Shown piece by piece: positions 1 through 64,000 of a stretch of DNA of 64,000 nt; positions within the stretch are counted from its first letter, which is position 1, and each line of letters starts with the position of its first letter. The position numbers and the translations under genes are program-made. This DNA is from Promethearchaeota archaeon (GTDB lineage Archaea > Asgardarchaeota > Lokiarchaeia > Sigyniarchaeales > SOKP01). The notes under the pieces are model-generated. The model was not told the origin of the DNA, did not search any database, and saw only the letters and a program-made list of their open reading frames with translations. Where the stretch lies: the NCBI GenBank assembly GCA_030599585.1, contig JAUVNS010000012.1, positions 32,001-96,000 on the forward strand, given 5' to 3'.

Positions 1-328
1 TCTTTACTTTTTTCTCTTCGTTGTTCAATTGGACTAATCCATCAGTATCAATCGTCTCTAATCCTAAGTTTCGGGCTTCTAATAGAATTTCATCTGAAGC
101 TATTACACATACATTGGGTTTATCACTTGTTACAGTATTGTTAGGTAGTACTATTTCCTTGTCTATCCTCTGTTTAGGGTCGTTTAAATTAAGGTCTTTC
201 AGATTAATAATTAAATCAATTGATTCGTCAAATTTCCTAACCTTATCTTTAAATCCCTCCTTTTTTATAACAGAGTGCTCGATAGCTGCGTTAATCGATT
301 TCTTTAACAATTTATCGTCAACTTTCAT
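1..328 (-). CDS. rpl1: 50S ribosomal protein L1 (uL1), 3'-truncated by the window edge
   Basis: Not in the ORF track. Manual translation from ATG at 328 gives MKVDDKLLKKSINAAIEHS...RKFDESIDLIINLKDLNLNDPKQRIDKEIVLPN...VCVIASDE, the typical archaeal L1 N-terminus. It lies 3 nt downstream of rpl11. Confidence 0.95.
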   Translation of the reverse strand, partial: MKVDDKLLKKSINAAIEHSVIKKEGFKDKVRKFDESIDLIINLKDLNLNDPKQRIDKEIVLPNNTVTSDKPNVCVIASDEILLEARNLGLETIDTDGLVQLNNEEKKVK

Positions 329-331
329 ATT

Positions 332-866
332 TTACATCTCCCCCTGAATTTTATCATCATATTCTCCAGCGTCAATTCTTTTTTGTATATCTCTTGGATT
401 ACTACCCTCAACTGTTGCACCAATAGAAAGAGCTGTTCCTATAACAGTTTTTACAGCGTTTTTGAAAGTTTTAGCTAAGAATATGTCCTTTTTAGCGTTT
501 GTAACAGTAATCACCTGTTCAAGAGTTAAATCACCAGATTTCTGTTCAGAACTATTTACGCTTCCTTTTTCTATTCCCAATTCCTTCAAGAGGAGTGAAG
601 CTGTACTTGGGGTTTCTACGAAAATCTCAAATTGCTTGGTTTCAGGATCGCACTCAATTCTAATTGGGACGGTTAATCCCTTAAAAAGCATGGTTTTTTC
701 GTTAACGGCGTCCACTACGTCCTTAATGTTTGCATAGAAAATTGACTTAATTTTCATTTATGCCAGTAGGACCTACGGCAGGCCCAATAGGGGGACCACC
801 ACTAGCAGCGCCGCCTGTGACTTGAGCATGTACAACCACGCGCCCTTTTTCCTTCTCTTTACTCAA
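332..866 (-). CDS. rpl11: 50S ribosomal protein L11 (uL11), split gene: exon1 866..758, exon2 729..332 (168 aa after splicing; an alternative in-frame GTG start lies at 875)
   Basis: Exon1 from TTG at 866 reads MSKEKEKGRVVVHAQVTGGAASGGPPIGPAVGPTGI, the hallmark L11 GG-A-GPP-GP motif. Exon2 reads NIKDVVDAVNEKT...TPSTASLLLKELGIEKGS...GTALSIG. The two parts are out of frame unless the 28 nt at 730..757 are removed. Confidence 0.93.
730..757 (-). other. Putative 28-nt bulge-helix-bulge (tRNA-endonuclease-type) intron in rpl11 mRNA
   Basis: Minus strand: GTCCTACTG-GCAT-AA^A-T-GAAAATT-AAGTC-AATTTTC-T-ATGC-AA^A-CATTAAGGAC. It has a 4-bp central helix GCAT/ATGC, two 3-nt AAA bulges, a 7-bp intron stem and an imperfect exon-exon stem. 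Cutting after the 2nd nt of each bulge gives GGC ATA AAC ATT AAG (G-I-N-I-K). Confidence 0.85.
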
Positions 867-1190
867 TTTATTCACTCTTTTTGTTAAATTAACTATTTAA
901 AGCCTACATTTTAAAACGCAGAACAAATTATTTGATTCAAACCAAAATTTCCAATATCTTTAATCATATCGGAACCGTAATCGTTTACGTTCTAAGTTTT
1001 GAAAAATATAGACTTAACTTAGTAAATTGCTAAATGAAGTGAACCTAAAAAATTTTATGAAATTTCACAATTGTTGTCGATCTGAATTTATTTATCTTAT
1101 TAATGATATGATTATTTGAGAAAAAGAAAAGAGTAATTTCAGAGCCAAATCTATTCAAATTTAAGAATTTTTAAAGGTTAAGATTTAACG

Positions 1191-2039
1191 ATGATAATCT
1201 GGATTCTAAATAGCGAGTCGGGTATAAAAATATTATATAAATCATTTTTGAAAACAGATGCTGATGAGGATATTGTATCTGGTTTTCTAACAGCTTTCCA
1301 TCATTTTTCTATGGAAGAATTTCATCAATCGTTAGAATCTATAGAAATGGGGGGTTTAAGATGGATTTACATATTAGAACCAAAATTTAAGTTGTTATTT
1401 GTTGTTGCAGATGTAAAAGAAGTAAAAACTGAGATTTTAATGGGCAGGCTTAATGTGTTAAAAGAAGCCTTTTTAAAAGAATTCGAAAAAGTTTGGATTA
1501 AAAAAAAACATAGTTGGGATGGGAATATGAAGATTTATATGCCATTCCTTAAAGTAATAGAAGATTATTACGGTCAGTGGGAGGAAGTGGAATCATTAAC
1601 CCAAGTCGCAGATTTTTTCGATATTTTAGGGGTATTTCAGCAGATTTTTATCTTGTTAAGAAACATTTTAGAAAAAAAAATGTACACTAAATCAAAACAC
1701 ATAATCTTAGATCGAATACAAAAAGTTTACAACAATTTTAGAGAAGAGGAAGAGTACAAATCACAACCCGAATTGGAAAATATTACTTTTTCTAAAGAAT
1801 CTTGGTTTAACATTATTGATATTAACTTGTTAAAGTGCGAAAAAGAAGTAATCACGAAATATTTAAAGTTGTTCCTTCACGGAACAGTTTCAATTTTAAT
1901 AAAAGTTAAGGGTAAAAATTTGTGTTTAAAATACTTTCATGAAGAAAGAATTTACTCTTATATTTACAATAACATGGGACTCTTAAAGGATTTAAATTTA
2001 GACATGTTTTTTTTAAAATTATTTTTATTACTCAAGTAA
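1191..2039 (+). CDS. Longin-like domain protein (N-terminal longin plus helical C-terminal region)
   Basis: N-terminus IWILNSESGIKILYKSF...DEDIVSGFLTAFHHFSMEEF...SIEMGGLRWIY...LLFVV matches the Asgard longin-like pattern. Confidence 0.7.
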   Translation: MIIWILNSESGIKILYKSFLKTDADEDIVSGFLTAFHHFSMEEFHQSLESIEMGGLRWIYILEPKFKLLFVVADVKEVKTEILMGRLNVLKEAFLKEFEKVWIKKKHSWDGNMKIYMPFLKVIEDYYGQWEEVESLTQVADFFDILGVFQQIFILLRNILEKKMYTKSKHIILDRIQKVYNNFREEEEYKSQPELENITFSKESWFNIIDINLLKCEKEVITKYLKLFLHGTVSILIKVKGKNLCLKYFHEERIYSYIYNNMGLLKDLNLDMFFLKLFLLLK

Positions 2040-2050
2040 AAGACATCATT

Positions 2051-2254
2051 TCAGAACCTACAGCAAAGGCGTCTACCGTAATCGAGATTATGTTTTAAAT
2101 ATTCATCAGATAATATTTTCATAATCTCTTCATAATTCAACTCTGTCTTATAAACCTTGTTCACTTTATCGGGAATATCCTCAATTTCTACTCCGGGAGT
2201 TGAAACTAATCTAAAGATCTCATTTTTAACTTCTTCAGATATTTCTTCTGTCAT
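2051..2254 (-). CDS. Small hypothetical protein (67 aa, ends RRLCCRF)
   Basis: Clean ATG-started ORF filling the intergenic space, with protein-like composition. Confidence 0.6.
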   Translation of the reverse strand: MTEEISEEVKNEIFRLVSTPGVEIEDIPDKVNKVYKTELNYEEIMKILSDEYLKHNLDYGRRLCCRF

Positions 2255-2375
2255 ATAATTATTATTAAGAAAATTAAGTGAAAAATGTTATCGTTAATTT
2301 TGAAAACCTCCCGCACATTATAGAGATTTTTTAATATAAATCTCCTTAGAGTGCTATAAAATATTAGAAAACAAA

Positions 2376-3053
2376 TTATACTTGTTCTAAAATAACTTCA
2401 TGAGTAATTGTACCTATTTTTTCAATAGAAGCTTCTATCACATCTCCTGGTTGTATCGGACTTATTCCACTTGGAGTACCTGTTGCGATAATATCTCCTC
2501 TTTTTAATGTTACAAATTTAGACAAATATTCTAGCGTTTGAGGGATTTTAAATAACATATGCTTAGTATTTGAGGATTGTCTTGTTTGTCCGTTAACTTT
2601 TAATTGGATTGATAAGTTATGAGGGTCGGAAATCTCACTACACGGAACGATTCTCGGTCCTATCGGACCAAAAGAATCGAAATTTTTGCTTCTATACCAT
2701 GGCAGATTTATATTTCTATCGCTTTTTTGCATGGTCCTTGCTGTCATATCCAGAAAAATGGTATATCCTTGTACATAATCCATGGCATTTTCAGCAGAAA
2801 TGTTTTTACATGTTTGAAAAATAATAAAAGCGAGTTCAACTTCGTGATCGACTCTATTATATTTCTCGCTTTCATATAGAATTTTCGGGTAAATTATAGG
2901 TTCATTGTCAGTTATAAGCGTATTCAATGTCTTGATAAAAAAGACAGGTTCAGATGGAATGGGTGCATTTGTTTCTTTTATGTGATCTAAATAATTCCGC
3001 CCTAAACATACTATTTTCGTTGGATTTATCGTAGTTTTTCCAATTTTTACCAT
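2376..3053 (-). CDS. Fumarylacetoacetate hydrolase family protein
   Basis: KIVCLGRNY..H, DHEVEL, DMTAR, K.FDSFGPIGP, GDIIATGTPSG motifs. Confidence 0.93.
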   Translation of the reverse strand: MVKIGKTTINPTKIVCLGRNYLDHIKETNAPIPSEPVFFIKTLNTLITDNEPIIYPKILYESEKYNRVDHEVELAFIIFQTCKNISAENAMDYVQGYTIFLDMTARTMQKSDRNINLPWYRSKNFDSFGPIGPRIVPCSEISDPHNLSIQLKVNGQTRQSSNTKHMLFKIPQTLEYLSKFVTLKRGDIIATGTPSGISPIQPGDVIEASIEKIGTITHEVILEQV

Positions 3054-3749
3054 TTAACTTGCCACCTCTTCTATAACAACTTTATTTGATAGGGTCCCAA
3101 TTTTTTCGATCGAAGCTTCTATGATATCTCCCGGTTTGATTGGACCTATGCCTGACGGGGTTCCTGTAGCCACGATATCTCCTGGTTCCATAGTAAAGAA
3201 TTGTGTAATATTTTCTAACAGCTCCGGGATTTTGAATAATAAATGCTTTGTATTTGACGATTGCTTAATTTCTCCGTTTAGTTTTAGTTCGATTTTAAGA
3301 TTGTGGGGATCACCGATTTCTCGATGTCCTACAATTCTGGGACCTATTGGACCGAAAGTATCTAACGCTTTTGAGCGAAACCATGGTAATCTTGACGCTA
3401 TGTCTTTAACTTGTATCTTTCTAGCGGTAATATCGTTAAATATAGTATAACCTAGAATATAATCGTACGCATTGTTAACTTTTACATATTTGCACTTATC
3501 TTTTATAATAAAAGCTAACTCTACTTCGTAATCAACCCGTTTATACTTACGATTGTTAAATATCCAATGTGGATAAATAATTGGTTCACCGTCTGAGATA
3601 AGACAGTTTAAAGTCTTTGGAAAAAGAACTGGTTCTTTTGGTACCGCTAACTTCGTTTCTTCGATATGATCCATGTAGTTAGTACCAACGCAGATGATTT
3701 TTGAAGGATTAATCTCCAAGTCTCCTATTTTCATCCTATAACATGACAC
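3054..3749 (-). CDS. Fumarylacetoacetate hydrolase family protein (tandem paralog)
   Basis: KIICVGTNY..H, DYEVEL, NDITAR, K.LDTFGPIGP, GDIVATGTPSG motifs. Confidence 0.93.
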   Translation of the reverse strand: MSCYRMKIGDLEINPSKIICVGTNYMDHIEETKLAVPKEPVLFPKTLNCLISDGEPIIYPHWIFNNRKYKRVDYEVELAFIIKDKCKYVKVNNAYDYILGYTIFNDITARKIQVKDIASRLPWFRSKALDTFGPIGPRIVGHREIGDPHNLKIELKLNGEIKQSSNTKHLLFKIPELLENITQFFTMEPGDIVATGTPSGIGPIKPGDIIEASIEKIGTLSNKVVIEEVAS

Positions 3750-3871
3750 CCGTTAAATATTTCCGTTTTATTAAATACAAATATTAGTTATATCATTTAT
3801 TAGAATAGATTGATTATGAATATTAAAGTTAGGATTGAAATATAAATTATCGTTTAATAGAAGGATATATC

Positions 3872-4429
3872 ATGTCAGAAGAAAAACATATTGAATTCAA
3901 AAATAAGATGACTATTAGAATAGCAGTAACTGCGATTTTAATCGCTGTTGGAGTCGTTTTGAGTTATCTAAATCCATTTGCTTACTTTACAATTGCTGGA
4001 ACTAAAATAAATCCTTTCGCCCATCTAATTAATGTTTTGAGTGGTGTTTTATTAGGATTATTATTCTCTATAGTTACTGCTCTTGGTATTGCTATCATTC
4101 GTTATGCTACTGCAATCGGGTCTATTCACGCTTTTCATGGTGGTATTTCAGGGGCCCTAATTGTGGGTATTGCTTCATACATTTTACAAAAAAAGAAGCC
4201 AAAATATGCAGAGTATGCTGCCTTTGTAGAACCAATAGGAACAGTATTCTTAGGAGGGACTATCGCTGAAATCATAGTCCCCATCTACGGAATATTTTCG
4301 ATGGAAGGGGTACTTGTATATTGGAGTTTATTCTTCTTACCATCTATTGTAGGTTGCGCTATTGGTTTTATAATATTAAAAATCCTCAAAGATTCTGGAT
4401 ATTCATGGGAAAATTTTACAAATAAATAA
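3872..4429 (+). CDS. thiW: ECF transporter S-component, ThiW family
   Basis: Hydrophobic 185-aa protein with KINPFAHLINV..GVLLG, GSIHAFHGG and EPIGT motifs. Confidence 0.8.
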   Translation: MSEEKHIEFKNKMTIRIAVTAILIAVGVVLSYLNPFAYFTIAGTKINPFAHLINVLSGVLLGLLFSIVTALGIAIIRYATAIGSIHAFHGGISGALIVGIASYILQKKKPKYAEYAAFVEPIGTVFLGGTIAEIIVPIYGIFSMEGVLVYWSLFFLPSIVGCAIGFIILKILKDSGYSWENFTNK

Positions 4430-4453
4430 TCTTTTTACTTTTTCTTAATAAAA

Positions 4454-5032
4454 ATGGAAGAATTAGACTTTGAAAAATACTTTGGACACAGAACATTATT
4501 ATATGGAGAAACTAATACAGGAAAAACTTATTACACTGCTAAATTTGTCCAATATCTCTTAGAAATCAAAAAAATTACCCCTGAAGATATAAGCATCTTG
4601 GATTTTGCTCCAAAATTAGCTTATTTTAATAATTTAAAGATCGGTGGGAGAATACAAGATTACTATGAAAATAGCGTAAAATGTAACAATATAAATTTTA
4701 AAGGAGATATTATTCCCCCCCGCCTAAAAGCTAAGAATAAAAATGATATGTACAACAATATTTGTCATAATTTCAATAAAATATATGAAATTATAGAAAT
4801 TTATAACATTAGCCCAACTCCAGTATTAATTATCAACGATATCTCTCTATACCTGCACTTAGGGAGCACTAGATACTTAATTAATACGATAAATAAATCA
4901 AATACTTTTTTTGGAAATTCTTATTATGGATCATCTATTAGCAGTAAATTCTCGAAGCTAATAAGCATCAAAGAAAAGAGAAAAGTTGAATCTCTTCTAA
5001 AAAATGTAGAAAACTCTTTTACGACGACTTAA
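4454..5032 (+). CDS. Small P-loop NTPase of unknown function
   Basis: Walker A GETNTGKT and Walker-B-like LIINDIS. Confidence 0.65.
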   Translation: MEELDFEKYFGHRTLLYGETNTGKTYYTAKFVQYLLEIKKITPEDISILDFAPKLAYFNNLKIGGRIQDYYENSVKCNNINFKGDIIPPRLKAKNKNDMYNNICHNFNKIYEIIEIYNISPTPVLIINDISLYLHLGSTRYLINTINKSNTFFGNSYYGSSISSKFSKLISIKEKRKVESLLKNVENSFTTT

Positions 5033-5166
5033 TTTGTTTTTCTTCTTCGATTTGATTATTTTTCTTTTAAATTATAATTGTAAACGATAATAATCACTCC
5101 AAATATTTACAATCAATAGTTTGTAAAATTACAAATTTACTACTAAATAAATGAGAAATTTTAAAG

Positions 5167-6018
5167 GTGGATAATAGAATGCCTAGTTTGAAAGGAAAAA
5201 CTGCTTTTATTACGGGAGCGAGTAGAGGAATTGGGAAAGCGATAGCTATGAGATTAGCTGAAGATGGGGCGAATATCGCAGTAGTAGCTAAAACTAAAGA
5301 TCCACATCCAAAACTACCTGGAACTGTGTACTCTGCTGTCGAAGATATCGAGTCTGTTGGAGGAAAAGGTATTCCTTGCATTGCTGATATAAGATTTGAG
5401 GACCAAGTCCAATCAGCTGTCGAAGCAACTGTAAAAGAATTTGGTGGGATAGATATTTTGATTAACGATGCCAGTGCGATAAGTCTGACTCCTACTCTAA
5501 AAACTCCAATGAAACGGTTTGATTTGATGGTTTCTGTAAATGTTCGTGGAACATTTTTATGTTCAAAGTTATGTATCCCATATTTAAAAAAATCTGATAA
5601 TCCTCACATATTAAATCTCTCGCCACCTTTAAACATGGACTCAAAATGGTTTGCTCATCATGTAGCTTACACAATGTCAAAATATGGTATGAGCATGTGC
5701 GTTCTTGGTATGGCTGAAGAATTTAAAAAAGAAGGAATAGCAGTTAACGCTTTATGGCCTCGTACTGCAATTGCTACCGCTGCGGTAAAAAACCTATTAG
5801 GAGGAGAAACTGCATTCAAGCACTCAAGAAAACCGGAAATTGTAGCTGATGCGGCGTATATTATTTTAACAAGACCCAGCAGAGATTATACAGGTAATTT
5901 TTTCATTGACGACGAAGTGTTAATTGAAAATGGAGTAACTGATCTTGGAAAATATTCTGTTGTACCAAACGCGCGACTCACACCAGATTTCTTTCTTTAT
6001 GGTGGGGGTCAAACTTAG
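5167..6018 (+). CDS. Short-chain dehydrogenase/reductase, HSDL2-like
   Basis: TGASRGIG, HPKLPGT, YTMSK and NALWPRTAIAT are characteristic of the HSDL2 subfamily. Confidence 0.9.
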   Translation: MDNRMPSLKGKTAFITGASRGIGKAIAMRLAEDGANIAVVAKTKDPHPKLPGTVYSAVEDIESVGGKGIPCIADIRFEDQVQSAVEATVKEFGGIDILINDASAISLTPTLKTPMKRFDLMVSVNVRGTFLCSKLCIPYLKKSDNPHILNLSPPLNMDSKWFAHHVAYTMSKYGMSMCVLGMAEEFKKEGIAVNALWPRTAIATAAVKNLLGGETAFKHSRKPEIVADAAYIILTRPSRDYTGNFFIDDEVLIENGVTDLGKYSVVPNARLTPDFFLYGGGQT

Positions 6019-6149
6019 TTTTTTTTAAATTCAGATACACTATTCCTTTGTTCAAATCAAGATATTTTGGTAAATATTATTTAAGAAAGTTATTTAATAC
6101 ACTCATACTCTTAAGTATTAAAAAAAATATTAAACGCTTAAAATAAGAG

Positions 6150-6812
6150 ATGATTAAATTGAAAACAAAAGTACGAGTTGTACTGTTCGGACCTCCCGGA
6201 AGTGGAAAAGGCACATTTTCTTCTCAAATAAAAAAAATATTACCGGATATTCCACATATTAGCACAGGGGATATCTTTCGAGAAAATTTAAAGAACGAAA
6301 CACCCCTTGGTTTAAAGGCTAAAGAATATATGGATAAAGGTGAGTTAGTCCCAGATGAGGTAACTATTGATATGGTTGGGGATAGGCTTGATAAAGAAGA
6401 TGTAAAAGAACATGGATTCATATTAGATGGTTTTCCGCGAACTGTAAATCAAACTGAAGCTTTAACCGAGATAACTGAAATAGATTTATTCCTTTTATTA
6501 GATGTAAGTCGTGATATCATAACAAAAAGAATTTTAGGAAGATACTCTTGTAAAAATTGCGGTGAAATCTTTAATAAATACACTCTTCCACCAAAAACAG
6601 AAGGTATATGCGATAAGTGTGGTGCTGAAATAAAATTTGAGCAAAGAAGCGACGATAACGAAGAAACATTAAAAAATCGTTTAGACACTTACGAGAAGAA
6701 CGCAAAACCAATAATAAAATACTACAAAAAGAAAAAATTACTAAAAAAAGTGAACGCTGAAAATACATTAGAATTAACCGAAAATGATATTAGAAAGATA
6801 TTAGAAGTGTAA
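6150..6812 (+). CDS. adk: Adenylate kinase (bacterial/eukaryotic type with Zn-binding LID)
   Basis: GPPGSGKGT, HISTGDIFR, LDGFPRT, CxxC...CxxC LID, RSDD. Confidence 0.96.
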   Translation: MIKLKTKVRVVLFGPPGSGKGTFSSQIKKILPDIPHISTGDIFRENLKNETPLGLKAKEYMDKGELVPDEVTIDMVGDRLDKEDVKEHGFILDGFPRTVNQTEALTEITEIDLFLLLDVSRDIITKRILGRYSCKNCGEIFNKYTLPPKTEGICDKCGAEIKFEQRSDDNEETLKNRLDTYEKNAKPIIKYYKKKKLLKKVNAENTLELTENDIRKILEV

Positions 6813-6847
6813 AATTATTTTTACTTTAATTTTTTTATAGGTTTATA

Positions 6848-7597
6848 ATGAAATATAAAATATGTATTGCAATTCCAATTAAATCAGCTGATCTTAATAT
6901 AAACAAACAAGTTATAGAAACTGCGCTAGAAAAAAGCCCTGATTTAATTGAATTTAGATTTGATTTTATAAACGAAGCTAAATTGATCACCCACTCCTTA
7001 CTAAAAGAATTAGTGGCTACCATCCCTCCTAAAATCCCAACAATATTAACCTTTAGAAGAAAACAGGAGGGAGGGCAATATGATTTGAGTATGAATGAAA
7101 GGTTAGATGTTTTAAGACATTTAATTGAAGTAAAGCCAGACTATATAGATATTGAAATTAACTCAGAATCCGAAGTTTTAAAAAACCTTATTGATTTGGC
7201 TTACGATAACAAAGTAAAATTAATCTTCTCTTATCACGATTTTGAAAAATTGGTTACATACGACGAAACAACTGAAATACTAAATAGGTTTGATGAAAAG
7301 TTAAAACATGAACTATCCATTGATGGAGATAAAATAAAAGAAAGTATCTTTAAAATTATATCGACGGCTCAAGTTTTTGATGACAACGTACAAGTTTTAA
7401 ATGTAAGCAAAAAACTTTCTCAGCAAAATAAGAAGTTTGTATGTTTTGCTATGGGGGATGTAGGGCTATTGTCTCGAATATTATGCGTTAAATTTGGATC
7501 TTTATGGACATATGGCTCTCTGGAAGAACAAACTGCTCCTGGGCAAATCAAAATTGAAAAAATTAGAGAAATACATCAATTATTGTATGAAAATTGA
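6848..7597 (+). CDS. aroD: 3-dehydroquinate dehydratase type I
   Basis: IEFRFD, TFRRKQEGG, SYHDF, FAMG...SR, TAPGQ motifs. Confidence 0.93.
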   Translation: MKYKICIAIPIKSADLNINKQVIETALEKSPDLIEFRFDFINEAKLITHSLLKELVATIPPKIPTILTFRRKQEGGQYDLSMNERLDVLRHLIEVKPDYIDIEINSESEVLKNLIDLAYDNKVKLIFSYHDFEKLVTYDETTEILNRFDEKLKHELSIDGDKIKESIFKIISTAQVFDDNVQVLNVSKKLSQQNKKFVCFAMGDVGLLSRILCVKFGSLWTYGSLEEQTAPGQIKIEKIREIHQLLYEN

Positions 7598-7610
7598 TGA
7601 AATCTATGAT

Positions 7611-7784
7611 TTATTGGGCCTTATCAAACACAAGTCCGCAATTTCCGCATTTTATTCTCTTTTTATAAACCGGAGATCCCTGCATTGAGTAATAGAGCAC
7701 CTGTGTTTTATCTGGTACCTCGTGTAGCTTTCTCGGGTTTTCTTCACCGCAATCTGAACATTTAAATCGTTTAGTTTCTGCCAT
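7611..7784 (-). CDS. Small zinc-ribbon protein (57 aa), below the ORF-track cutoff
   Basis: Manual translation: MAETKRFKCSDCGEENPRKLHEVPDKTQVLYYSMQGSPVYKKRIKCGNCGLVFDKAQ, with two CxxC pairs. Confidence 0.8.
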   Translation of the reverse strand: MAETKRFKCSDCGEENPRKLHEVPDKTQVLYYSMQGSPVYKKRIKCGNCGLVFDKAQ

Positions 7785-7950
7785 CGTTAAATTAAATATA
7801 TATCTTGATTATATTTTGAACAAATAATAGTTTCTATAAATATAAATTTAGGGTTTACTATAAATTTGCGTTCTGTTATCTTTACGAATAGAAGTTAGAT
7901 TAAATTCATACTAAATTATGATATTTCTACAATATTCAAATTATAAATAA

Positions 7951-8370
7951 TTACCAAAATGCCTTTTCCATTTTTTTTATCGGGTCATCTAAAGAATCTT
8001 CAATATCCTGTTCAAAATTTGAAAAAATAGATACATCGTTATCCCAATTATCTATAGTTTCTTTAGAGTATACCGTAAAAAATTTGTCCATTACACTTCT
8101 TAATTCTTGAAGGACTTTTTTCGGCTTAATTTTTTTATCTGAATTTGCAATAAAGATAAAATGAGCCCGTTTTAGTATTGTGAAGCGTTCGTTGCCCAAT
8201 TCAAAATTAGATAGCCCATCCTGGGCGATTTGTTCAGCAAACGAATTTAACGCAGTCAAAAGAGCTCCAAAAAGTTGTTCGTCTAATGTTTCCTCATAGA
8301 CTCTACTAAAGACAACTATACCCCCCTCGGATATTATCCACATGTCTCGTATAATCTTATTCGAAACCAA
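7951..8370 (-). CDS. Stand-alone longin-like domain protein
   Basis: MWIISEGGIVVFSR...DEQLFGALLTALNSFAEQI...LSNFELGNERFTI...FIFIA...W.ND.S.F pattern. Confidence 0.75.
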   Translation of the reverse strand: MVSNKIIRDMWIISEGGIVVFSRVYEETLDEQLFGALLTALNSFAEQIAQDGLSNFELGNERFTILKRAHFIFIANSDKKIKPKKVLQELRSVMDKFFTVYSKETIDNWDNDVSIFSNFEQDIEDSLDDPIKKMEKAFW

Positions 8371-8589
8371 AAAGCATCACTTAGAGAATTAATTGATTTA
8401 ATCTAAAATCGACTAGAATTATTATTTTATATTAGTTAATAAGTTTTTTTAATGTTAATATAAGTATTAAAAGTATTAAAATCGTCAAAACAGTCTTAAT
8501 AAGGCAACAAAATTCTAAAAAATCTAGAATAATTATTTTTTTTTCAATAAATTAAACTCTAAAGATTTTTAAAAGAAAATTTTGATATA

Positions 8590-9345
8590 TTGGTTATGAC
8601 ATATACGCCATTTAGTAACAATATTTTGCCAATATTCTTCTATTATCTTGGTCTTATCGTTTTCAGTATTGTAATGACAATATTGATGATTAAGAAATGG
8701 AGAGAGCGAAAAGTTAATCCGCCTCTTTATCTTTCAATTGTATTTGTTTTACTTACAATTGCCTTAATAACTCTTACGGTAGGTCTAGGTGAAGCGGTAT
8801 TTTCTGGTTTTTTTAAGGAAATCTACAGAATTTCTATACCCATTTCCTATAGCATGATACTAATAGCAGATATTTTCCTTTTTGTCTTTGCGAAAGTAAT
8901 TACTGGTAAAGGAAAAAAAGCTCTAGTACCACTAATAATATTTGCTCTCGTAATAATCTTTGTTTTATTCCTTCCTTGGAACTGGTGGGGGGTACCTCCT
9001 GAAGATTATGTGGGGCAATTAAATATTCGACTCTATACAACGCTTTCTGTCATTCTCTATTCCTACACTGTTTATATCTTCATTGCTGGATTTTGTAGAA
9101 AAGCAAGGAAACAAACAGAAGATGCTAAAGCAAAAGCGGGTTTAACGTTTTTGTTTTTATCCATGATGTCCATGATAGGCTTCTTTCTTATGTTTATAGC
9201 TGACACTTTACTTATTACTCTTACTGATCATCCTGGATATTCTGAATTTATTTATATTGCTTGGATCTTTGCGATTTTATTCTTTATTTTTACCTATCTG
9301 TCGTTGGTTATGCCAAAATGGCTGGTGGAAAGGATTGAGAAATAA
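8590..9345 (+). CDS. Polytopic membrane protein (about 7 TM helices), unknown function
   Basis: About seven hydrophobic segments separated by short charged loops. Confidence 0.7.
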   Translation: MVMTYTPFSNNILPIFFYYLGLIVFSIVMTILMIKKWRERKVNPPLYLSIVFVLLTIALITLTVGLGEAVFSGFFKEIYRISIPISYSMILIADIFLFVFAKVITGKGKKALVPLIIFALVIIFVLFLPWNWWGVPPEDYVGQLNIRLYTTLSVILYSYTVYIFIAGFCRKARKQTEDAKAKAGLTFLFLSMMSMIGFFLMFIADTLLITLTDHPGYSEFIYIAWIFAILFFIFTYLSLVMPKWLVERIEK

Positions 9346-9380
9346 TTTAGCAGAGAGTAAAATTAATTTTTTCTTTTTTT

Positions 9381-9920
9381 TTATTGAAGTTTAGATTGCG
9401 TAAGAATTTCCTCAACGATTCTTTCAACCGGTTTTTCAGTAGTATCGATGATGATCTCTGCTGCTGATTTATAATAAGGTTCTCTATAATGCAATAATTT
9501 TTCTATTTCTTTAAATGGTTCTTCTTTATTGATAATTGGCCTGTTTTCTTTTCCTTCACCCATTGCTCTCCTATATATTACTTCAGGAGTAGCAGTTAAT
9601 AAAACTATTTGGCATGTCTGTTTTAAAATTTCAATATTTTCTTGATTTAAAACAACTCCCCCACCACAAGATATAATCGATTTTTTTAATTGAGCTGCTT
9701 GTTTACACGCCTCACGCTCGTATTCTCTGAACAAAGCTTCTCCGTCTTCAGAAAATATTTTTGGGATTGATTTACCAGCCATCTTCACGATTAAGAGATC
9801 GGTTTCTATAAAAGTATAATTCTCTCCTAAATGTTCCTTCAATGCTTTTCCTACAACAGATTTACCTGTAGCCATAAACCCAATTAAAGCAATAGATTCC
9901 TTAGGCATCCATTCAAACAC
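9381..9920 (-). CDS. aroK: Shikimate kinase (AroK/NMP-kinase type)
   Basis: GFMATGKS, GEALFREYE, SCGGGVV, RP and R.P.Y motifs. Confidence 0.93.
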   Translation of the reverse strand: MFEWMPKESIALIGFMATGKSVVGKALKEHLGENYTFIETDLLIVKMAGKSIPKIFSEDGEALFREYEREACKQAAQLKKSIISCGGGVVLNQENIEILKQTCQIVLLTATPEVIYRRAMGEGKENRPIINKEEPFKEIEKLLHYREPYYKSAAEIIIDTTEKPVERIVEEILTQSKLQ

Positions 9921-9969
9921 TATTCTATTTATATTAACTTCATTTAAAAGAAAAAAAGAATATTAAAAG

Positions 9970-10524
9970 TTATTTCATCGAAAAACCGTGCGTTTCCAAT
10001 ACGCGATTCTCTAAACCGATATAATTTCCGTTTAAATAGGCAAAACAATTAAATTTTTCAGGATCTAATTTCCCATTTGTAACTAATTTCTCATCAGAAT
10101 GAGTTGCGACTACTTCACCAAAGTAACAAACATGAGAACCAAGCTCAACTCTTTTTATGACTTTGCATTCCATGTTCCATGGAAACTCTTTCACCATCGG
10201 GACTTTAACCAGTGCTCCTTGTTCTTTGGTTAGATTCAATTCCTTCCATTTATTCACATCCCTTCCCGACTTCGTCCCACAGTAATCCATTTCTTTCAAT
10301 TGGTCTTTTGTAGGGTAATTAATGACAAATTCTCCATGTTTTTCGATTAATCCATAGGAATGCCTCATTGGTCGCATTGATATTGCGATGATGGGAGGTT
10401 TTGCGCATACTTTACCTACATAAGCGAGAGTGATTAAGTTCGCTTCTTCACCAATTCCTACCGATATAACTGCTGCGGGCATTGGGAACATCGATATTCC
10501 AGTGTTAAGATCAATCTTTTTCAT
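9970..10524 (-). CDS. Flavin reductase family (flavoredoxin-like) protein
   Basis: FPMPAAVIS, GEFVIN, CGTKSGRDVNK, ECKV...LGSH..YFGEV. Confidence 0.9.
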   Translation of the reverse strand: MKKIDLNTGISMFPMPAAVISVGIGEEANLITLAYVGKVCAKPPIIAISMRPMRHSYGLIEKHGEFVINYPTKDQLKEMDYCGTKSGRDVNKWKELNLTKEQGALVKVPMVKEFPWNMECKVIKRVELGSHVCYFGEVVATHSDEKLVTNGKLDPEKFNCFAYLNGNYIGLENRVLETHGFSMK

Positions 10525-10632
10525 TTCTTAAATCCATCCTTTTGTAGTATTCTTCGGTTAGCTAATTAATTATATATTAATTTTATTCTTAAACATATTA
10601 ATAGTTTTAAATTTAATAATTGTTGTAATAAT

Positions 10633-11505
10633 ATGCTGAATAACCCGTATATAGGAGCACGTACTAATATTCTATGCGTAATTGGGCATCCCATCGAGCA
10701 TAGTATGAGTCCAATAATGCATAATGCGGCACTTAATGAACTGTCCTTAGATTACGTTTATTTAGCTTTTGATGTAACCCCTACTGATCTAGAAAAAGCA
10801 GTATTAGGGTTTAAAAAAAGTAATATCAAGGGTATAAATGTCACAATTCCTCATAAAGAAGCAATAATCCAATATTTAGACGAACTTGATCCTCTTTCAA
10901 AACAAATTGGAGCAGTTAATACCATTAAAAATGAAGGGAGTGTGCTACTAGGAAGAAATACAGACGCACTTGGAGCTAAACAAGCATTATTAGACGCTGG
11001 ATTCAAAATCGATGGGAAAAAAGCATTAATATTGGGCGCAGGTGGGGCTGCTAGAGCAATTAGTTTTGCGTTATCTGAAAAAATTGACGAAATATTTATC
11101 AGTAATAGAACGGAAGAGAGAGCAATTAAGCTAGCTAAAGAATTACAAGACAAGACAAAGATAAAAGCTACAGGTAAGGACATGAGCGAAAAGACTCTAA
11201 GAACTCTAGCATATTCTGTTGATATACTCATAAACACAACTCCGATTGGGATGTATCCCAAGATTGATATATCACCAATATCTAGAGATTTACTCAATGA
11301 AAACTTATTTATTTTTGATATCATATACAACCCTCTTCAGACTCGATTACTAAAGGATGCGAAAGAAATCGGTTCTAAAACCCTAAACGGGTTAGATATG
11401 TTTATTAATCAAGGAGCTTTAGCATTTGAGTGGTGGACAGGTAAAAAACCGAACGTTAAATTAATGAAAGAAAAAATTATTGAACAATTAGGTAATAAAC
11501 AATGA
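10633..11505 (+). CDS. aroE: Shikimate dehydrogenase
   Basis: GHPIEHSMSP..HN, NVTIPHK, GAVNT, NTD, GAGGAA, NRT, DIIYNP. Confidence 0.96.
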   Translation: MLNNPYIGARTNILCVIGHPIEHSMSPIMHNAALNELSLDYVYLAFDVTPTDLEKAVLGFKKSNIKGINVTIPHKEAIIQYLDELDPLSKQIGAVNTIKNEGSVLLGRNTDALGAKQALLDAGFKIDGKKALILGAGGAARAISFALSEKIDEIFISNRTEERAIKLAKELQDKTKIKATGKDMSEKTLRTLAYSVDILINTTPIGMYPKIDISPISRDLLNENLFIFDIIYNPLQTRLLKDAKEIGSKTLNGLDMFINQGALAFEWWTGKKPNVKLMKEKIIEQLGNKQ

Positions 11506-12404
11506 CGCAAAAAAAAATCACAATTATTGGTGGTTCAGGTGGTATGGGTAAGGTTTTTGGAAGATACTTTAAACGCCATGGTTTTGAGGTAACAATATAT
11601 GCTCGAAATAAGGAAAGATTGAAGGCTGTAGCTACTGAAGTAGGTGTATATTATGAATTCTCCCTTGAAAAGAGCGTAAAACAAGCCGATATTGTAATGG
11701 TAACTATTCCAATTAAGTCTACTCCAGATATGATTAAAAAAATTGGACCCTATTTGAAGGAAAATGCCTTAATCTTTGATATTACATCAATTAAGAAAGC
11801 AGTATTCGAAGCCTTAGAAGATTTAAAAAATACATTTCCTGTAAATTGCATTTCGTTGCATCCTATGTTTGGTCCTGGAATTAAGGACATGAAAAATTAT
11901 GTTATAATAGTGCTAAAAATAGGAGGAACTGACAAATACGACGTAATCATAAATAATCTCTTAGATATGTTCAGATCAGATGGATTGATCATAACCGAAA
12001 CTTCCCCAGATATTCACGATAAAAGGGTAGCCCTTACCTTAGGCGTGCCACATATGTTGAACATTCTATTTTTAAATCTCCTTAAGAACGCAAATGAACC
12101 ACTGAACGAATTAACTAAATATACTGGAACGACTTTCTTACTTCAAAAAGTATTTGCTGAGAGTATTATCCAGAGAGAAATGGAAATGTTTGGGGAGATT
12201 CAGATGGAAAATCAACAATTTCTTACAATTTTAGAAATGTTTGAAAAATTATTGAAAAAATATAGGAAATCAATCGAAAATAAAGACATGAAAGGCTTTA
12301 ACGAAATATTTTCGCAAGGATTAGATTATTCCAAAGAAGATAATCATTTTGAGAATTCTTATAAGTATTTTTATGAATTTATGAAGATTTTAAAAGGAAA
12401 ATAG
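11502..12404 (+). CDS. tyrA: Prephenate dehydrogenase
   Basis: IIGGSGGMG, DITSIK, HPMFGP, HD...A...GVPH. Confidence 0.9.
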   Translation: MTQKKITIIGGSGGMGKVFGRYFKRHGFEVTIYARNKERLKAVATEVGVYYEFSLEKSVKQADIVMVTIPIKSTPDMIKKIGPYLKENALIFDITSIKKAVFEALEDLKNTFPVNCISLHPMFGPGIKDMKNYVIIVLKIGGTDKYDVIINNLLDMFRSDGLIITETSPDIHDKRVALTLGVPHMLNILFLNLLKNANEPLNELTKYTGTTFLLQKVFAESIIQREMEMFGEIQMENQQFLTILEMFEKLLKKYRKSIENKDMKGFNEIFSQGLDYSKEDNHFENSYKYFYEFMKILKGK

Positions 12405-12427
12405 AAATAGAAAAAATAGAAATAATT

Positions 12428-12805
12428 TTAGTTAATTTTAGTTCCACAGAATGCGCAAAATTTCAATCCTTCTCTCTCGCCGATTTTCACGCCACAATTA
12501 GAGCAAAATTTCGACTCTTCAGCAATTTGAGCATTAATTTCCACGTAATTCTCTGTTTCTTTATGGTTATCAATCTGCGATGTTTTGATATTAAGAACGC
12601 TATCATTTTGATTATTAGAGATAGGTTGGCAAATCGATTTACAATGGACGCAACGATTTGGTTCTTTACCGTAGTAGATTGCGAGATAGATAAGAACGAA
12701 AAATCCTGCTGATAAGATACATAATATGATTATTAAACATAAATTTATATCCTCTCTTACTGTGAGAACATTCGTTTTACAATTCGGACAATATTTAGAT
12801 GCCAT
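12428..12805 (-). CDS. LITAF-like zinc-ribbon membrane protein with C-terminal double Zn-ribbon
   Basis: CPNC, a hydrophobic stretch, then CVHC; C-terminal CSNCG...CAFCG. Confidence 0.7.
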   Translation of the reverse strand: MASKYCPNCKTNVLTVREDINLCLIIILCILSAGFFVLIYLAIYYGKEPNRCVHCKSICQPISNNQNDSVLNIKTSQIDNHKETENYVEINAQIAEESKFCSNCGVKIGEREGLKFCAFCGTKIN

Positions 12806-12974
12806 ATACTTTACCTTTTCAATGCTTTTCGTATAAAAATCTTAATACTTAATTAAAACATAAATTTGATAAATTATAAAAAATCTGGAGTCCAGTTTTT
12901 AGACAATTGTTTAGAGACAAAAATATTTCGAAAATAAAAATCGTGGAGTTAAAAATAACTAAGTTGAAAAATAA

Positions 12975-13223
12975 ATAAATGAATCTTGTAGTGAGGGTTC
13001 AACCACGGAAAATTTAACATCCTTTCAAGTTTATAGCACAGGAAATTTTGGTGTACTTAATATCTTGGTTGATAAGATATGGGTAAACAATAACAGAATT
13101 TATTTTAGAGTAAGAAAAATAATTACAAGTAAAAAAAATTACTTAAAAAAGGAAAAGTATCCCAATATTTATTCTATTCATCAAGAGGATGTATTTAGCA
13201 TAAGATGCAGATTATACCTATGA
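12975..13223 (+). CDS. Putative small protein (82 aa from an ATA start, or 52 aa from an internal TTG)
   Basis: Stop-free frame of 83 codons in an AT-rich gap: INESCSEGSTTENLTSFQVYSTGNFGVLNILVDKIWVNNNRIYFRVRK...IYSIHQEDVFSIRCRLYL. An in-frame TAA lies immediately before the ATA. Confidence 0.45.
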   Translation: MNESCSEGSTTENLTSFQVYSTGNFGVLNILVDKIWVNNNRIYFRVRKIITSKKNYLKKEKYPNIYSIHQEDVFSIRCRLYL

Positions 13224-13234
13224 AAATCTATATC

Positions 13235-13621
13235 CTAAACTTTTGATCCACAATGGGCACAAAACTTTGCGAGTTCGTTTAGTAGTGTCTCGCCACAATA
13301 TGAGCAATACTTAAGTTTTGAAGTTTCGTTGGCCTTAACCTTTATATCACTGTTAATATCGTTATAATGTGTTTTTTGATTTTCGGCTTGAACATAAGTT
13401 GACGCTTGAACACCAAGTTCTGATTTCAACGATATTTGAGCGTGACAGTGAATACAACGGCTTTCAGGTTTATTATAATATATTACTAAATATATTATTA
13501 ACCCGATTCCCCCGGTAAAGATCAGAAGAATTATTATAAGCGGCCAATTTAAAGCCTCTCTTACTAACAACACATTTTGGTTGCAATTAGGGCAATATCC
13601 TACACGATTTCTTGTTGACAT
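13235..13621 (-). CDS. LITAF-like zinc-ribbon membrane protein (paralog of 12428..12805)
   Basis: CPNC, a hydrophobic hairpin with GGIG, then CIHC; C-terminal CSYCG...CAHCG. Confidence 0.7.
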   Translation of the reverse strand: MSTRNRVGYCPNCNQNVLLVREALNWPLIIILLIFTGGIGLIIYLVIYYNKPESRCIHCHAQISLKSELGVQASTYVQAENQKTHYNDINSDIKVKANETSKLKYCSYCGETLLNELAKFCAHCGSKV

Positions 13622-13874
13622 TATTTATCTTCAATAGTTCTTAAACTTAAAATTTTTAAAGATATATAAGATAATGTAAAAAATAACCACTTTAAAATTT
13701 TTACCGCTGATATCTTTAAATTCTAAAAAGTTGTTAAATAGTATAATTCTGGCAAAACAATTTGATAAAACTTCTTAACAACCTAAAACTTAGAATTGTT
13801 ACGCTACGTATTATATAATGTAAAATAGACATATTTTTACAATTAATTTTTATAGATTCAAATAATAGAAATAC

Positions 13875-14504
13875 ATGATAAAAACTATGCAACAAACATT
13901 ATTTATCGTCCTCGACGGAATTGACGGCGCAGGAACTACGACTCACAGCAAATTATTAGCAGGATTTTTATCCTTAAAAGGGTTAAAAACTTATTTAACT
14001 CGAGAACCCTCAAGTAGCGAAATTGGGAAGTTATTAAGAATATATTTAAAAGACGAAAGAATTCCTGCATCTACTGATGCTCTGCTATTTGCTGCCGATA
14101 GAGTTCTCCATTATAAAAACGAAATAAAAAAAAAATTAGAAGAGGGCTATATAGTAATATCGGATAGATATATAGAATCCTCGATTGCTTACCAATCAAG
14201 TCAATCCGATGAAATTACCATCGAATGGATAGAAAATTTAAATCTGTTTGCTGGTGAACCAGATCTTACAATAATATTGGATATAGATCCAAAAATTTCA
14301 TTATCAAGAAAAAATCAAGAATTTTTAGAGAAATTCGAAGACACTTCATTACTAGATAAAGTAAGACAAGTATACCTTACCCGTGCTGAAAAATTAGGAT
14401 ATTCAATAATAAATACCAACAATATTATCGAATTAGTCCAAACTGAGATTCAAGAAGTCGTTCTGAATAAATTAAAAGAAAAAGGAATTGGTATTAAAAA
14501 ATAA
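13875..14504 (+). CDS. tmk: Thymidylate kinase
   Basis: DGIDGAGTTT, TREP, LLFAADR, SDRY..SS.AYQ, PDLTIILD. Confidence 0.95.
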   Translation: MIKTMQQTLFIVLDGIDGAGTTTHSKLLAGFLSLKGLKTYLTREPSSSEIGKLLRIYLKDERIPASTDALLFAADRVLHYKNEIKKKLEEGYIVISDRYIESSIAYQSSQSDEITIEWIENLNLFAGEPDLTIILDIDPKISLSRKNQEFLEKFEDTSLLDKVRQVYLTRAEKLGYSIINTNNIIELVQTEIQEVVLNKLKEKGIGIKK

Positions 14505-14513
14505 AGAAATTGA

Positions 14514-15791
14514 GTGCGAAATGAAATGAGTTATACAATCGCTGAAAAGGTTTTAAAAGAGCATTCAAATCTTAAAGAAATTTCTCCTGGACAATTTGTA
14601 GATTGCGATATTGATATGATAATGGTACACGAACAATTGGGTGGTAGAATTCATCTGGAATATGATAAACTTGGAATAGACTATATCTGGGATCCGGACA
14701 AGGTTTTTTTTATATTAGATCATTGGGTACCTCCTCCAACGATTTCCTCAGCTCAAATGCACCAGGACGCAAGAAAATTTGCTGAAAAATATAAAATCAC
14801 TCATAATTATGGATACCAGCAAGATAAAGGAATATGTCATCAAGTATTACCTGAAATGGGTTTTGCAAGACCAGGTATGTTAATTGTTGGTTCTGATAGT
14901 CATACGACAACCTATGGGGCTTTTAACTGTCTTTCAACAGGGATAGGTGCTACCGATGTTTCTGTGGTGTTTGCCACCGGTAAATTGTGGTTTAAAGTTC
15001 CTGAATCAATCAAGATTAATTTGCATGGACACTTTGAAAAAGGAATAATGGCTAAAGATTTTATATTGTCACTGATCGGAGATATCTCCACTAAAGGAGC
15101 CTTATATAAATCCTTGGAATTTCATGGAGATGGCGCTAAAAATCTATCAATAGATTCGAGAATGACAATCACTAATATGGTTGTAGAAGCTGGTGCTAAA
15201 TTCGGGATTTTTCTCCCAGACGATAGGTTGAAAGAATGGTTAGCAAAGCGAACAAGTAAACAATATAGGAATGTTGTTCCGGACGAAAAAGCAGAATATC
15301 AACAAGAATTAAGTTACGAATTATCAGAAATTACTCCTACGGTTGCAAAACCCTCCAACCCAGGAAATATAGCTAAAGTTGAAGAAGTTGAGGGGACTGA
15401 AATAGATCAAGCTTTTTTAGGAAGTTGTACTAATGGTAGAATAGAAGATTTAAGAATAGCAGCCAAAATTTTAGAGGGAAACAAAATTCACCCTAAGGTT
15501 CGAATGATAGTAACTCCTGCCTCAAAAGAAATTTACTTACAAGCTTTAAAAGAGGGATTATTAGAAATTTTTTTACGCGCTAATGCTATAGTTACTAATT
15601 CGACTTGTGGTGCGTGTATTGGGGGCCACTTAGGGGTTTTAGGTCCTAATGAAGTATGTATTAGTAGCACAAATCGTAATTTTAAAGGTAGAATGGGGGA
15701 TCCAACTTCAGAAATTTATTTGGCATCACCAGCTACAGTTGCTGCATCAGCAATAAATGGTAGCATAAAAGATCCACGGGGGGTGATCTGA
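14514..15791 (+). CDS. leuC: 3-isopropylmalate dehydratase/homoaconitase large subunit
   Basis: GICHQV, GSDSHT, GSCTNGR, CGACIG, STNRNF.GR motifs. Substrate specificity (LeuC vs HacA) is unresolved. Confidence 0.88.
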   Translation: MRNEMSYTIAEKVLKEHSNLKEISPGQFVDCDIDMIMVHEQLGGRIHLEYDKLGIDYIWDPDKVFFILDHWVPPPTISSAQMHQDARKFAEKYKITHNYGYQQDKGICHQVLPEMGFARPGMLIVGSDSHTTTYGAFNCLSTGIGATDVSVVFATGKLWFKVPESIKINLHGHFEKGIMAKDFILSLIGDISTKGALYKSLEFHGDGAKNLSIDSRMTITNMVVEAGAKFGIFLPDDRLKEWLAKRTSKQYRNVVPDEKAEYQQELSYELSEITPTVAKPSNPGNIAKVEEVEGTEIDQAFLGSCTNGRIEDLRIAAKILEGNKIHPKVRMIVTPASKEIYLQALKEGLLEIFLRANAIVTNSTCGACIGGHLGVLGPNEVCISSTNRNFKGRMGDPTSEIYLASPATVAASAINGSIKDPRGVI

Positions 15792-15793
15792 TT

Positions 15794-16285
15794 ATGGATC
15801 TAATAAAAGGGTATGCGTATATTCTAGGTGATGACATTAGCACTGACGATATCGTTCCAAGTCATACTCTGACGATGAGAGATTCTAATGACATGGTTAA
15901 ACACACCTTAGAATTCTTAGACCCGCATTTTTCCAAAAATGTTGACAAAGGAAATATCATTTTCGCAGGAGAAAACTTTGGAACGGGTAGTTCCCGCGAA
16001 GAAGCTGTCCATGTCTTTAAACTTTTGGGTATTAAGGCTGTTGTTGCTCGATCTTTTGCTAGAATATATTTTAGAAATCTTATAAATAGCGGTATACCAG
16101 CTATTAGTTTGAAATGGAACTTAAACCAGTTTGTTAAAGAGGATGTCATAGAAATTTTATTGCTAAAAGGACTTATTATTAACAAATCACAAAATACCAC
16201 TCTTAACTTTGAAAAAATTCCAGAATTTTTAATGGATATATTGGAGAACGATGGTGTAATTAACCAACTAAAAAAAATCCTTTAA
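15794..16285 (+). CDS. leuD: 3-isopropylmalate dehydratase/homoaconitase small subunit
   Basis: DDISTDDI.P, NFGTGSSREEA, SFARIYFRN.IN.G. Confidence 0.9.
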   Translation: MDLIKGYAYILGDDISTDDIVPSHTLTMRDSNDMVKHTLEFLDPHFSKNVDKGNIIFAGENFGTGSSREEAVHVFKLLGIKAVVARSFARIYFRNLINSGIPAISLKWNLNQFVKEDVIEILLLKGLIINKSQNTTLNFEKIPEFLMDILENDGVINQLKKIL

Positions 16286-16291
16286 TAACCA

Positions 16292-16828
16292 CTATTTTGT
16301 TAGATTTTCTATTTCTTTTTGAATAGTAGCAATTCTTTCTTTAGCTTTAATAAGTATCTGAGTCTTTCCATATTTGGAAAACCACTTTTCAAACCTCTGT
16401 TCTATCGAAACATCCTTTGTACCAGATATATGTTTATCAGCAAGACAAATGATCTTTTCTTCAAGAGTTAATGGCATGTAATCTCTTTCAGGTAACCCTA
16501 CTTGTTTGGCATCTTCTTTATCTAATCCTCCTAACATGTGAGTCTCGCAAATTCTCGCAAGACGCTTTGAAAAACCTCTTTCTTTTAGGATATTAGCTCC
16601 AATTATACCATGCTTGAAATCATGAGTTTTAGATCTACCAATATCGTGCAATATTCCTCCAATTTCAATTAAATCTTTATCAATGTCTTTATCATCTATT
16701 TTATCTGCTATTTCTAACGCTTTTTCCGCAACCTTTAACGAATGACGCCTTACATGATAGGAAACTTTTAATATTTTTAACAAATCAAAAGCAAAATCGC
16801 TGTTAGGTAGAGTTTCTTCACTTGCCAT
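16292..16828 (-). CDS. HD-domain (HDIG) phosphohydrolase
   Basis: H...V, LHDIGRS, H...G, EEKII.LADK. Confidence 0.9.
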   Translation of the reverse strand: MASEETLPNSDFAFDLLKILKVSYHVRRHSLKVAEKALEIADKIDDKDIDKDLIEIGGILHDIGRSKTHDFKHGIIGANILKERGFSKRLARICETHMLGGLDKEDAKQVGLPERDYMPLTLEEKIICLADKHISGTKDVSIEQRFEKWFSKYGKTQILIKAKERIATIQKEIENLTK

Positions 16829-16939
16829 TAATCTTTAAGAATTAATTATTTACTTTAAGGTTTAGTTATTCAATTGAGCGTTATATATAATTCGACAATT
16901 AAAAAATAGTATGGATGAATTCAAGAAAAATGATATTTT

Positions 16940-17434
16940 TTAGTAAACTTCTTCATACGGTCCGCTAATAAAACCTCCTAACAAACCTCCAATAACAGCT
17001 CCTAAAATAGCGCTTAAAATTCCACCAACTGTCACAAAAAGCTGAGCTCCTTGAAATAGAGCCATTAAATCTTCTCCAGAGATAACGCTTAATAACATCC
17101 AAATTAAAAATCCAATGATAATTACTAAGCTACTTGCGATAACACCTCTTTTTAAGCCTTTAGAAATAGTACCGCTCACATAACCGATAAAAATACAAGC
17201 TAAAACTTGTGGAGCAAAAAATTCTGTAATGGAGGGAGTTCCTGTAAAAAAAGCAAGTAAATCAAATTTAAAGTTCGCTCCTATTTGTAAAATGATTACT
17301 TTTAATATATCAGTTTGTAAATAAATCTGTATTTGAATAATAGTGGCTTCCATATTAAAAAAGAAAACTGTGAAAAAGCTAAACACTATACCAACAATTA
17401 TACCTAACACTAACCGATACGAAACCATTTTCAA
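16940..17434 (-). CDS. Membrane protein, unknown function
   Basis: Four hydrophobic Gly-rich segments. Confidence 0.65.
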   Translation of the reverse strand: MKMVSYRLVLGIIVGIVFSFFTVFFFNMEATIIQIQIYLQTDILKVIILQIGANFKFDLLAFFTGTPSITEFFAPQVLACIFIGYVSGTISKGLKRGVIASSLVIIIGFLIWMLLSVISGEDLMALFQGAQLFVTVGGILSAILGAVIGGLLGGFISGPYEEVY

Positions 17435-17611
17435 TTACCATATTAGAATTATTAGAGACTAATAATAATCTTAATAATTGTGATGTATTAAATCTTTAGT
17501 TATAAGAGAATTAAAGGAATGCTTTTAATAAAATATTAAAATTATGACGTTTTATTTAATTTATCACGATTATATTTGATATACTAAATCGCTTACTTTA
17601 GGTTATTTATT

Positions 17612-18502
17612 TTGGCTAAAAAAAAGAAAAAGACCGATTCTAACGAGGATTCTGAAATAGAAAAAGAGGATAATAACACCTCAGATTTAGAAAAAGAATT
17701 CGAAAAAGAATTTGAGGAAGATTTTGAAGATGAATTGGATTTAGAAGAGGAACTTGATTTACTCGATACAGATGATATGGACGCTGAGGTTGGAGAAATC
17801 GAAAAGATTGTCGATAAAGACGAAGCAAAAAAACAGTTATACCTAAGTACTGGTATCCACATTGGAACTAAGTTATTATCTGGTGATGCTAGGCGATTTA
17901 TTTATAGACAAACCAATTACGGGTTGTACGTAATAGACTTAACTCAAACCGACGAACGCCTTCTCACAGCTGCTAAATTTCTTAGTAAATATGTGGAAGA
18001 AGGTAGCGATAAAATAATTGTCTCATCCGTTAGAAGATACGGAAAAGAACCCGTGAAAAAATTTTGTAAAGTGCTCGGGTGTCGAGCAATTACCGAACGG
18101 TTTATTCCTGGATCTTTGACAAATCCTATGATCGAAGATTACATTAAAGACGCATCGGTTGTAGTCATCGTTGATCCTCACGCTGATAAAGTTATCTTAA
18201 GGGAAGCCAAGTTGGCTCGAATTCCTGTAGTATCATTGTTTGATACTGACGATATCCTTGACGGTATCGACCTCGCAATTCCCGCAAATAATCGAGGGAA
18301 AAAAGCTTTAGGACTCGCTTTTTGGTTTTTGGCGAGACAGATTTTGCTGGAATTGGGTAAAATTTCAAGCGAAGACGATTTTCCTTACACGTTGGAAGAA
18401 TTCACTTCAAAAATCGTACCGGTTTATCGTCAAGAGAACGCACCACCGCAACGACAGTCAAGATCGCCAAGATCGTCAAGATCGTCAAGATCGTCAAGAT
18501 AG
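17612..18502 (+). CDS. rps2: 30S ribosomal protein S2 (uS2) with an acidic N-terminal extension and an RS-rich C-terminal tail
   Basis: YLSTGIHIGT, RFIPGSLTNP, DP..D...L.EA, DLAIPANNRG.KA: archaeal/eukaryotic uS2 motifs. Confidence 0.96.
   Translation: MAKKKKKTDSNEDSEIEKEDNNTSDLEKEFEKEFEEDFEDELDLEEELDLLDTDDMDAEVGEIEKIVDKDEAKKQLYLSTGIHIGTKLLSGDARRFIYRQTNYGLYVIDLTQTDERLLTAAKFLSKYVEEGSDKIIVSSVRRYGKEPVKKFCKVLGCRAITERFIPGSLTNPMIEDYIKDASVVVIVDPHADKVILREAKLARIPVVSLFDTDDILDGIDLAIPANNRGKKALGLAFWFLARQILLELGKISSEDDFPYTLEEFTSKIVPVYRQENAPPQRQSRSPRSSRSSRSSR
18458..18502 (+). repeat. 9-bp tandem repeat (TCAAGATCG)x5 encoding SRS/PRS; the last copy carries the TAG stop
   Basis: TCAAGATCG CCAAGATCG TCAAGATCG TCAAGATCG TCAAGATAG, read directly from the sequence. 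Confidence 0.95.
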
Positions 18503-18672
18503 TATAACGCAGTTATAATTTTATTGTTTAATTACCTATAAGTAATTTTATAAATTTGCTTCTCTTTTTTATTTGATTTCTTTCCCTTCTTTATATTCTA
18601 TGCTTATCACATTTTTAATCAATCTTTTATTTTCATTAATTAGAGAAGTTTTATATCAAATGTGAAACGATT

Positions 18673-19449
18673 ATGAAAAAAATTATAGCCTTTGCCGGAA
18701 AAGGGGGAGTTGGTAAAACAACAAGCTTGGTTCTTCTTTTAAAATATATCCTTGAAAAAAAAAGAGAACAAGATATTCTTGTTATTGACTCAGATCCGGA
18801 TGCGAATGTTGCGGATGTAATTGGTGAAGAAGTAAAATTCTGCGACACTATTGGAGGAAAAATGAAGGTTTTAAAAGATAAAATTCAAAGTTTGAAATTG
18901 TCACCTAACACTCCTAAAAATCAATTGATTGAGTCTGATGTTTACAATTGTTTGATTGAAATGGACGAGTTTGATCTATTAGAAATGGGTAGACAAGAAG
19001 GAGAGGGGTGCTATTGCTTTATCAATGACGTTCTTAAGCGGGTAATTGATACTCTTTCTCAAAACTACGACATAACCCTTTTAGACTCACCAGCTGGATT
19101 GGAACATTTCGCTCGTAAAACTGGTCGTGATGTCACTGACCTTGTAATCGTGTCGGACGCTTCAAAAATGGGGATTCATACTATGAAACGAATTTTAGAG
19201 ATAATAGCCGAATTAACGCTTAAATTTGAGCGTATATGGATATTAGGAAATCGCTTCCCAGAGGATTTAAAGAATATTTTAGCAGAAGAAGTTAAAAATT
19301 TAAATGATGACCGCGTTAAATTGCTTGGATTCATATCTAATAACGAGGAGATTAGTAAGATTAACATAATTGGTGGTAATTTAATTGATTTACCCGAAGA
19401 AAACTCATCCTATCAAGAAGCTAAAAAGATTTTTGCTAATATAATTTAG
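18673..19449 (+). CDS. cooC: CooC/AcsF-family nickel-insertion ATPase
   Basis: GKGGVGKTT, DSDPD.N, EGCYC, D..AGLEH..R. Confidence 0.9.
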   Translation: MKKIIAFAGKGGVGKTTSLVLLLKYILEKKREQDILVIDSDPDANVADVIGEEVKFCDTIGGKMKVLKDKIQSLKLSPNTPKNQLIESDVYNCLIEMDEFDLLEMGRQEGEGCYCFINDVLKRVIDTLSQNYDITLLDSPAGLEHFARKTGRDVTDLVIVSDASKMGIHTMKRILEIIAELTLKFERIWILGNRFPEDLKNILAEEVKNLNDDRVKLLGFISNNEEISKINIIGGNLIDLPEENSSYQEAKKIFANII

Positions 19450-19585
19450 GTCTTAAATTTTCATTATTAAAGAGGATTGTAGTAAAATGATTATACATAT
19501 TTAGAAAGATGTTAAACATACAAAAATATTAAAAAGAACTGTATAATTTTAACTTCATGATTAATACCTTTTTGTCGAAATAGAA

Positions 19586-20917
19586 ATGAGGAAAAATACT
19601 CAAAAAAAATTAATTTTACTATCTTTATGCTTTATTATTATTTTCATAATTGTCAATGATAGGAATTTCTCAAATTATTCTCTGATTTATTATAAAGATA
19701 TTGATGAAAGCATTATTGCTAACAAGCCTAAAACTTCCGATTATTTGGAATTAGATCCCTTTATTATTCGTGATGGTGGTATAGGCCCTAGAGATTATAC
19801 TTGGGCAGGAGCTGCAAGCGAACCATGGTGTTCTGGAGGAGGTACTAAGAATAATCCCTATATCATTTCAAATATCATTATAAACGGTCAAACACAGGAG
19901 CTAAGTTGTATAAGAATTGCAACATCAACTGTTTTTTTTAAGATTGAAGATTGTATATTTTATAATTCTAGACATGTAGGCTACGCCGGAATTATGTTAA
20001 GCCATGTTTTAAATGGAGAAATAGTTAACAATAAATGTTTTAGTAATACAGTTGGAATAAGAATAGAAGATTCAGATAATATCAACATTACTAATAACAT
20101 AATCACCGATAATGAGTATGGTATAATGACGTTTGATTCTTCGCAAGTTGATATCTTATTTAATAATGCTTCAAATAACGATTATGGTAGTGGGATACGT
20201 GCATCTAATGGTGATTCTTATAATATTAGCGGAAATATAGCAAATAACAATCATTATGGTTTATCTGTGAGTAATTCAAACAACATTTTAATGGAAAATA
20301 ATTATGCCAAAGCTAATTACTATGGAGTCGGGATTTACTCAACTTTTTATAGCGTTGTATTCAATAATACAATCTTAAATAGTTATACTGGCATTGATTT
20401 TATGCATAGCGATAATAATGTTATCTCTGCTTGTGATATACAGAATAATTCCTATGGCGGCGGATTAGATATGTACGAATCCTTCAATAATAATTTTACC
20501 TTCAATAAGTTCTCTTACAATAACCCTGCCATACACCTGAGTTCGTGCGATTCAAATACCTTTGAACAAAATACTCTAATCTCAAATGAAAATCTGGCAG
20601 AAGGCGGCGCTGCAATAGCACTCTTCCAAAGTAGCTACAATCAATTTATTAGAAATACCTTACGAGACCACTCAACAGGGATATCACTATCGTACCAATC
20701 CAATAATAATACCTTCCTTAAAAATAACTTGTTTAATAATAGAGTATGCATTAGATGGGATACATCCTGTTTAGGTAATGTCTTTATCGATAATGTTTGT
20801 GGATATGATATACCAACAATTCTAGGATATAATCTATTCTTATTGCTTGGTATTCTATCCATTGCTGCATTCATTATTTACACAAAAAATAAGAAATCAA
20901 GGAATATTATTGCCTAA
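19586..20917 (+). CDS. Secreted/surface parallel beta-helix (NosD/CASH) protein with a Loki-CTERM-like tail
   Basis: N-terminal signal/TM, W.SG.GT..NPYII motif, N-rich beta-helix repeats, C-terminal ILGYNLFLLLGILSI..FII.TKNKK. Confidence 0.85.
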   Translation: MRKNTQKKLILLSLCFIIIFIIVNDRNFSNYSLIYYKDIDESIIANKPKTSDYLELDPFIIRDGGIGPRDYTWAGAASEPWCSGGGTKNNPYIISNIIINGQTQELSCIRIATSTVFFKIEDCIFYNSRHVGYAGIMLSHVLNGEIVNNKCFSNTVGIRIEDSDNINITNNIITDNEYGIMTFDSSQVDILFNNASNNDYGSGIRASNGDSYNISGNIANNNHYGLSVSNSNNILMENNYAKANYYGVGIYSTFYSVVFNNTILNSYTGIDFMHSDNNVISACDIQNNSYGGGLDMYESFNNNFTFNKFSYNNPAIHLSSCDSNTFEQNTLISNENLAEGGAAIALFQSSYNQFIRNTLRDHSTGISLSYQSNNNTFLKNNLFNNRVCIRWDTSCLGNVFIDNVCGYDIPTILGYNLFLLLGILSIAAFIIYTKNKKSRNIIA

Positions 20918-20926
20918 TATTCCATG

Positions 20927-21580
20927 TTATAAAAATTCATTAAGCTTCTTATTACGAAAATGTTTTTCTACTCCATTTCGCATTCCAGGCAATTCAAAGC
21001 ACTGATCCGGGATCATTTTCTTGAAATATTGCTTGTTCTCTCTTTCAGTTATGAATTGAGATTTGTATAGTGTTTCGAATATCTCTTCACCGGAAAATTG
21101 GATATCTTCGAAGTAAGGTACTATCTGACGCTTCTCACTAACAATTTCTACTACTTTTTTTAAAGGTTGATGAAATTCGCGAATTCTTCCTTTTTCATCT
21201 ATTATCCATGTTTTATGTGATTGTTCGTTATACAAACAAATAACGCATTGTGGCCACCTTTCATGAAAATAGACCAAAACGAGATCGATAACGTTATGCT
21301 TGAGCGATACAACTCCGAATAATACCCCACGATTGTTAATTTCCGTTCGCGTAAATTGTTTTGCCCGGTAAGCTTCAGTGAATACCTCTCGCATCATTTT
21401 ATTAATTTTTTTTGCCATTTGAGTTCCAGAATTACGTAAAATCGCTTCGGGAATCATCGTTATTTGTTGCTTTAACACTGGAGAATATCGAGAATGACGG
21501 TGAAGATTATTTATCAACTCTTCATGTGAATATCCTTTAGCACATCCAATGACTTCCAAAGGATCCTTTTTTTTTGCCAT
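20927..21580 (-). CDS. DUF4130-family protein (partner of the DNA-repair radical SAM)
   Basis: V..EA.R.K.F.R, HNV.DL...YF.ER, YKSQFI.ER.N..YF..M.P motifs; adjacent to the cognate radical SAM gene. Confidence 0.75.
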   Translation of the reverse strand: MAKKKDPLEVIGCAKGYSHEELINNLHRHSRYSPVLKQQITMIPEAILRNSGTQMAKKINKMMREVFTEAYRAKQFTRTEINNRGVLFGVVSLKHNVIDLVLVYFHERWPQCVICLYNEQSHKTWIIDEKGRIREFHQPLKKVVEIVSEKRQIVPYFEDIQFSGEEIFETLYKSQFITERENKQYFKKMIPDQCFELPGMRNGVEKHFRNKKLNEFL

Positions 21581-21585
21581 TTTCC

Positions 21586-22914
21586 TCAGAAAATTTCTTT
21601 TATTTGTATTTCCTTATAATCTTCGTTAGAAAAGTTATGAAGAGTAGATTGAGTACGACCATCTATCAAGATGTAAGGATCTGCTCTCTTTAACACAACC
21701 CCCACAGCTCTTAAATCCTGTCTACGCTTAAAAACGAACTTTTGAGCTCGCAAATTGATTATTCTTTTAGCTGAAATTGGCCCAATTCCTGGAACTCGGA
21801 GTAATTCTTGGTAGGAGGCTTCGTTTGGGTTCACGCGCCTATGCTGCTTAAAATATTCCCTTGCCAGATGTATTTTTGGATCTCCCTTAGGTAAATTCCC
21901 TTCTTCTGTTACTACTCCTTCTAAATCTTTAAGTTTAAAATGGTAGATTCGCATTAACCAATCGCTCTGATACAATCTATGTTCTCTTTCTAAAGGCGCA
22001 GCTTGTCTATTTCCTAATGGGGTACCTTCGATCGGGATGAAGGAGGAAAAATACGCTCTCCTTAAATCAATTTTTTTATATCCCCAATCAATTCGTTTAA
22101 GTAACTCCAAATCTGTTTCGTGTTCTGCCGCTCCGACAACAAATTGAGTCGTCTGACCACAATTGAGTATTGGAGCTCCATCCCATCGGAATTTTTTATA
22201 TCCGTCACTACGTCGCTCCTTAATCATATTTTCTTGTTCTCTCAATTGGTTGTCTTCTTTTAAATCTTTCATAACTTTGAGGGCTTCTTCATTATGTCTA
22301 ATCCGAATCTGTTTTAACCACCGTTGTCGAGTTATTATATCATTGTAAAAATCTTTTTGTTCTGCGATTTCAGAAAGGTGATCTTTTGTGGAAGCTTCCG
22401 TATTAATTGAGATGCGATCAGAAAGAGATACTGCTTCTCTAATCAGAGATTGACTTACACCCGGTAGAGCCTTAAAATGTACATATCCACCGAAGTTATA
22501 CTTAAATCGAAGAAGTCTTATCGTTTCGAGCATTTCTTCTGTAGTTTGGTCAGCACTGCCACAAACTGCTGAAGATATGAACACGCCTTCCACCACATTC
22601 ATTGAATATAGTTTCATGAATGTACGGGCATATTCCTCTGGAGTGAAACTCATTTTACGCTTACAATTATGCGAAAAACAATACTTACAATTATATATGC
22701 ATTTATTAGTATATAGCGTTTTAAATAAACTCATACATCGACCATCAGGCGTGTAACTATGGCAAATTCCCGCGCTTATCGTGTTTCCGATCGACTTTTT
22801 TGGATCTCCAAAAAGATTTGGATATTTTTCAGTACGACTAGAGGCAGTACTAGCACATATATCGTATTTCGAATTTTCTCCTAAAACTCTAATCTTTTCT
22901 AAAGTAGATGGCAT
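21586..22914 (-). CDS. Putative DNA modification/repair radical SAM protein with HhH motif
   Basis: KYDICAS, GICHSYTPDGRC.SL.K, CxxxCxxC (CIYNCKYC), GQTTQ.VVGA, REHRLYQ.DWL.R.Y, LLRVPGIG. Confidence 0.93.
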   Translation of the reverse strand: MPSTLEKIRVLGENSKYDICASTASSRTEKYPNLFGDPKKSIGNTISAGICHSYTPDGRCMSLFKTLYTNKCIYNCKYCFSHNCKRKMSFTPEEYARTFMKLYSMNVVEGVFISSAVCGSADQTTEEMLETIRLLRFKYNFGGYVHFKALPGVSQSLIREAVSLSDRISINTEASTKDHLSEIAEQKDFYNDIITRQRWLKQIRIRHNEEALKVMKDLKEDNQLREQENMIKERRSDGYKKFRWDGAPILNCGQTTQFVVGAAEHETDLELLKRIDWGYKKIDLRRAYFSSFIPIEGTPLGNRQAAPLEREHRLYQSDWLMRIYHFKLKDLEGVVTEEGNLPKGDPKIHLAREYFKQHRRVNPNEASYQELLRVPGIGPISAKRIINLRAQKFVFKRRQDLRAVGVVLKRADPYILIDGRTQSTLHNFSNEDYKEIQIKEIF

Positions 22915-23137
22915 TCTATTAATCCATTAAGAAAAGTAATTTATCTTTAAATTGCATATAAGTTAAAATCTTGAGATTTTCCTTATAAAAAGAGGGGGAT
23001 GTAGAATTTTCAATAATATTTTAGTAAATAATAAAAAAATATCTTTATTTTATTCTCTATTCTTTAGCAAACTAAAATCTATTTTTAGTTTATCAAATTA
23101 TATTTAATAAAAATCAATGGATTAAACAGAATTTAAA

Positions 23138-24955
23138 ATGTCTAAGTATACCGGTGGAGAGATTATCTCCAAATATTTGATAAAGGAGGGGATAAAGTAT
23201 GTTATCGGAATCCCTGGCCACGGAAATCTTCCGCTTGTAGATGCTTTCTTCAAAGATAAGGATAAAATTCAATTAATTCAACCCAAGCAAGAAATGTCTG
23301 GAGTTCATCTCGCAGTGGGATATTACAGAATCACTGGAAAGCCTTTATGTGTTTTCACATCAATTGGGCCTGGTGCAATTAATACCGCTATTGGAGTTGC
23401 CGATGCATACGTAGATTCATTTCCTTGTCTAATAATTACCGGAGATACGCACGTACACATGAGAGGTAAAGGTGTTCTCCAAGAGATCGAAAGAAAAAAA
23501 AATTCAAGCATGCCCAAAATTTTAGAACCTATAGTAAAGCGTAGTTTTGAAGTTGATACAGTTGGCCAACTACCTACAATAATGCAAAGAGCTTTTAATT
23601 ACATGCTAACTGGGAGAAAAGGTCCAGTACACATTGATCTTCCCATGGACGTACAAGCAAATAGTATTGATATTGAAATCCCTTTACCATTAGAACGAAG
23701 ATCCTCGGGAAGGATTATGGGAGACCTTAAAACTATTAAAAAAGCTGCAAACTTACTAAAAAGTGCTAAAAGACCCGTTTTATTTATTGGTGGAGGTGCA
23801 ATAGCTTCGAATTCTGGTGAAGAAGTAAAACTTCTAGCTGAAAAAATAGGTGCTGCCGTAGTTGTTACGATGATGGGAAAAGATATTATAGACAACTCGC
23901 ATCCCCTATATTGTTGGTCATCGGGCTCAAAGGGCACTACAATAGGATTAAACATGTCATCAAAAGCAGATCTAATTCTTGCTTTAGGTTGTAGATTTGC
24001 TGACGAAACAGCTAGTTCGTATAGACAAGGCATAAGTTTTTCTATACCTCCCTCAAAATTAATCCACATAGACATAGACCCACATGAGATTGGCAAAAAT
24101 TACCCCGTATCTGTTGGAATCGTAGGGGATGCAAAAGCATGTTTACGACAGATTTTACACGAATTAAGCAATTATTCAATCGATTACAAGAGGACCGACT
24201 ACTTTAAGGAAATGCAAGAAGAAAAAAAGAAATGGTTTGAATTTCTAGATAGCTATAGAGACGACTCTAAAGTCCCTGTAATGATAACAACCGTTTTAAG
24301 AGAAATTCGCAAATTTTTCGATCGCGACGCTGTAATTGTAACAAGTTCTGGAAATGTTCAAGCTCAGATGCTGCAAGAACTAGAATTTTACGAACCTAAT
24401 ACTTGTTTAACCGCTGGAGGTTTTTCAACAATGGGATATAGCGTTCCTGCAGCAATAGGCGCAAAATTGGGCTCTATAGATATCGGAAAACAAGATAGAC
24501 AAGTAGTAGCTCTCGTAGGGGATGGCGATTTCATGATGACCATATCAGAAATATCAATGGCAGTACAACTTGGATTGGATAAAATCTTTTTTATTGTCTT
24601 GAATAACCATGGCTGGATTGCTATTAAAGACTTACAGCAAGCTGCCTTTGGGGAGGATAGAGGGTATGGGACCGCTTTCGAAGATAATAACGGCAATACT
24701 TACTCTCCAGATTTCGCTAAAATTGGTGAAGCATTTGGTTGCTACGCTGAAAAAATTTCAAAGAAAGAAGAAATTGTCCCGACTTTAGAAAGAGCATCTA
24801 AATCTGGAAAGCCATCTGTTATTGAAATTGAAGTTCAAAGACAATACCCTCATACAGGATCTCCTGCTGTAGGTTGGTGGGATGTACCAAGACCCGCTTA
24901 TTTAGAAGAGCGTAGAAAACAATATGAAGAAGAAATAAAAGAAGAAAAACTGTAA
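23138..24955 (+). CDS. Thiamine-diphosphate-dependent enzyme (acetolactate synthase large-subunit family)
   Basis: GIPG, SIGPG..N, GPVHIDLP.D, HIDID..EIGK, GDG.F.M...NN ThDP motif. Confidence 0.9.
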   Translation: MSKYTGGEIISKYLIKEGIKYVIGIPGHGNLPLVDAFFKDKDKIQLIQPKQEMSGVHLAVGYYRITGKPLCVFTSIGPGAINTAIGVADAYVDSFPCLIITGDTHVHMRGKGVLQEIERKKNSSMPKILEPIVKRSFEVDTVGQLPTIMQRAFNYMLTGRKGPVHIDLPMDVQANSIDIEIPLPLERRSSGRIMGDLKTIKKAANLLKSAKRPVLFIGGGAIASNSGEEVKLLAEKIGAAVVVTMMGKDIIDNSHPLYCWSSGSKGTTIGLNMSSKADLILALGCRFADETASSYRQGISFSIPPSKLIHIDIDPHEIGKNYPVSVGIVGDAKACLRQILHELSNYSIDYKRTDYFKEMQEEKKKWFEFLDSYRDDSKVPVMITTVLREIRKFFDRDAVIVTSSGNVQAQMLQELEFYEPNTCLTAGGFSTMGYSVPAAIGAKLGSIDIGKQDRQVVALVGDGDFMMTISEISMAVQLGLDKIFFIVLNNHGWIAIKDLQQAAFGEDRGYGTAFEDNNGNTYSPDFAKIGEAFGCYAEKISKKEEIVPTLERASKSGKPSVIEIEVQRQYPHTGSPAVGWWDVPRPAYLEERRKQYEEEIKEEKL

Positions 24956-24967
24956 AAGTGATATCTT

Positions 24968-25531
24968 ATGCCAGCTATCGAAATTAAATATGAAGAGATA
25001 TTTTTTGATCCTAAAGTTCAAACTATGTGTATTTCACCCAGTTTTACTTGTCCACATTACAACCATTCTCATAGTTGTCCACCATCTGTCCCTTATTTAG
25101 AACAAGAAATTTCTAACTATAACAAGTTTTATTTGATATATTCGAGATTTAATTTGGCAGAATACATCAAAGAAAAAAAAGAAAAACATCCAAAACGCAG
25201 CGAGCAGAGAATAAAATATTTTTTTTACATGAATAATCTCTATAAGGAAGATTTGAAAAAAGAAGTCGAGAATTTTGTAAACGATCTTGCAGATGAACCC
25301 AAAGAAATGCTGTTATTATTCGATGGAACATGTAGAATTTGTTTAAACGACCAAGATAAGGGATGTACGTTTGATAGTGGGAAACTATGCCGGTATCCTG
25401 ACAAAAAAATGATCTCAATGGAAGCTATCGGGATTGAAGTTATCAGAACCGTAGCTAAGTTGCCAAATAGAGATTTTGAATACCCCTCGAAAACATATTC
25501 ATATCGGTTTGGTTTAGTTTGTATTAAGTAA
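24968..25531 (+). CDS. DUF2284 family Cys-rich metal-binding protein
   Basis: C..Y.HSHSCPP, G.CRIC, CRYP, SMEA.GI.V. Confidence 0.8.
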   Translation: MPAIEIKYEEIFFDPKVQTMCISPSFTCPHYNHSHSCPPSVPYLEQEISNYNKFYLIYSRFNLAEYIKEKKEKHPKRSEQRIKYFFYMNNLYKEDLKKEVENFVNDLADEPKEMLLLFDGTCRICLNDQDKGCTFDSGKLCRYPDKKMISMEAIGIEVIRTVAKLPNRDFEYPSKTYSYRFGLVCIK

Positions 25532-25581
25532 TGATTATAAAATTCGATAATAAGAAATTCAATACTGTACTATTAAATTGA

Positions 25582-26880
25582 GTGGGAATTCTCATGAAAG
25601 ATTTTTCGGAATTATTTAAAGCTAAGCGTATAAATTACATACAATTTCAATTCACATCAATTCTAGGGGAATTTAAAGGTGTTGACTTCCCGGTAAAAAT
25701 ATGGGACTCCATGAAAGATGGAACTGGCATCGACGGGTCAAGTCTCGGATTTTTAAAAGCAGAACAAAGTGATATGAAAGTTATCCCAGATTTAAACACG
25801 TTTGCGATCCTTCCATGGAATCCTAGGGTTGGGAGATTTATATGCGATGTAACTGACAATAAAGGCAATGCTTATCCTACCTGTCCACGAGGAATATTAA
25901 GAAAAATAATTGGAAAAGCGACTTCGTTAGGTTATAATTTTTTAACAAGACCAGAATTAGAATGGTATTTCATAACAAATGACCAAGAGTTCGCAGATAA
26001 TGGCGGATACATGGATCTTCCCCCGAAAGACCCCTACCAAGAATTACGCCTTCAGATCTCTGACAATATGACAAACATGGGCATTGGTGTAAAAACAATT
26101 CACCACGAGGTCGGTCCTAGCCAACATGAAATTGAATTTCTCCCTAATAATGCTCTAATTCAAGCCGATAACGTACAAACAGCGAAATTGATAGTAAAAA
26201 TTGAAGCTAATCGTAACAATTTAATTTCTACATTTATGCCAAAGCCATTTCCATTAGTAGCGGGAAGTGGTTTGCATTTACATCAATATTTAGAAAAAGA
26301 TCAGAAGAATGTTTTTGCTGATGGAGACGCAAGTATAAGCGATATTCTCCGTTATTACATTGGTGGGATTCAAAAACATGCTGATTCTATCTCAGCGATT
26401 TTGAATCCAATCACAAATTCGTATAAAAGGCTTGTTCCTAATCACGAAGCCCCAGTTTATATATCTTGGGGTATAGGTAATAGAACTGCCTTAATTCGAG
26501 TACCTGGATACGAAAAATCTGCTAGACTCGAATATCGGGCTGGTGATGCGTCAATGAATATATATTTAGGAACAGCTATTCTACTCGCAGCTGGCTTAGA
26601 TGGAATAAAAAATAAAATCGAACCAAACACACCAGTCACAGAAAATATTGATAATTTATCTAAGGAAAAGCATCAAACTTTAGGAATTAAAAAATTACCC
26701 CAAGACCTTTCTAAAGCTTTAAAATCCTTCGAAAATAGTAAATTTATCCAGAAAAATCTTGGAAAACAATTTGTAGAAATTTTTGTGGATATTAAAAATA
26801 AAGAAATAGAAGAATACAAGATTGCTAAAAATGACGGAAAAGAAGCGGAATGGGAACTAAATAGATATTTACTACTATAA
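25582..26880 (+). CDS. glnA: Glutamine synthetase family protein (GSI type / gamma-glutamyl ligase)
   Basis: DGSS, SDM..PD, PELEW, HHEVGPSQHEI, TFMPKP, GSGLHLH, NSYKRL.P..EAP, NRTA.IRVP, RLEYR. Confidence 0.88.
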   Translation: MGILMKDFSELFKAKRINYIQFQFTSILGEFKGVDFPVKIWDSMKDGTGIDGSSLGFLKAEQSDMKVIPDLNTFAILPWNPRVGRFICDVTDNKGNAYPTCPRGILRKIIGKATSLGYNFLTRPELEWYFITNDQEFADNGGYMDLPPKDPYQELRLQISDNMTNMGIGVKTIHHEVGPSQHEIEFLPNNALIQADNVQTAKLIVKIEANRNNLISTFMPKPFPLVAGSGLHLHQYLEKDQKNVFADGDASISDILRYYIGGIQKHADSISAILNPITNSYKRLVPNHEAPVYISWGIGNRTALIRVPGYEKSARLEYRAGDASMNIYLGTAILLAAGLDGIKNKIEPNTPVTENIDNLSKEKHQTLGIKKLPQDLSKALKSFENSKFIQKNLGKQFVEIFVDIKNKEIEEYKIAKNDGKEAEWELNRYLLL

Positions 26881-26886
26881 AATACT

Positions 26887-28425
26887 TTATTTGTAGATCG
26901 CGTAATTTTCGTCTAAATTTTTCCTAAGGTTTAGTGAAAGATTAAACCTTTTAGCATAAAACTCAAAAATAATACTGTCTATTGATTTCTGTTCCTCAGA
27001 ATAATCGTAGGACAAATTTTTCTTCTTATTTTCAACAATTTTTTTAACCAGCAAACTTACAGCATCCATCGTTCCTTTATCAGGTTTAATAAAAGGTAAC
27101 GAGTGTATTCCAGTTAGTTGAATGCTATTAGTATTGTTTAAAATACCTTTAGATAAGTAATTGTATAACGAACTATTCAATAATCCTAAAAAATATTCAA
27201 TTGAGATGGAATTATCTTCAACAATAAATCCCATTGCTTTATTAGAATCCCAATAACACCCCTTAGGCATATAGCGCGCGGCTAATCTCGAACTAACACC
27301 ACTTACTACAATCCCTTCCTCTCCAAAAGGGACTGATTTAGGAATATCGTAAATTGGTATTGACTCTTGTTTCCAATCTAGAGCCTCCATAACAGGTCTA
27401 TAATATTGGTCCCCTCCACCTCTTTTTAAATAAGGTTTCCATCTTCCTGATTCCAGATCGATTCGAGAGATGACTTTAAATTTATCGCTTTTATTTTTAT
27501 TTCTACTATTCTTTCTAAAAATGGCCTCTAATTCAGTGTTTTCAATCGCGGCTATGAATTTCTTATTATCATGAGTATGCATTCCAATATAACCCTTTAT
27601 AAAAAGTTCAAGTTTAGGTGAGTTTTCAAACAAATCTAATATTTGGTCCTCAGCGTCCACGAAAAAGATGTTAAAAGGGAGCGATTTATACATCTTCTGT
27701 TTAATTTCGGTTATTATTGGAGGTTTCCAATATTCATCTTCGCTTTTAATACGCGGGATAATTTTCATAATGTTATTATCCCGAACTTGCTCGTTGTCAT
27801 CCTTGGAACACTTAGTAAGAATAATAATTACAGGGTAGGTACTTACTTTTTGCTTATCAAATAAATTAATTGGAGCAAGTAAAATCTCATTTATAACGCA
27901 ATTATTAAGAATAAAATTTCTTAATTTAGAATGTGTATTTAGAGTTAAAAACGAATCACTCATAATAAAGCCCAATTTCCCGCCCTCTTTTAACCGCCAT
28001 ATACCATTTACTATAAACATTGAATATGTTTCGTGAGCGTTGATCTTTCCATAAATTTTTTTTAGTTCAGTTCTGTTTTTCCTTACGTAACTACTTGCTT
28101 TATTCAAGTATGGAGGATTTCCAACAACAAAATCAAACTCTCCGTAAAATTCTGGAGTTATCGATAATAAGTTATCTAAATTTTTAAAACTCACTCCTAA
28201 ATTTTTAATTATTGGCTCATAAGTTGGATCTATATCAAAGGCATGAATTTGGTTTTGATTTACACCTGCTTTTATTAATGTTTCAACAAAAATTCCTGGG
28301 CCTACGCATGGATCCAATATTTTTTGACTTTTTTTAATCGTACCTAATTTGGACACTATGTATTCCGCGGTTTTAGGAGGAGTTAACACAACCCCCAATT
28401 CTTTTCCCATCAAATCCTTTTTCAT
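26887..28425 (-). CDS. N6-adenine DNA methyltransferase (TaqI/Eco57I-like, gamma class) with C-terminal TRD
   Basis: TP, ILDPCVGPG.F (motif I), VGNPPY (motif IV), LK.GG.LGFI, YFLGLLNS. Confidence 0.88.
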   Translation of the reverse strand: MKKDLMGKELGVVLTPPKTAEYIVSKLGTIKKSQKILDPCVGPGIFVETLIKAGVNQNQIHAFDIDPTYEPIIKNLGVSFKNLDNLLSITPEFYGEFDFVVGNPPYLNKASSYVRKNRTELKKIYGKINAHETYSMFIVNGIWRLKEGGKLGFIMSDSFLTLNTHSKLRNFILNNCVINEILLAPINLFDKQKVSTYPVIIILTKCSKDDNEQVRDNNIMKIIPRIKSEDEYWKPPIITEIKQKMYKSLPFNIFFVDAEDQILDLFENSPKLELFIKGYIGMHTHDNKKFIAAIENTELEAIFRKNSRNKNKSDKFKVISRIDLESGRWKPYLKRGGGDQYYRPVMEALDWKQESIPIYDIPKSVPFGEEGIVVSGVSSRLAARYMPKGCYWDSNKAMGFIVEDNSISIEYFLGLLNSSLYNYLSKGILNNTNSIQLTGIHSLPFIKPDKGTMDAVSLLVKKIVENKKKNLSYDYSEEQKSIDSIIFEFYAKRFNLSLNLRKNLDENYAIYK

Positions 28426-28452
28426 ACGATAATCTTATATTATATATCTAGA

Positions 28453-29622
28453 TTAAGTTTGGTTGTCTGAAGCTATTAAGTTATCGATGATCATTTCGCA
28501 TAATTTTTTTAAAAGAGGTACATCTACCTTATCTACTGTGTCGTGTATTGAATGTATGTATTCGTACGATTCTAGATCACCTATCCCAATACCATAAAAT
28601 TTCTTCTTTTTCAAATAGTAACCATCAGAAAAAGTTCCAAAATAGATTTTTTTTGGATTCCTCTTAATTTCTATCCCCTTTTTGTTCTTTAAAAACATTT
28701 CAAAGATAGTTTCCACTTGTTTTGACCTTTTTTTTCCCGGAAATAGGTATAAATTTCTTGCTATTGCATCAAAATTAAAAAAGAATGATTGTTCCTTATT
28801 TACCCCAGATATTATATTATAAAAATTCCTAATTCCCATAGTCCCGCATTCTTCAGCTCCAGTAAATACAAACCATAAGTTAAAATTTTCTAACCTTGAT
28901 TCTAGATTTGTAAAATGGTTTAATAATTCGAGTACAATTGCTATTCCAGAAGAGTTGTCAATTGCTCCTATAGATTCATCATTTGTAGTGTTTAATAAAA
29001 ATAGAATTGTAGCAATTAAGTTGACTCCTAAAACTACAATTCCTAACACATGGAGCTGTACATACAAAGAAGGAAGAAGATAGTTTCGAAAGATTAAGAT
29101 AAAAACTAGTATTATCCACGAAAAAACCCATGTTCGGATAATTCGAACCCGCCCAAGAATCGAAAATCTTTGTCCTTTTGAATCCAAATGGCACATAAAA
29201 AGGATATTTCCCATTTTGCGTTCTTCTTTTCCGTTGTCTCTCTCGTTGTGTTTAGCTCTAATTTTTACATAAAGATTTTCGGAATTCAATTTGTTCTTTA
29301 TTCTAATATTTTCTGGTTTCCTCGTAAGTAACAGTAAAACAACCATCAACATAGCTATGAAAGCTAAAGAAATGGGAATTATAATAGTAATTACATTTAT
29401 AAATAACAAAAAAAGGATAGCAAATCCTGAAACGAAAGCTATTTTTGGATAAACTCTACCAAAAAATGTGCTAAACACAAAAGTTTGACTCAGCGGATCC
29501 TGATTCAAATCTTCTACTTTAGAACGAGCTAATTTCAGCGCTTTTTTTTCACCATCCGTTCCTGATAATCTAGGAAATGAAAAAGTTGTTAAATTCTCTT
29601 TTAAACGTTTCTCATCGATCAT
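28453..29622 (-). CDS. M28-family metallopeptidase with inserted TM segments
   Basis: HLDSK, GAIDNSSG, TGAEECG, NFD, SD, H...D. Confidence 0.85.
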   Translation of the reverse strand: MIDEKRLKENLTTFSFPRLSGTDGEKKALKLARSKVEDLNQDPLSQTFVFSTFFGRVYPKIAFVSGFAILFLLFINVITIIIPISLAFIAMLMVVLLLLTRKPENIRIKNKLNSENLYVKIRAKHNERDNGKEERKMGNILFMCHLDSKGQRFSILGRVRIIRTWVFSWIILVFILIFRNYLLPSLYVQLHVLGIVVLGVNLIATILFLLNTTNDESIGAIDNSSGIAIVLELLNHFTNLESRLENFNLWFVFTGAEECGTMGIRNFYNIISGVNKEQSFFFNFDAIARNLYLFPGKKRSKQVETIFEMFLKNKKGIEIKRNPKKIYFGTFSDGYYLKKKKFYGIGIGDLESYEYIHSIHDTVDKVDVPLLKKLCEMIIDNLIASDNQT

Positions 29623-29641
29623 TTATCTACCCTACTATATT

Positions 29642-31306
29642 TTATTCCAAATAAGCTCCGTACTTAGCAGAACTTACGAGCTTTCTATAAATTCTTAAAT
29701 ATCCTTTCTTAACAATCGATTCCGGCCTTTTCCAATTATTTAATCTATCTTCTATTTCTTCTTTCGATACTATTAAGGTAAGCTGTCGATTAGCTATATC
29801 GATTTCGATCTCATCTCCATCACGAACGATTGAAATTGGTCCTCCATCGTAAGCTTCTGGACACACATGTCCGATACACGGTCCTCTTGTAGCACCTGAA
29901 TACCTTCCATCTGTAATCATGGCGACTGATTCACCTAATCCCATGCCGATAAGAACTGCTGCTGGTATTGATAATTCTCTCATCCCAGGTCCCCCCTTAG
30001 GTCCTTCGTTTCTAATTACTACTACATCTCCTTCTTTGATTTTATCTTCTGTTAACGCATCCATTATTTCCTCTTCCGATTCAAACACCTTTGCATATCC
30101 TTTATGATATTTCATCTTATCACTTACTGCGCTTTGTTTTATTATCGCTCCTTCTGGTGCTAAATTCCCTTTTAATACCGCAATTCCTCCCTCAGCAGAA
30201 ATTGGATCTTCTATAGATCTTATAATATGGTATTCGTGGATCATTACTTTTTCGAGGTACTCTTTTAAAGGGTCTCCTAAAACATTTATGGTTGATAAGT
30301 CTAGTTTCTTCGCTAATTTCTTCATCACGACCTTAACTCCTCCTGCTTCGTGAAACTCTGTGATCGTGTACTCAGACGAAGGTTTAAATTTAGCCAAAAG
30401 AGGGACAGATTTACTTAGCTCATCGAAATCAAAGTGGTTTAAAGAGCCGCCTATTTCGTGTGATAACGCGCACATGTGAAGAATCATATTTGTTGAGCCT
30501 CCAAAGGAAAGGGCAACTTTAGAGGCATTTATAATTGATTGATTAGTTATTAAAGTTAAAGCGGTTATTTTTTTTTCTACAAGATTTACTATTGCTTTTC
30601 CAGTTTCTCTACTCAATTCTTGACGTTCAGTTCCAATAGCACTTAGAGTAGCACAATCAGGTAAAGAAAGCCCTAATGCTTCAACAATGCACGCCATTGT
30701 GTTTGCAGTGCCCATCATATTACATGCTCCCGCAGAACAACAAGTTTGCGACTCAATAAGGTATAATTCTTCTGAAGTTATTTTCTTTGATTTATATTGA
30801 CCTATTGCCTCTTTTATATCGGATGTGACATAGGTCTTCCCTTTTAATGAACCAGTTGTAAAAGTTTTAGGCTCCATTATTCCCCCAGTTAGAAAAATAG
30901 TTGGAATATCGCACCTAACAGCTGCTAAAAGCATGCCTGGAATAATTTTATCACAAGAACAAATCATAACCATTCCATCAAACTCATAGGCTTTTATTGT
31001 GCTTTCAATTGATGAAGCGATGATTTCTCGCGTAGGTAAAACAAATTTAGAATTATTGCCTGAATTAGCAATTCCATCGCAAAGCGCTATAGTATTGAAT
31101 TCCATAGGCGTTCCTCCAGCATCTCTTATTCCGTCTTTTACAAATTCACTTAATTTACGTAAATGAATATGTCCGGGATTTATTTCATTCCACGAGTTCA
31201 CTATTGCTATTAAAGGTTTTTCCAAATCCTGATAAGAATATCCACATCCATGAAATAATGCTCTTTTATAAGCTAAAAGTGGATTCAATTCTTTTTTTTC
31301 TAACAT
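29642..31306 (-). CDS. ilvD: Dihydroxy-acid dehydratase (IlvD/Edd family)
   Basis: [53 protein letters not shown]. Confidence 0.93.
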
Positions 31307-31416
31307 CGTATATTATCAAATCCGCTCATGGTTTAATTATATTTAACGTAAAATTACATCTAAATATTATTTTAAGGCATAATTCTTTTATCTAAATCTT
31401 AGGAAAGTAGATATTT

Positions 31417-32178
31417 CTAAAATCTGAGAGAGAGACAAGAAAGACCTCCATCCATCTTTTCAAATTCAGACATTTCAAGCTCTATGACTCTAAAACTAAA
31501 GTTTAGGAGTTGTTTCTTTAAGTTTACATACCCTTTTGGTATAAGCACATATTTATTTACCCTTAGGCTATTTGTTGCGTAAACTTCACTTTCTTGAACT
31601 TCAATGAGATTATACTTTCTAAAATCGGGATGGTTTTTAAATTCCCCAGATACAAGTAAAATTGCATCCCCTAAATAAGATATTCCCGTTTTTAAGTGGA
31701 GGACTTTTTTAAGAGGAACTGTGGTCGAAGAATATCCATATCTTTTTAAAATCCTCTTTAATTGATTAGCTCCTTCATCATTTGTTCTATTCGAAAGTCC
31801 TATGTAATAATGTTCTTCAACCTTCATTATGTCTCCTCCTTCTAACGTACCAGGATTTCTTATTGATTCCAATGTGTTGTAAAATGTCTTTAATTTATCC
31901 TTAATTTCAATTTGTTCACCCTGTCTACTTTTTACTCCAAAATTAGTTGTTACAGCGAAAGCTTCATCCACTATTGCAGTGTCTTCAACAAAAGTCGAAT
32001 CTGGAAAGCGACTATCTTCATTTAATTCAAGTACAGAGAGATTGCATTTTATTAGTGCTTCTACATATTTTGAATGCTGTAGTAAAGCCCTTTGATAATC
32101 AGGCTTTCCTAAATTGGATGTAGAAATCCCAAATTGAAAATTTTTGCATGGTTTCCTGACTATTGCATGTTTAAACAT
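31417..32178 (-). CDS. Dimethylarginine dimethylaminohydrolase / amidinotransferase family
   Basis: FPDS.FVEDTA, R.GE, LEGGD, LHLKTG, DGGLSCLSLRF. Confidence 0.92.
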   Translation of the reverse strand: MFKHAIVRKPCKNFQFGISTSNLGKPDYQRALLQHSKYVEALIKCNLSVLELNEDSRFPDSTFVEDTAIVDEAFAVTTNFGVKSRQGEQIEIKDKLKTFYNTLESIRNPGTLEGGDIMKVEEHYYIGLSNRTNDEGANQLKRILKRYGYSSTTVPLKKVLHLKTGISYLGDAILLVSGEFKNHPDFRKYNLIEVQESEVYATNSLRVNKYVLIPKGYVNLKKQLLNFSFRVIELEMSEFEKMDGGLSCLSLRF

Positions 32179-32317
32179 AATTTTAACAATTTATTTATAC
32201 ACTTTATTTGAATTTTTATTTGTTTAGCTTTAACTACAGATAATTCTTATTAAGTTTAATTTTCTTGTGTAAAGAAACAGAGTTATATAAATTTCATAAA
32301 TAATTTTATTAAATGAT

Positions 32318-33424
32318 ATGCTGAAGGTTGGAATTATTGGAACGGGGGTCATTTTCGATTTAAATGTTCTTGGATACTTGAATAATAAAGATGTTGAAAT
32401 TACAAGCTTATGCAATAGAACTATAGATAAAGCTAAAGCTAAAATTAAAAAATTCAATCTACATAAGGATACCCGAATATATTCTGACTACAAAAAAATG
32501 CTAGATAATGAACAATTAGATTTAATAGAGATTTTACTTCCCCATCATCTCCACGCAGATGCTACTATTTATGCTGCTAAAAAAGGAATTAAGGCAATAT
32601 CGGTCCAAAAGCCTATGGCTTTAAATCTTGAACAGGCAGACGAAATGATCGAAGAGTGTAAAAAATCTCAATCAATATTATCAATCTATGAAAATTTCAT
32701 GTTTGCTCCACATATTTTAAAAGCTAAAGAGCTATTAGATGCAGATTACATTGGTGATCCGTCCTCAATTCGAATTAAAACTGCTATGGGTGCTACGGGA
32801 GGTTGGAAAGTTCCAGAAAGTGCTAACGAATGGAGAAAAGATCCAGATATGATTGGTGGTACCGAAAAAGGTTCGCCTGTTTTATTAGATAACGGTTGGC
32901 ACGCTTTTGTTTTGGCATCCTGGTTTTTTGGAGAAGAAATCGAAAAAGTATTTGCCTGGACAGGTAATTATAAAGGTTTAGATGCACCAGCTTATGTGAT
33001 GTTCAAATATAAGCAAAGTAGAGAACATGTAGTACCTCAATATGGACATATGGAATTTTCTCTGATGCCAGAGATGCAAATTCCCTCTAAATATTATCCG
33101 ACAGACGAATTTATAGAAATCATTGCAAGTAGGGGCATAATGAAAATTAACCAAGGGACATCTTTAGGAAACTTGATGTCAAATTCAAAAATTTTTGCTC
33201 CTATCGTCATAATTCGAGACGGAAAAGTAGAAACTTACGAAAATTTTGACAATGATTGGAAAAATAGCTTTATAGGAGCCACGAAACATTTAATAGATGT
33301 TGCTAAAGGCATAAAAGAACCAATATTATCTGGAGAAGATGCGAGAGAGATTCTAAAATTTAATTTAGCAGCAATAAAATCAACTCAAATAAGCAAAGAG
33401 GTTGTAATTGACAGCTTTATTTAG
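32318..33424 (+). CDS. Gfo/Idh/MocA oxidoreductase
   Basis: KVGIIGTG, LPHHLH, VQKPMA, D.GWH. Confidence 0.9.
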   Translation: MLKVGIIGTGVIFDLNVLGYLNNKDVEITSLCNRTIDKAKAKIKKFNLHKDTRIYSDYKKMLDNEQLDLIEILLPHHLHADATIYAAKKGIKAISVQKPMALNLEQADEMIEECKKSQSILSIYENFMFAPHILKAKELLDADYIGDPSSIRIKTAMGATGGWKVPESANEWRKDPDMIGGTEKGSPVLLDNGWHAFVLASWFFGEEIEKVFAWTGNYKGLDAPAYVMFKYKQSREHVVPQYGHMEFSLMPEMQIPSKYYPTDEFIEIIASRGIMKINQGTSLGNLMSNSKIFAPIVIIRDGKVETYENFDNDWKNSFIGATKHLIDVAKGIKEPILSGEDAREILKFNLAAIKSTQISKEVVIDSFI

Positions 33425-33444
33425 TAAAATTATTTGAATAAAGA

Positions 33445-34701
33445 CTAGCGATCGTATTGATATCTAAATATTTTATTTTCTAATCCCTTTTTTATGCCTT
33501 CTTTCAAATCTTTACGAGATCTTCTATAATACTTGATCATTCCAGAATCGTCTAAGTCTTTTGGTGTTTCTACGATACAGGATTGATTTTTCTCGTTTTC
33601 TGAGGTGATTTCGTTCCAATTAACTTCCTCCTTTCTTTGCTGAGAGATAAAAGGCATTTTAGCAAAAATACACAAATTTCTCCCTTGTTCTCCAGTATAT
33701 ATGGGATCAGTTCCTTTTTTAATCGCGTCAATAAAATGTTCCGTTGAATTTATGAAAGAATAACGCCAGTCGCGAGGTAAATCTTCGCCGTAAACATTAA
33801 CTTTTCCATTGCTATAAACTACAATGGGAGGATTTTGCGGAGTTTTAGATATAATATTTCCTCCCGAAGTACATTGGTTAATCCACATCATCCCTTTCGT
33901 TCCGGATATTTCGATGAATTCATCGCAATTGTAGTAATTACTCGGATAATAAAGATTAGGAGCGAGAGTAAATTGCATTGAACCAAATTTTGGAGGATCA
34001 CTGTCGCTTTTGTTTGGATATTTCCAGAAAATTATGCTTGGTGAATCCATGAAGGTTGCAAAATAATCTATCCAACTATAGACCTTTTCAACTCTTTCTT
34101 GACCCATTAACCACAAGGCCATAGAAAATTTGTGAATTCCATCGTCGTATATCCAAGTGCCTCCTCCACATGTATCTACATTTATACGCCAAATTTCCGA
34201 TTTAAGGCCAACATGCATACTAGGACCTCCTGTACCAATGGTATTTATCCTGAAATTTAAAAGCTCTCCAATTACTCCATTATCTAATAACTCTTTTGCT
34301 TTCAAATAAACGGGATAAAATCTAAAATTTTCGAATAGTTTAAGCGTAACTCCTTCGTCCTTGCAAACTGAAATCATTTTTTCGCAGCCTGTAATAGTAT
34401 GTGCCATCGGTTTTTGTACAGATATTCCAGAAACTCCCGCTTTTGCGCAATATTCCGTCATGGGAGCGTGAAGGTTGTGAGGCGTGAGTATCTCTACAAT
34501 ATCTAAATCTTCACGATCTATCATTTCTTTGTAATTAAGGTAGATTTTCGTTGTGCGTAATCCCCATCTTTCCAACTTTTTGCCAGCTGTTTTAATATCA
34601 ATATCGCTTACAGCTACTAGATCGGCGTCTTGCGAGCGAATGTATCCTAACACGTTTAGATTTGCAATATCGCCTGTGCCAATAATTCCAACTTTTAGCA
34701 T
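33445..34701 (-). CDS. Gfo/Idh/MocA oxidoreductase (convergent paralog)
   Basis: KVGIIGTG, TPHNLH, VQKPMA, DDGIH. Confidence 0.9.
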   Translation of the reverse strand: MLKVGIIGTGDIANLNVLGYIRSQDADLVAVSDIDIKTAGKKLERWGLRTTKIYLNYKEMIDREDLDIVEILTPHNLHAPMTEYCAKAGVSGISVQKPMAHTITGCEKMISVCKDEGVTLKLFENFRFYPVYLKAKELLDNGVIGELLNFRINTIGTGGPSMHVGLKSEIWRINVDTCGGGTWIYDDGIHKFSMALWLMGQERVEKVYSWIDYFATFMDSPSIIFWKYPNKSDSDPPKFGSMQFTLAPNLYYPSNYYNCDEFIEISGTKGMMWINQCTSGGNIISKTPQNPPIVVYSNGKVNVYGEDLPRDWRYSFINSTEHFIDAIKKGTDPIYTGEQGRNLCIFAKMPFISQQRKEEVNWNEITSENEKNQSCIVETPKDLDDSGMIKYYRRSRKDLKEGIKKGLENKIFRYQYDR

Positions 34702-34920
34702 TTTCTAAAATTACAGATAAATTACAGATTATTTGTTTTAATTTGCTCAAAATTAAAAAGTTTTAGATGAAGGTTAACCACCTTCCAATCTATCAGAATC
34801 ATATTATCTTAATATTTTTAGTATATGAAGCGACAAAAAATAAACCTTTAAATAAACTAACAAAGAAATCTAAACTATAGTCTCATTATTGTATTAATTA
34901 ATATAAGGTTGAAATAAAAA

Positions 34921-35349
34921 ATGGTTGACGAAAATTTAGTAAAAGAGTTAAAAGAAATGAGAGAAAAGGGTCCTAGTAAACCCTCAGATGCTCTCAAAAT
35001 GTACGAATTTGTTAAGCAAATGGTTGATGAAAGCGAGGATTTAAAAGAAGAACTAGATGACATTGATACCATGGTTGTTCAACTCATAGTTACAGACGCT
35101 GATTTTAAATATTGGGTAAAATTGGGGGACGGGAAAGTGGATTATGGAGAGGGAGATGGTGATGATCCGAGTGTTACCATGTCTGCAACAGGTGCAACTT
35201 GGTCAGGGCTGTCCTCTGGTGAGATGGACTCAACTAGCGCTTATATGTCAGGTGATTTAGTAATAGACGGAAACTTGCAAGATGCAATCGCCTATGGAGA
35301 GATCCTCGCTATTGCTATGGAGGAAGGCGCGCAATATTTTGAGAAGTAA
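34921..35349 (+). CDS. SCP2 sterol/lipid-binding domain protein
   Basis: C-terminal SGEMD.TSAYMSG.L.IDGNL..A SCP2 signature. Confidence 0.88.
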   Translation: MVDENLVKELKEMREKGPSKPSDALKMYEFVKQMVDESEDLKEELDDIDTMVVQLIVTDADFKYWVKLGDGKVDYGEGDGDDPSVTMSATGATWSGLSSGEMDSTSAYMSGDLVIDGNLQDAIAYGEILAIAMEEGAQYFEK

Positions 35350-35455
35350 ACCTCCAGCTACGCAGAATTACGAATTTTTTTTTTTCTATTTTTAACGCAA
35401 GAATTTTCAAGTTAAAGTAAAAAATTAAGAATTTAGTAAAAAAATATCTTATAAT

Positions 35456-37510
35456 TTATTCCAAATAATCAATTTCTCCTTGGAGTCGAATATCTCTCGA
35501 AGAACTTCCGACTAGTATATTGAAAGCACCAGTTTCAACAACCCAAGAATTGACTGCTTCGTCATAAAAGGAAAGATCCTCTTTTTTCAACTCAAATATA
35601 ACTGTTTTTGTTTCGTTGGGATGTAGAGAGACTTTTTCAAACCTTTTTAACTCTTTGGTTGGCCTTTCTATGCTTGATTTAACATCTTGTATGTATAATT
35701 GAACAATTTCCTTTCCTTCAATTTTTCCGGAGTTAGTGACATCAATGGATACTTTAATTACATCATTATTTTTTATTTTTTTCTTGTCAATCATTAAGTT
35801 TTCGTAACTGAAAGAGGTGTACGATAAACCGAAACCAAACGGGAAAAGTGGTTCAATACTTTTCTTATCAAAATGGCGATAACCAACAAATATACCCTCG
35901 TCATAAAACACCTTGTCATCACCTGGAAATGTTCTTTTAGAAACATGGGCGGGCGAATCTGATAATTTTTTTGGAAAAGTTAGTGTTAGTTTTCCAGAAG
36001 GATTGGTGTCCCCAAAAATTACGCTTGCAATCGCTCTTCCAGCTTCCATACCTCCATACCATGCTTCAACAACAGAAGATACATTATCTATCCAGCTATT
36101 CATGGCTATTGGGCTTCCGTTGATTAGAACTATAATCGTATTAGCACACTCATTCGCAGTTTTTTGTATTAGTTCAATCTGTTCGCTAGGTAATTCAAAG
36201 GATTTCTTATCTTCGCCCTCAGCGTCCATACCGGGGTTATGATTTAATCCAGCAAATATAATTGTTGCATCAGCTTCTGATGGTATTTTCGTGAGTTCTA
36301 CTTGGTTCAAACATTTTTCCTTTAATCCATCAAGAGGACTAATCTTGTAAGGAGGATAATTAATCGAACTACCCCCGCTAGACATAATATCATCTCCCTC
36401 TGTTCTTAAGTTTGCGTTCGGACCAAGCACAGCAATTTTTTTTATTTCATTAATGTTTAATGGTAAACTGGCGTTATCGTTTTTCAAGAGGACAATTCCT
36501 TCTTCTGTAATCTTACGTGCTATTGCTTGATGTTCCGGAGTATTTCTACTACCTTTAGGTACTGCTTTCTCATCGTCGTACAATCCAACAAGAAACATAA
36601 CTCTAATTAATCTTCTAATGTTATCATTCAGATCTTCTTCCGTGAATCCTCCTTCCTGAAAGGCTTTTCTCATATTTGTCTTGTTATATTTTTTTGCAGT
36701 AGGCATCTCAAGAGAGAGTCCAGCCTTAACGCATTCTGCAGTACTTGTAGAAGCAGTTGCATTCCAATCAGAGACGGTAAATCCTCTAAAACCCCATTCT
36801 TCTATCAATCTTTCTTTCAATAAATTGACATTTTCCGATCCATAGATTCCATTTACCTTGTTATAACATGTCATAAAAGACCACGCATCTGCTTCCAGAA
36901 CTGTTGCTTTGAAAGCGGGCAGGTATATTTCTTGCAATGCTCTCTCGCTTACTTCGGTACTAACCGTAAATCTGTTTGTTTCTTGATTATTGCATACAAA
37001 ATGTTTCACACAAGCTGCTATTCTTTGACTTTGAATTCCTTTAACAGTAGCTACCGCTAGAATCTTGTTTAAGTAGGGATCTTCTGTTTGATATTCAAAA
37101 GTTCTACCATTCATTGGAGTTCTTTGAATATTAATTCCAGGAGCTAATAACATATGCGCCCCAACATCTCGAACCTCTTCCCCCACTGCTTTTCCAAATT
37201 CATATGAAAGATTTGGATTCCATGTGGCAGCCCTACATATAGCGGAAGGGAAGTATGTGGATTTTATTTCTCCCAAAGTGTCAGCTCGAACGCCGTGAGG
37301 TCCATCGTACATGGTGAAAGGTTTAACACCTAATCTTTTAATAGGTTTCGTATGCCACATTCGCCTACCTGAACTTAATTTAAATTTCTCCTCTAATGTC
37401 AATCTCCCTAATAAATCCTCAACTCTTTTTTCTAAATCAAGATTCTTGTCCATAAATGGGAATCTTTGAATTTGGTCTTCTGAATATTTTTCGCTCATTT
37501 TCGTTACCAC
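35456..37510 (-). CDS. Glycoside hydrolase family 3 (beta-glucosidase) with FnIII domain
   Basis: DGPHGVR, GR.FEY..EDP, KHF..N, SDW, GIVLLKN, PSGKL, PFGFGLSYT. Confidence 0.95.
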   Translation of the reverse strand: MVTKMSEKYSEDQIQRFPFMDKNLDLEKRVEDLLGRLTLEEKFKLSSGRRMWHTKPIKRLGVKPFTMYDGPHGVRADTLGEIKSTYFPSAICRAATWNPNLSYEFGKAVGEEVRDVGAHMLLAPGINIQRTPMNGRTFEYQTEDPYLNKILAVATVKGIQSQRIAACVKHFVCNNQETNRFTVSTEVSERALQEIYLPAFKATVLEADAWSFMTCYNKVNGIYGSENVNLLKERLIEEWGFRGFTVSDWNATASTSTAECVKAGLSLEMPTAKKYNKTNMRKAFQEGGFTEEDLNDNIRRLIRVMFLVGLYDDEKAVPKGSRNTPEHQAIARKITEEGIVLLKNDNASLPLNINEIKKIAVLGPNANLRTEGDDIMSSGGSSINYPPYKISPLDGLKEKCLNQVELTKIPSEADATIIFAGLNHNPGMDAEGEDKKSFELPSEQIELIQKTANECANTIIVLINGSPIAMNSWIDNVSSVVEAWYGGMEAGRAIASVIFGDTNPSGKLTLTFPKKLSDSPAHVSKRTFPGDDKVFYDEGIFVGYRHFDKKSIEPLFPFGFGLSYTSFSYENLMIDKKKIKNNDVIKVSIDVTNSGKIEGKEIVQLYIQDVKSSIERPTKELKRFEKVSLHPNETKTVIFELKKEDLSFYDEAVNSWVVETGAFNILVGSSSRDIRLQGEIDYLE

Positions 37511-37684
37511 TACCTAATACTTTAATTTTAAAATACAGAATAAAAAATAACTTTATCTGAATGAAAAAATTTATGATTTTATCAATATCACTCTTAATAC
37601 TATAAAGAATAGGATTTTGTTTTTAATAAATTAAAATCTTACTCGTTTAAAATAAAAAAAAAATTTAAAACGGAACTGAATGCT

Positions 37685-38425
37685 ATGACTATTCTATTAG
37701 ATTTATTGATTCTATTAATAACATTTATCTATGTGTTAGCTACTATTCTAATACCCGTCCAATTGAAAAAAAGAGACAAAATTACTAAATTTCAAGCTCG
37801 TAAAGCCGTACACCTATTTGCTGGGTTAGCAGTTTTATCAGCACCTTATTATTCCTGGTCATGGTGGGCTGTAATACTCGCTGGTTCAATGACACTTTTA
37901 ACTCTTCTTAGCTCAAAAAAAAGCGGCGTAAAACAATTAAAAGACTTGTACGATTCAATTGGAGAAGAAGCAGAAGAAAAAGTAGGTTATCTACAGGGAC
38001 CATTTCATTATTGCCTTTCAATTACATTATTGATTACGATTTTTGTTATTTTTGCGCCAGATCAGATGTATTTCCCAATTGCGGGAATTCTCTTGATGAT
38101 CATTTCAGATACGCTCGCATCGATCGTTGGTAAAAAATACGGTAAAAGAAAAATTAATCTCCCTTGGTTAAAGACTACTCGATCTTTAGAAGGCTCTATA
38201 GCTTTTTTTATTAGCGGTTTTATACTTTGCTTCTTTGCGTTCACCTTTTTAGGTGTTTCAAATCCTATAACACAAGTACATCTCTCACTTGGAGTTGCTC
38301 TATTATATTCACTAATTACTAGTGCTTTGGCGACCGTAATTGAATTAATCTCTCCATCGACATGGGACGATTTAACAATCCCTATTGCAACTGTGATATG
38401 TGTGTTCTTATTAACTCTAATTTAA
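37685..38425 (+). CDS. Phytol/dolichol kinase family (CTP-dependent isoprenoid alcohol kinase)
   Basis: RKAVH, D.LAS.VG..YG, RSLEGS, DD..IP; polytopic membrane protein. Confidence 0.85.
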   Translation: MTILLDLLILLITFIYVLATILIPVQLKKRDKITKFQARKAVHLFAGLAVLSAPYYSWSWWAVILAGSMTLLTLLSSKKSGVKQLKDLYDSIGEEAEEKVGYLQGPFHYCLSITLLITIFVIFAPDQMYFPIAGILLMIISDTLASIVGKKYGKRKINLPWLKTTRSLEGSIAFFISGFILCFFAFTFLGVSNPITQVHLSLGVALLYSLITSALATVIELISPSTWDDLTIPIATVICVFLLTLI

Positions 38426-38454
38426 TCACTATTCTTATTTTTACTTAGATACTT

Positions 38455-39849
38455 ATGGAAAATTTAGATAAAAATTTTGATGTCATCGTCGTTGGAGCCG
38501 GAACTGGAGGGAGTATCGCTGCTCGGTTTGTATCCGAAAAAGGTTTAAAAGTCTGTCTTATTGATCGAAAAGATAAGAAAGACATTGGCAATAAAATATG
38601 TGGTGATGCTGTTGGAAACGAGATCTTTGATTTCCTGAAGATTAATCATCCGAAAAATGACGAGTTTTCTTGTCGAATTAAGGGTGCTAAATTATACTCA
38701 CCAGATCAAAAGAAATGCATTGATTTAACTGATCCAAAACAAGCGGGTTACATCATAAATAGATTAGAATTTGGACAACGATTACTTAACGAAGCTATTA
38801 ATTCAGGAGTAGATCAATTCCTAGATAAAACAATAGTTTTGGATTTGCTATATGACAAAAACATAGTGAATGGAGTAAATATAAAACTCAGTAGTGGTGA
38901 AAAAGTAGACCTACATTCCAAAATTTTGATAGATGCATCTGGATTCTACTCCCCTCTAAGAAAAAGAGCACGCGGTATGTTGGTTGAGAAAGAAATATCG
39001 AAAGAAGACAGTATCTTATGTTATAGAGAAATTGTTAAATTTTCCCCACATGATCTGAAAATTAAAAATCCGGATTATATTACAATAATAATAAATCAAG
39101 AGAAAGCACCAGGCGGTTACATATGGTACTTTCCTAAAAACGAATCCTCTGTCAATATTGGTTTAGGAACATATATGTCCATGAAAGGTAACGTAAAATC
39201 ACTATACCGACAAAATGTTTTTAACGAGTTTATAAAAACTTCTACATACGAAATTGTATCCTCTGGTGGTGGTGTAGTACCTGTCCGAAGGCCTTTATGG
39301 TCTTGCGCAGACGATGGAATTATGTTTATTGGGGATGCCGCTTGCCAAGTTAACCCCCTCCACGGTGGTGGCATCGATCCTTCAATGAGAGGTGGTTTTT
39401 TTGCTGCTAAAACTGCTGTAGCCGCAATTGAAAAAGAAGATTTCTCCATCAAAGCATTATGGAACTATAATTATCGTGTTATGACTAGTTTTGGAGCTGA
39501 ATTCGCTTCCTTAGATTTGTTACGAATGACGCTACAGGTCTTATCTAACGAAGAATTAAATTTTGCGTTAAAGCAAGACTTATTTAGCGGTAAAGAAATT
39601 CTCGAAATCTCTTCAACTGGAGAATTTGAACTCCCCTTACTCAGTATGGTAAGCAAAGCGTTCAAAGGGATTACTAAACCAAATTTATTGCTAGATTTGA
39701 ATTATTTAAGAATACGAATGAATGAAATTTCTAAATTATACAAGAATTTTCCCACGGATATTAATCAATTCGACGAATGGAAAAATCGTGCCATTCAGAT
39801 ATATGATAAGATCAAGAAAATGTTAATTAATACAAAAAAAAATAAATAA
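38455..39849 (+). CDS. Digeranylgeranylglycerophospholipid reductase (geranylgeranyl reductase family)
   Basis: DVIVVGAG.GG, KICG, APGGY.WYFPK, GDAA..VNP..GGGI. Confidence 0.9.
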   Translation: MENLDKNFDVIVVGAGTGGSIAARFVSEKGLKVCLIDRKDKKDIGNKICGDAVGNEIFDFLKINHPKNDEFSCRIKGAKLYSPDQKKCIDLTDPKQAGYIINRLEFGQRLLNEAINSGVDQFLDKTIVLDLLYDKNIVNGVNIKLSSGEKVDLHSKILIDASGFYSPLRKRARGMLVEKEISKEDSILCYREIVKFSPHDLKIKNPDYITIIINQEKAPGGYIWYFPKNESSVNIGLGTYMSMKGNVKSLYRQNVFNEFIKTSTYEIVSSGGGVVPVRRPLWSCADDGIMFIGDAACQVNPLHGGGIDPSMRGGFFAAKTAVAAIEKEDFSIKALWNYNYRVMTSFGAEFASLDLLRMTLQVLSNEELNFALKQDLFSGKEILEISSTGEFELPLLSMVSKAFKGITKPNLLLDLNYLRIRMNEISKLYKNFPTDINQFDEWKNRAIQIYDKIKKMLINTKKNK

Positions 39850-39876
39850 ATGATAATAAGTAAATAATTATAATAA

Positions 39877-40674
39877 GTGAATTTTATGACAAGCACCTAC
39901 GAATATCTAATAAATAAGATAAATCAAGATGGCACGCTCCACTTCTCTTTAATAGATCCTGATCCCACCAAACAAAGCCCTTCTAAAGCGGGAAGAATGG
40001 CGCTTTTCGCTGAACAAGCTGGAACCGATGCCATTTTAATTGGTGGAAGCACGGTATTTGACCAAAAATTCGTCGATGCGACAATTTTGGCCATAAAAGA
40101 AAAAGTTAAATTACCTATTATAATTTTTCCTGGGGGTGTTGCCAATCTTTCAAAAGAAGCGGATGCAATCTTATTTATGTCGATATTAAATTCAGAAGAC
40201 CCTTATTTTATAGTAGGCCAGCAAGCGCTTGCCTCCTATACTGTAAAAATGGCAAATCTCGAAATTTTATCTACCGGATACTTAATTGTAGAACCTGGTG
40301 GCACTGCTGGTTGGATAAGTAGGGCTAAACTACTTCCAAGAAAAAAACCTAAATTAACAGCAGCATATGCATTAGCTGCAGAATATTTTGGTTTCAAGTT
40401 TATATATCTAGAAGCTGGTTCAGGTAGCGAAAGAATGCCATCAGAAATTATTAGACTATGTTCAAGTATTTTAAATATTCCGATAATTGTGGGAGGCGGG
40501 GTAAGTTCTAAAGAAGATGCAAGAAGTTTTGTTGAAGCAGGAGCAGATATCATCGTAATGGGAACATTTATAGAAAATCAAATTTTAAAGGACGATGGGA
40601 ACGCCTTAAAAGCAATTATCGATGAAATAAAAGAATCCAGCAAAAATCGTAAAAAGAATTATAGTCTAAAATAA
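39877..40674 (+). CDS. Geranylgeranylglyceryl phosphate synthase
   Basis: LIDPD, DAILIGGS, FPG, F.S.LNS, YLEAGSG, VGGG, GAD..V.G. Confidence 0.95.
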   Translation: MNFMTSTYEYLINKINQDGTLHFSLIDPDPTKQSPSKAGRMALFAEQAGTDAILIGGSTVFDQKFVDATILAIKEKVKLPIIIFPGGVANLSKEADAILFMSILNSEDPYFIVGQQALASYTVKMANLEILSTGYLIVEPGGTAGWISRAKLLPRKKPKLTAAYALAAEYFGFKFIYLEAGSGSERMPSEIIRLCSSILNIPIIVGGGVSSKEDARSFVEAGADIIVMGTFIENQILKDDGNALKAIIDEIKESSKNRKKNYSLK

Positions 40675-40694
40675 AAAAAATTACATTCTAATCT

Positions 40695-41567
40695 ATGAAG
40701 TTTAAAGACGCTATTGAGATAGCTCGACCTATTAATTGTTTAATGGGAGCTTTGACCGTAGTTATCGGTCTATTAAATACGCGGTTAAACGTACCCCCTG
40801 AGAAATTAATGATAAATATCATTCTAGGCGTTTTTATGTATATTTTCCTCGCAGCTTCAACCAATATTATCAATGATATTTACGATATCGAAATTGATAA
40901 AGTAAATAGACCAGAACGTCCTATTCCAAGAGGTTCAATAAGTTTAAAACAAGCTAAAGAATTATCTATTCTTTATCTTATCATCGCAATAATTCTGAGC
41001 CTACTAAATACTCTCATTTTTAGCTTAACCCTGATAAATTTAGCATTAGTATCTTTCTTCGGGTTTATCGGTTGGGTCTATGCAAAGTGGGGAAAGCGAA
41101 GCGGCTTTATTGGAAATGTCATCGTAGGTATTTCTTATTCGATTGGATTAGTTTATGGAGGGTATTTAAATGGCCCAATTATCCCTTCATATATCTTATT
41201 TTTCTTTTTAACCGCATTCTCTCTTTTAGTGGCTCGAGAGATTATAAAAGGCTGCGAAGACATAGAAGGAGATAAGATTCAAGGGGTTAAAACGTTAGCA
41301 ATTAAAATCGGAATTAAGGCTTCTAGAACTATATCAGTAATATTTGCCCTTTCAGCGATACTCTTTTTTATTTTACCAGTATTTACAAATATACTCAACA
41401 AATTCCTTTTCATTATTTTCATGGTTATTGGTTTAATCGAAGTAGGATACACGATTCTTCTAATGCTTACTTCTGATTTAAAACAAGAAGATTTAAAGAA
41501 AATCAGCTTATTACTAAAAATAGGAATGCTTTTAGGATTAATTGCTTTCTTATTTGCTAGTTTGTAG
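40695..41567 (+). CDS. Digeranylgeranylglyceryl phosphate synthase (UbiA family)
   Basis: RP.N, NDIYDIEID.VNRP.RPIP.G, REIIK..ED..GD...G..T. Confidence 0.93.
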   Translation: MKFKDAIEIARPINCLMGALTVVIGLLNTRLNVPPEKLMINIILGVFMYIFLAASTNIINDIYDIEIDKVNRPERPIPRGSISLKQAKELSILYLIIAIILSLLNTLIFSLTLINLALVSFFGFIGWVYAKWGKRSGFIGNVIVGISYSIGLVYGGYLNGPIIPSYILFFFLTAFSLLVAREIIKGCEDIEGDKIQGVKTLAIKIGIKASRTISVIFALSAILFFILPVFTNILNKFLFIIFMVIGLIEVGYTILLMLTSDLKQEDLKKISLLLKIGMLLGLIAFLFASL

Positions 41568-41609
41568 CTTATTTCTTAGAAATATGCAGTTTTAGAGCCG
41601 TTAAAATAT

Positions 41610-43049
41610 TCAAACCTTTTGAGTTGCTTTATAATCGCCAATCATTTCAATAATATCTATTACACTCCCATTTTCAATCAAAGCTTTCAAACGCTTCTTT
41701 TTCTCTATTTCAAGTTCATAAGGGAACGTCTCAATTATTTTCCTAACTTGGGTCAGTCCAAGATATTTTCTTGTATAATTTGCGTTAGAGTATTTATATG
41801 TTGTTAGAAATTCGCTATCCAACTTCTCTCTAAAATGTTCCAATAGGATATTGAAGTAATTCCGTAATAGAAGCTGATCGTTAAAAGTTAATTCTGGAGT
41901 AAGAAATACCTGTATAGGATGGGTGCGATAAGTATTTCCAGACACATAAATCCCATCAACTCCAAAATGTTCCTTAATAATTCCTAATCCTGCTCTTCCA
42001 TCAATTGATCCCGTATCAACAGTTCGGGCGTAAAGAATATTTCTATGCAACATCTCTTGTAAATTTTTGTTTACTTTGAGAATCAACTTTCTATAATGAG
42101 TATTTTCATATTTATTAGCATCGATGACAGAGATCTCAAATGGGCCTGAATTTTTTAAAACTTCATCGTGCTGTAAATAATATCTAATTTTTAATGGATT
42201 ATGCGTAGCATGCTCTTCTAAAAATTCATCAAAATCAGAACCTGCTCGATATTTATATTTCGGGGTTAAGTGATATTCTCTGTTCAAAAATTTGTTTTTC
42301 TTTTTAAATTTAATAGCTTTGAAAGATTGAATTTCATCCTTTTGTTGCGTTTTTCTATTAAAGAAACTAATACAAATGTTTGTTCCCGTAAACTCAAACA
42401 TACTAGTTTCAAATATAATCATTTTTGCTATTACATAATATTTTAAAAAATCCTGCCGAACTTTATTAGAAACAGATGCACCAAATAAGAAATTAGAGGG
42501 AATAACATAGATTAGATTAACTATCTTGTTGCGTAAATCATTAATCATAGCAATTTGATATAAATCCTGATATCCTGCATTCTCGTTTTTAAAATAGTCC
42601 AAATAATTTTGGGTTTCTTTGTGCTTCTTTATGTATCCTAAATATAAGTATGGTGGATTTGTTATGTGAAATATAGGAAATTTCTTACGCTTTATTATCT
42701 GAGGAAAACTTTCTAGATTATCGCGTAATTTAATATTTGTACGTGCAATCTCACCAGAAATGCCATATGATTCAGCATTAGAAATACATCTTTTAACCAT
42801 TTCCTCTTGTACATCAGCTAAAAAAATATGATCCTTGAAAAAAGTTTCTCGCTCATCGGACGGAATTTCTCTCAGTATTGGTAAGATTAAGTTGCCCTCT
42901 CCGGCGTATAGGTCTGTCCAAAGATATTCCCAAAGATTCGTTTTTATTTCGGGAAGAATATATTTATAAAAAATATCTAAGGATGTCAAGTGTTGACCAT
43001 ACTTGCGTCTGTTCGCTTTTTTCTCGATATCTTGTGTTTTATTCCCCAT
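41610..43049 (-). CDS. N6-adenine DNA methyltransferase-like protein
   Basis: YGQHLT, DLYAGEGNL (motif I), ITNPPY (motif IV), IPSNF. Confidence 0.8.
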   Translation of the reverse strand: MGNKTQDIEKKANRRKYGQHLTSLDIFYKYILPEIKTNLWEYLWTDLYAGEGNLILPILREIPSDERETFFKDHIFLADVQEEMVKRCISNAESYGISGEIARTNIKLRDNLESFPQIIKRKKFPIFHITNPPYLYLGYIKKHKETQNYLDYFKNENAGYQDLYQIAMINDLRNKIVNLIYVIPSNFLFGASVSNKVRQDFLKYYVIAKMIIFETSMFEFTGTNICISFFNRKTQQKDEIQSFKAIKFKKKNKFLNREYHLTPKYKYRAGSDFDEFLEEHATHNPLKIRYYLQHDEVLKNSGPFEISVIDANKYENTHYRKLILKVNKNLQEMLHRNILYARTVDTGSIDGRAGLGIIKEHFGVDGIYVSGNTYRTHPIQVFLTPELTFNDQLLLRNYFNILLEHFREKLDSEFLTTYKYSNANYTRKYLGLTQVRKIIETFPYELEIEKKKRLKALIENGSVIDIIEMIGDYKATQKV

Positions 43050-43225
43050 TTTTAAATATAATATTATGTTTTTAGCTATTTTTTAATCTAATAGGTTTTA
43101 GAAAGAATTAAGTTTAAACTCGAAAATTGGTCTCCATTTTTTTTAATAGAATATTAGCATTAGTTTATTATAAAAATATTGAATTAATGTCAATTAAAAA
43201 TGATTAAATAATAACGTGAAATAAT

Positions 43226-44470
43226 ATGAGTGAAACCGAGAACAAAGTTGTAAAGAACTATATCGCTCAAGTTAAACAAAAACTTCCTGAATGGTTAAAA
43301 TGGAAGGACGATGAATTAAAAGACGTACTTGAGGATTTAAAAGCGCAATTATATGGTGAAGCACGAACTATTTCTCAAGGCGAAGAATTAACTGACGCAG
43401 ATTTACAAGAAGCGATCCGTAGAATGGGTACACCGGAAAGTATAGCTAAATTGTACAAAAACCGTGGCACACCCAAATTCTTTCTTACGCAGGAACTTTT
43501 TGATTTTTACTTAAGATCGTTGTTTTTCTTCTTTGGAATTGTTATTTTTATTAACATCATTGTAGGGGTTTTCCAATTCTTTTTTAGAGCATGGTGGGAA
43601 GTTTTAGGCGGAATTCTATCTGGTATTTGGATCGGTTGCCTTATAGCCGCCATCGTAATAACAATCGTTTTTGTTTACTTTTCGATGGAAGGATTTTTAC
43701 CAGAAGATTTTGGAATTATACCTAGACGCTTAGCGATTCTATTCCCTTTTAGCTTTACTGAAGAATACATGGATGAAACAAGAGCTTATACTAAACAACG
43801 CATAGAAGAAGCTAAGTTACTTGGAAAAGAAAAGCTCGCAGAAGCAAAAATACGAATAGAGGAGAAATTCGCTGATAAGAGAATTCAAAGAGAAGAGAAG
43901 CGAGTCGAAGCTAAAATACTTCGGAAACAAAAATTAGAAGAAGCAAAGGCATTAAGAAAGCAAAAATTAAAGGAAGCCAAGGAGAAAAGGGCGTTTAAAA
44001 AAACTCAACCTATCACAATTGGTGAATTAATATTTGGCACTACAGCCGGAATAATTTTCGGCTTACTTCTGATACTCCAACCTTTTTCAGTCACGGGGTT
44101 GATGCAACCAGCTTTCTTAAATTGGCTTTATTACTTTGGGCTTTTGATTTTCGTGAGTGGACTAATTAGTTTGATTAGGCTCGTAATCGGAGTTAGTAAT
44201 TATACAGGTCAACAAATTTTCCTAGTAATTGGAGCTCTTTACAAGCTTTCATACGTCCCATTGTTTGTATTTCTCCTTAACGAACCGCAGATTTTTCCAA
44301 TATATATGTTTTCAGGAGGAGTTATATCTTCCATACCATCTGATCCGTCAAGTATTATCTTCATTATATATTTCGGGGTAATAATTTTAATAATTGTAGG
44401 TATTTTTGGTGGTATGATCGGGAATTTTGTGAAAGTTGGAAAGTATTCCAAACTAAAAAAGGCTTATTAA
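43226..44470 (+). CDS. HAAS-domain membrane protein with coiled-coil insertion
   Basis: Y...V...LP...L.DL...L...AIRRMGTPESIAK.Y HAAS signature, TM helices and an E/K/R-rich helical insert. Confidence 0.8.
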   Translation: MSETENKVVKNYIAQVKQKLPEWLKWKDDELKDVLEDLKAQLYGEARTISQGEELTDADLQEAIRRMGTPESIAKLYKNRGTPKFFLTQELFDFYLRSLFFFFGIVIFINIIVGVFQFFFRAWWEVLGGILSGIWIGCLIAAIVITIVFVYFSMEGFLPEDFGIIPRRLAILFPFSFTEEYMDETRAYTKQRIEEAKLLGKEKLAEAKIRIEEKFADKRIQREEKRVEAKILRKQKLEEAKALRKQKLKEAKEKRAFKKTQPITIGELIFGTTAGIIFGLLLILQPFSVTGLMQPAFLNWLYYFGLLIFVSGLISLIRLVIGVSNYTGQQIFLVIGALYKLSYVPLFVFLLNEPQIFPIYMFSGGVISSIPSDPSSIIFIIYFGVIILIIVGIFGGMIGNFVKVGKYSKLKKAY

Positions 44471-44490
44471 AGCCTTCCTTTTTTTTATTT
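44459..44490 (+). terminator. Possible hairpin plus T-tract terminator after the HAAS gene
   Basis: AAGGCT-TATTAA-AGCCTT stem-loop followed by a T-rich run between convergent genes. Confidence 0.35.
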
Positions 44491-44607
44491 TAATATAATT
44501 TTAATGATAAATTCTATCAACTAATAGATGAGCTTAGATTTTCTATTAATATAATACGAAGAAGTTCAATTAAATACGATAAATAAAAAGAAAAAAAAAG
44601 TTATTTA

Positions 44608-45633
44608 TTATTTATATTTCTGTATCTTAAAGATGTTGTAGATATTTTCGATTGTTGTTAGGCATGTAATCGCGATAATAACGCTAATAATTGCTCTATA
44701 TTCGTCATAAAACTCTACAGAAATCCCAACATGTATCCATGGTTCTGAAAAGAATGGAAAAATCTCAGGACGATTCATTAAAATAACTAAAAGTGGAATT
44801 ACTGAGAGTTTAAGAGGAATTATTATTGCATGCAACACCTGGTGAGTCTTAGGTCGACGATTACCAATTATTCCCCTAGATATATCTAAAGAACCTTCAA
44901 GCATTGTAATTAACCCAAAAATTCTTAAAATCATTAAGAAATCGGGGAAAAACATGTATGTAGGGAAAGGTTGGGATAAAAGGACGATGCCAAATATTAG
45001 GCCAATTCCTCCACCTATAATTTCCCCTGCTGGCTTAATGAAAGGTTTTAAGGGTTGTTTTAGAGTTTGAGAAGCGGGAACTTCCTCTTCAATTTCTTGT
45101 TCCCTTAATTGTTTCATTAATTTTTGTTCTTTTTTAGACTTAAAATCTTCGGGAAAATATCCCTCGTGAGATAAAGCGACGAATACAATAGTAACTATTG
45201 TAAAGGAAAGGAGCAGACCTGATTGAATTCCCGTAATAAGCCCTCCGATTAAGGATCCAAATGAACCGTTTCCTGTGAAAAAACTCACTATTAACCCAAT
45301 TATAACCAATGCTACAATAACAGCGAAAACTGCAGAAAGTGCTTTGATGTATAAAGGCCATAATTCTTTAGTTATATAGTATTTAGGCTCTCCACGTCGT
45401 TTATACTCTTTTACGATATTCTGAGGCGTACCCATGTGATCAATTGCTAACTTAACCGATTTTTCATCAGGTTGGCCAGTTTCTGAAAGTTCTGCCGCTT
45501 TACTCCATAGATGCTCTTCCAAATCCGCCAAAATCTCTTTATGCTCTTTCTTGTCTTTAAGCCATTCAGGAAGATTCTTCCCAATTTCCTTTATATATTC
45601 TTTCACGGAATATTCCATGCTATTTTCATTCAT
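44608..45633 (-). CDS. HAAS-domain membrane protein (paralog), co-transcribed with PadR
   Basis: YIKEIGKNLP...ILADLEEHL...AIDHMGTPQNIVKEY. Shares EG(F/Y)xPEDF with 43226..44470 and overlaps the padR stop. Confidence 0.82.
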   Translation of the reverse strand: MNENSMEYSVKEYIKEIGKNLPEWLKDKKEHKEILADLEEHLWSKAAELSETGQPDEKSVKLAIDHMGTPQNIVKEYKRRGEPKYYITKELWPLYIKALSAVFAVIVALVIIGLIVSFFTGNGSFGSLIGGLITGIQSGLLLSFTIVTIVFVALSHEGYFPEDFKSKKEQKLMKQLREQEIEEEVPASQTLKQPLKPFIKPAGEIIGGGIGLIFGIVLLSQPFPTYMFFPDFLMILRIFGLITMLEGSLDISRGIIGNRRPKTHQVLHAIIIPLKLSVIPLLVILMNRPEIFPFFSEPWIHVGISVEFYDEYRAIISVIIAITCLTTIENIYNIFKIQKYK

Positions 45634-46159
45634 TTTTTAAACCTCTTTCATCTAATTCTTTTTCTATATAGTGCCCACATACGTCGCAATATTTTGCTTC
45701 TAAATTTTGGATATCAATTTTATTGGCACATGCGGGGCAATAAAGATATTTGTTTTGTTTTAAATGGACACTAACATCGAATAATGGTGCGATTGCTTCG
45801 GTTAGTTTCGAATAAAACCCTGATAAATAATTGTATATTTTCTCCCCGTAAACTGTAATGTAGTAGAATTTTCTCTTCCTTCCTTCTTCTTCTCTTTCAG
45901 ATTTTATTATTCTATCGCCTTCAAGTTTTCTTAATATAGGATAAAGCGTGCCTTCTTCAATTATTAGCATATTATGCGTTTGCTCTAGAAGGTCTTTGGA
46001 GATTTGATATCCGTGTACGCCAGTTTTTCCATATTGACTGATTATCGATAATATACTAAGCGTTGAAGTACCTCGATTTATTTCGGATTCAAACTTGGAA
46101 GCATATTCTTGGAACTCAGTGTCCATTCCTTTTACTTTTTTTATCAATTTTTGTAGCAC
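45626..46159 (-). CDS. PadR-family transcriptional regulator with C-terminal Zn-ribbon
   Basis: HGYQI, EGTLYPILRKLE, RKFY.IT..G; C-terminal CPAC...CDVCG. Confidence 0.92.
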   Translation of the reverse strand: MLQKLIKKVKGMDTEFQEYASKFESEINRGTSTLSILSIISQYGKTGVHGYQISKDLLEQTHNMLIIEEGTLYPILRKLEGDRIIKSEREEEGRKRKFYYITVYGEKIYNYLSGFYSKLTEAIAPLFDVSVHLKQNKYLYCPACANKIDIQNLEAKYCDVCGHYIEKELDERGLKNE

Positions 46160-46198
46160 CTTTTTTCAAAATAGTATTTATTTTATAGTATCTTATCA

Positions 46199-46219
46199 AT
46201 ACTATATCTGATATAGTAT
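46199..46219. promoter_or_regulatory. Perfect palindrome, candidate PadR operator overlapping a TATA box
   Basis: ATACTATATC-T-GATATAGTAT (10-bp arms). A minus-strand TTTATATA at 46224..46217 abuts it. Confidence 0.7.
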
Positions 46220-46296
46220 ATAAATCTTGGTATTGTTTATATTTTCTAAAATAAAAATTTATTACTCACCATATTTTCTAAAGAATTAGAATAACG

Positions 46297-47130
46297 ATGG
46301 AATTGTCCAAGAATCTGAGAGGTAAGCTTGAGAATCTTACATCCTTCTTAAGAGATAGAGAAGTAATCGTTGCATTTTCTGGAGGAGTTGACAGCAGTTT
46401 ATTAGCGTTTCTTTCAAATAAATTCGCTAAAAGAGCATTACTTGTAACCGAAAAATCAATCCTTTATCCTGATGAGGAGATTAGATTGACTAGCGAATTT
46501 GCAAAAAAATACAGCATAACCCATTTGATAATTGAGCGTGATCCTTTAAAAGATGAAAATTTTAAAGTCAATCCTAAAAATCGGTGTTACATTTGTAAAA
46601 CAGGCTTATATAAGGACATCATAAAAATTAAGGAAGAGAAGGATTTTGATATAATATTAGATGGGTCAAATATAGACGATTTATCAGATTATAGGCCAGG
46701 AATGCAAGCTCTGAGAGAGTTAAATATTACCACTCCTTATATAGATTTCAAAATAAACAAACAAGAGATTAGAGAGTTATGCAAATACTTTGATTTAGAA
46801 GTTCAGTCGAAACCTTCAATGGCCTGTTTTTCGTCGCGTATACCCTACGATCAAGATATCAACGAGGAGAAATTAGAAATGATTAGAGAGGCTGAAAAAT
46901 TTTTGAGAAATTCATACAATTTAAACCAGTTACGAGTCAGACTCCACGAAGGAAAACTAGCACGAATCGAGCTTATGCCTGAGGATATTATGAAAGTTAT
47001 GACCGATAAAAACATTGAAAAAATTAAAACTAAATTCAAACAATTAGGATTTTGCTACATTACGATTGATTTAGAAGGATTTCGGTCTGGATCACTAAAT
47101 GAAGTCTTCATTTTTAATGGAGTAGATTAA
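46297..47130 (+). CDS. larE: ATP-dependent sacrificial sulfur transferase LarE
   Basis: AFSGGVDS, RCY.CK, DG.N.DD..DYRPG, KPS.AC..SR.PY, RVR.H, GFRSGS.N. Confidence 0.93.
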   Translation: MELSKNLRGKLENLTSFLRDREVIVAFSGGVDSSLLAFLSNKFAKRALLVTEKSILYPDEEIRLTSEFAKKYSITHLIIERDPLKDENFKVNPKNRCYICKTGLYKDIIKIKEEKDFDIILDGSNIDDLSDYRPGMQALRELNITTPYIDFKINKQEIRELCKYFDLEVQSKPSMACFSSRIPYDQDINEEKLEMIREAEKFLRNSYNLNQLRVRLHEGKLARIELMPEDIMKVMTDKNIEKIKTKFKQLGFCYITIDLEGFRSGSLNEVFIFNGVD

Positions 47131-47132
47131 AT

Positions 47133-47990
47133 TTAATGACTTCTTCTAAAATATCCCGCATAAAAAATTACAGCTCCGAGCATACCAAAAAGATCAAAAA
47201 TATACCAGGCACTACTAAAACCAACAATAATAGTAGGAACACTACCAAATGTTTCTGTAAAAATAATACTTGATGATATTCCTTTTGCAATAAAATTAAT
47301 TATTACTAAGAACAATAACATATACTTTCCTTTTAATTTCAACCTAAAAAAATACCAGTATTTATTAGGGCTATCCAGTAGAAGAAACACATTCACTCCA
47401 AGTAACCCTCCTGAAGCTAAACCAATAGGAAAATAAAATATTATGATATTAATATAAGGAATATACATACTCATTAATAGGTTAATTAAACCACCTAAAA
47501 CAGAACAAGCTACAAATAAAAATAACAAAAATTTTGGACCGTATTTATTTTCAATAGTTCTAATAAAATAGTAAGAACAGACTAACAATATGATAAAATA
47601 AGCTAATTCGATTGGGTTAGCAAAGTAAATAACGAAAATTGAGGTGAATATAGTCCAAATAAATGAATCGGAATAAAAACCAGAAGTAAAATGGCTTATA
47701 CACATATAATACGGATAAAAGTAAGCAATTATCGAGGAAATAACTAATACTGCATATAAAACGAGCGTTCCGATAAAAAATCTTTCTCCTTGTACACCTA
47801 TGTCTCTATTTCTACTAAATTTTTCCCTTTTTCGTTGTTTCTCCTTAATTCGCTTTTTCTGATATTTAACATCAAAACTACAGTCATGATTTTCTGGTAA
47901 TCGGTGTTTACCACAAAAATTACCCCCACAATAGCTACATTTAAAGGGTAATGCTCCGGCTTTTTCACCACAAAATTCACAATAAGACAA
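47133..47990 (-). CDS. AN1-type zinc finger fused to a rhomboid-like membrane domain
   Basis: CEFC...LPFKCSYCGGNFCGKHRLPENHDC (AN1). TM region with W..FTSIF, IE..YG and GLASGG. Confidence 0.8.
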   Translation of the reverse strand: MSYCEFCGEKAGALPFKCSYCGGNFCGKHRLPENHDCSFDVKYQKKRIKEKQRKREKFSRNRDIGVQGERFFIGTLVLYAVLVISSIIAYFYPYYMCISHFTSGFYSDSFIWTIFTSIFVIYFANPIELAYFIILLVCSYYFIRTIENKYGPKFLLFLFVACSVLGGLINLLMSMYIPYINIIIFYFPIGLASGGLLGVNVFLLLDSPNKYWYFFRLKLKGKYMLLFLVIINFIAKGISSSIIFTETFGSVPTIIVGFSSAWYIFDLFGMLGAVIFYAGYFRRSH

Positions 47991-48138
47991 ATGATGTCTC
48001 CAAGGTTAATTTTTGAAAAAATTTCTATTTATGTCTTTAATTATATTTCGATTTAAATCTTTTTAAATCTTATTGATGTTTTAAATTTTGAAATAAATCT
48101 TAAGTAGGTATGATTAAAATATAAAGTATAAGGAAGTT

Positions 48139-49533
48139 TTAGGCATTTAAAAGACTCTGCTTTCTAATGTGATCAATTATTTTTTTTCTCTTTTTCAAAG
48201 CTTCTATAGCTGCGTTTTCGATTTTTTTCTCCATTTCTAGCTTCATTTCAGGAGTTTCTTCCCCTATTTCTTGTTTAATTTTAGTGTAAGCCGATTCTCG
48301 AAATTTGGGAAGAATTGATTTTTTCACTTCTCCTTCGTAAATCATATTTACTTGTTTAGAATTGTCTACATAACCAATTTCTGCGCATTTAATATTTCTC
48401 GATGCCAAATCACTAATTATTTGTTCCGATATACTCTCTTCGCAGTAAATTAGAAGCGCATCTAACGATACACCTAAGTAATCAACTCCTACTTTTTTTA
48501 ATAATTCTAACACGGCAGGATTAACAAGCTCTCTTACTCGCTGCTCATAGATTGTTACTCCAGATTTCGCTTCGTAGTTAATTTCGTATAAATCTCCCCT
48601 AAGACCCCCGTTTGTGACGTCACACATTGCCCTTATGTCGCTAAGATATTCTTTTTTTAACAAAACATTACAAGCCTCTAGGAATTTAACATTCATCGTT
48701 TCGTTTACGACATTATGATTTCCCGAATATATGGCTGTTGTGGTTATCGTTCCACCTCCGGCGCCCTCAGTCATTAATATTTTATCTCCAACTTGAATGT
48801 TGCGTCTCGCCAATAATTTGTTTCGAGCAACACCAACCGCACTAATTCCGCCCACTAATCTATTCCCAATAACCATATCCCCCCCTATCCTTAAAGTTGA
48901 ACCAGCAGTTATTGGCACTCCTGATATCTCGGCAACTGCGGAAATTCCCGCCATAAAATCAAACAATTTTCCTACATCTGCGTCATCTGCTAAATGAACA
49001 TCAATCATAATGGAAATTGGTTCTGCTCCCTTAACGTACAAATCTCGCAAACAAGCTCGAGTAACATGAAAACCACAAACGAACGGAAAATCACTAAGGC
49101 GACTATGGATTCCCTCCATTTTTGAGACAATAATAATATTATCAGTTCCACTAAAATTACTCATGTCAGATAAATTAACCGCTCCCGCGTCATCTAAAGA
49201 TGTTGGTGATAAAAATGGTTTTTTTTTAGTTTCTGATAATTCTGCAAGTAATTTATGAACAAAAAAATCCCCTACTCCTCGACAACCAACTCCTTGCTTT
49301 CCAACACTCACATTTGCCATATTAATATCTAATAATTCTTTAATAAACGGTTCTGATATTTTAGAGATATCACTTGTTTTACACTCTGTTAATATGGCGT
49401 TTGCCAATGTATACGCTGACTCTTTGTTGATGTCCTTAAAATCAGTGTATTCTTGAACTAGCCTTTCAAGGATTTCTTCATCAGTTTTATTTTGCGTTAT
49501 TAACCTTCTTGTTAAACCTTCTAAATCACTCAA
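48139..49533 (-). CDS. AIR synthase (PurM-like) related protein, archaeal uncharacterised subfamily
   Basis: GVGCRG.GDF, DDAG, GIHSRLS.FP, RA.LRD..V.GA.P, GSTLR.GGD, DVTNGG.RGD, FRE..YT. Confidence 0.85.
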   Translation of the reverse strand: MSDLEGLTRRLITQNKTDEEILERLVQEYTDFKDINKESAYTLANAILTECKTSDISKISEPFIKELLDINMANVSVGKQGVGCRGVGDFFVHKLLAELSETKKKPFLSPTSLDDAGAVNLSDMSNFSGTDNIIIVSKMEGIHSRLSDFPFVCGFHVTRACLRDLYVKGAEPISIMIDVHLADDADVGKLFDFMAGISAVAEISGVPITAGSTLRIGGDMVIGNRLVGGISAVGVARNKLLARRNIQVGDKILMTEGAGGGTITTTAIYSGNHNVVNETMNVKFLEACNVLLKKEYLSDIRAMCDVTNGGLRGDLYEINYEAKSGVTIYEQRVRELVNPAVLELLKKVGVDYLGVSLDALLIYCEESISEQIISDLASRNIKCAEIGYVDNSKQVNMIYEGEVKKSILPKFRESAYTKIKQEIGEETPEMKLEMEKKIENAAIEALKKRKKIIDHIRKQSLLNA

Positions 49534-49913
49534 TAATTAACACCTTTTAGTAGTCTTCAAAAATGGATATAAATTAATCATTTACAGTGCTTATAAGAAT
49601 GATAGAAATAATAAGCTTTTTGTACTGTTTGTCGAAGAATAGAATTTTCTAAATGTTTTATGAATAAAAATAATTTATTGCTTTTAACAAGCAAAATTAA
49701 TTTCATAACTCTATTAAAAATTAAAGCCAATAACGATATATATCTTAGAAATTATTTAATATCTAAAGATTTAATTGTTAATTTCAAAGAATTTAGAGCT
49801 ACCAATCCAATTTAAAAAGATTTTTTATGCTTAATTAATTATAACTAAAATATTTAAATTGCGCTGAATTATCTTTTAATTGACACTAGTGATTATAATA
49901 CCATTGAATTAAA

Positions 49914-50210
49914 ATGTCTAAAAAATCAATTAATAGCAAAGCAAATAAAAACCTTAACACTTCTCTCATAAAATGCTTAACTGAATGTGAGAAGGGGGAA
50001 GAAGTTGTTGTACTACGTGTAAATGCAGGTCGTAATGCAAAAACTCGACTTGCTAATCTAGGCGTTGTTCCGGGTGTAAAAATAAGAAAAACTAAAAATG
50101 CACCTTTCAAGGGACCATTAGAAATAATCGTAAAAGGCTCTTCGTTAGTTATAGGGAGGGGCTTGGCTTCTAAAATTATAGTAGAATGTAATGGAGCTTG
50201 TTTAACCTAA
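49914..50210 (+). CDS. feoA: Ferrous iron transport protein A
   Basis: RLANLGVVPG..I....APF.GP...V.G....GRG.A; directly upstream of feoB. Confidence 0.92.
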   Translation: MSKKSINSKANKNLNTSLIKCLTECEKGEEVVVLRVNAGRNAKTRLANLGVVPGVKIRKTKNAPFKGPLEIIVKGSSLVIGRGLASKIIVECNGACLT

Positions 50211-50282
50211 TTTTGGATACAAATTAAGGTAAAAATCATTTAAAATTGTAATTTATCTTACAATAAGAACAGTGTGTAAATA

Positions 50283-52493
50283 ATGAGTTGTCATTCGCCA
50301 AAGAATAAATCTAAAAATGAACTAAAGTTCAAAGACACAATAAACATCGCTCTGGCAGGCAATCCAAACGTTGGTAAATCCGTGATTTTTAATCAACTTA
50401 CCGGTCTTAGTCAAACAATCGGAAATTGGCCTGGAAAAACCGTTGAACGAATGGAAGGTCGTTTAGAATTTTTAGGTTATCATTTTAATATTGTAGATTT
50501 ACCTGGGATATACTCTCTTTCAACATATTCCTTAGAAGAAATAGTAAGTAGAGAATTTGTTATATCCGATGAAGTCGATATTATCATAAATGTTATCGAT
50601 GCTACAAATTTAGAGCGAAATCTATTTTTTACATTTCAATTGCTAGAATTAAAGATACCAATGATTCTAGCTATAAATCAGATGGATATATTACGAAGAA
50701 GGAACATCGATTTAGATTTTAAAGAACTAGAACGGATTTTTAAATTACCTGTTCTTCCTGTGGTAGCAGTTCATGGAACGGGGGTCCATCAACTATTAGA
50801 AGAGGCAATTGAGTTGGTAGTGTATCGTCGTCCTCACCGCCATTCTAGAGGAAAACGGTTAATAGAATCGAAATATCACAGTCGTCCTCGCCCTCACCCT
50901 CATTCTAGAAGAAAGCGATCAATTGAATCTAAGCATCGTGGACGCCATTATTATCGCGTAGAGCATGTTCTCAAAAAATTTGAATCTAAGGGAGCAATAA
51001 AAAAAAACTTCACATTTCCAGAATTGCATCAGATAACATCTTTCGGAAAAGAAGTAGAATTAAAAATTTTAAGCTTAATTGAAAAGATAAATAGTTATGA
51101 GCAAATAGTATCGTCATGTAATTACCCCTCAAGGTTTTTAGCGATAAAACTATTGGAAAGAGATCGTGAGGTTATAAAAATATTTACGGACAATGAAGAA
51201 GGAAAAGTAATTATCGAATTATCTCAAAAATATCGAGAGGAGCTTGAAAATATACACGGTGAAGATATTAATACAATTATATCGTCAGAAATTTACAGCA
51301 ATATTAAGAAAATTATAGATTTAGTCCTCAGAACTAAGATGAAAAGAAGTAGGAAAAGGAGAACTCTTGCTGATTTTTTCGACCATCTCACAACCCATTC
51401 TATTTTTGGCTACATTATTTTAGTTGTTGTTTTATTTGGGATTTACTTCTTCACTTTTTCCTTAGGAGATTTCTTTGCTGAAATTATAGATAATATTTTC
51501 ATGATTTTGAACGACATCGTTTACATAAATTATGATGCTGATAATAATTTAGTTAAGATATTTTGGGACGGTGGAGTAGGAGGGATTGCTGGTGCCATTG
51601 GAGGTGTTTTAGTTTATGTCGTTCCGTTTTTTTTAGTTATAGAAATTCTACAAGACTCGGGTTATTTACCAAGAGCCGCGTTTTTAATGGATAGATTAAT
51701 GCACTCACTCGGAGTCCACGGAAAAACGATTATACCAATGATTTTAGGTTTTGGTTGTAATGTTCCGGCATGTGCGGGATGTAGAATAATGGAAACTGAA
51801 AGAGAGAAAAAAATATCTATAGCTCTTACTTCTCTTGTACCGTGCGCGGCGGCAATGACCGTCGTTTTAGGGTTGGTAGGGCGATATTTAGGATTTTATT
51901 GGGTATTAACATTATTTCTGATTAATTTTTTTGTTATTTTTGTGGTGGGGCGAATCTTGAATAAAACGTTACCTGGTCAATGTACAGAACTAATAATGGA
52001 AATGCATGAATATCGATTACCTAATTATGCTGTCATTTTTAAACAAACATGGGTTCGAACCAAAGAATTTATATTTAAAGCTATGCCCATAATGGTAGTA
52101 CTCGGAATAGTTTTAGAAATTTTATTAATATTCAACGCTTTAGAGCCAATAAATGTTATTTTGAGCCCTGTCACGGTATTTTGGTTGGGGCTACCAGCTA
52201 TAACTGGCGTGTTCTTAATATATGGAATTTTAAGGAAAGAGTTAACCTTGGTTCTCTTATCGATTTTAGCTAATTCTTTAAATGTTACCCTTTTAGAATT
52301 ATTAACTCCAATTCAAATGGTTGTATTTTCGATGGTTACGATGCTCTACGTACCATGCTTCGCAACTGTAATTATTCTTGCAAAACAGGTAAATTGGAAA
52401 TATGCTATTCAGATATCTCTTTTAGAGATATTTTTGGCATTGCTTGTTGGTGGAATTATTAATTTTGGATTTTTCCTGGTGACAAGCTTCTAA
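50283..52493 (+). CDS. feoB: Ferrous iron transport protein B
   Basis: GNPNVGKS, GNWPG.TVE, DLPG.YSL, DSGY..R.A, GFGCNVPA, LY.PC. Confidence 0.96.
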   Translation: MSCHSPKNKSKNELKFKDTINIALAGNPNVGKSVIFNQLTGLSQTIGNWPGKTVERMEGRLEFLGYHFNIVDLPGIYSLSTYSLEEIVSREFVISDEVDIIINVIDATNLERNLFFTFQLLELKIPMILAINQMDILRRRNIDLDFKELERIFKLPVLPVVAVHGTGVHQLLEEAIELVVYRRPHRHSRGKRLIESKYHSRPRPHPHSRRKRSIESKHRGRHYYRVEHVLKKFESKGAIKKNFTFPELHQITSFGKEVELKILSLIEKINSYEQIVSSCNYPSRFLAIKLLERDREVIKIFTDNEEGKVIIELSQKYREELENIHGEDINTIISSEIYSNIKKIIDLVLRTKMKRSRKRRTLADFFDHLTTHSIFGYIILVVVLFGIYFFTFSLGDFFAEIIDNIFMILNDIVYINYDADNNLVKIFWDGGVGGIAGAIGGVLVYVVPFFLVIEILQDSGYLPRAAFLMDRLMHSLGVHGKTIIPMILGFGCNVPACAGCRIMETEREKKISIALTSLVPCAAAMTVVLGLVGRYLGFYWVLTLFLINFFVIFVVGRILNKTLPGQCTELIMEMHEYRLPNYAVIFKQTWVRTKEFIFKAMPIMVVLGIVLEILLIFNALEPINVILSPVTVFWLGLPAITGVFLIYGILRKELTLVLLSILANSLNVTLLELLTPIQMVVFSMVTMLYVPCFATVIILAKQVNWKYAIQISLLEIFLALLVGGIINFGFFLVTSF
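50829..50948 (+). repeat. Imperfect 60-bp tandem duplication inside feoB encoding a His/Arg-rich insert
   Basis: RPHRHSRGKRLIESKYHSRP / RPHPHSRRKRSIESKHRGRH. The DNA units share cctcac...cattctaga...gaatc. Confidence 0.8.
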
Positions 52494-52587
52494 AACGATT
52501 ATTACAAAATTCGTAATTATATCATATTTAAATTATTTTAAAAATTCTTATCCGTAGCTCCAAATTTTTTTAAAATATTGAAGCAAA

Positions 52588-53604
52588 ATGGTAAAATGTA
52601 GAATTACAACACCATGTAGGATCCACCTTTCTCTAATCGACGAAAACGGATATCTTGGTCGAGTTGATGGTGGAATCGGCCTTATGTTAGATAGACCTAA
52701 TGTAATATTTGAAGCTTCTAATAACGCAGAGGAGTTTCAAATTGAAGCTCATAAATACTATCGTGAATCGATTGAAGTCATTAATGAGCAAGCTTCAAAG
52801 GTTTTTAAAGCATTCAATATCAATAATAAGAACTTTCACTTCAAATTAAAGAGATACTTTCCAAGCCATGTAGGATTAGGATCTAAAACTCAACTCTCAT
52901 TAGCCATAGCAGTAGCGATAACTAAATTAAAAGATATTAATAATGTTTCTGTGGAAGAATTGACAAAACTTGTAAATAGAGGTGGAACGTCAGGAATTGG
53001 ATGGAGAGGATTTGAAAAAGGTGGCTTTATTGTTGATGCTGGCCATGAATTTGGAAAAGGTAAAGAAAAAGAAACATTTCTCCCTTCTTCAGCTTCAAAA
53101 TCTGCTAATCCCGCACTTACTATTTTACGATACAAAATTCCTGAACACTGGAGATTTGTTCTAGTAATCCCAAATGTAAAGAAAGGAGCCTATGGAGATG
53201 AAGAAGTTAGCATTTTTCAGAGACATGCTCCTATCCCAAGAGAGGAAGTGAACGAAGTGTCTCATCAGATTCTAATGAAATTAGTTCCCGGAGTTATTCG
53301 AAAAGATTTAGTGAGTTTTGGTGAAGGTTTAAAAAGAATACAGAATATTGGATTCAAAAAAATTGAAATCTCTCTCCAACATGAGATTGTAAAAGACGTT
53401 CTAACATTTTTTGAAGATTATGGGGTTAAAGCTTACGGAATGTCTTCATTTGGACCTAGCGTAGTAGGAATCGTAGAATCTGACGATGAAGCAAATAAAC
53501 TTTTAAAAGCGGCTCAGATGCGTGTAAACGGTGTTGGTGGACACATTTACCTATGCAAACCTAATAATCACGGAGCAAAAATAGAAATTGTAGATGATTT
53601 TTAA
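52588..53604 (+). CDS. mptG: Beta-ribofuranosylaminobenzene 5'-phosphate synthase (GHMP family)
   Basis: P.R.H..L.D..G..GRVDGG.G, HVGLGS.TQ, RG..SG.G..GF..GGF..D.GH, MSSFGP. Confidence 0.9.
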   Translation: MVKCRITTPCRIHLSLIDENGYLGRVDGGIGLMLDRPNVIFEASNNAEEFQIEAHKYYRESIEVINEQASKVFKAFNINNKNFHFKLKRYFPSHVGLGSKTQLSLAIAVAITKLKDINNVSVEELTKLVNRGGTSGIGWRGFEKGGFIVDAGHEFGKGKEKETFLPSSASKSANPALTILRYKIPEHWRFVLVIPNVKKGAYGDEEVSIFQRHAPIPREEVNEVSHQILMKLVPGVIRKDLVSFGEGLKRIQNIGFKKIEISLQHEIVKDVLTFFEDYGVKAYGMSSFGPSVVGIVESDDEANKLLKAAQMRVNGVGGHIYLCKPNNHGAKIEIVDDF

Positions 53605-53999
53605 TGTCTAATAACAAACATAATGCATATTTTCCTCCTGATTTAAGTGATGGAGAAAGAGCAAGCTTTGAAATAGGTATAAAGTTAGGGGCACTTTATC
53701 ATATTCTATGTGGGATGCCAATTTCCTCGAATTCTAGCGTTATTGATTCTATTGAAAAAGGTATCGAAGCGTCCATCTCATGCCAACCATATGTTAAATT
53801 TGTTAAAGTTAATATTAATCGTAAACAAATTCAAGGAGATAAGTCTTCTGAATTTGAATACGATGAAATTACCGGGAAACACATCCAAGCTAAAGTTGTT
53901 CTAGATTTCAGATCTGTAGAAATCATAGCAAAAATAGAATGGATTGAAGAACTCAAGTACCCTTTGATGTTTATTGAGAAAATATCAAAAAAAATCTAA
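53604..53999 (+). CDS. mptD: Archaeal dihydroneopterin aldolase (DUF381)
   Basis: ERA.FE.GIKLGALYH...G.P, QPYV, L.YPLM. Confidence 0.85.
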   Translation: MSNNKHNAYFPPDLSDGERASFEIGIKLGALYHILCGMPISSNSSVIDSIEKGIEASISCQPYVKFVKVNINRKQIQGDKSSEFEYDEITGKHIQAKVVLDFRSVEIIAKIEWIEELKYPLMFIEKISKKI

Positions 54000-54745
54000 C
54001 TCTCTAAACTACTAACATAGTCTTTAACATATTCAATTGCTTTCAAAGCGCTTGTATTTTTTCCAAATCTTAGTACCTCACTAACATTTTCTTCAATTTT
54101 ATATTTAATCTTATTGAATACGGTTTTATCTTTTTTTTCTTTGGCGACATATAATTTTGTAGCTAAAATGATAGTTTCCAATGTAAGGTTTTCTGCTCTA
54201 TTATATAGTTTAAATGATTCTTTAAATTTTTCGTAAGAAATTACAGATAAACTTATTTCAACTAACTCCACCTGTCCTAAACTATCAATCTTTACGACTT
54301 GATTTTTATTCGTTGCTACGCACGAGATAATAGCCCACGCTTGATTTAAATATGGCAAATGAATAACATTATCTTGTGTAATTCCTTTAAAAATTGCCTT
54401 ATGCTCGTTTTTCACATCAAATGGATATAAATTATAATGGCGTTCCGTAAATGTCTCGATACTACTAGAAATATAATTACCTTTTAAAGATGCTATTGCA
54501 TAAAGAAAGATGTCATCAACAAAATTTAAAATAATTAATTTCGTGCTATCGAGATTTTTATATGTAGTCGTATTTGGGAATGGCCAAATTTTTATTGTAT
54601 TATTTTCCAACAATCTTATACCCATAGCGGCAGTGTTTGAAACTATTTTATTATTCTTTATAGAATAAGTTGTAGCTAAAACTTCATATAAATAGTTCAT
54701 TTCCAGACCTATAGATGCAAGGTCTCCTTGAAAATTGGATGGCAT
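53996..54745 (-). CDS. DUF447 family protein (FMN-binding split barrel, H4MPT-linked)
   Basis: E...TT...N.A.MG, T.T..NL, NRA...E..I.AT motifs and gene context. Confidence 0.75.
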   Translation of the reverse strand: MPSNFQGDLASIGLEMNYLYEVLATTYSIKNNKIVSNTAAMGIRLLENNTIKIWPFPNTTTYKNLDSTKLIILNFVDDIFLYAIASLKGNYISSSIETFTERHYNLYPFDVKNEHKAIFKGITQDNVIHLPYLNQAWAIISCVATNKNQVVKIDSLGQVELVEISLSVISYEKFKESFKLYNRAENLTLETIILATKLYVAKEKKDKTVFNKIKYKIEENVSEVLRFGKNTSALKAIEYVKDYVSSLES

Positions 54746-54920
54746 TACCTTTAATCATACAAATTCTTAGTTGTATAAGTAAGAATATATCCAAGCTCTT
54801 TAATATTTTATAAAAATTTAATCACATTTATACCTCGAACAAGAAGCATTAAAAATTAATAAAAATAAAAAGAATTGTTGAACTTTAATTATAAGCAAAA
54901 CAACTAGAGCTTGATTTTCA

Positions 54921-56012
54921 TTGATTAAGGTATTAGGAATCGACCCTGGCTCATTAACGTGGGATTTTTTCGCTTTAGAAGGTAAGCAAGTTATCTTAGA
55001 TATTTCAATTTCTACAAAAGAAGTGATAGAAGAACCTTCTAGAGCGATTTCGATCATAAAATCAATAAAAAATCTTGATTTAATCGTAGCACCAAGCGGT
55101 TTTGGATTACCACTAAAAAATGTTAAGGATATTACCGAAAAAGATATTTTTTTAACACTTTTAAAATTTGACAAAAAGGAGAGGGAACAATTAGTTGGAT
55201 TAGGGGAAGTTCTTCGATTAATGAAAGCAGAAAATCTTCCTGGAATCATTGTTCCCGGAGTTAAACATCTACCTACAATCCCTCGATATCGTAAAATAAA
55301 CAAAATCGATATGGGAACGGCAGATAAGCTTTGTACCGTCGTTACGGGAATTAGAGATCAAATAGACCGTTTAAAAATGCAACCTGCAAACACTAATTTC
55401 ATCATGGTTGAACTTGGATTTGGTTTCACAGCAGTTTTAGCAATAGAAAACGGACAGGTGATCGATGGGATTGGGGGTTCTAACATTATGGGTTTTAAAG
55501 CTTGTGGGAATCTTGATGGAGAATTAGCTTATTTAATTAAAGATATTAAGAAAAACATCATATACGGAGGAGGATTGTCCTCAATATCAGGGCATGGCGA
55601 TTTAACCTTTGACCAATTTACGAAATTAGTTAAAAATGACCCTCAAACAAGATTGGCTTTTCACGCTTACATTTCTGATTTAATCAAGGCAATTTATGCT
55701 ATATCATCCTCTTTTTCGAATAAGGATCAAATAACTGAGATATTATTAGCTGGAAGAGGATCGAATAATCATATTATTAAAGACGAAATCGCTACTAGTT
55801 TAGAAGGTTTGTTTACCGTTAATTTAATGCGAACCTATGGTAGCATTTCAAAACACGCAGCTCAAGGTGCTGCTTTTATTGCTAATGGACTTCTTGGTGG
55901 AGAATTTGCCCCTATCGTAAACAATCTGAAAATCAAAGAAGCTAAGGGTTCCGTTTTAGACGATATATATGTTTCTTTCGATAAAAACAAACTATTGAGT
56001 GATTTAAATTAA
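54921..56012 (+). CDS. DUF1464 family protein (ASKHA/sugar-kinase fold)
   Basis: GIDPGS, APSG.GLP, PGV.HL.T.P..RK.N.IDMGTADK, DGIGG, LDGELAY, K.AAQGAA.IA.G..GG. Confidence 0.85.
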   Translation: MIKVLGIDPGSLTWDFFALEGKQVILDISISTKEVIEEPSRAISIIKSIKNLDLIVAPSGFGLPLKNVKDITEKDIFLTLLKFDKKEREQLVGLGEVLRLMKAENLPGIIVPGVKHLPTIPRYRKINKIDMGTADKLCTVVTGIRDQIDRLKMQPANTNFIMVELGFGFTAVLAIENGQVIDGIGGSNIMGFKACGNLDGELAYLIKDIKKNIIYGGGLSSISGHGDLTFDQFTKLVKNDPQTRLAFHAYISDLIKAIYAISSSFSNKDQITEILLAGRGSNNHIIKDEIATSLEGLFTVNLMRTYGSISKHAAQGAAFIANGLLGGEFAPIVNNLKIKEAKGSVLDDIYVSFDKNKLLSDLN

Positions 56013-57582
56013 AAATATTTTAATTATAACTGGTCAAAGTAGTTATTCAATTATTGAAAAAGTTATTTCTCCTATTAAATATCACAGAATTAAAGTTTAT
56101 AAAGCTCCAGTAACAATTTCTGCCTTTATTTCAGAAACTCTAGTTGAAGATATAATTAAAGAAATAACTATTCAAGATTATGATTTGATTTTACTCCCTG
56201 GATTTATACAGTGGGACACCACTAAATTAGAGAAATTAAATTCGATCGCAATTAGAAAAGGTCCAGAGTTTGCTTCAGATCTCCCTATGGTTTTGAAACA
56301 CTTAGACGCTCTTAAACTCTCTAATTCTACTCCCGCAAATAAAATATTGGAACTCTCAAGCGAACAAGAATACGAAGAAATCCTAAAAGAACAGTTAGAA
56401 CTTGCCAGAGATAACATAGATTCCAACACATTCTTTTTAAATGATAAAACCTCAAATCTAATGATTGGACCTATGCTTCCACCTCCGATTATTGCTGAAA
56501 TAGTAAATTGCCCAGAAAAGAATGATCAAGCAATACTTAGAAAAGTAAAGCATTACATAGAATCTGGTGCTGATATAATTGATATTGGATGCGTCGCAAA
56601 CAAACCATCTCCTGACAGGGTAAAAAATATTGTTAAACTTATACGAAATAAGTTTAGTGTTTTAATTAGTGTCGATTCAATGGAAAAAAGTGAAATATTG
56701 GCTGCTGTTGATGAAGGCATTGACATGATCCTAAGTTTTGATCTTGGAAATTATAAGGATTTCTTAGGTATTCCTAGGGATATACCTATTGTAATATTAC
56801 CAACAAACATTAAATCCGCCTATTTCCCTAAAGAACCAGAAGTAAGAGTTAAAAATTTGTTTAAATTAACGGAAGAATTGAGACAGGAAGGATTTAAAAA
56901 ATTAATTGCCGATCCATTATTAGAAACTCCCATCGTTCCAGGGATTTGCAATTCTCTGGAAGCATATTTCTTATATAAAAAGCAAGTATTAAAAGAAGAA
57001 AAGAAGAAATTGGAATTACCTCTATTCTTTGGAATTTCAAACGTAGTAGAGCTAATGGATATAGATTCAGTGGGCGTAAATGGATTGTTAGCAAGCATCG
57101 CAATTGAGTTAGATATGGGTATATTATTTACAGTTGAACACAGTGCTAAATTAATGGATGGAGTAAGAGAACTAAAAGAGAGCGTGAAACTAAATTACAT
57201 CTCAAAATTTAAAAAAACACCTCCAATAAATCATGGAATTAGCGTATTTAAAGCTAAAGGTAAGACGAGTCAAAAACTTCCAGAAATTGATACCAGAAAC
57301 GCAGTAGCTATCAAAGAATCTGTTTCTGATTATGTACCAGACAAAAATGGATACTTTAAGTTTTATGTGAATTACTATACTAAAGAAATTTACGTATTAT
57401 TTTTTTCTAATGATAATAATCTTCTCAAAACTTTAATAGGAAATAACGCTGAAACACTTAGCAAAAAAGTTCTTGAATTAAAATTAACAAATAATTTAAC
57501 CCATATTAATTATATTGGAAGAGAATTAGCAAAAGCAGAATTATGTCTCTTTTTAGGAAAACCATATATCCAAGATGAATAA
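56008..57582 (+). CDS. Dihydropteroate synthase-like protein (methanopterin pathway) with C-terminal DUF4346; probable ATT start
   Basis: The ORF-track start at 56185 cuts off a stop-free 59-codon N-terminus (KNILIITG...APVTISAFI...YDLILLPG). Other motifs: KGP..A.DLP, IAEI, GADIIDIG, NV.EL.D.DS.G.N, Y.GREL.KAE..L......Y.QD. Confidence 0.85.
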   Translation: MKNILIITGQSSYSIIEKVISPIKYHRIKVYKAPVTISAFISETLVEDIIKEITIQDYDLILLPGFIQWDTTKLEKLNSIAIRKGPEFASDLPMVLKHLDALKLSNSTPANKILELSSEQEYEEILKEQLELARDNIDSNTFFLNDKTSNLMIGPMLPPPIIAEIVNCPEKNDQAILRKVKHYIESGADIIDIGCVANKPSPDRVKNIVKLIRNKFSVLISVDSMEKSEILAAVDEGIDMILSFDLGNYKDFLGIPRDIPIVILPTNIKSAYFPKEPEVRVKNLFKLTEELRQEGFKKLIADPLLETPIVPGICNSLEAYFLYKKQVLKEEKKKLELPLFFGISNVVELMDIDSVGVNGLLASIAIELDMGILFTVEHSAKLMDGVRELKESVKLNYISKFKKTPPINHGISVFKAKGKTSQKLPEIDTRNAVAIKESVSDYVPDKNGYFKFYVNYYTKEIYVLFFSNDNNLLKTLIGNNAETLSKKVLELKLTNNLTHINYIGRELAKAELCLFLGKPYIQDE

Positions 57583-57800
57583 AAAAAACAATGTTTCAAT
57601 ATGCGAAACAATTTCCTAAAGTCCATACCAGGTAAATATTTTTCTAATTTTTAAAAATAGTAAAAAGCGTTAAGATTTAATCGTTTAAGAAGCCTATCAT
57701 CAATTAACGCAAATTAAACAATAAATTATAATTTATAAAAAAAATCCTTAAAGTTCAGTAGCTTTAATAATAAATTACCTAAATAAATCGAATTGAAAGA

Positions 57801-58241
57801 ATGATGAAAAGAAATATAAATTTTGTTAATAGAAAGATAAGGAAATTGAATCTTACAAGTAGACCCACTCGAAAATTATATAGAAAATTTGATCAATCAA
57901 TCTCTCCAGCTGGGTCAACTAAATACGATGAACTTGTGAAATCATTAAGAGAAAATCCTAATTTAAACGCTAAGAATTTCCATCAAACGCTTGACAAAGA
58001 AACAAAGAAGATATTTCCTCGTTTAACAGTAGAGGAATTTGATGTTGCAAAATTTGTTGCATTACAAAAGTATATAGAACAACTTGAAGAGGACTTAGCA
58101 GAAATGGGCGATGATGCTCAACTGGGAAATATTGATTTACAAAACGCCTTACAGAAACAGCAGCAAACGCTTCAATTGCTTTCCAATGTTTCTAAAATGC
58201 TTCATGACACAAGCATGGCAGTGATACGCAAGATCGGATAA
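57801..58241 (+). CDS. Hypothetical protein with C-terminal helical motif resembling T3SS needle/pilin subunits
   Basis: C-terminus MGDDAQLGNIDLQNALQKQQQTLQLLSNVSKMLHDTSMAVIRKIG. Confidence 0.6.
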   Translation: MMKRNINFVNRKIRKLNLTSRPTRKLYRKFDQSISPAGSTKYDELVKSLRENPNLNAKNFHQTLDKETKKIFPRLTVEEFDVAKFVALQKYIEQLEEDLAEMGDDAQLGNIDLQNALQKQQQTLQLLSNVSKMLHDTSMAVIRKIG

Positions 58242-58318
58242 TGAAATGCCAAAGTAGTGGACAAACCTTTTATACAAGACGAATAATATTAAATGAAAAA
58301 AAAGAGAGATTGCATTTT

Positions 58319-58609
58319 TTAAATAATCTCGAAGCATGTCTTTAAATCCATGCCGGGGACTAATAATGGAGTTAGTTTTGCGCTAGTTTTTGCTAAATTA
58401 GCCATATGTGTTTTCATTGCTTCCCCACTTTCATATTTTTCGTAGAATAAGATTTTGTTTTTGTTATCCTTGCCTTTAACAGTGTGAGGGATATATTCTA
58501 AAGTTCCTGATTCAGACGCTTTTACTTGTAAAGCCATTTCTTTTAAAACTTCTTTTGCTTCTTCCATTTTTCCTTCTTTTACTTCAACTATCGCTATGAG
58601 TGTTACCAT
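58319..58609 (-). CDS. Antibiotic biosynthesis monooxygenase (ABM) / putative quinol monooxygenase domain
   Basis: E.GTL.Y, FYEKY.S..A...H pattern. Confidence 0.85.
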   Translation of the reverse strand: MVTLIAIVEVKEGKMEEAKEVLKEMALQVKASESGTLEYIPHTVKGKDNKNKILFYEKYESGEAMKTHMANLAKTSAKLTPLLVPGMDLKTCFEII

Positions 58610-58768
58610 TTTTATTTATCCTCGTTATCTAATTTAAAATTACGTAATTAAGTGAAAAATCCATTTAAGTAAAAGTATCCTAAAATAATTATACCTTAAA
58701 CCTATCTTAAATTATTATCAATTGAAGTATTACTTAATAAAAGATAAGAAAGTATTAGGAAAGAAATC

Positions 58769-60631
58769 ATGATTCCAAAAAAGATGGATATCTATCTTCG
58801 AGAGCACCTTCCGGAAGCTACTCTAAAAAATAGACTTAAAAAAGATAACGGAAAATGTTATCTAGAATTTACTAACACTGACGAGCACCTTCTATCAAGG
58901 TTGGGAATTGTAAGCGATAGACTCGGCCCCCAACTTGTAGCCTGTATCTGGGACGAGAGCTCCCAATTAGAAATTGGGGGGTATTTAGTAGTTGATAATC
59001 TCTCAATGGGAAGGCCCTCAATGGGGGGCATTAGAATGTTACCAGAGATTACTCCCGCTGATATACATAACTTAGCTCGAGGTATGACTCTAAAAAACGC
59101 AGCTGCTAACCTTCCTTATGGGGGGGGAAAATCAGGCATTGTGGCTGAGAGAACCATCTCGTCTGAAGAGCACGACAAAGTCGTTAGCGGTTTTGCCCAT
59201 TTGATACGACAATATAAAGATATTTATGTTCCAGGCCCAGATGTTGGAACTAAAGATGCTGATATGAAATTAGTTGCTATAGAAAATGGATTGGATAGCG
59301 CTGTATCTAAACCAGCTGATATGGGTGGTAATCGAATTGATGAATTAGGCGCTGCTGCGGGAGGAGTTGTAATTGCGTTGCAAACTTTGTTGAAAATTAT
59401 GCCGCGATTGAGAGTTCTCCCTCAATTTGCTAATTTAGAAATACCTGAAGGAAGCGATATTACGGTAATCATTCAAGGCTTTGGAGCTGTTGGAGCACAT
59501 GCCTCACGCATACTGAAAGAACGAATTTCTGAGGCTAACGTAATAGGTATTAGTGATTTAGAAGGTTATTTATTTAACGAAAATGGGCTTCCAATTGACG
59601 AACTTTTTGGTTTATGGAAAAACATAGGTTTAGTTACTAATACATATTTTGAAGATAAGATTGCACCCGATGGATATAAACATCCAACCAAATTTTCAAC
59701 AAATGCTAACAACTTACTTCTTGAGAACGCATTCTGTTTGGTACCTGCTGCTCCAATATTTAATTATTTAGGCGTACGCTCATCTGATAATGCATCGATG
59801 TTAGTAGATCGAATGGGAAAATGGTCTGTAATTATCGAAGGTGCAAATACATACTCTCCAGATCCCAATAGAAAGGCAGCTAGAACTCGCATGGAACAAT
59901 TAGTATATGGAGAAAAAGGCGTGATGATAGCTAACGATTATTTAGTTAATTCGGGAGGAGTAATATTTGCTGCTCAAGAACATGTTATCAAAACACCTGA
60001 CAACCTTCAAATACCAGACGAATTATTAGGAAATCGCGAAGCTGTAGAAAAATGGCTAAAGGATCACGAAGATAACTTTGCTGAACTATCGAAACAACGC
60101 TTAATAGCGGGAGAGGAATATAGAGAAAACGTTATTCACCATAACATGATTGAACTAGTTGATTTATTAGCAGGTAACCCAGACATGTTACCTTGTACAG
60201 CTGCTCAGCGAGTAAGCATCCAACGACTTTCCGCTAAAGAAAGTCAACGAACTGCTAAGGATATAATGGTTTCGCTTCCAACCATAGATGTGAATAGTAG
60301 CATACAAGATGCCGCAAAATTAATGATAGATGAAAATAGTGGTATAGTTGCCGTTCTCTCAGAAGGTAAACTTATAGGAGTTGCAACCGATTGGGATATT
60401 ACAGAAGCAGTTTCCTCTAATAGTTGTGATGTTAAACTTGATAGAATTATGACTAAAGATGTTATTACAGCTTCTCCGGATTATACGATGCTAGACATTG
60501 TACGTGAATTAGAACAATATCAAATATCTGCTATGCCAGTTGTTAAGGACGGAAATGTTTTAGGAAAAGTAAGTTCGGACTTAATTACACAACGTTACGT
60601 CTTAAGTCTTTTACAAGATCACAGAATTTAG
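58769..60631 (+). CDS. Glu/Leu/Phe/Val dehydrogenase family protein with C-terminal CBS pair
   Basis: GGIRM, MTLKNA, GGGKSG, PGPDVGT, IQGFGAVG, EGAN, DY.VNSGGV, then two CBS domains. Confidence 0.9.
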   Translation: MIPKKMDIYLREHLPEATLKNRLKKDNGKCYLEFTNTDEHLLSRLGIVSDRLGPQLVACIWDESSQLEIGGYLVVDNLSMGRPSMGGIRMLPEITPADIHNLARGMTLKNAAANLPYGGGKSGIVAERTISSEEHDKVVSGFAHLIRQYKDIYVPGPDVGTKDADMKLVAIENGLDSAVSKPADMGGNRIDELGAAAGGVVIALQTLLKIMPRLRVLPQFANLEIPEGSDITVIIQGFGAVGAHASRILKERISEANVIGISDLEGYLFNENGLPIDELFGLWKNIGLVTNTYFEDKIAPDGYKHPTKFSTNANNLLLENAFCLVPAAPIFNYLGVRSSDNASMLVDRMGKWSVIIEGANTYSPDPNRKAARTRMEQLVYGEKGVMIANDYLVNSGGVIFAAQEHVIKTPDNLQIPDELLGNREAVEKWLKDHEDNFAELSKQRLIAGEEYRENVIHHNMIELVDLLAGNPDMLPCTAAQRVSIQRLSAKESQRTAKDIMVSLPTIDVNSSIQDAAKLMIDENSGIVAVLSEGKLIGVATDWDITEAVSSNSCDVKLDRIMTKDVITASPDYTMLDIVRELEQYQISAMPVVKDGNVLGKVSSDLITQRYVLSLLQDHRI

Positions 60632-61728
60632 TGAAATTTTAAGATATTATACAACGTATCTCTCTGTGCTGGGCGTTTTCCCGCAGCTTTAATAATTTCA
60701 ATTATTTCCTCTGGAGATAAGTACTCTCCAAATTCCGCACCTGCACTTTTTGATATATTTTCTTCCATTAGTGTCCCAGAAAAATCGTTTACTCCATAAT
60801 TAAGAGATACTTGAGCAAATTTTGGACCCAATTTAACCCAAGAACATTGAATATTCTCAATGTAATTGTTGAAAAAAATTCGTGCTACTGCAAATAATTT
60901 TAAATCTGCCATTCCATAACTGGGTTTTAGAGGAAATTTTGTTAGCTTAGATAAAAGTGGTTTTTCACTAACGAATGGTAAAGGAACAAATTCGGTAAAA
61001 CCAGAGGTTTCTTTCTGAAGGTTCCTTAACACTTCAAGATGTTCTATTCTATCGTGTAAATCTTCAATATGTCCATACATCATAGTTGAAGTTGTAGGGA
61101 TGCCAAGATTATGGGCGGATTTTATCACATCAATCCATTGAGATGTAGTTATTTTATTTGGACATATAATTCTCCTAATTTTATCCACCAAAATTTCAGC
61201 AGCAGTTCCAGGCATAGAATCTAACCCGGCTTTTTTTAAATCTTTTAAAACATTTTGAACTGAAGTTTCATATATTTTTGCCATATGAAATACTTCTTGA
61301 GGGGAAAATGCGTGTGTGTGCATGTTAGAATCAACTTCCTTTACATTTTTCAGAATTTCTAAGTAGTAATCAAAATTAAGCTCAGGATTTATCCCTCCTT
61401 GAATACAAACCTCTGTGCACCCCACTTTTTTCGCTTCAATAATATCATCTCTTATTTCGTCTTGAGTTTTTAAAAAACTCTCCTTATTTTTATTTGAAAC
61501 GCTAAAGGAGCAAAATTTACATCCTTGATAACAAACATTTGTAAAATTAATGTTACGGTTAACAACAAACGTTACGAGATTATCTTTCTTCTCATAACAA
61601 ATACGATCTGAGACTTGTTGTAGGGCTGTGAAATCCTTACCTGTAAGTTTTAGAAGAGTTAAAGCTTCTTCTGTATTAATTTCGACTGAATCTTCAGCTT
61701 TTTTAAGAATCTGTTTTATTTCCGACAT
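60628..61728 (-). CDS. cofH: FO synthase subunit 2 (radical SAM)
   Basis: NRNINFTNVC...CKFCSF, SMPGTAAEIL, TTSTMMYGH, FTEFVPLPF, QCSWVKLG, NDFSGTLMEENIS..AG. Confidence 0.93.
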   Translation of the reverse strand: MSEIKQILKKAEDSVEINTEEALTLLKLTGKDFTALQQVSDRICYEKKDNLVTFVVNRNINFTNVCYQGCKFCSFSVSNKNKESFLKTQDEIRDDIIEAKKVGCTEVCIQGGINPELNFDYYLEILKNVKEVDSNMHTHAFSPQEVFHMAKIYETSVQNVLKDLKKAGLDSMPGTAAEILVDKIRRIICPNKITTSQWIDVIKSAHNLGIPTTSTMMYGHIEDLHDRIEHLEVLRNLQKETSGFTEFVPLPFVSEKPLLSKLTKFPLKPSYGMADLKLFAVARIFFNNYIENIQCSWVKLGPKFAQVSLNYGVNDFSGTLMEENISKSAGAEFGEYLSPEEIIEIIKAAGKRPAQRDTLYNILKFH

Positions 61729-62833
61729 TTTTATTTATATTATCAATCGTTTTTTTAATATTTTCTGGACAAAAACCATGTTTATTTATGTATTTCTTAT
61801 ATATAGGAAGCCTTTCCCTAAGTTTATACCCGTTACTTTCGCATATCTTTTCTAAGTGGTCAATTTCTGGCCAGGTATGGTTTGGGTTAATGTAATCTAA
61901 TGTAAAAGGAGATATGCCTCCAAAATCATCAATTCCCATTTCTAAGGCTTCTTTCTCGTAATTTTGAATTAAGTTAGGTGGAACTTGAATAGCGATGTCA
62001 TTTCCAAATATTATTTTTGCAATCCCAGCAGTTTTGAGAGTTTTTTTAATAGATATTAGGTTATTTGGATGATACTTTATTCCCATTTTGTTTGTAAAAT
62101 TCTGTATTATAACTTCTTGGATATGATTATATTCAAGATTGATTTCTTTAATTAATAGGAGATCCCTCACGCGATCTGAAAACTTTTCCCCAATTCCTAA
62201 GAGTAAACCTGTTGTGAAAGGAATTTTCAATTTTCCCGCGTTTATAATGTGGTTAATTCTATTTTCTGGAGTTTTACCAGGTGAATTTTCGTGAACTCCA
62301 CCAATTTTAGAAAGAGATTCACAAGTACTTTCAATCATCAATCCCATACTAGCGTTACATTCCTTTAAGCTTTTCAATTGCCTATATGTGAGCATCCCTA
62401 TATTCGTATGAGGTAATAGATTTACACCCAATAATTTTTCGCTTAAATTTCTTACAAAATGAAAGAAATCATTAAATTTTCTTTTTTCTAATTCTTTTTG
62501 GACTTCTTTGAAACTATCGGGAAATTCACCTGACATTAATAAAGCTTCTGTACATCCATATCTTATAGCAGTTTGAATAAAATCCTTAATCGTATCCTCT
62601 TTAATTAATACAACATTGTCTTTCTTATTTTCTTTAGGTATATTTTGATTATAAAAACAATATCCGCATTGATTCTGGCAAAAATTTGAAAGGGAAAGTG
62701 TAAAGTTTTTGGAAAAAGTTATAATATTTTGTTCTTCTCTTGGTAACTCCTTTTTTATACTTACAATTTTTTCTCTAAGCTTGTTAATTGATAAATTTTT
62801 CAGCTCTTCTATTTTCTTTGAATCATCCATCAT
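61703..62833 (-). CDS. cofG: FO synthase subunit 1 (radical SAM)
   Basis: ITFSKN, C.N.CGYC, LPHTN.G, SMGLM.E, IPFTTGLL.GIGE, QVPPNL, DD.GGISP..D..NP...WP, ERL. Confidence 0.93.
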   Translation of the reverse strand: MMDDSKKIEELKNLSINKLREKIVSIKKELPREEQNIITFSKNFTLSLSNFCQNQCGYCFYNQNIPKENKKDNVVLIKEDTIKDFIQTAIRYGCTEALLMSGEFPDSFKEVQKELEKRKFNDFFHFVRNLSEKLLGVNLLPHTNIGMLTYRQLKSLKECNASMGLMIESTCESLSKIGGVHENSPGKTPENRINHIINAGKLKIPFTTGLLLGIGEKFSDRVRDLLLIKEINLEYNHIQEVIIQNFTNKMGIKYHPNNLISIKKTLKTAGIAKIIFGNDIAIQVPPNLIQNYEKEALEMGIDDFGGISPFTLDYINPNHTWPEIDHLEKICESNGYKLRERLPIYKKYINKHGFCPENIKKTIDNINKNVGNKTDS

Positions 62834-63510
62834 TCTTCTTTTTTATAGTTAAGAGTTACATAGTTATTTCTACTACTCACATTAGATAACAAATATCTTG
62901 GGCTCTCAATCATTTTTGCAAATCCCTCTCCTTCTACTAAGCTTACAGCATCTTTACCTCCAGCCATCCAAGGCGCAATTGCAATTCTAATCTCATCTAC
63001 TAAATTATTTTTTATAAAACTCCAATTTAAATTGCCTCCGCCTTCTAAAAGAATTCGCTTTACGCCCTTATGGTATAGAATGGGCATTAAATTAACGACA
63101 TCAACTCTACGCCCTTTTCCTGATTGTATAATTTCAATATTTTTAGATTCGAATTCTTTAATCTTCTCGATTGGAGCATTTTCAGTTGTTACTATTATGG
63201 TGGGATAAATTTCAGGTTTAAAAGTTACTACATTTGATTCAATTGGTATTGAAAGCGTGCTATCTAATATTATACGAAAATACCCTTTATGTTCATAAAA
63301 TTTTATGTGTAGTTTTGGATTATCCAGAATAATTGACCCTTTACCAACCATTATAGCATCCACTTCAGTGCGAAGTTTGTGAACCGCTTTCCAATCGCCT
63401 TCGTCTGAAATATCTGGATCTCCATTTTTAGTGGCAATTTTTCCATCGATTGTCATAGCAGCACTCAAAATTACGTAGGGTCGTTTATTTCCTTTCAAAT
63501 TCCACCACAC
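62830..63510 (-). CDS. 2,5-diamino-6-ribosylamino-4(3H)-pyrimidinone 5'-phosphate reductase (RibD C-terminal / archaeal ArfC type)
   Basis: RPYVI...AMT.DGKIA, VH.LR...DAI.VG...I..DNP.L, EGGG.L. The true start may be the downstream TTG. Confidence 0.9.
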   Translation of the reverse strand: MWWNLKGNKRPYVILSAAMTIDGKIATKNGDPDISDEGDWKAVHKLRTEVDAIMVGKGSIILDNPKLHIKFYEHKGYFRIILDSTLSIPIESNVVTFKPEIYPTIIVTTENAPIEKIKEFESKNIEIIQSGKGRRVDVVNLMPILYHKGVKRILLEGGGNLNWSFIKNNLVDEIRIAIAPWMAGGKDAVSLVEGEGFAKMIESPRYLLSNVSSRNNYVTLNYKKEE

Positions 63511-64000
63511 CTTTAATGTAAGTCTTTTTTATATTCTCTGATCTAGTTCTTTGAACAATAATGTTGTAAATACTTTCAGAATCAATCTTATACGTATAAT
63601 AATTAGGGTTAGAAAGGTCAACTATAAAGAAATCAGCATATTTTCCTACTGAAATTGATCCGTATTCTTTTTCTAATCCCAAATTTCTAGCAGCAGTAAT
63701 GGTAACCATTTCTAGTAGCTCTTTTGAGGAAAAATTCTTACAATCCTTATGAACGGCTAATACTCGGGAAATTCTATATAAATATCGCATTTCTTCGAAT
63801 AAGTCAATATTGTTAGCCATTACATTATCAGTACCAAGACTAATTGGGATTCCAAGATCACAAATCTCATTTATTGGCGGAAATCCACTTCCAAAATAAC
63901 CGTTACATCTAGGACATAAGACCAGAGAGATGTTATTTTTTTTAAGTCTTTCCAAATCATCTTTTCTGTAATGAGTTCCATGTATAATGACGTCAATCAG
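63485..64000 (-). CDS. Amidohydrolase-family metal-dependent deaminase, 5'-truncated by the window edge
   Basis: The frame is open to the window end (IIHGTH...). Motifs CPR.N, LGTDN, GSI.VGK.AD. Confidence 0.85.
   Translation of the reverse strand: MIDVIIHGTHYRKDDLERLKKNNISLVLCPRCNGYFGSGFPPINEICDLGIPISLGTDNVMANNIDLFEEMRYLYRISRVLAVHKDCKNFSSKELLEMVTITAARNLGLEKEYGSISVGKYADFFIVDLSNPNYYTYKIDSESIYNIIVQRTRSENIKKTYIKGVVEFERK

What the first reader, a model, noticed from the sequence alone, without database searches (positions are those of the whole stretch)
719..772. Bulge-helix-bulge intron interrupting the ribosomal protein L11 coding sequence in an Asgard-like archaeon
Seen in sequence: the conserved L11 N-terminus (TGGAASGGPPIGPAVGPTG, from TTG 866) runs into a TAA at 749..747, while the rest of L11 (NIKDVVDAVNEKT...) continues in another frame. 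The intervening minus-strand RNA folds as follows. An exon-exon stem GUCCUACUG/CAUUAAGGAC (one mismatch, one bulge) is followed by a 4-bp central helix GCAU(763-760)/AUGC(735-732). Two 3-nt AAA bulges (759-757 and 731-729) sit on opposite strands. After one U-U pair comes a perfect 7-bp stem GAAAAUU/AAUUUUC closing an AAGUC loop. Established: the archaeal splicing endonuclease EndA cuts after the 2nd nt of each bulge and RtcB ligates. Applying that rule removes exactly 28 nt (757..730) and yields GGC ATA AAC ATT AAG = ...GPTG-I-N-I-K..., an intact 168-aa L11 with no extra or missing residues expected. Structure and reading frame are independent tests and they agree. Such introns are well known in archaeal tRNA/rRNA. 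In mRNA the classic case is the crenarchaeal cbf5 intron, and I do not know of one in rpl11 or in Asgard archaea. Inference: this lineage splices mRNA with its tRNA machinery, and other 'frameshifted' or N-truncated genes in Lokiarchaeia may hide similar micro-introns. This is relevant to pre-spliceosomal intron evolution and to non-conventional HAC1/XBP1-type splicing.
Basis: partly seen in the sequence, partly recalled or inferred. Interest (0 to 1): 0.96.

Follow-up and report, generated by a model that had tools for sequence, protein, structure and literature searches.

The report
tRNA-type mini-intron splitting Asgard rpl11
The only gene for ribosomal protein L11 in this Asgard (Loki-type) archaeon is broken by a 28-base insert shaped like the introns archaea cut out of tRNAs, so its messenger RNA very probably has to be spliced; papers describe this inside an archaeal coding sequence for only one other gene (cbf5).

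Summary
On the minus strand, rpl11 runs 866..758, is broken by 28 nt (757..730) and resumes at 729..332. The insert and its exon flanks form a canonical bulge-helix-bulge (BHB) motif. Cutting after the second base of each bulge gives GGC-ATA-AAC-ATT (G-I-N-I), the junction seen in uninterrupted orthologues.

It is the genome's only rpl11. The genome encodes an alpha-like and a beta-like EndA subunit and an intact RtcB.

In 58 interrupted rpl11 genes from the same family of Promethearchaeota MAGs I found 75 inserts at four nearby sites, with zero to three per gene. At protein-compatible boundaries, 65 of 75 have a perfect 4-bp central helix with 3-nt bulges. The hairpin shows compensatory changes. 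Carriers of this intron always use GGC-ATA at the junction. Exon 1 is under purifying selection.

Frameshifting, ribosomal hopping, a split protein, a pseudogene and an assembly artefact all fail.

This scan has already reported the same rpl11 introns in sister genomes, and other mRNA introns in this genome. In papers, only cbf5 is documented. Verdict: a new member of a known kind, of high interest.

The parts
758..866 (-). rpl11 exon 1 (TTG start at 866..864; an upstream in-frame GTG at 875 is an alternative start). It encodes the L11 N-terminal motif up to ...GPTG-I plus the first base of the Asn codon.
   Evidence: TTG 866 aligns with the ATG of relatives. Exon 1 has pN/pS 0.11 in intron carriers.
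730..757 (-). The 28-nt BHB intron. Its first base is the third base of the 5' bulge, and its last two bases are the first two of the 3' bulge. It carries the in-frame TAA at 749..747.
   Evidence: An identical insert is present in the independent MAG G002.
332..729 (-). rpl11 exon 2 (coding 729..335, stop 334..332). It holds the rest of L11_N and the L11 RNA-binding domain.
   Evidence: PF00298 at 2.4e-17; PF03946 profile positions 26-58.
764..772 (-). 5' strand of the outer (exon-exon) helix, GUCCUACUG.
   Evidence: Cells in this helix are 73.6% paired across 26 distinct sequences.
760..763 (-). 5' strand of the 4-bp central helix, GCAU. It is exonic (Gly-Ile codons GGC AUA).
   Evidence: Paired in 26 of 26 sequences. 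GGC-ATA is used by 29/29 carriers but only 7/41 non-carriers.
757..759 (-). 5' bulge AAA. The predicted cut lies between 758 and 757.
737..755 (-). Inner hairpin: stem 755-749 / 743-737 (7 bp) and loop AAGUC at 748-744.
   Evidence: Seven of the 8 inner-stem pairs show compensatory changes.
732..735 (-). 3' strand of the central helix, AUGC (intronic).
   Evidence: The variants GUGC and AUGU keep pairing through G-U.
729..731 (-). 3' bulge AAA. The predicted cut lies between 730 and 729.
   Evidence: The second bulge base varies freely in relatives (A/U/G/C), while the third is the exonic A.
719..728 (-). 3' strand of the outer helix, CAUUAAGGAC, with A723 bulged.
2..328 (-). Start of the downstream gene of the operon, probably rpl1 (named from its position after rpl11 and my own reading of the translation; no family search was run). 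It runs off the window.
   Evidence: 109-aa open-ended ORF beginning MKVDDKLLKK.

Best explanation
Window 757..730 (minus strand) is a 28-nt archaeal BHB intron inside the coding sequence of the single rpl11 gene of a Promethearchaeota (Loki-type Asgard) archaeon.

Proposed mechanism:
1. In the pre-mRNA, exon bases 772-760 pair with the intron's 3' end (735-732) and with exon-2 bases 728-719. The intron's middle forms a 7-bp hairpin.
2. This presents two 3-nt bulges, 4 bp apart, on opposite strands.
3. The heterotetrameric (alpha-beta)2 splicing endonuclease cuts after the second base of each bulge.
4. RtcB joins the exons and probably circularises the intron.
5. The product is an mRNA for a 168-aa L11 reading ...GPTG-I-N-IKD.

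What is shown: the geometry, the exact frame restoration, conservation and covariation, and the presence of the enzyme genes. What is inferred: cleavage, ligation, the enzyme's subunit type, and that splicing is obligatory.

The intron belongs to a set of micro-introns at four sites within 54 nt of rpl11. These sites lie in a stretch of repeated Gly-Pro codons (GGNCC). Those codons are self-complementary and supply the exon-exon helices, which I infer is why this stretch is a hot spot.
For: Geometry and frame:
- Searches show the motif, and one search shows the intact orthologue junction GPTGINIKD.
- all 29 inserts at this site, all 21 at site A, all 6 at site C and 9 of 19 at site B have a protein-compatible boundary with a 4/4 central helix and 3-nt bulges. 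The other 10 site-B inserts have 3/4.
-, register control: 65/75 in the canonical register against at most 20 in any shifted register.

Covariation:
- The central helix is paired in 26 of 26 distinct sequences.
- Seven of 8 inner-stem pairs show compensatory changes.
- 85% of cells are paired, against 25-40% when partners are slid.

Exon constraint and selection:
- Carriers always use GGC-ATA (29/29) against 7/41 of non-carriers.
- Exon 1 has pN/pS 0.11.

Genome context:
- rpl11 is single-copy.
- EndA alpha-like (catalytic His present) and beta-like (His absent) genes are present, as is RtcB.
- Asgard archaea are reported to have (alpha-beta)2 EndA with the broad-specificity L1 loop (PMC5829648).

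Distribution:
- 24 genomes outside the family are uninterrupted.
- Within the family, genomes carry from zero to three inserts.
Against: No transcript, circular intron or peptide was seen.

The spliced-junction 26-mer was not found in public metagenome contigs.

In 28 of 29 inserts at this site, the exon-2 frame stays open across the insert. For this site alone, a frameshift that adds 9-10 residues is therefore not formally excluded.

The outer helix is imperfect: one mismatch and one bulged base here, and 74% of cells paired across relatives.
Confidence: 0.88

Rival explanations
1. Programmed ribosomal frameshifting or stop-codon read-through carries the ribosome across the insert. The result would be an L11 with about nine extra residues.
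For: In the window, the exon-2 frame is open from 757 onwards. A +1 shift between 758 and 750 would therefore join the frames. The same holds for 28 of 29 inserts at this site.
Against: Insert lengths at orthologous sites fall in all classes mod 3: site D 28, 29 and 31 nt; site A 28-38; site B 30-36. Different species would therefore need a +1 shift, a -1 shift or read-through. All 18 in-frame inserts carry in-frame stops. At sites A to C, the downstream frame is open across the insert in only 14 of 46. The model does not predict the conserved 4-bp helix with two 3-nt bulges or the compensatory stem changes.
Confidence: 0.04
2. Translational bypassing ('hopping', as in phage T4 gene 60). The peptidyl-tRNA would take off at AAU (758-756) and land on AAC (730-728).
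For: In the window, matching Asn codons flank the insert, a stop codon and a hairpin follow the take-off site, and the product would be the same.
Against: The matching codons follow simply from both bulges being AAA. In relatives whose 3' bulge is AUA, AGA or ACA, the landing codon would be UAC/UAU, GAU or CAC, not Asn. At site A the Ser codon AGU exists only after joining AG|U.
Confidence: 0.02
3. The gene is dead or split: either a pseudogene, or L11 made as two separate polypeptides (42 aa plus 141 aa starting at ATG 757).
For: A 141-aa ORF with an ATG starts inside the insert. Gene callers have deposited such truncated 141-aa proteins.
Against: This is the only rpl11 in a genome rated 100% complete. 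Exon 1 is under purifying selection in carriers (pN/pS 0.11, pS 0.59). The ATG is not conserved in other inserts at this site. Genes with two or three inserts would leave 23-29-nt micro-exons, which cannot be separate proteins.
Confidence: 0.03
4. The insert is an assembly or binning artefact.
For: The genome is a MAG with 8.9% estimated contamination. I could not map raw reads.
Against: The identical 28 nt occur in an independently assembled MAG (G002, isolate ABR04). Diverged versions occur at the same codon in 27 further genomes, with compensatory changes.
Confidence: 0.01

Closest known systems
BHB intron in the cbf5 (pseudouridine synthase) pre-mRNA of Desulfurococcales and Sulfolobales (Watanabe 2002; Yoshinari 2006; Yokobori 2009, PMC2738675)
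   Same: Both are short introns inside an archaeal protein-coding sequence. [quoted passage not shown] Both occur in hosts with a hetero-oligomeric EndA. Both are present or absent among related species.
   Different: The gene differs (rpl11, a core ribosomal protein), and so does the lineage (Promethearchaeota/Asgard rather than Crenarchaeota). This motif is canonical, whereas most cbf5 motifs are relaxed. There are four alternative sites within 54 nt and up to three introns per gene, with 23-29-nt micro-exons; cbf5 has one site. cbf5 splicing was shown by cDNA, while this case rests on sequence comparison only.
Archaeal tRNA and rRNA BHB introns (hBHBh' motif; Marck and Grosjean 2003)
   Same: The motif and cut rule are the same, the same enzymes are expected, and the size falls within the range of tRNA introns.
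   Different: The host RNA is an mRNA. The 5' strand of the central helix and both outer strands are codons, so the structure constrains synonymous sites (GGC-ATA in 29/29 carriers).
BHB intron in the 5' UTR of Haloferax volcanii HVO_1309 (PMC7714728)
   Same: EndA acts on an mRNA.
   Different: That intron lies in the untranslated leader, so it does not interrupt the reading frame.
IRE1-dependent HAC1/XBP1 splicing
   Same: It is spliceosome-independent removal of a short frame-changing intron from an mRNA, followed by RtcB-type ligation (in animals).
   Different: The cut sites there lie in 7-nt loops of twin hairpins recognised by IRE1, not in 3-nt bulges 4 bp apart. Nothing here suggests regulated, stress-dependent splicing.

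Membership tests
Archaeal BHB (hBHBh') intron | Two 3-nt bulges on opposite strands, separated by a 4-bp helix | tested here: met
   GCAU/AUGC with AAA bulges. Among relatives, 65/75 inserts have 4/4 pairs in this register, against at most 20 in any shifted register.
Archaeal BHB (hBHBh') intron | Flanking helices on both sides of the motif | tested here: met
   The inner stem is 7 bp, with compensatory changes at 7 of 8 positions. The outer helix has 8 pairs plus one mismatch and one bulged base, and is 74% paired across relatives.
Archaeal BHB (hBHBh') intron | Cuts after the second base of each bulge give a functional product | tested here: met
   The predicted junction GGC-ATA-AAC-ATT equals the uninterrupted orthologue junction GPTGINIKD, and the product is 168 codons.
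Archaeal BHB (hBHBh') intron | The host encodes the splicing endonuclease and the RtcB ligase | tested here: met
   There are two PF01974 genes (200 and 201 aa), one with and one without the catalytic His, and one intact PF01139 gene.
Archaeal BHB (hBHBh') intron | Spliced RNA, a circular intron or in vitro cleavage is observed | not testable with these tools
No spliced twin was found among metagenome contigs.
cbf5 pre-mRNA intron family | The intron sits at the catalytic Asp codon of cbf5 | tested here: not met
   The host gene is rpl11. It works like the cbf5 intron but is not a member of that family.
Programmed translational bypass (T4 gene 60 type) | Matched take-off and landing codons flank the gap | tested here: not met
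   Codons match in the window. They do not match in relatives with 3' bulges AUA, AGA or ACA, nor at site A, where the Ser codon is created only by joining.
IRE1-type (HAC1/XBP1) intron | Cut sites lie in 7-nt loops of two hairpins | tested here: not met
   The cut sites lie in 3-nt bulges 4 bp apart.

The most novel reading that the evidence does not exclude
Loki-type Asgard archaea of this family routinely splice protein-coding messages with the tRNA-splicing enzymes, and the introns are still moving. rpl11 alone has four sites, up to three introns per gene and micro-exons of 23-29 nt. On a tree of the uninterrupted part of the gene, the window's site needs at least 20 gains or losses among 27 carriers, and almost identical genes differ in intron content. 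That pattern would mean an active mechanism of intron gain and loss in mRNAs of the closest prokaryotic relatives of eukaryotes, for example reverse splicing or gene conversion.
Probability: 0.4. Interest if true: 0.88.

Novelty: new member of a known kind. Interest (0 to 1): 0.78.

Why it matters
In the papers I could search, EndA-dependent splicing inside an archaeal coding sequence is documented for one gene, cbf5 of Crenarchaeota. One further case lies in a 5' UTR (PMC2738675, PMC7714728).

Here an essential ribosomal protein of an Asgard archaeon could not be made without such splicing. Relatives carry up to three such introns in the same gene. This has three consequences:
- mRNA splicing by the tRNA machinery would be a normal part of gene expression in the lineage nearest to eukaryotes.
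- Intron gain and loss in protein genes could be studied in a well-sampled natural system.
- Gene callers truncate or split such genes. The public databases hold 141-aa 'L11' proteins that begin inside the intron, so genome completeness estimates and annotations of these archaea are affected.

Tried and rejected

Search for a spliced copy:
- The spliced-junction 26-mer gave no match in metagenome contigs.
- A protein-based scan of metagenome contigs returned only DNA-like contigs. The closest ones (92-95% identity over exon 2) are intronless relatives, not spliced twins.
- None of the 120 listed database proteins equals the spliced product of any of the 58 interrupted genes.

Genome-wide census:
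- I required a strict BHB (4/4 central helix, inner stem at least 7 of 8, outer helix at least 3 of 5) that also joins two broken ORFs.
- It gave 52 hits, and a mirror-image decoy motif also gave 52. The rpl11 intron was among the true hits.
- The test therefore cannot show how many other genes carry such introns.

General covariance model: the MAFFT alignment put sites C and D one column out of register, so I built no model.

Copies elsewhere: blastn found no other copy of the intron in the genome, so it is not a repeat family by sequence.

Rfam: no family matches window 1..1400.

uppS in this genome: I confirmed a 30-nt stop-containing hairpin inside the DGN|RRW motif, but could not fit a canonical register to it.

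Rejected readings: frameshift, hop, split protein, pseudogene and artefact (see rival explanations).

Full report
**What is in the window**

On the minus strand an ORF starts at TTG 866. An in-frame GTG at 875 is an alternative start. It reads ...VTGGAASGGPPIGPAVGPTG-I-N-E-N and stops at TAA 749..747. A second frame, open from 757 to the stop at 334..332, carries IKDVVDAVNEKT... and the rest of L11.

Pfam places L11_N profile positions 1-25 on the first piece. Positions 26-58 and the L11 RNA-binding domain fall on the second.

The RNA between the two pieces has the following structure:
- an outer helix 772-764 / 728-719, with one C-U mismatch and one bulged A;
- a central helix GCAU 763-760 / AUGC 735-732;
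- AAA bulges at 759-757 and 731-729;
- a U-U mismatch followed by a 7-bp stem closing the loop AAGUC.

RNAfold recovers the hairpin, the central helix and the distal part of the outer helix at -13.9 kcal/mol; the centroid adds two more outer pairs. Shuffled sequences average -6.9 (z = -3.1), and none of 200 shuffles folds as well.

I checked the strand arrangement against the textbook pre-tRNA case. There each bulge lies 3' of its central-helix strand, and the 3' bulge abuts the exon helix. The arrangement here is the same (my own knowledge of the tRNA case).

Cutting after the second base of each bulge removes 757..730. This yields GGC-ATA-AAC-ATT and a 168-codon gene (109 + 395 nt).

**Is it the working gene?**

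The genome is 4.85 Mb in 52 contigs and is rated 100% complete with 8.9% contamination. It has no other L11_N match.

It encodes two EndA-domain proteins of 200 and 201 aa on different contigs. One keeps the catalytic His and the other lacks it. This fits the (alpha-beta)2 enzyme with the broad-specificity loop reported for Asgard archaea (PMC5829648). The subunit assignment is my reading of the motifs and was not tested. One intact RtcB gene is present.

Relatives are named Promethearchaeota or Promethearchaeia MAGs. The nearest one, isolate ABR04, carries the identical 28 nt. That excludes an assembly artefact.

**Comparative evidence**

All 24 genomes sampled outside the family have an uninterrupted L11_N. 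Within the family (135 genomes, 13 genera), interrupted genes occur mainly in three genera.

I fetched 58 interrupted genes and located their inserts by homology to intact genes. There are 75 inserts at four sites, all within 54 nt:

| Site | Position (aa) | Inserts | Length (nt) |
|---|---|---|---|
| A | 16/17 | 21 | 28-38 |
| B | 24/25 | 19 | 30-36 |
| C | 28/29 | 6 | 28-30 |
| D (the window's site) | 33/34 | 29 | 28-31 |

Genes carry one, two or three inserts. Twenty have D alone and three have A+B+D.

Among boundaries compatible with the protein alignment, every A, C and D insert has a placement with a 4/4 central helix and 3-nt bulges in the canonical register. So do 9 of 19 B inserts, and the other 10 have 3/4. 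As a control, 65 of 75 inserts reach 4/4 in that register, and no more than 20 do so in any of 48 shifted registers.

Four independent sites obeying one cut rule, each restoring the conserved sequence, is the strongest argument.

**Covariation and exon constraint at the window's site**

I compared 26 distinct site-D sequences:
- The central helix is paired in all of them; the variants GUGC and AUGU pair through G-U.
- Seven of 8 inner-stem pairs show changes on both sides.
- 85% of cells are paired, against 25-40% when partners are slid by 1-3 columns.
- No shuffle reached the observed covariation score. The sequences are related, so this is not a probability.

The exon strand of the central helix is the Gly-Ile codon pair. 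All 29 carriers use GGC-ATA, while only 7 of 41 non-carriers do. This is either selection for pairing or co-inheritance with the intron; relatedness inflates the contrast.

The second base of the 3' bulge is intronic and varies freely.

Exon 1 is under purifying selection in carriers: pN/pS is 0.11 at pS 0.59.

**Rival explanations**

- *Frameshifting or read-through.* Insert lengths at each site fall into two or three classes mod 3: all three at sites A, B and C, and two at site D. All 18 in-frame inserts contain in-frame stops. In 54 of 75 inserts the upstream frame stops inside the insert. No single recoding event fits all of them.
  - One caveat applies to site D. There the exon-2 frame is open across the insert in 28 of 29 cases, so a frameshift adding 9-10 residues cannot be formally excluded for this site alone. 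Such a model explains neither the BHB geometry nor the compensatory changes.
- *Hopping.* In the window, Asn codons flank the gap. This follows from both bulges being AAA, and it fails in relatives with other bulge bases and at site A.
- *Split protein.* The ATG at 757 is not conserved, and multi-intron genes would leave micro-exons of 23-29 nt.
- *Pseudogene.* The gene is single-copy and under selection.

**Dynamics**

I built a maximum-likelihood tree of the uninterrupted part of the gene (89 rows, quick search; many forks are unresolved). On it, site D needs at least 20 changes among 27 carriers, site A 16 among 21, site B 12 among 17 and site C 4 among 6. Nearly identical rows differ in intron content.

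A single short gene cannot separate gain, loss and recombination. The pattern is nonetheless far from simple vertical inheritance.

The four sites sit in three tandem 12-nt units coding G-P-x-x. Their GGNCC codons are self-complementary and form the outer helices at sites B, C and D. I suggest this is why the stretch is a hot spot; that is an inference.

**What could not be done**

- The junction 26-mer is absent from public metagenome contigs.
- The closest metagenome contigs are intronless relatives.
- A structure-plus-ORF census of the genome gave 52 hits against 52 for a mirror decoy. I therefore cannot say from my own data how many other genes are affected.
- I did confirm that uppS is cut inside DGN|RRW by a 30-nt hairpin with a stop codon.

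**Comparison with what is known**

The literature I searched documents coding-sequence BHB introns only in crenarchaeal cbf5, plus one 5' UTR intron in Haloferax. A 2009 paper notes that introns in other protein genes had been predicted but not confirmed (PMC2738675). A 2026 preprint on Asgard tRNA introns does not mention mRNAs.

This scan's own notes already report the same rpl11 introns in sister genomes, and other mRNA introns in this genome. None has RNA evidence.

I file this as a new member of a known kind. It works like the cbf5 intron but lies in a different gene and lineage, in multi-site and multi-intron form.

Noticed in passing
whole genome G000: ARAGORN recognises only 21 tRNA genes, several with doubtful introns, in a genome rated 100% complete. 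This fits the report that Asgard tRNA genes are heavily interrupted by non-canonical introns.
   Followed up: no
L101:2140-2200 (G000 contig C41, minus strand): The uppS gene is interrupted inside its catalytic DGN|RRW motif by a 30-nt hairpin carrying a TAG stop. I could not fit a canonical 4-bp-helix/3-nt-bulge register to it, so it may be a relaxed motif.
   Followed up: partly
window 730-757 and the same site in 28 relatives: The exon-2 reading frame stays open across the whole insert in 28 of 29 site-D introns, but in only 14 of 46 at the other three sites. This may reflect shared ancestry and base composition, or it may mean something.
   Followed up: no
rpl11 codons 21-33 (window about 765-803, minus strand): The intron hot spot is a triple 12-nt repeat coding GPPI/GPAV/GPTG. 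Sites B and C occupy equivalent positions in successive units, and both use GGNCC/GGNCC as the exon-exon helix.
   Followed up: partly
hairpin loops of inserts at all four sites (for example L059, L074, L069, L033): Many inserts at different sites share a U/A-UCG motif at the 3' side of the hairpin loop. This hints at common descent or a shared requirement. The window's copy has GUCA instead.
   Followed up: no
L063 (G083) site D: One site-D intron is 31 nt long and has a quite different G+C-rich hairpin, while keeping the same central helix and bulges.
   Followed up: no
public protein databases (P0005, P0035 and others): Truncated 127-142-aa 'L11' proteins that start inside or after an intron are deposited for many of these MAGs. 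Gene callers therefore mis-annotate the gene.
   Followed up: no
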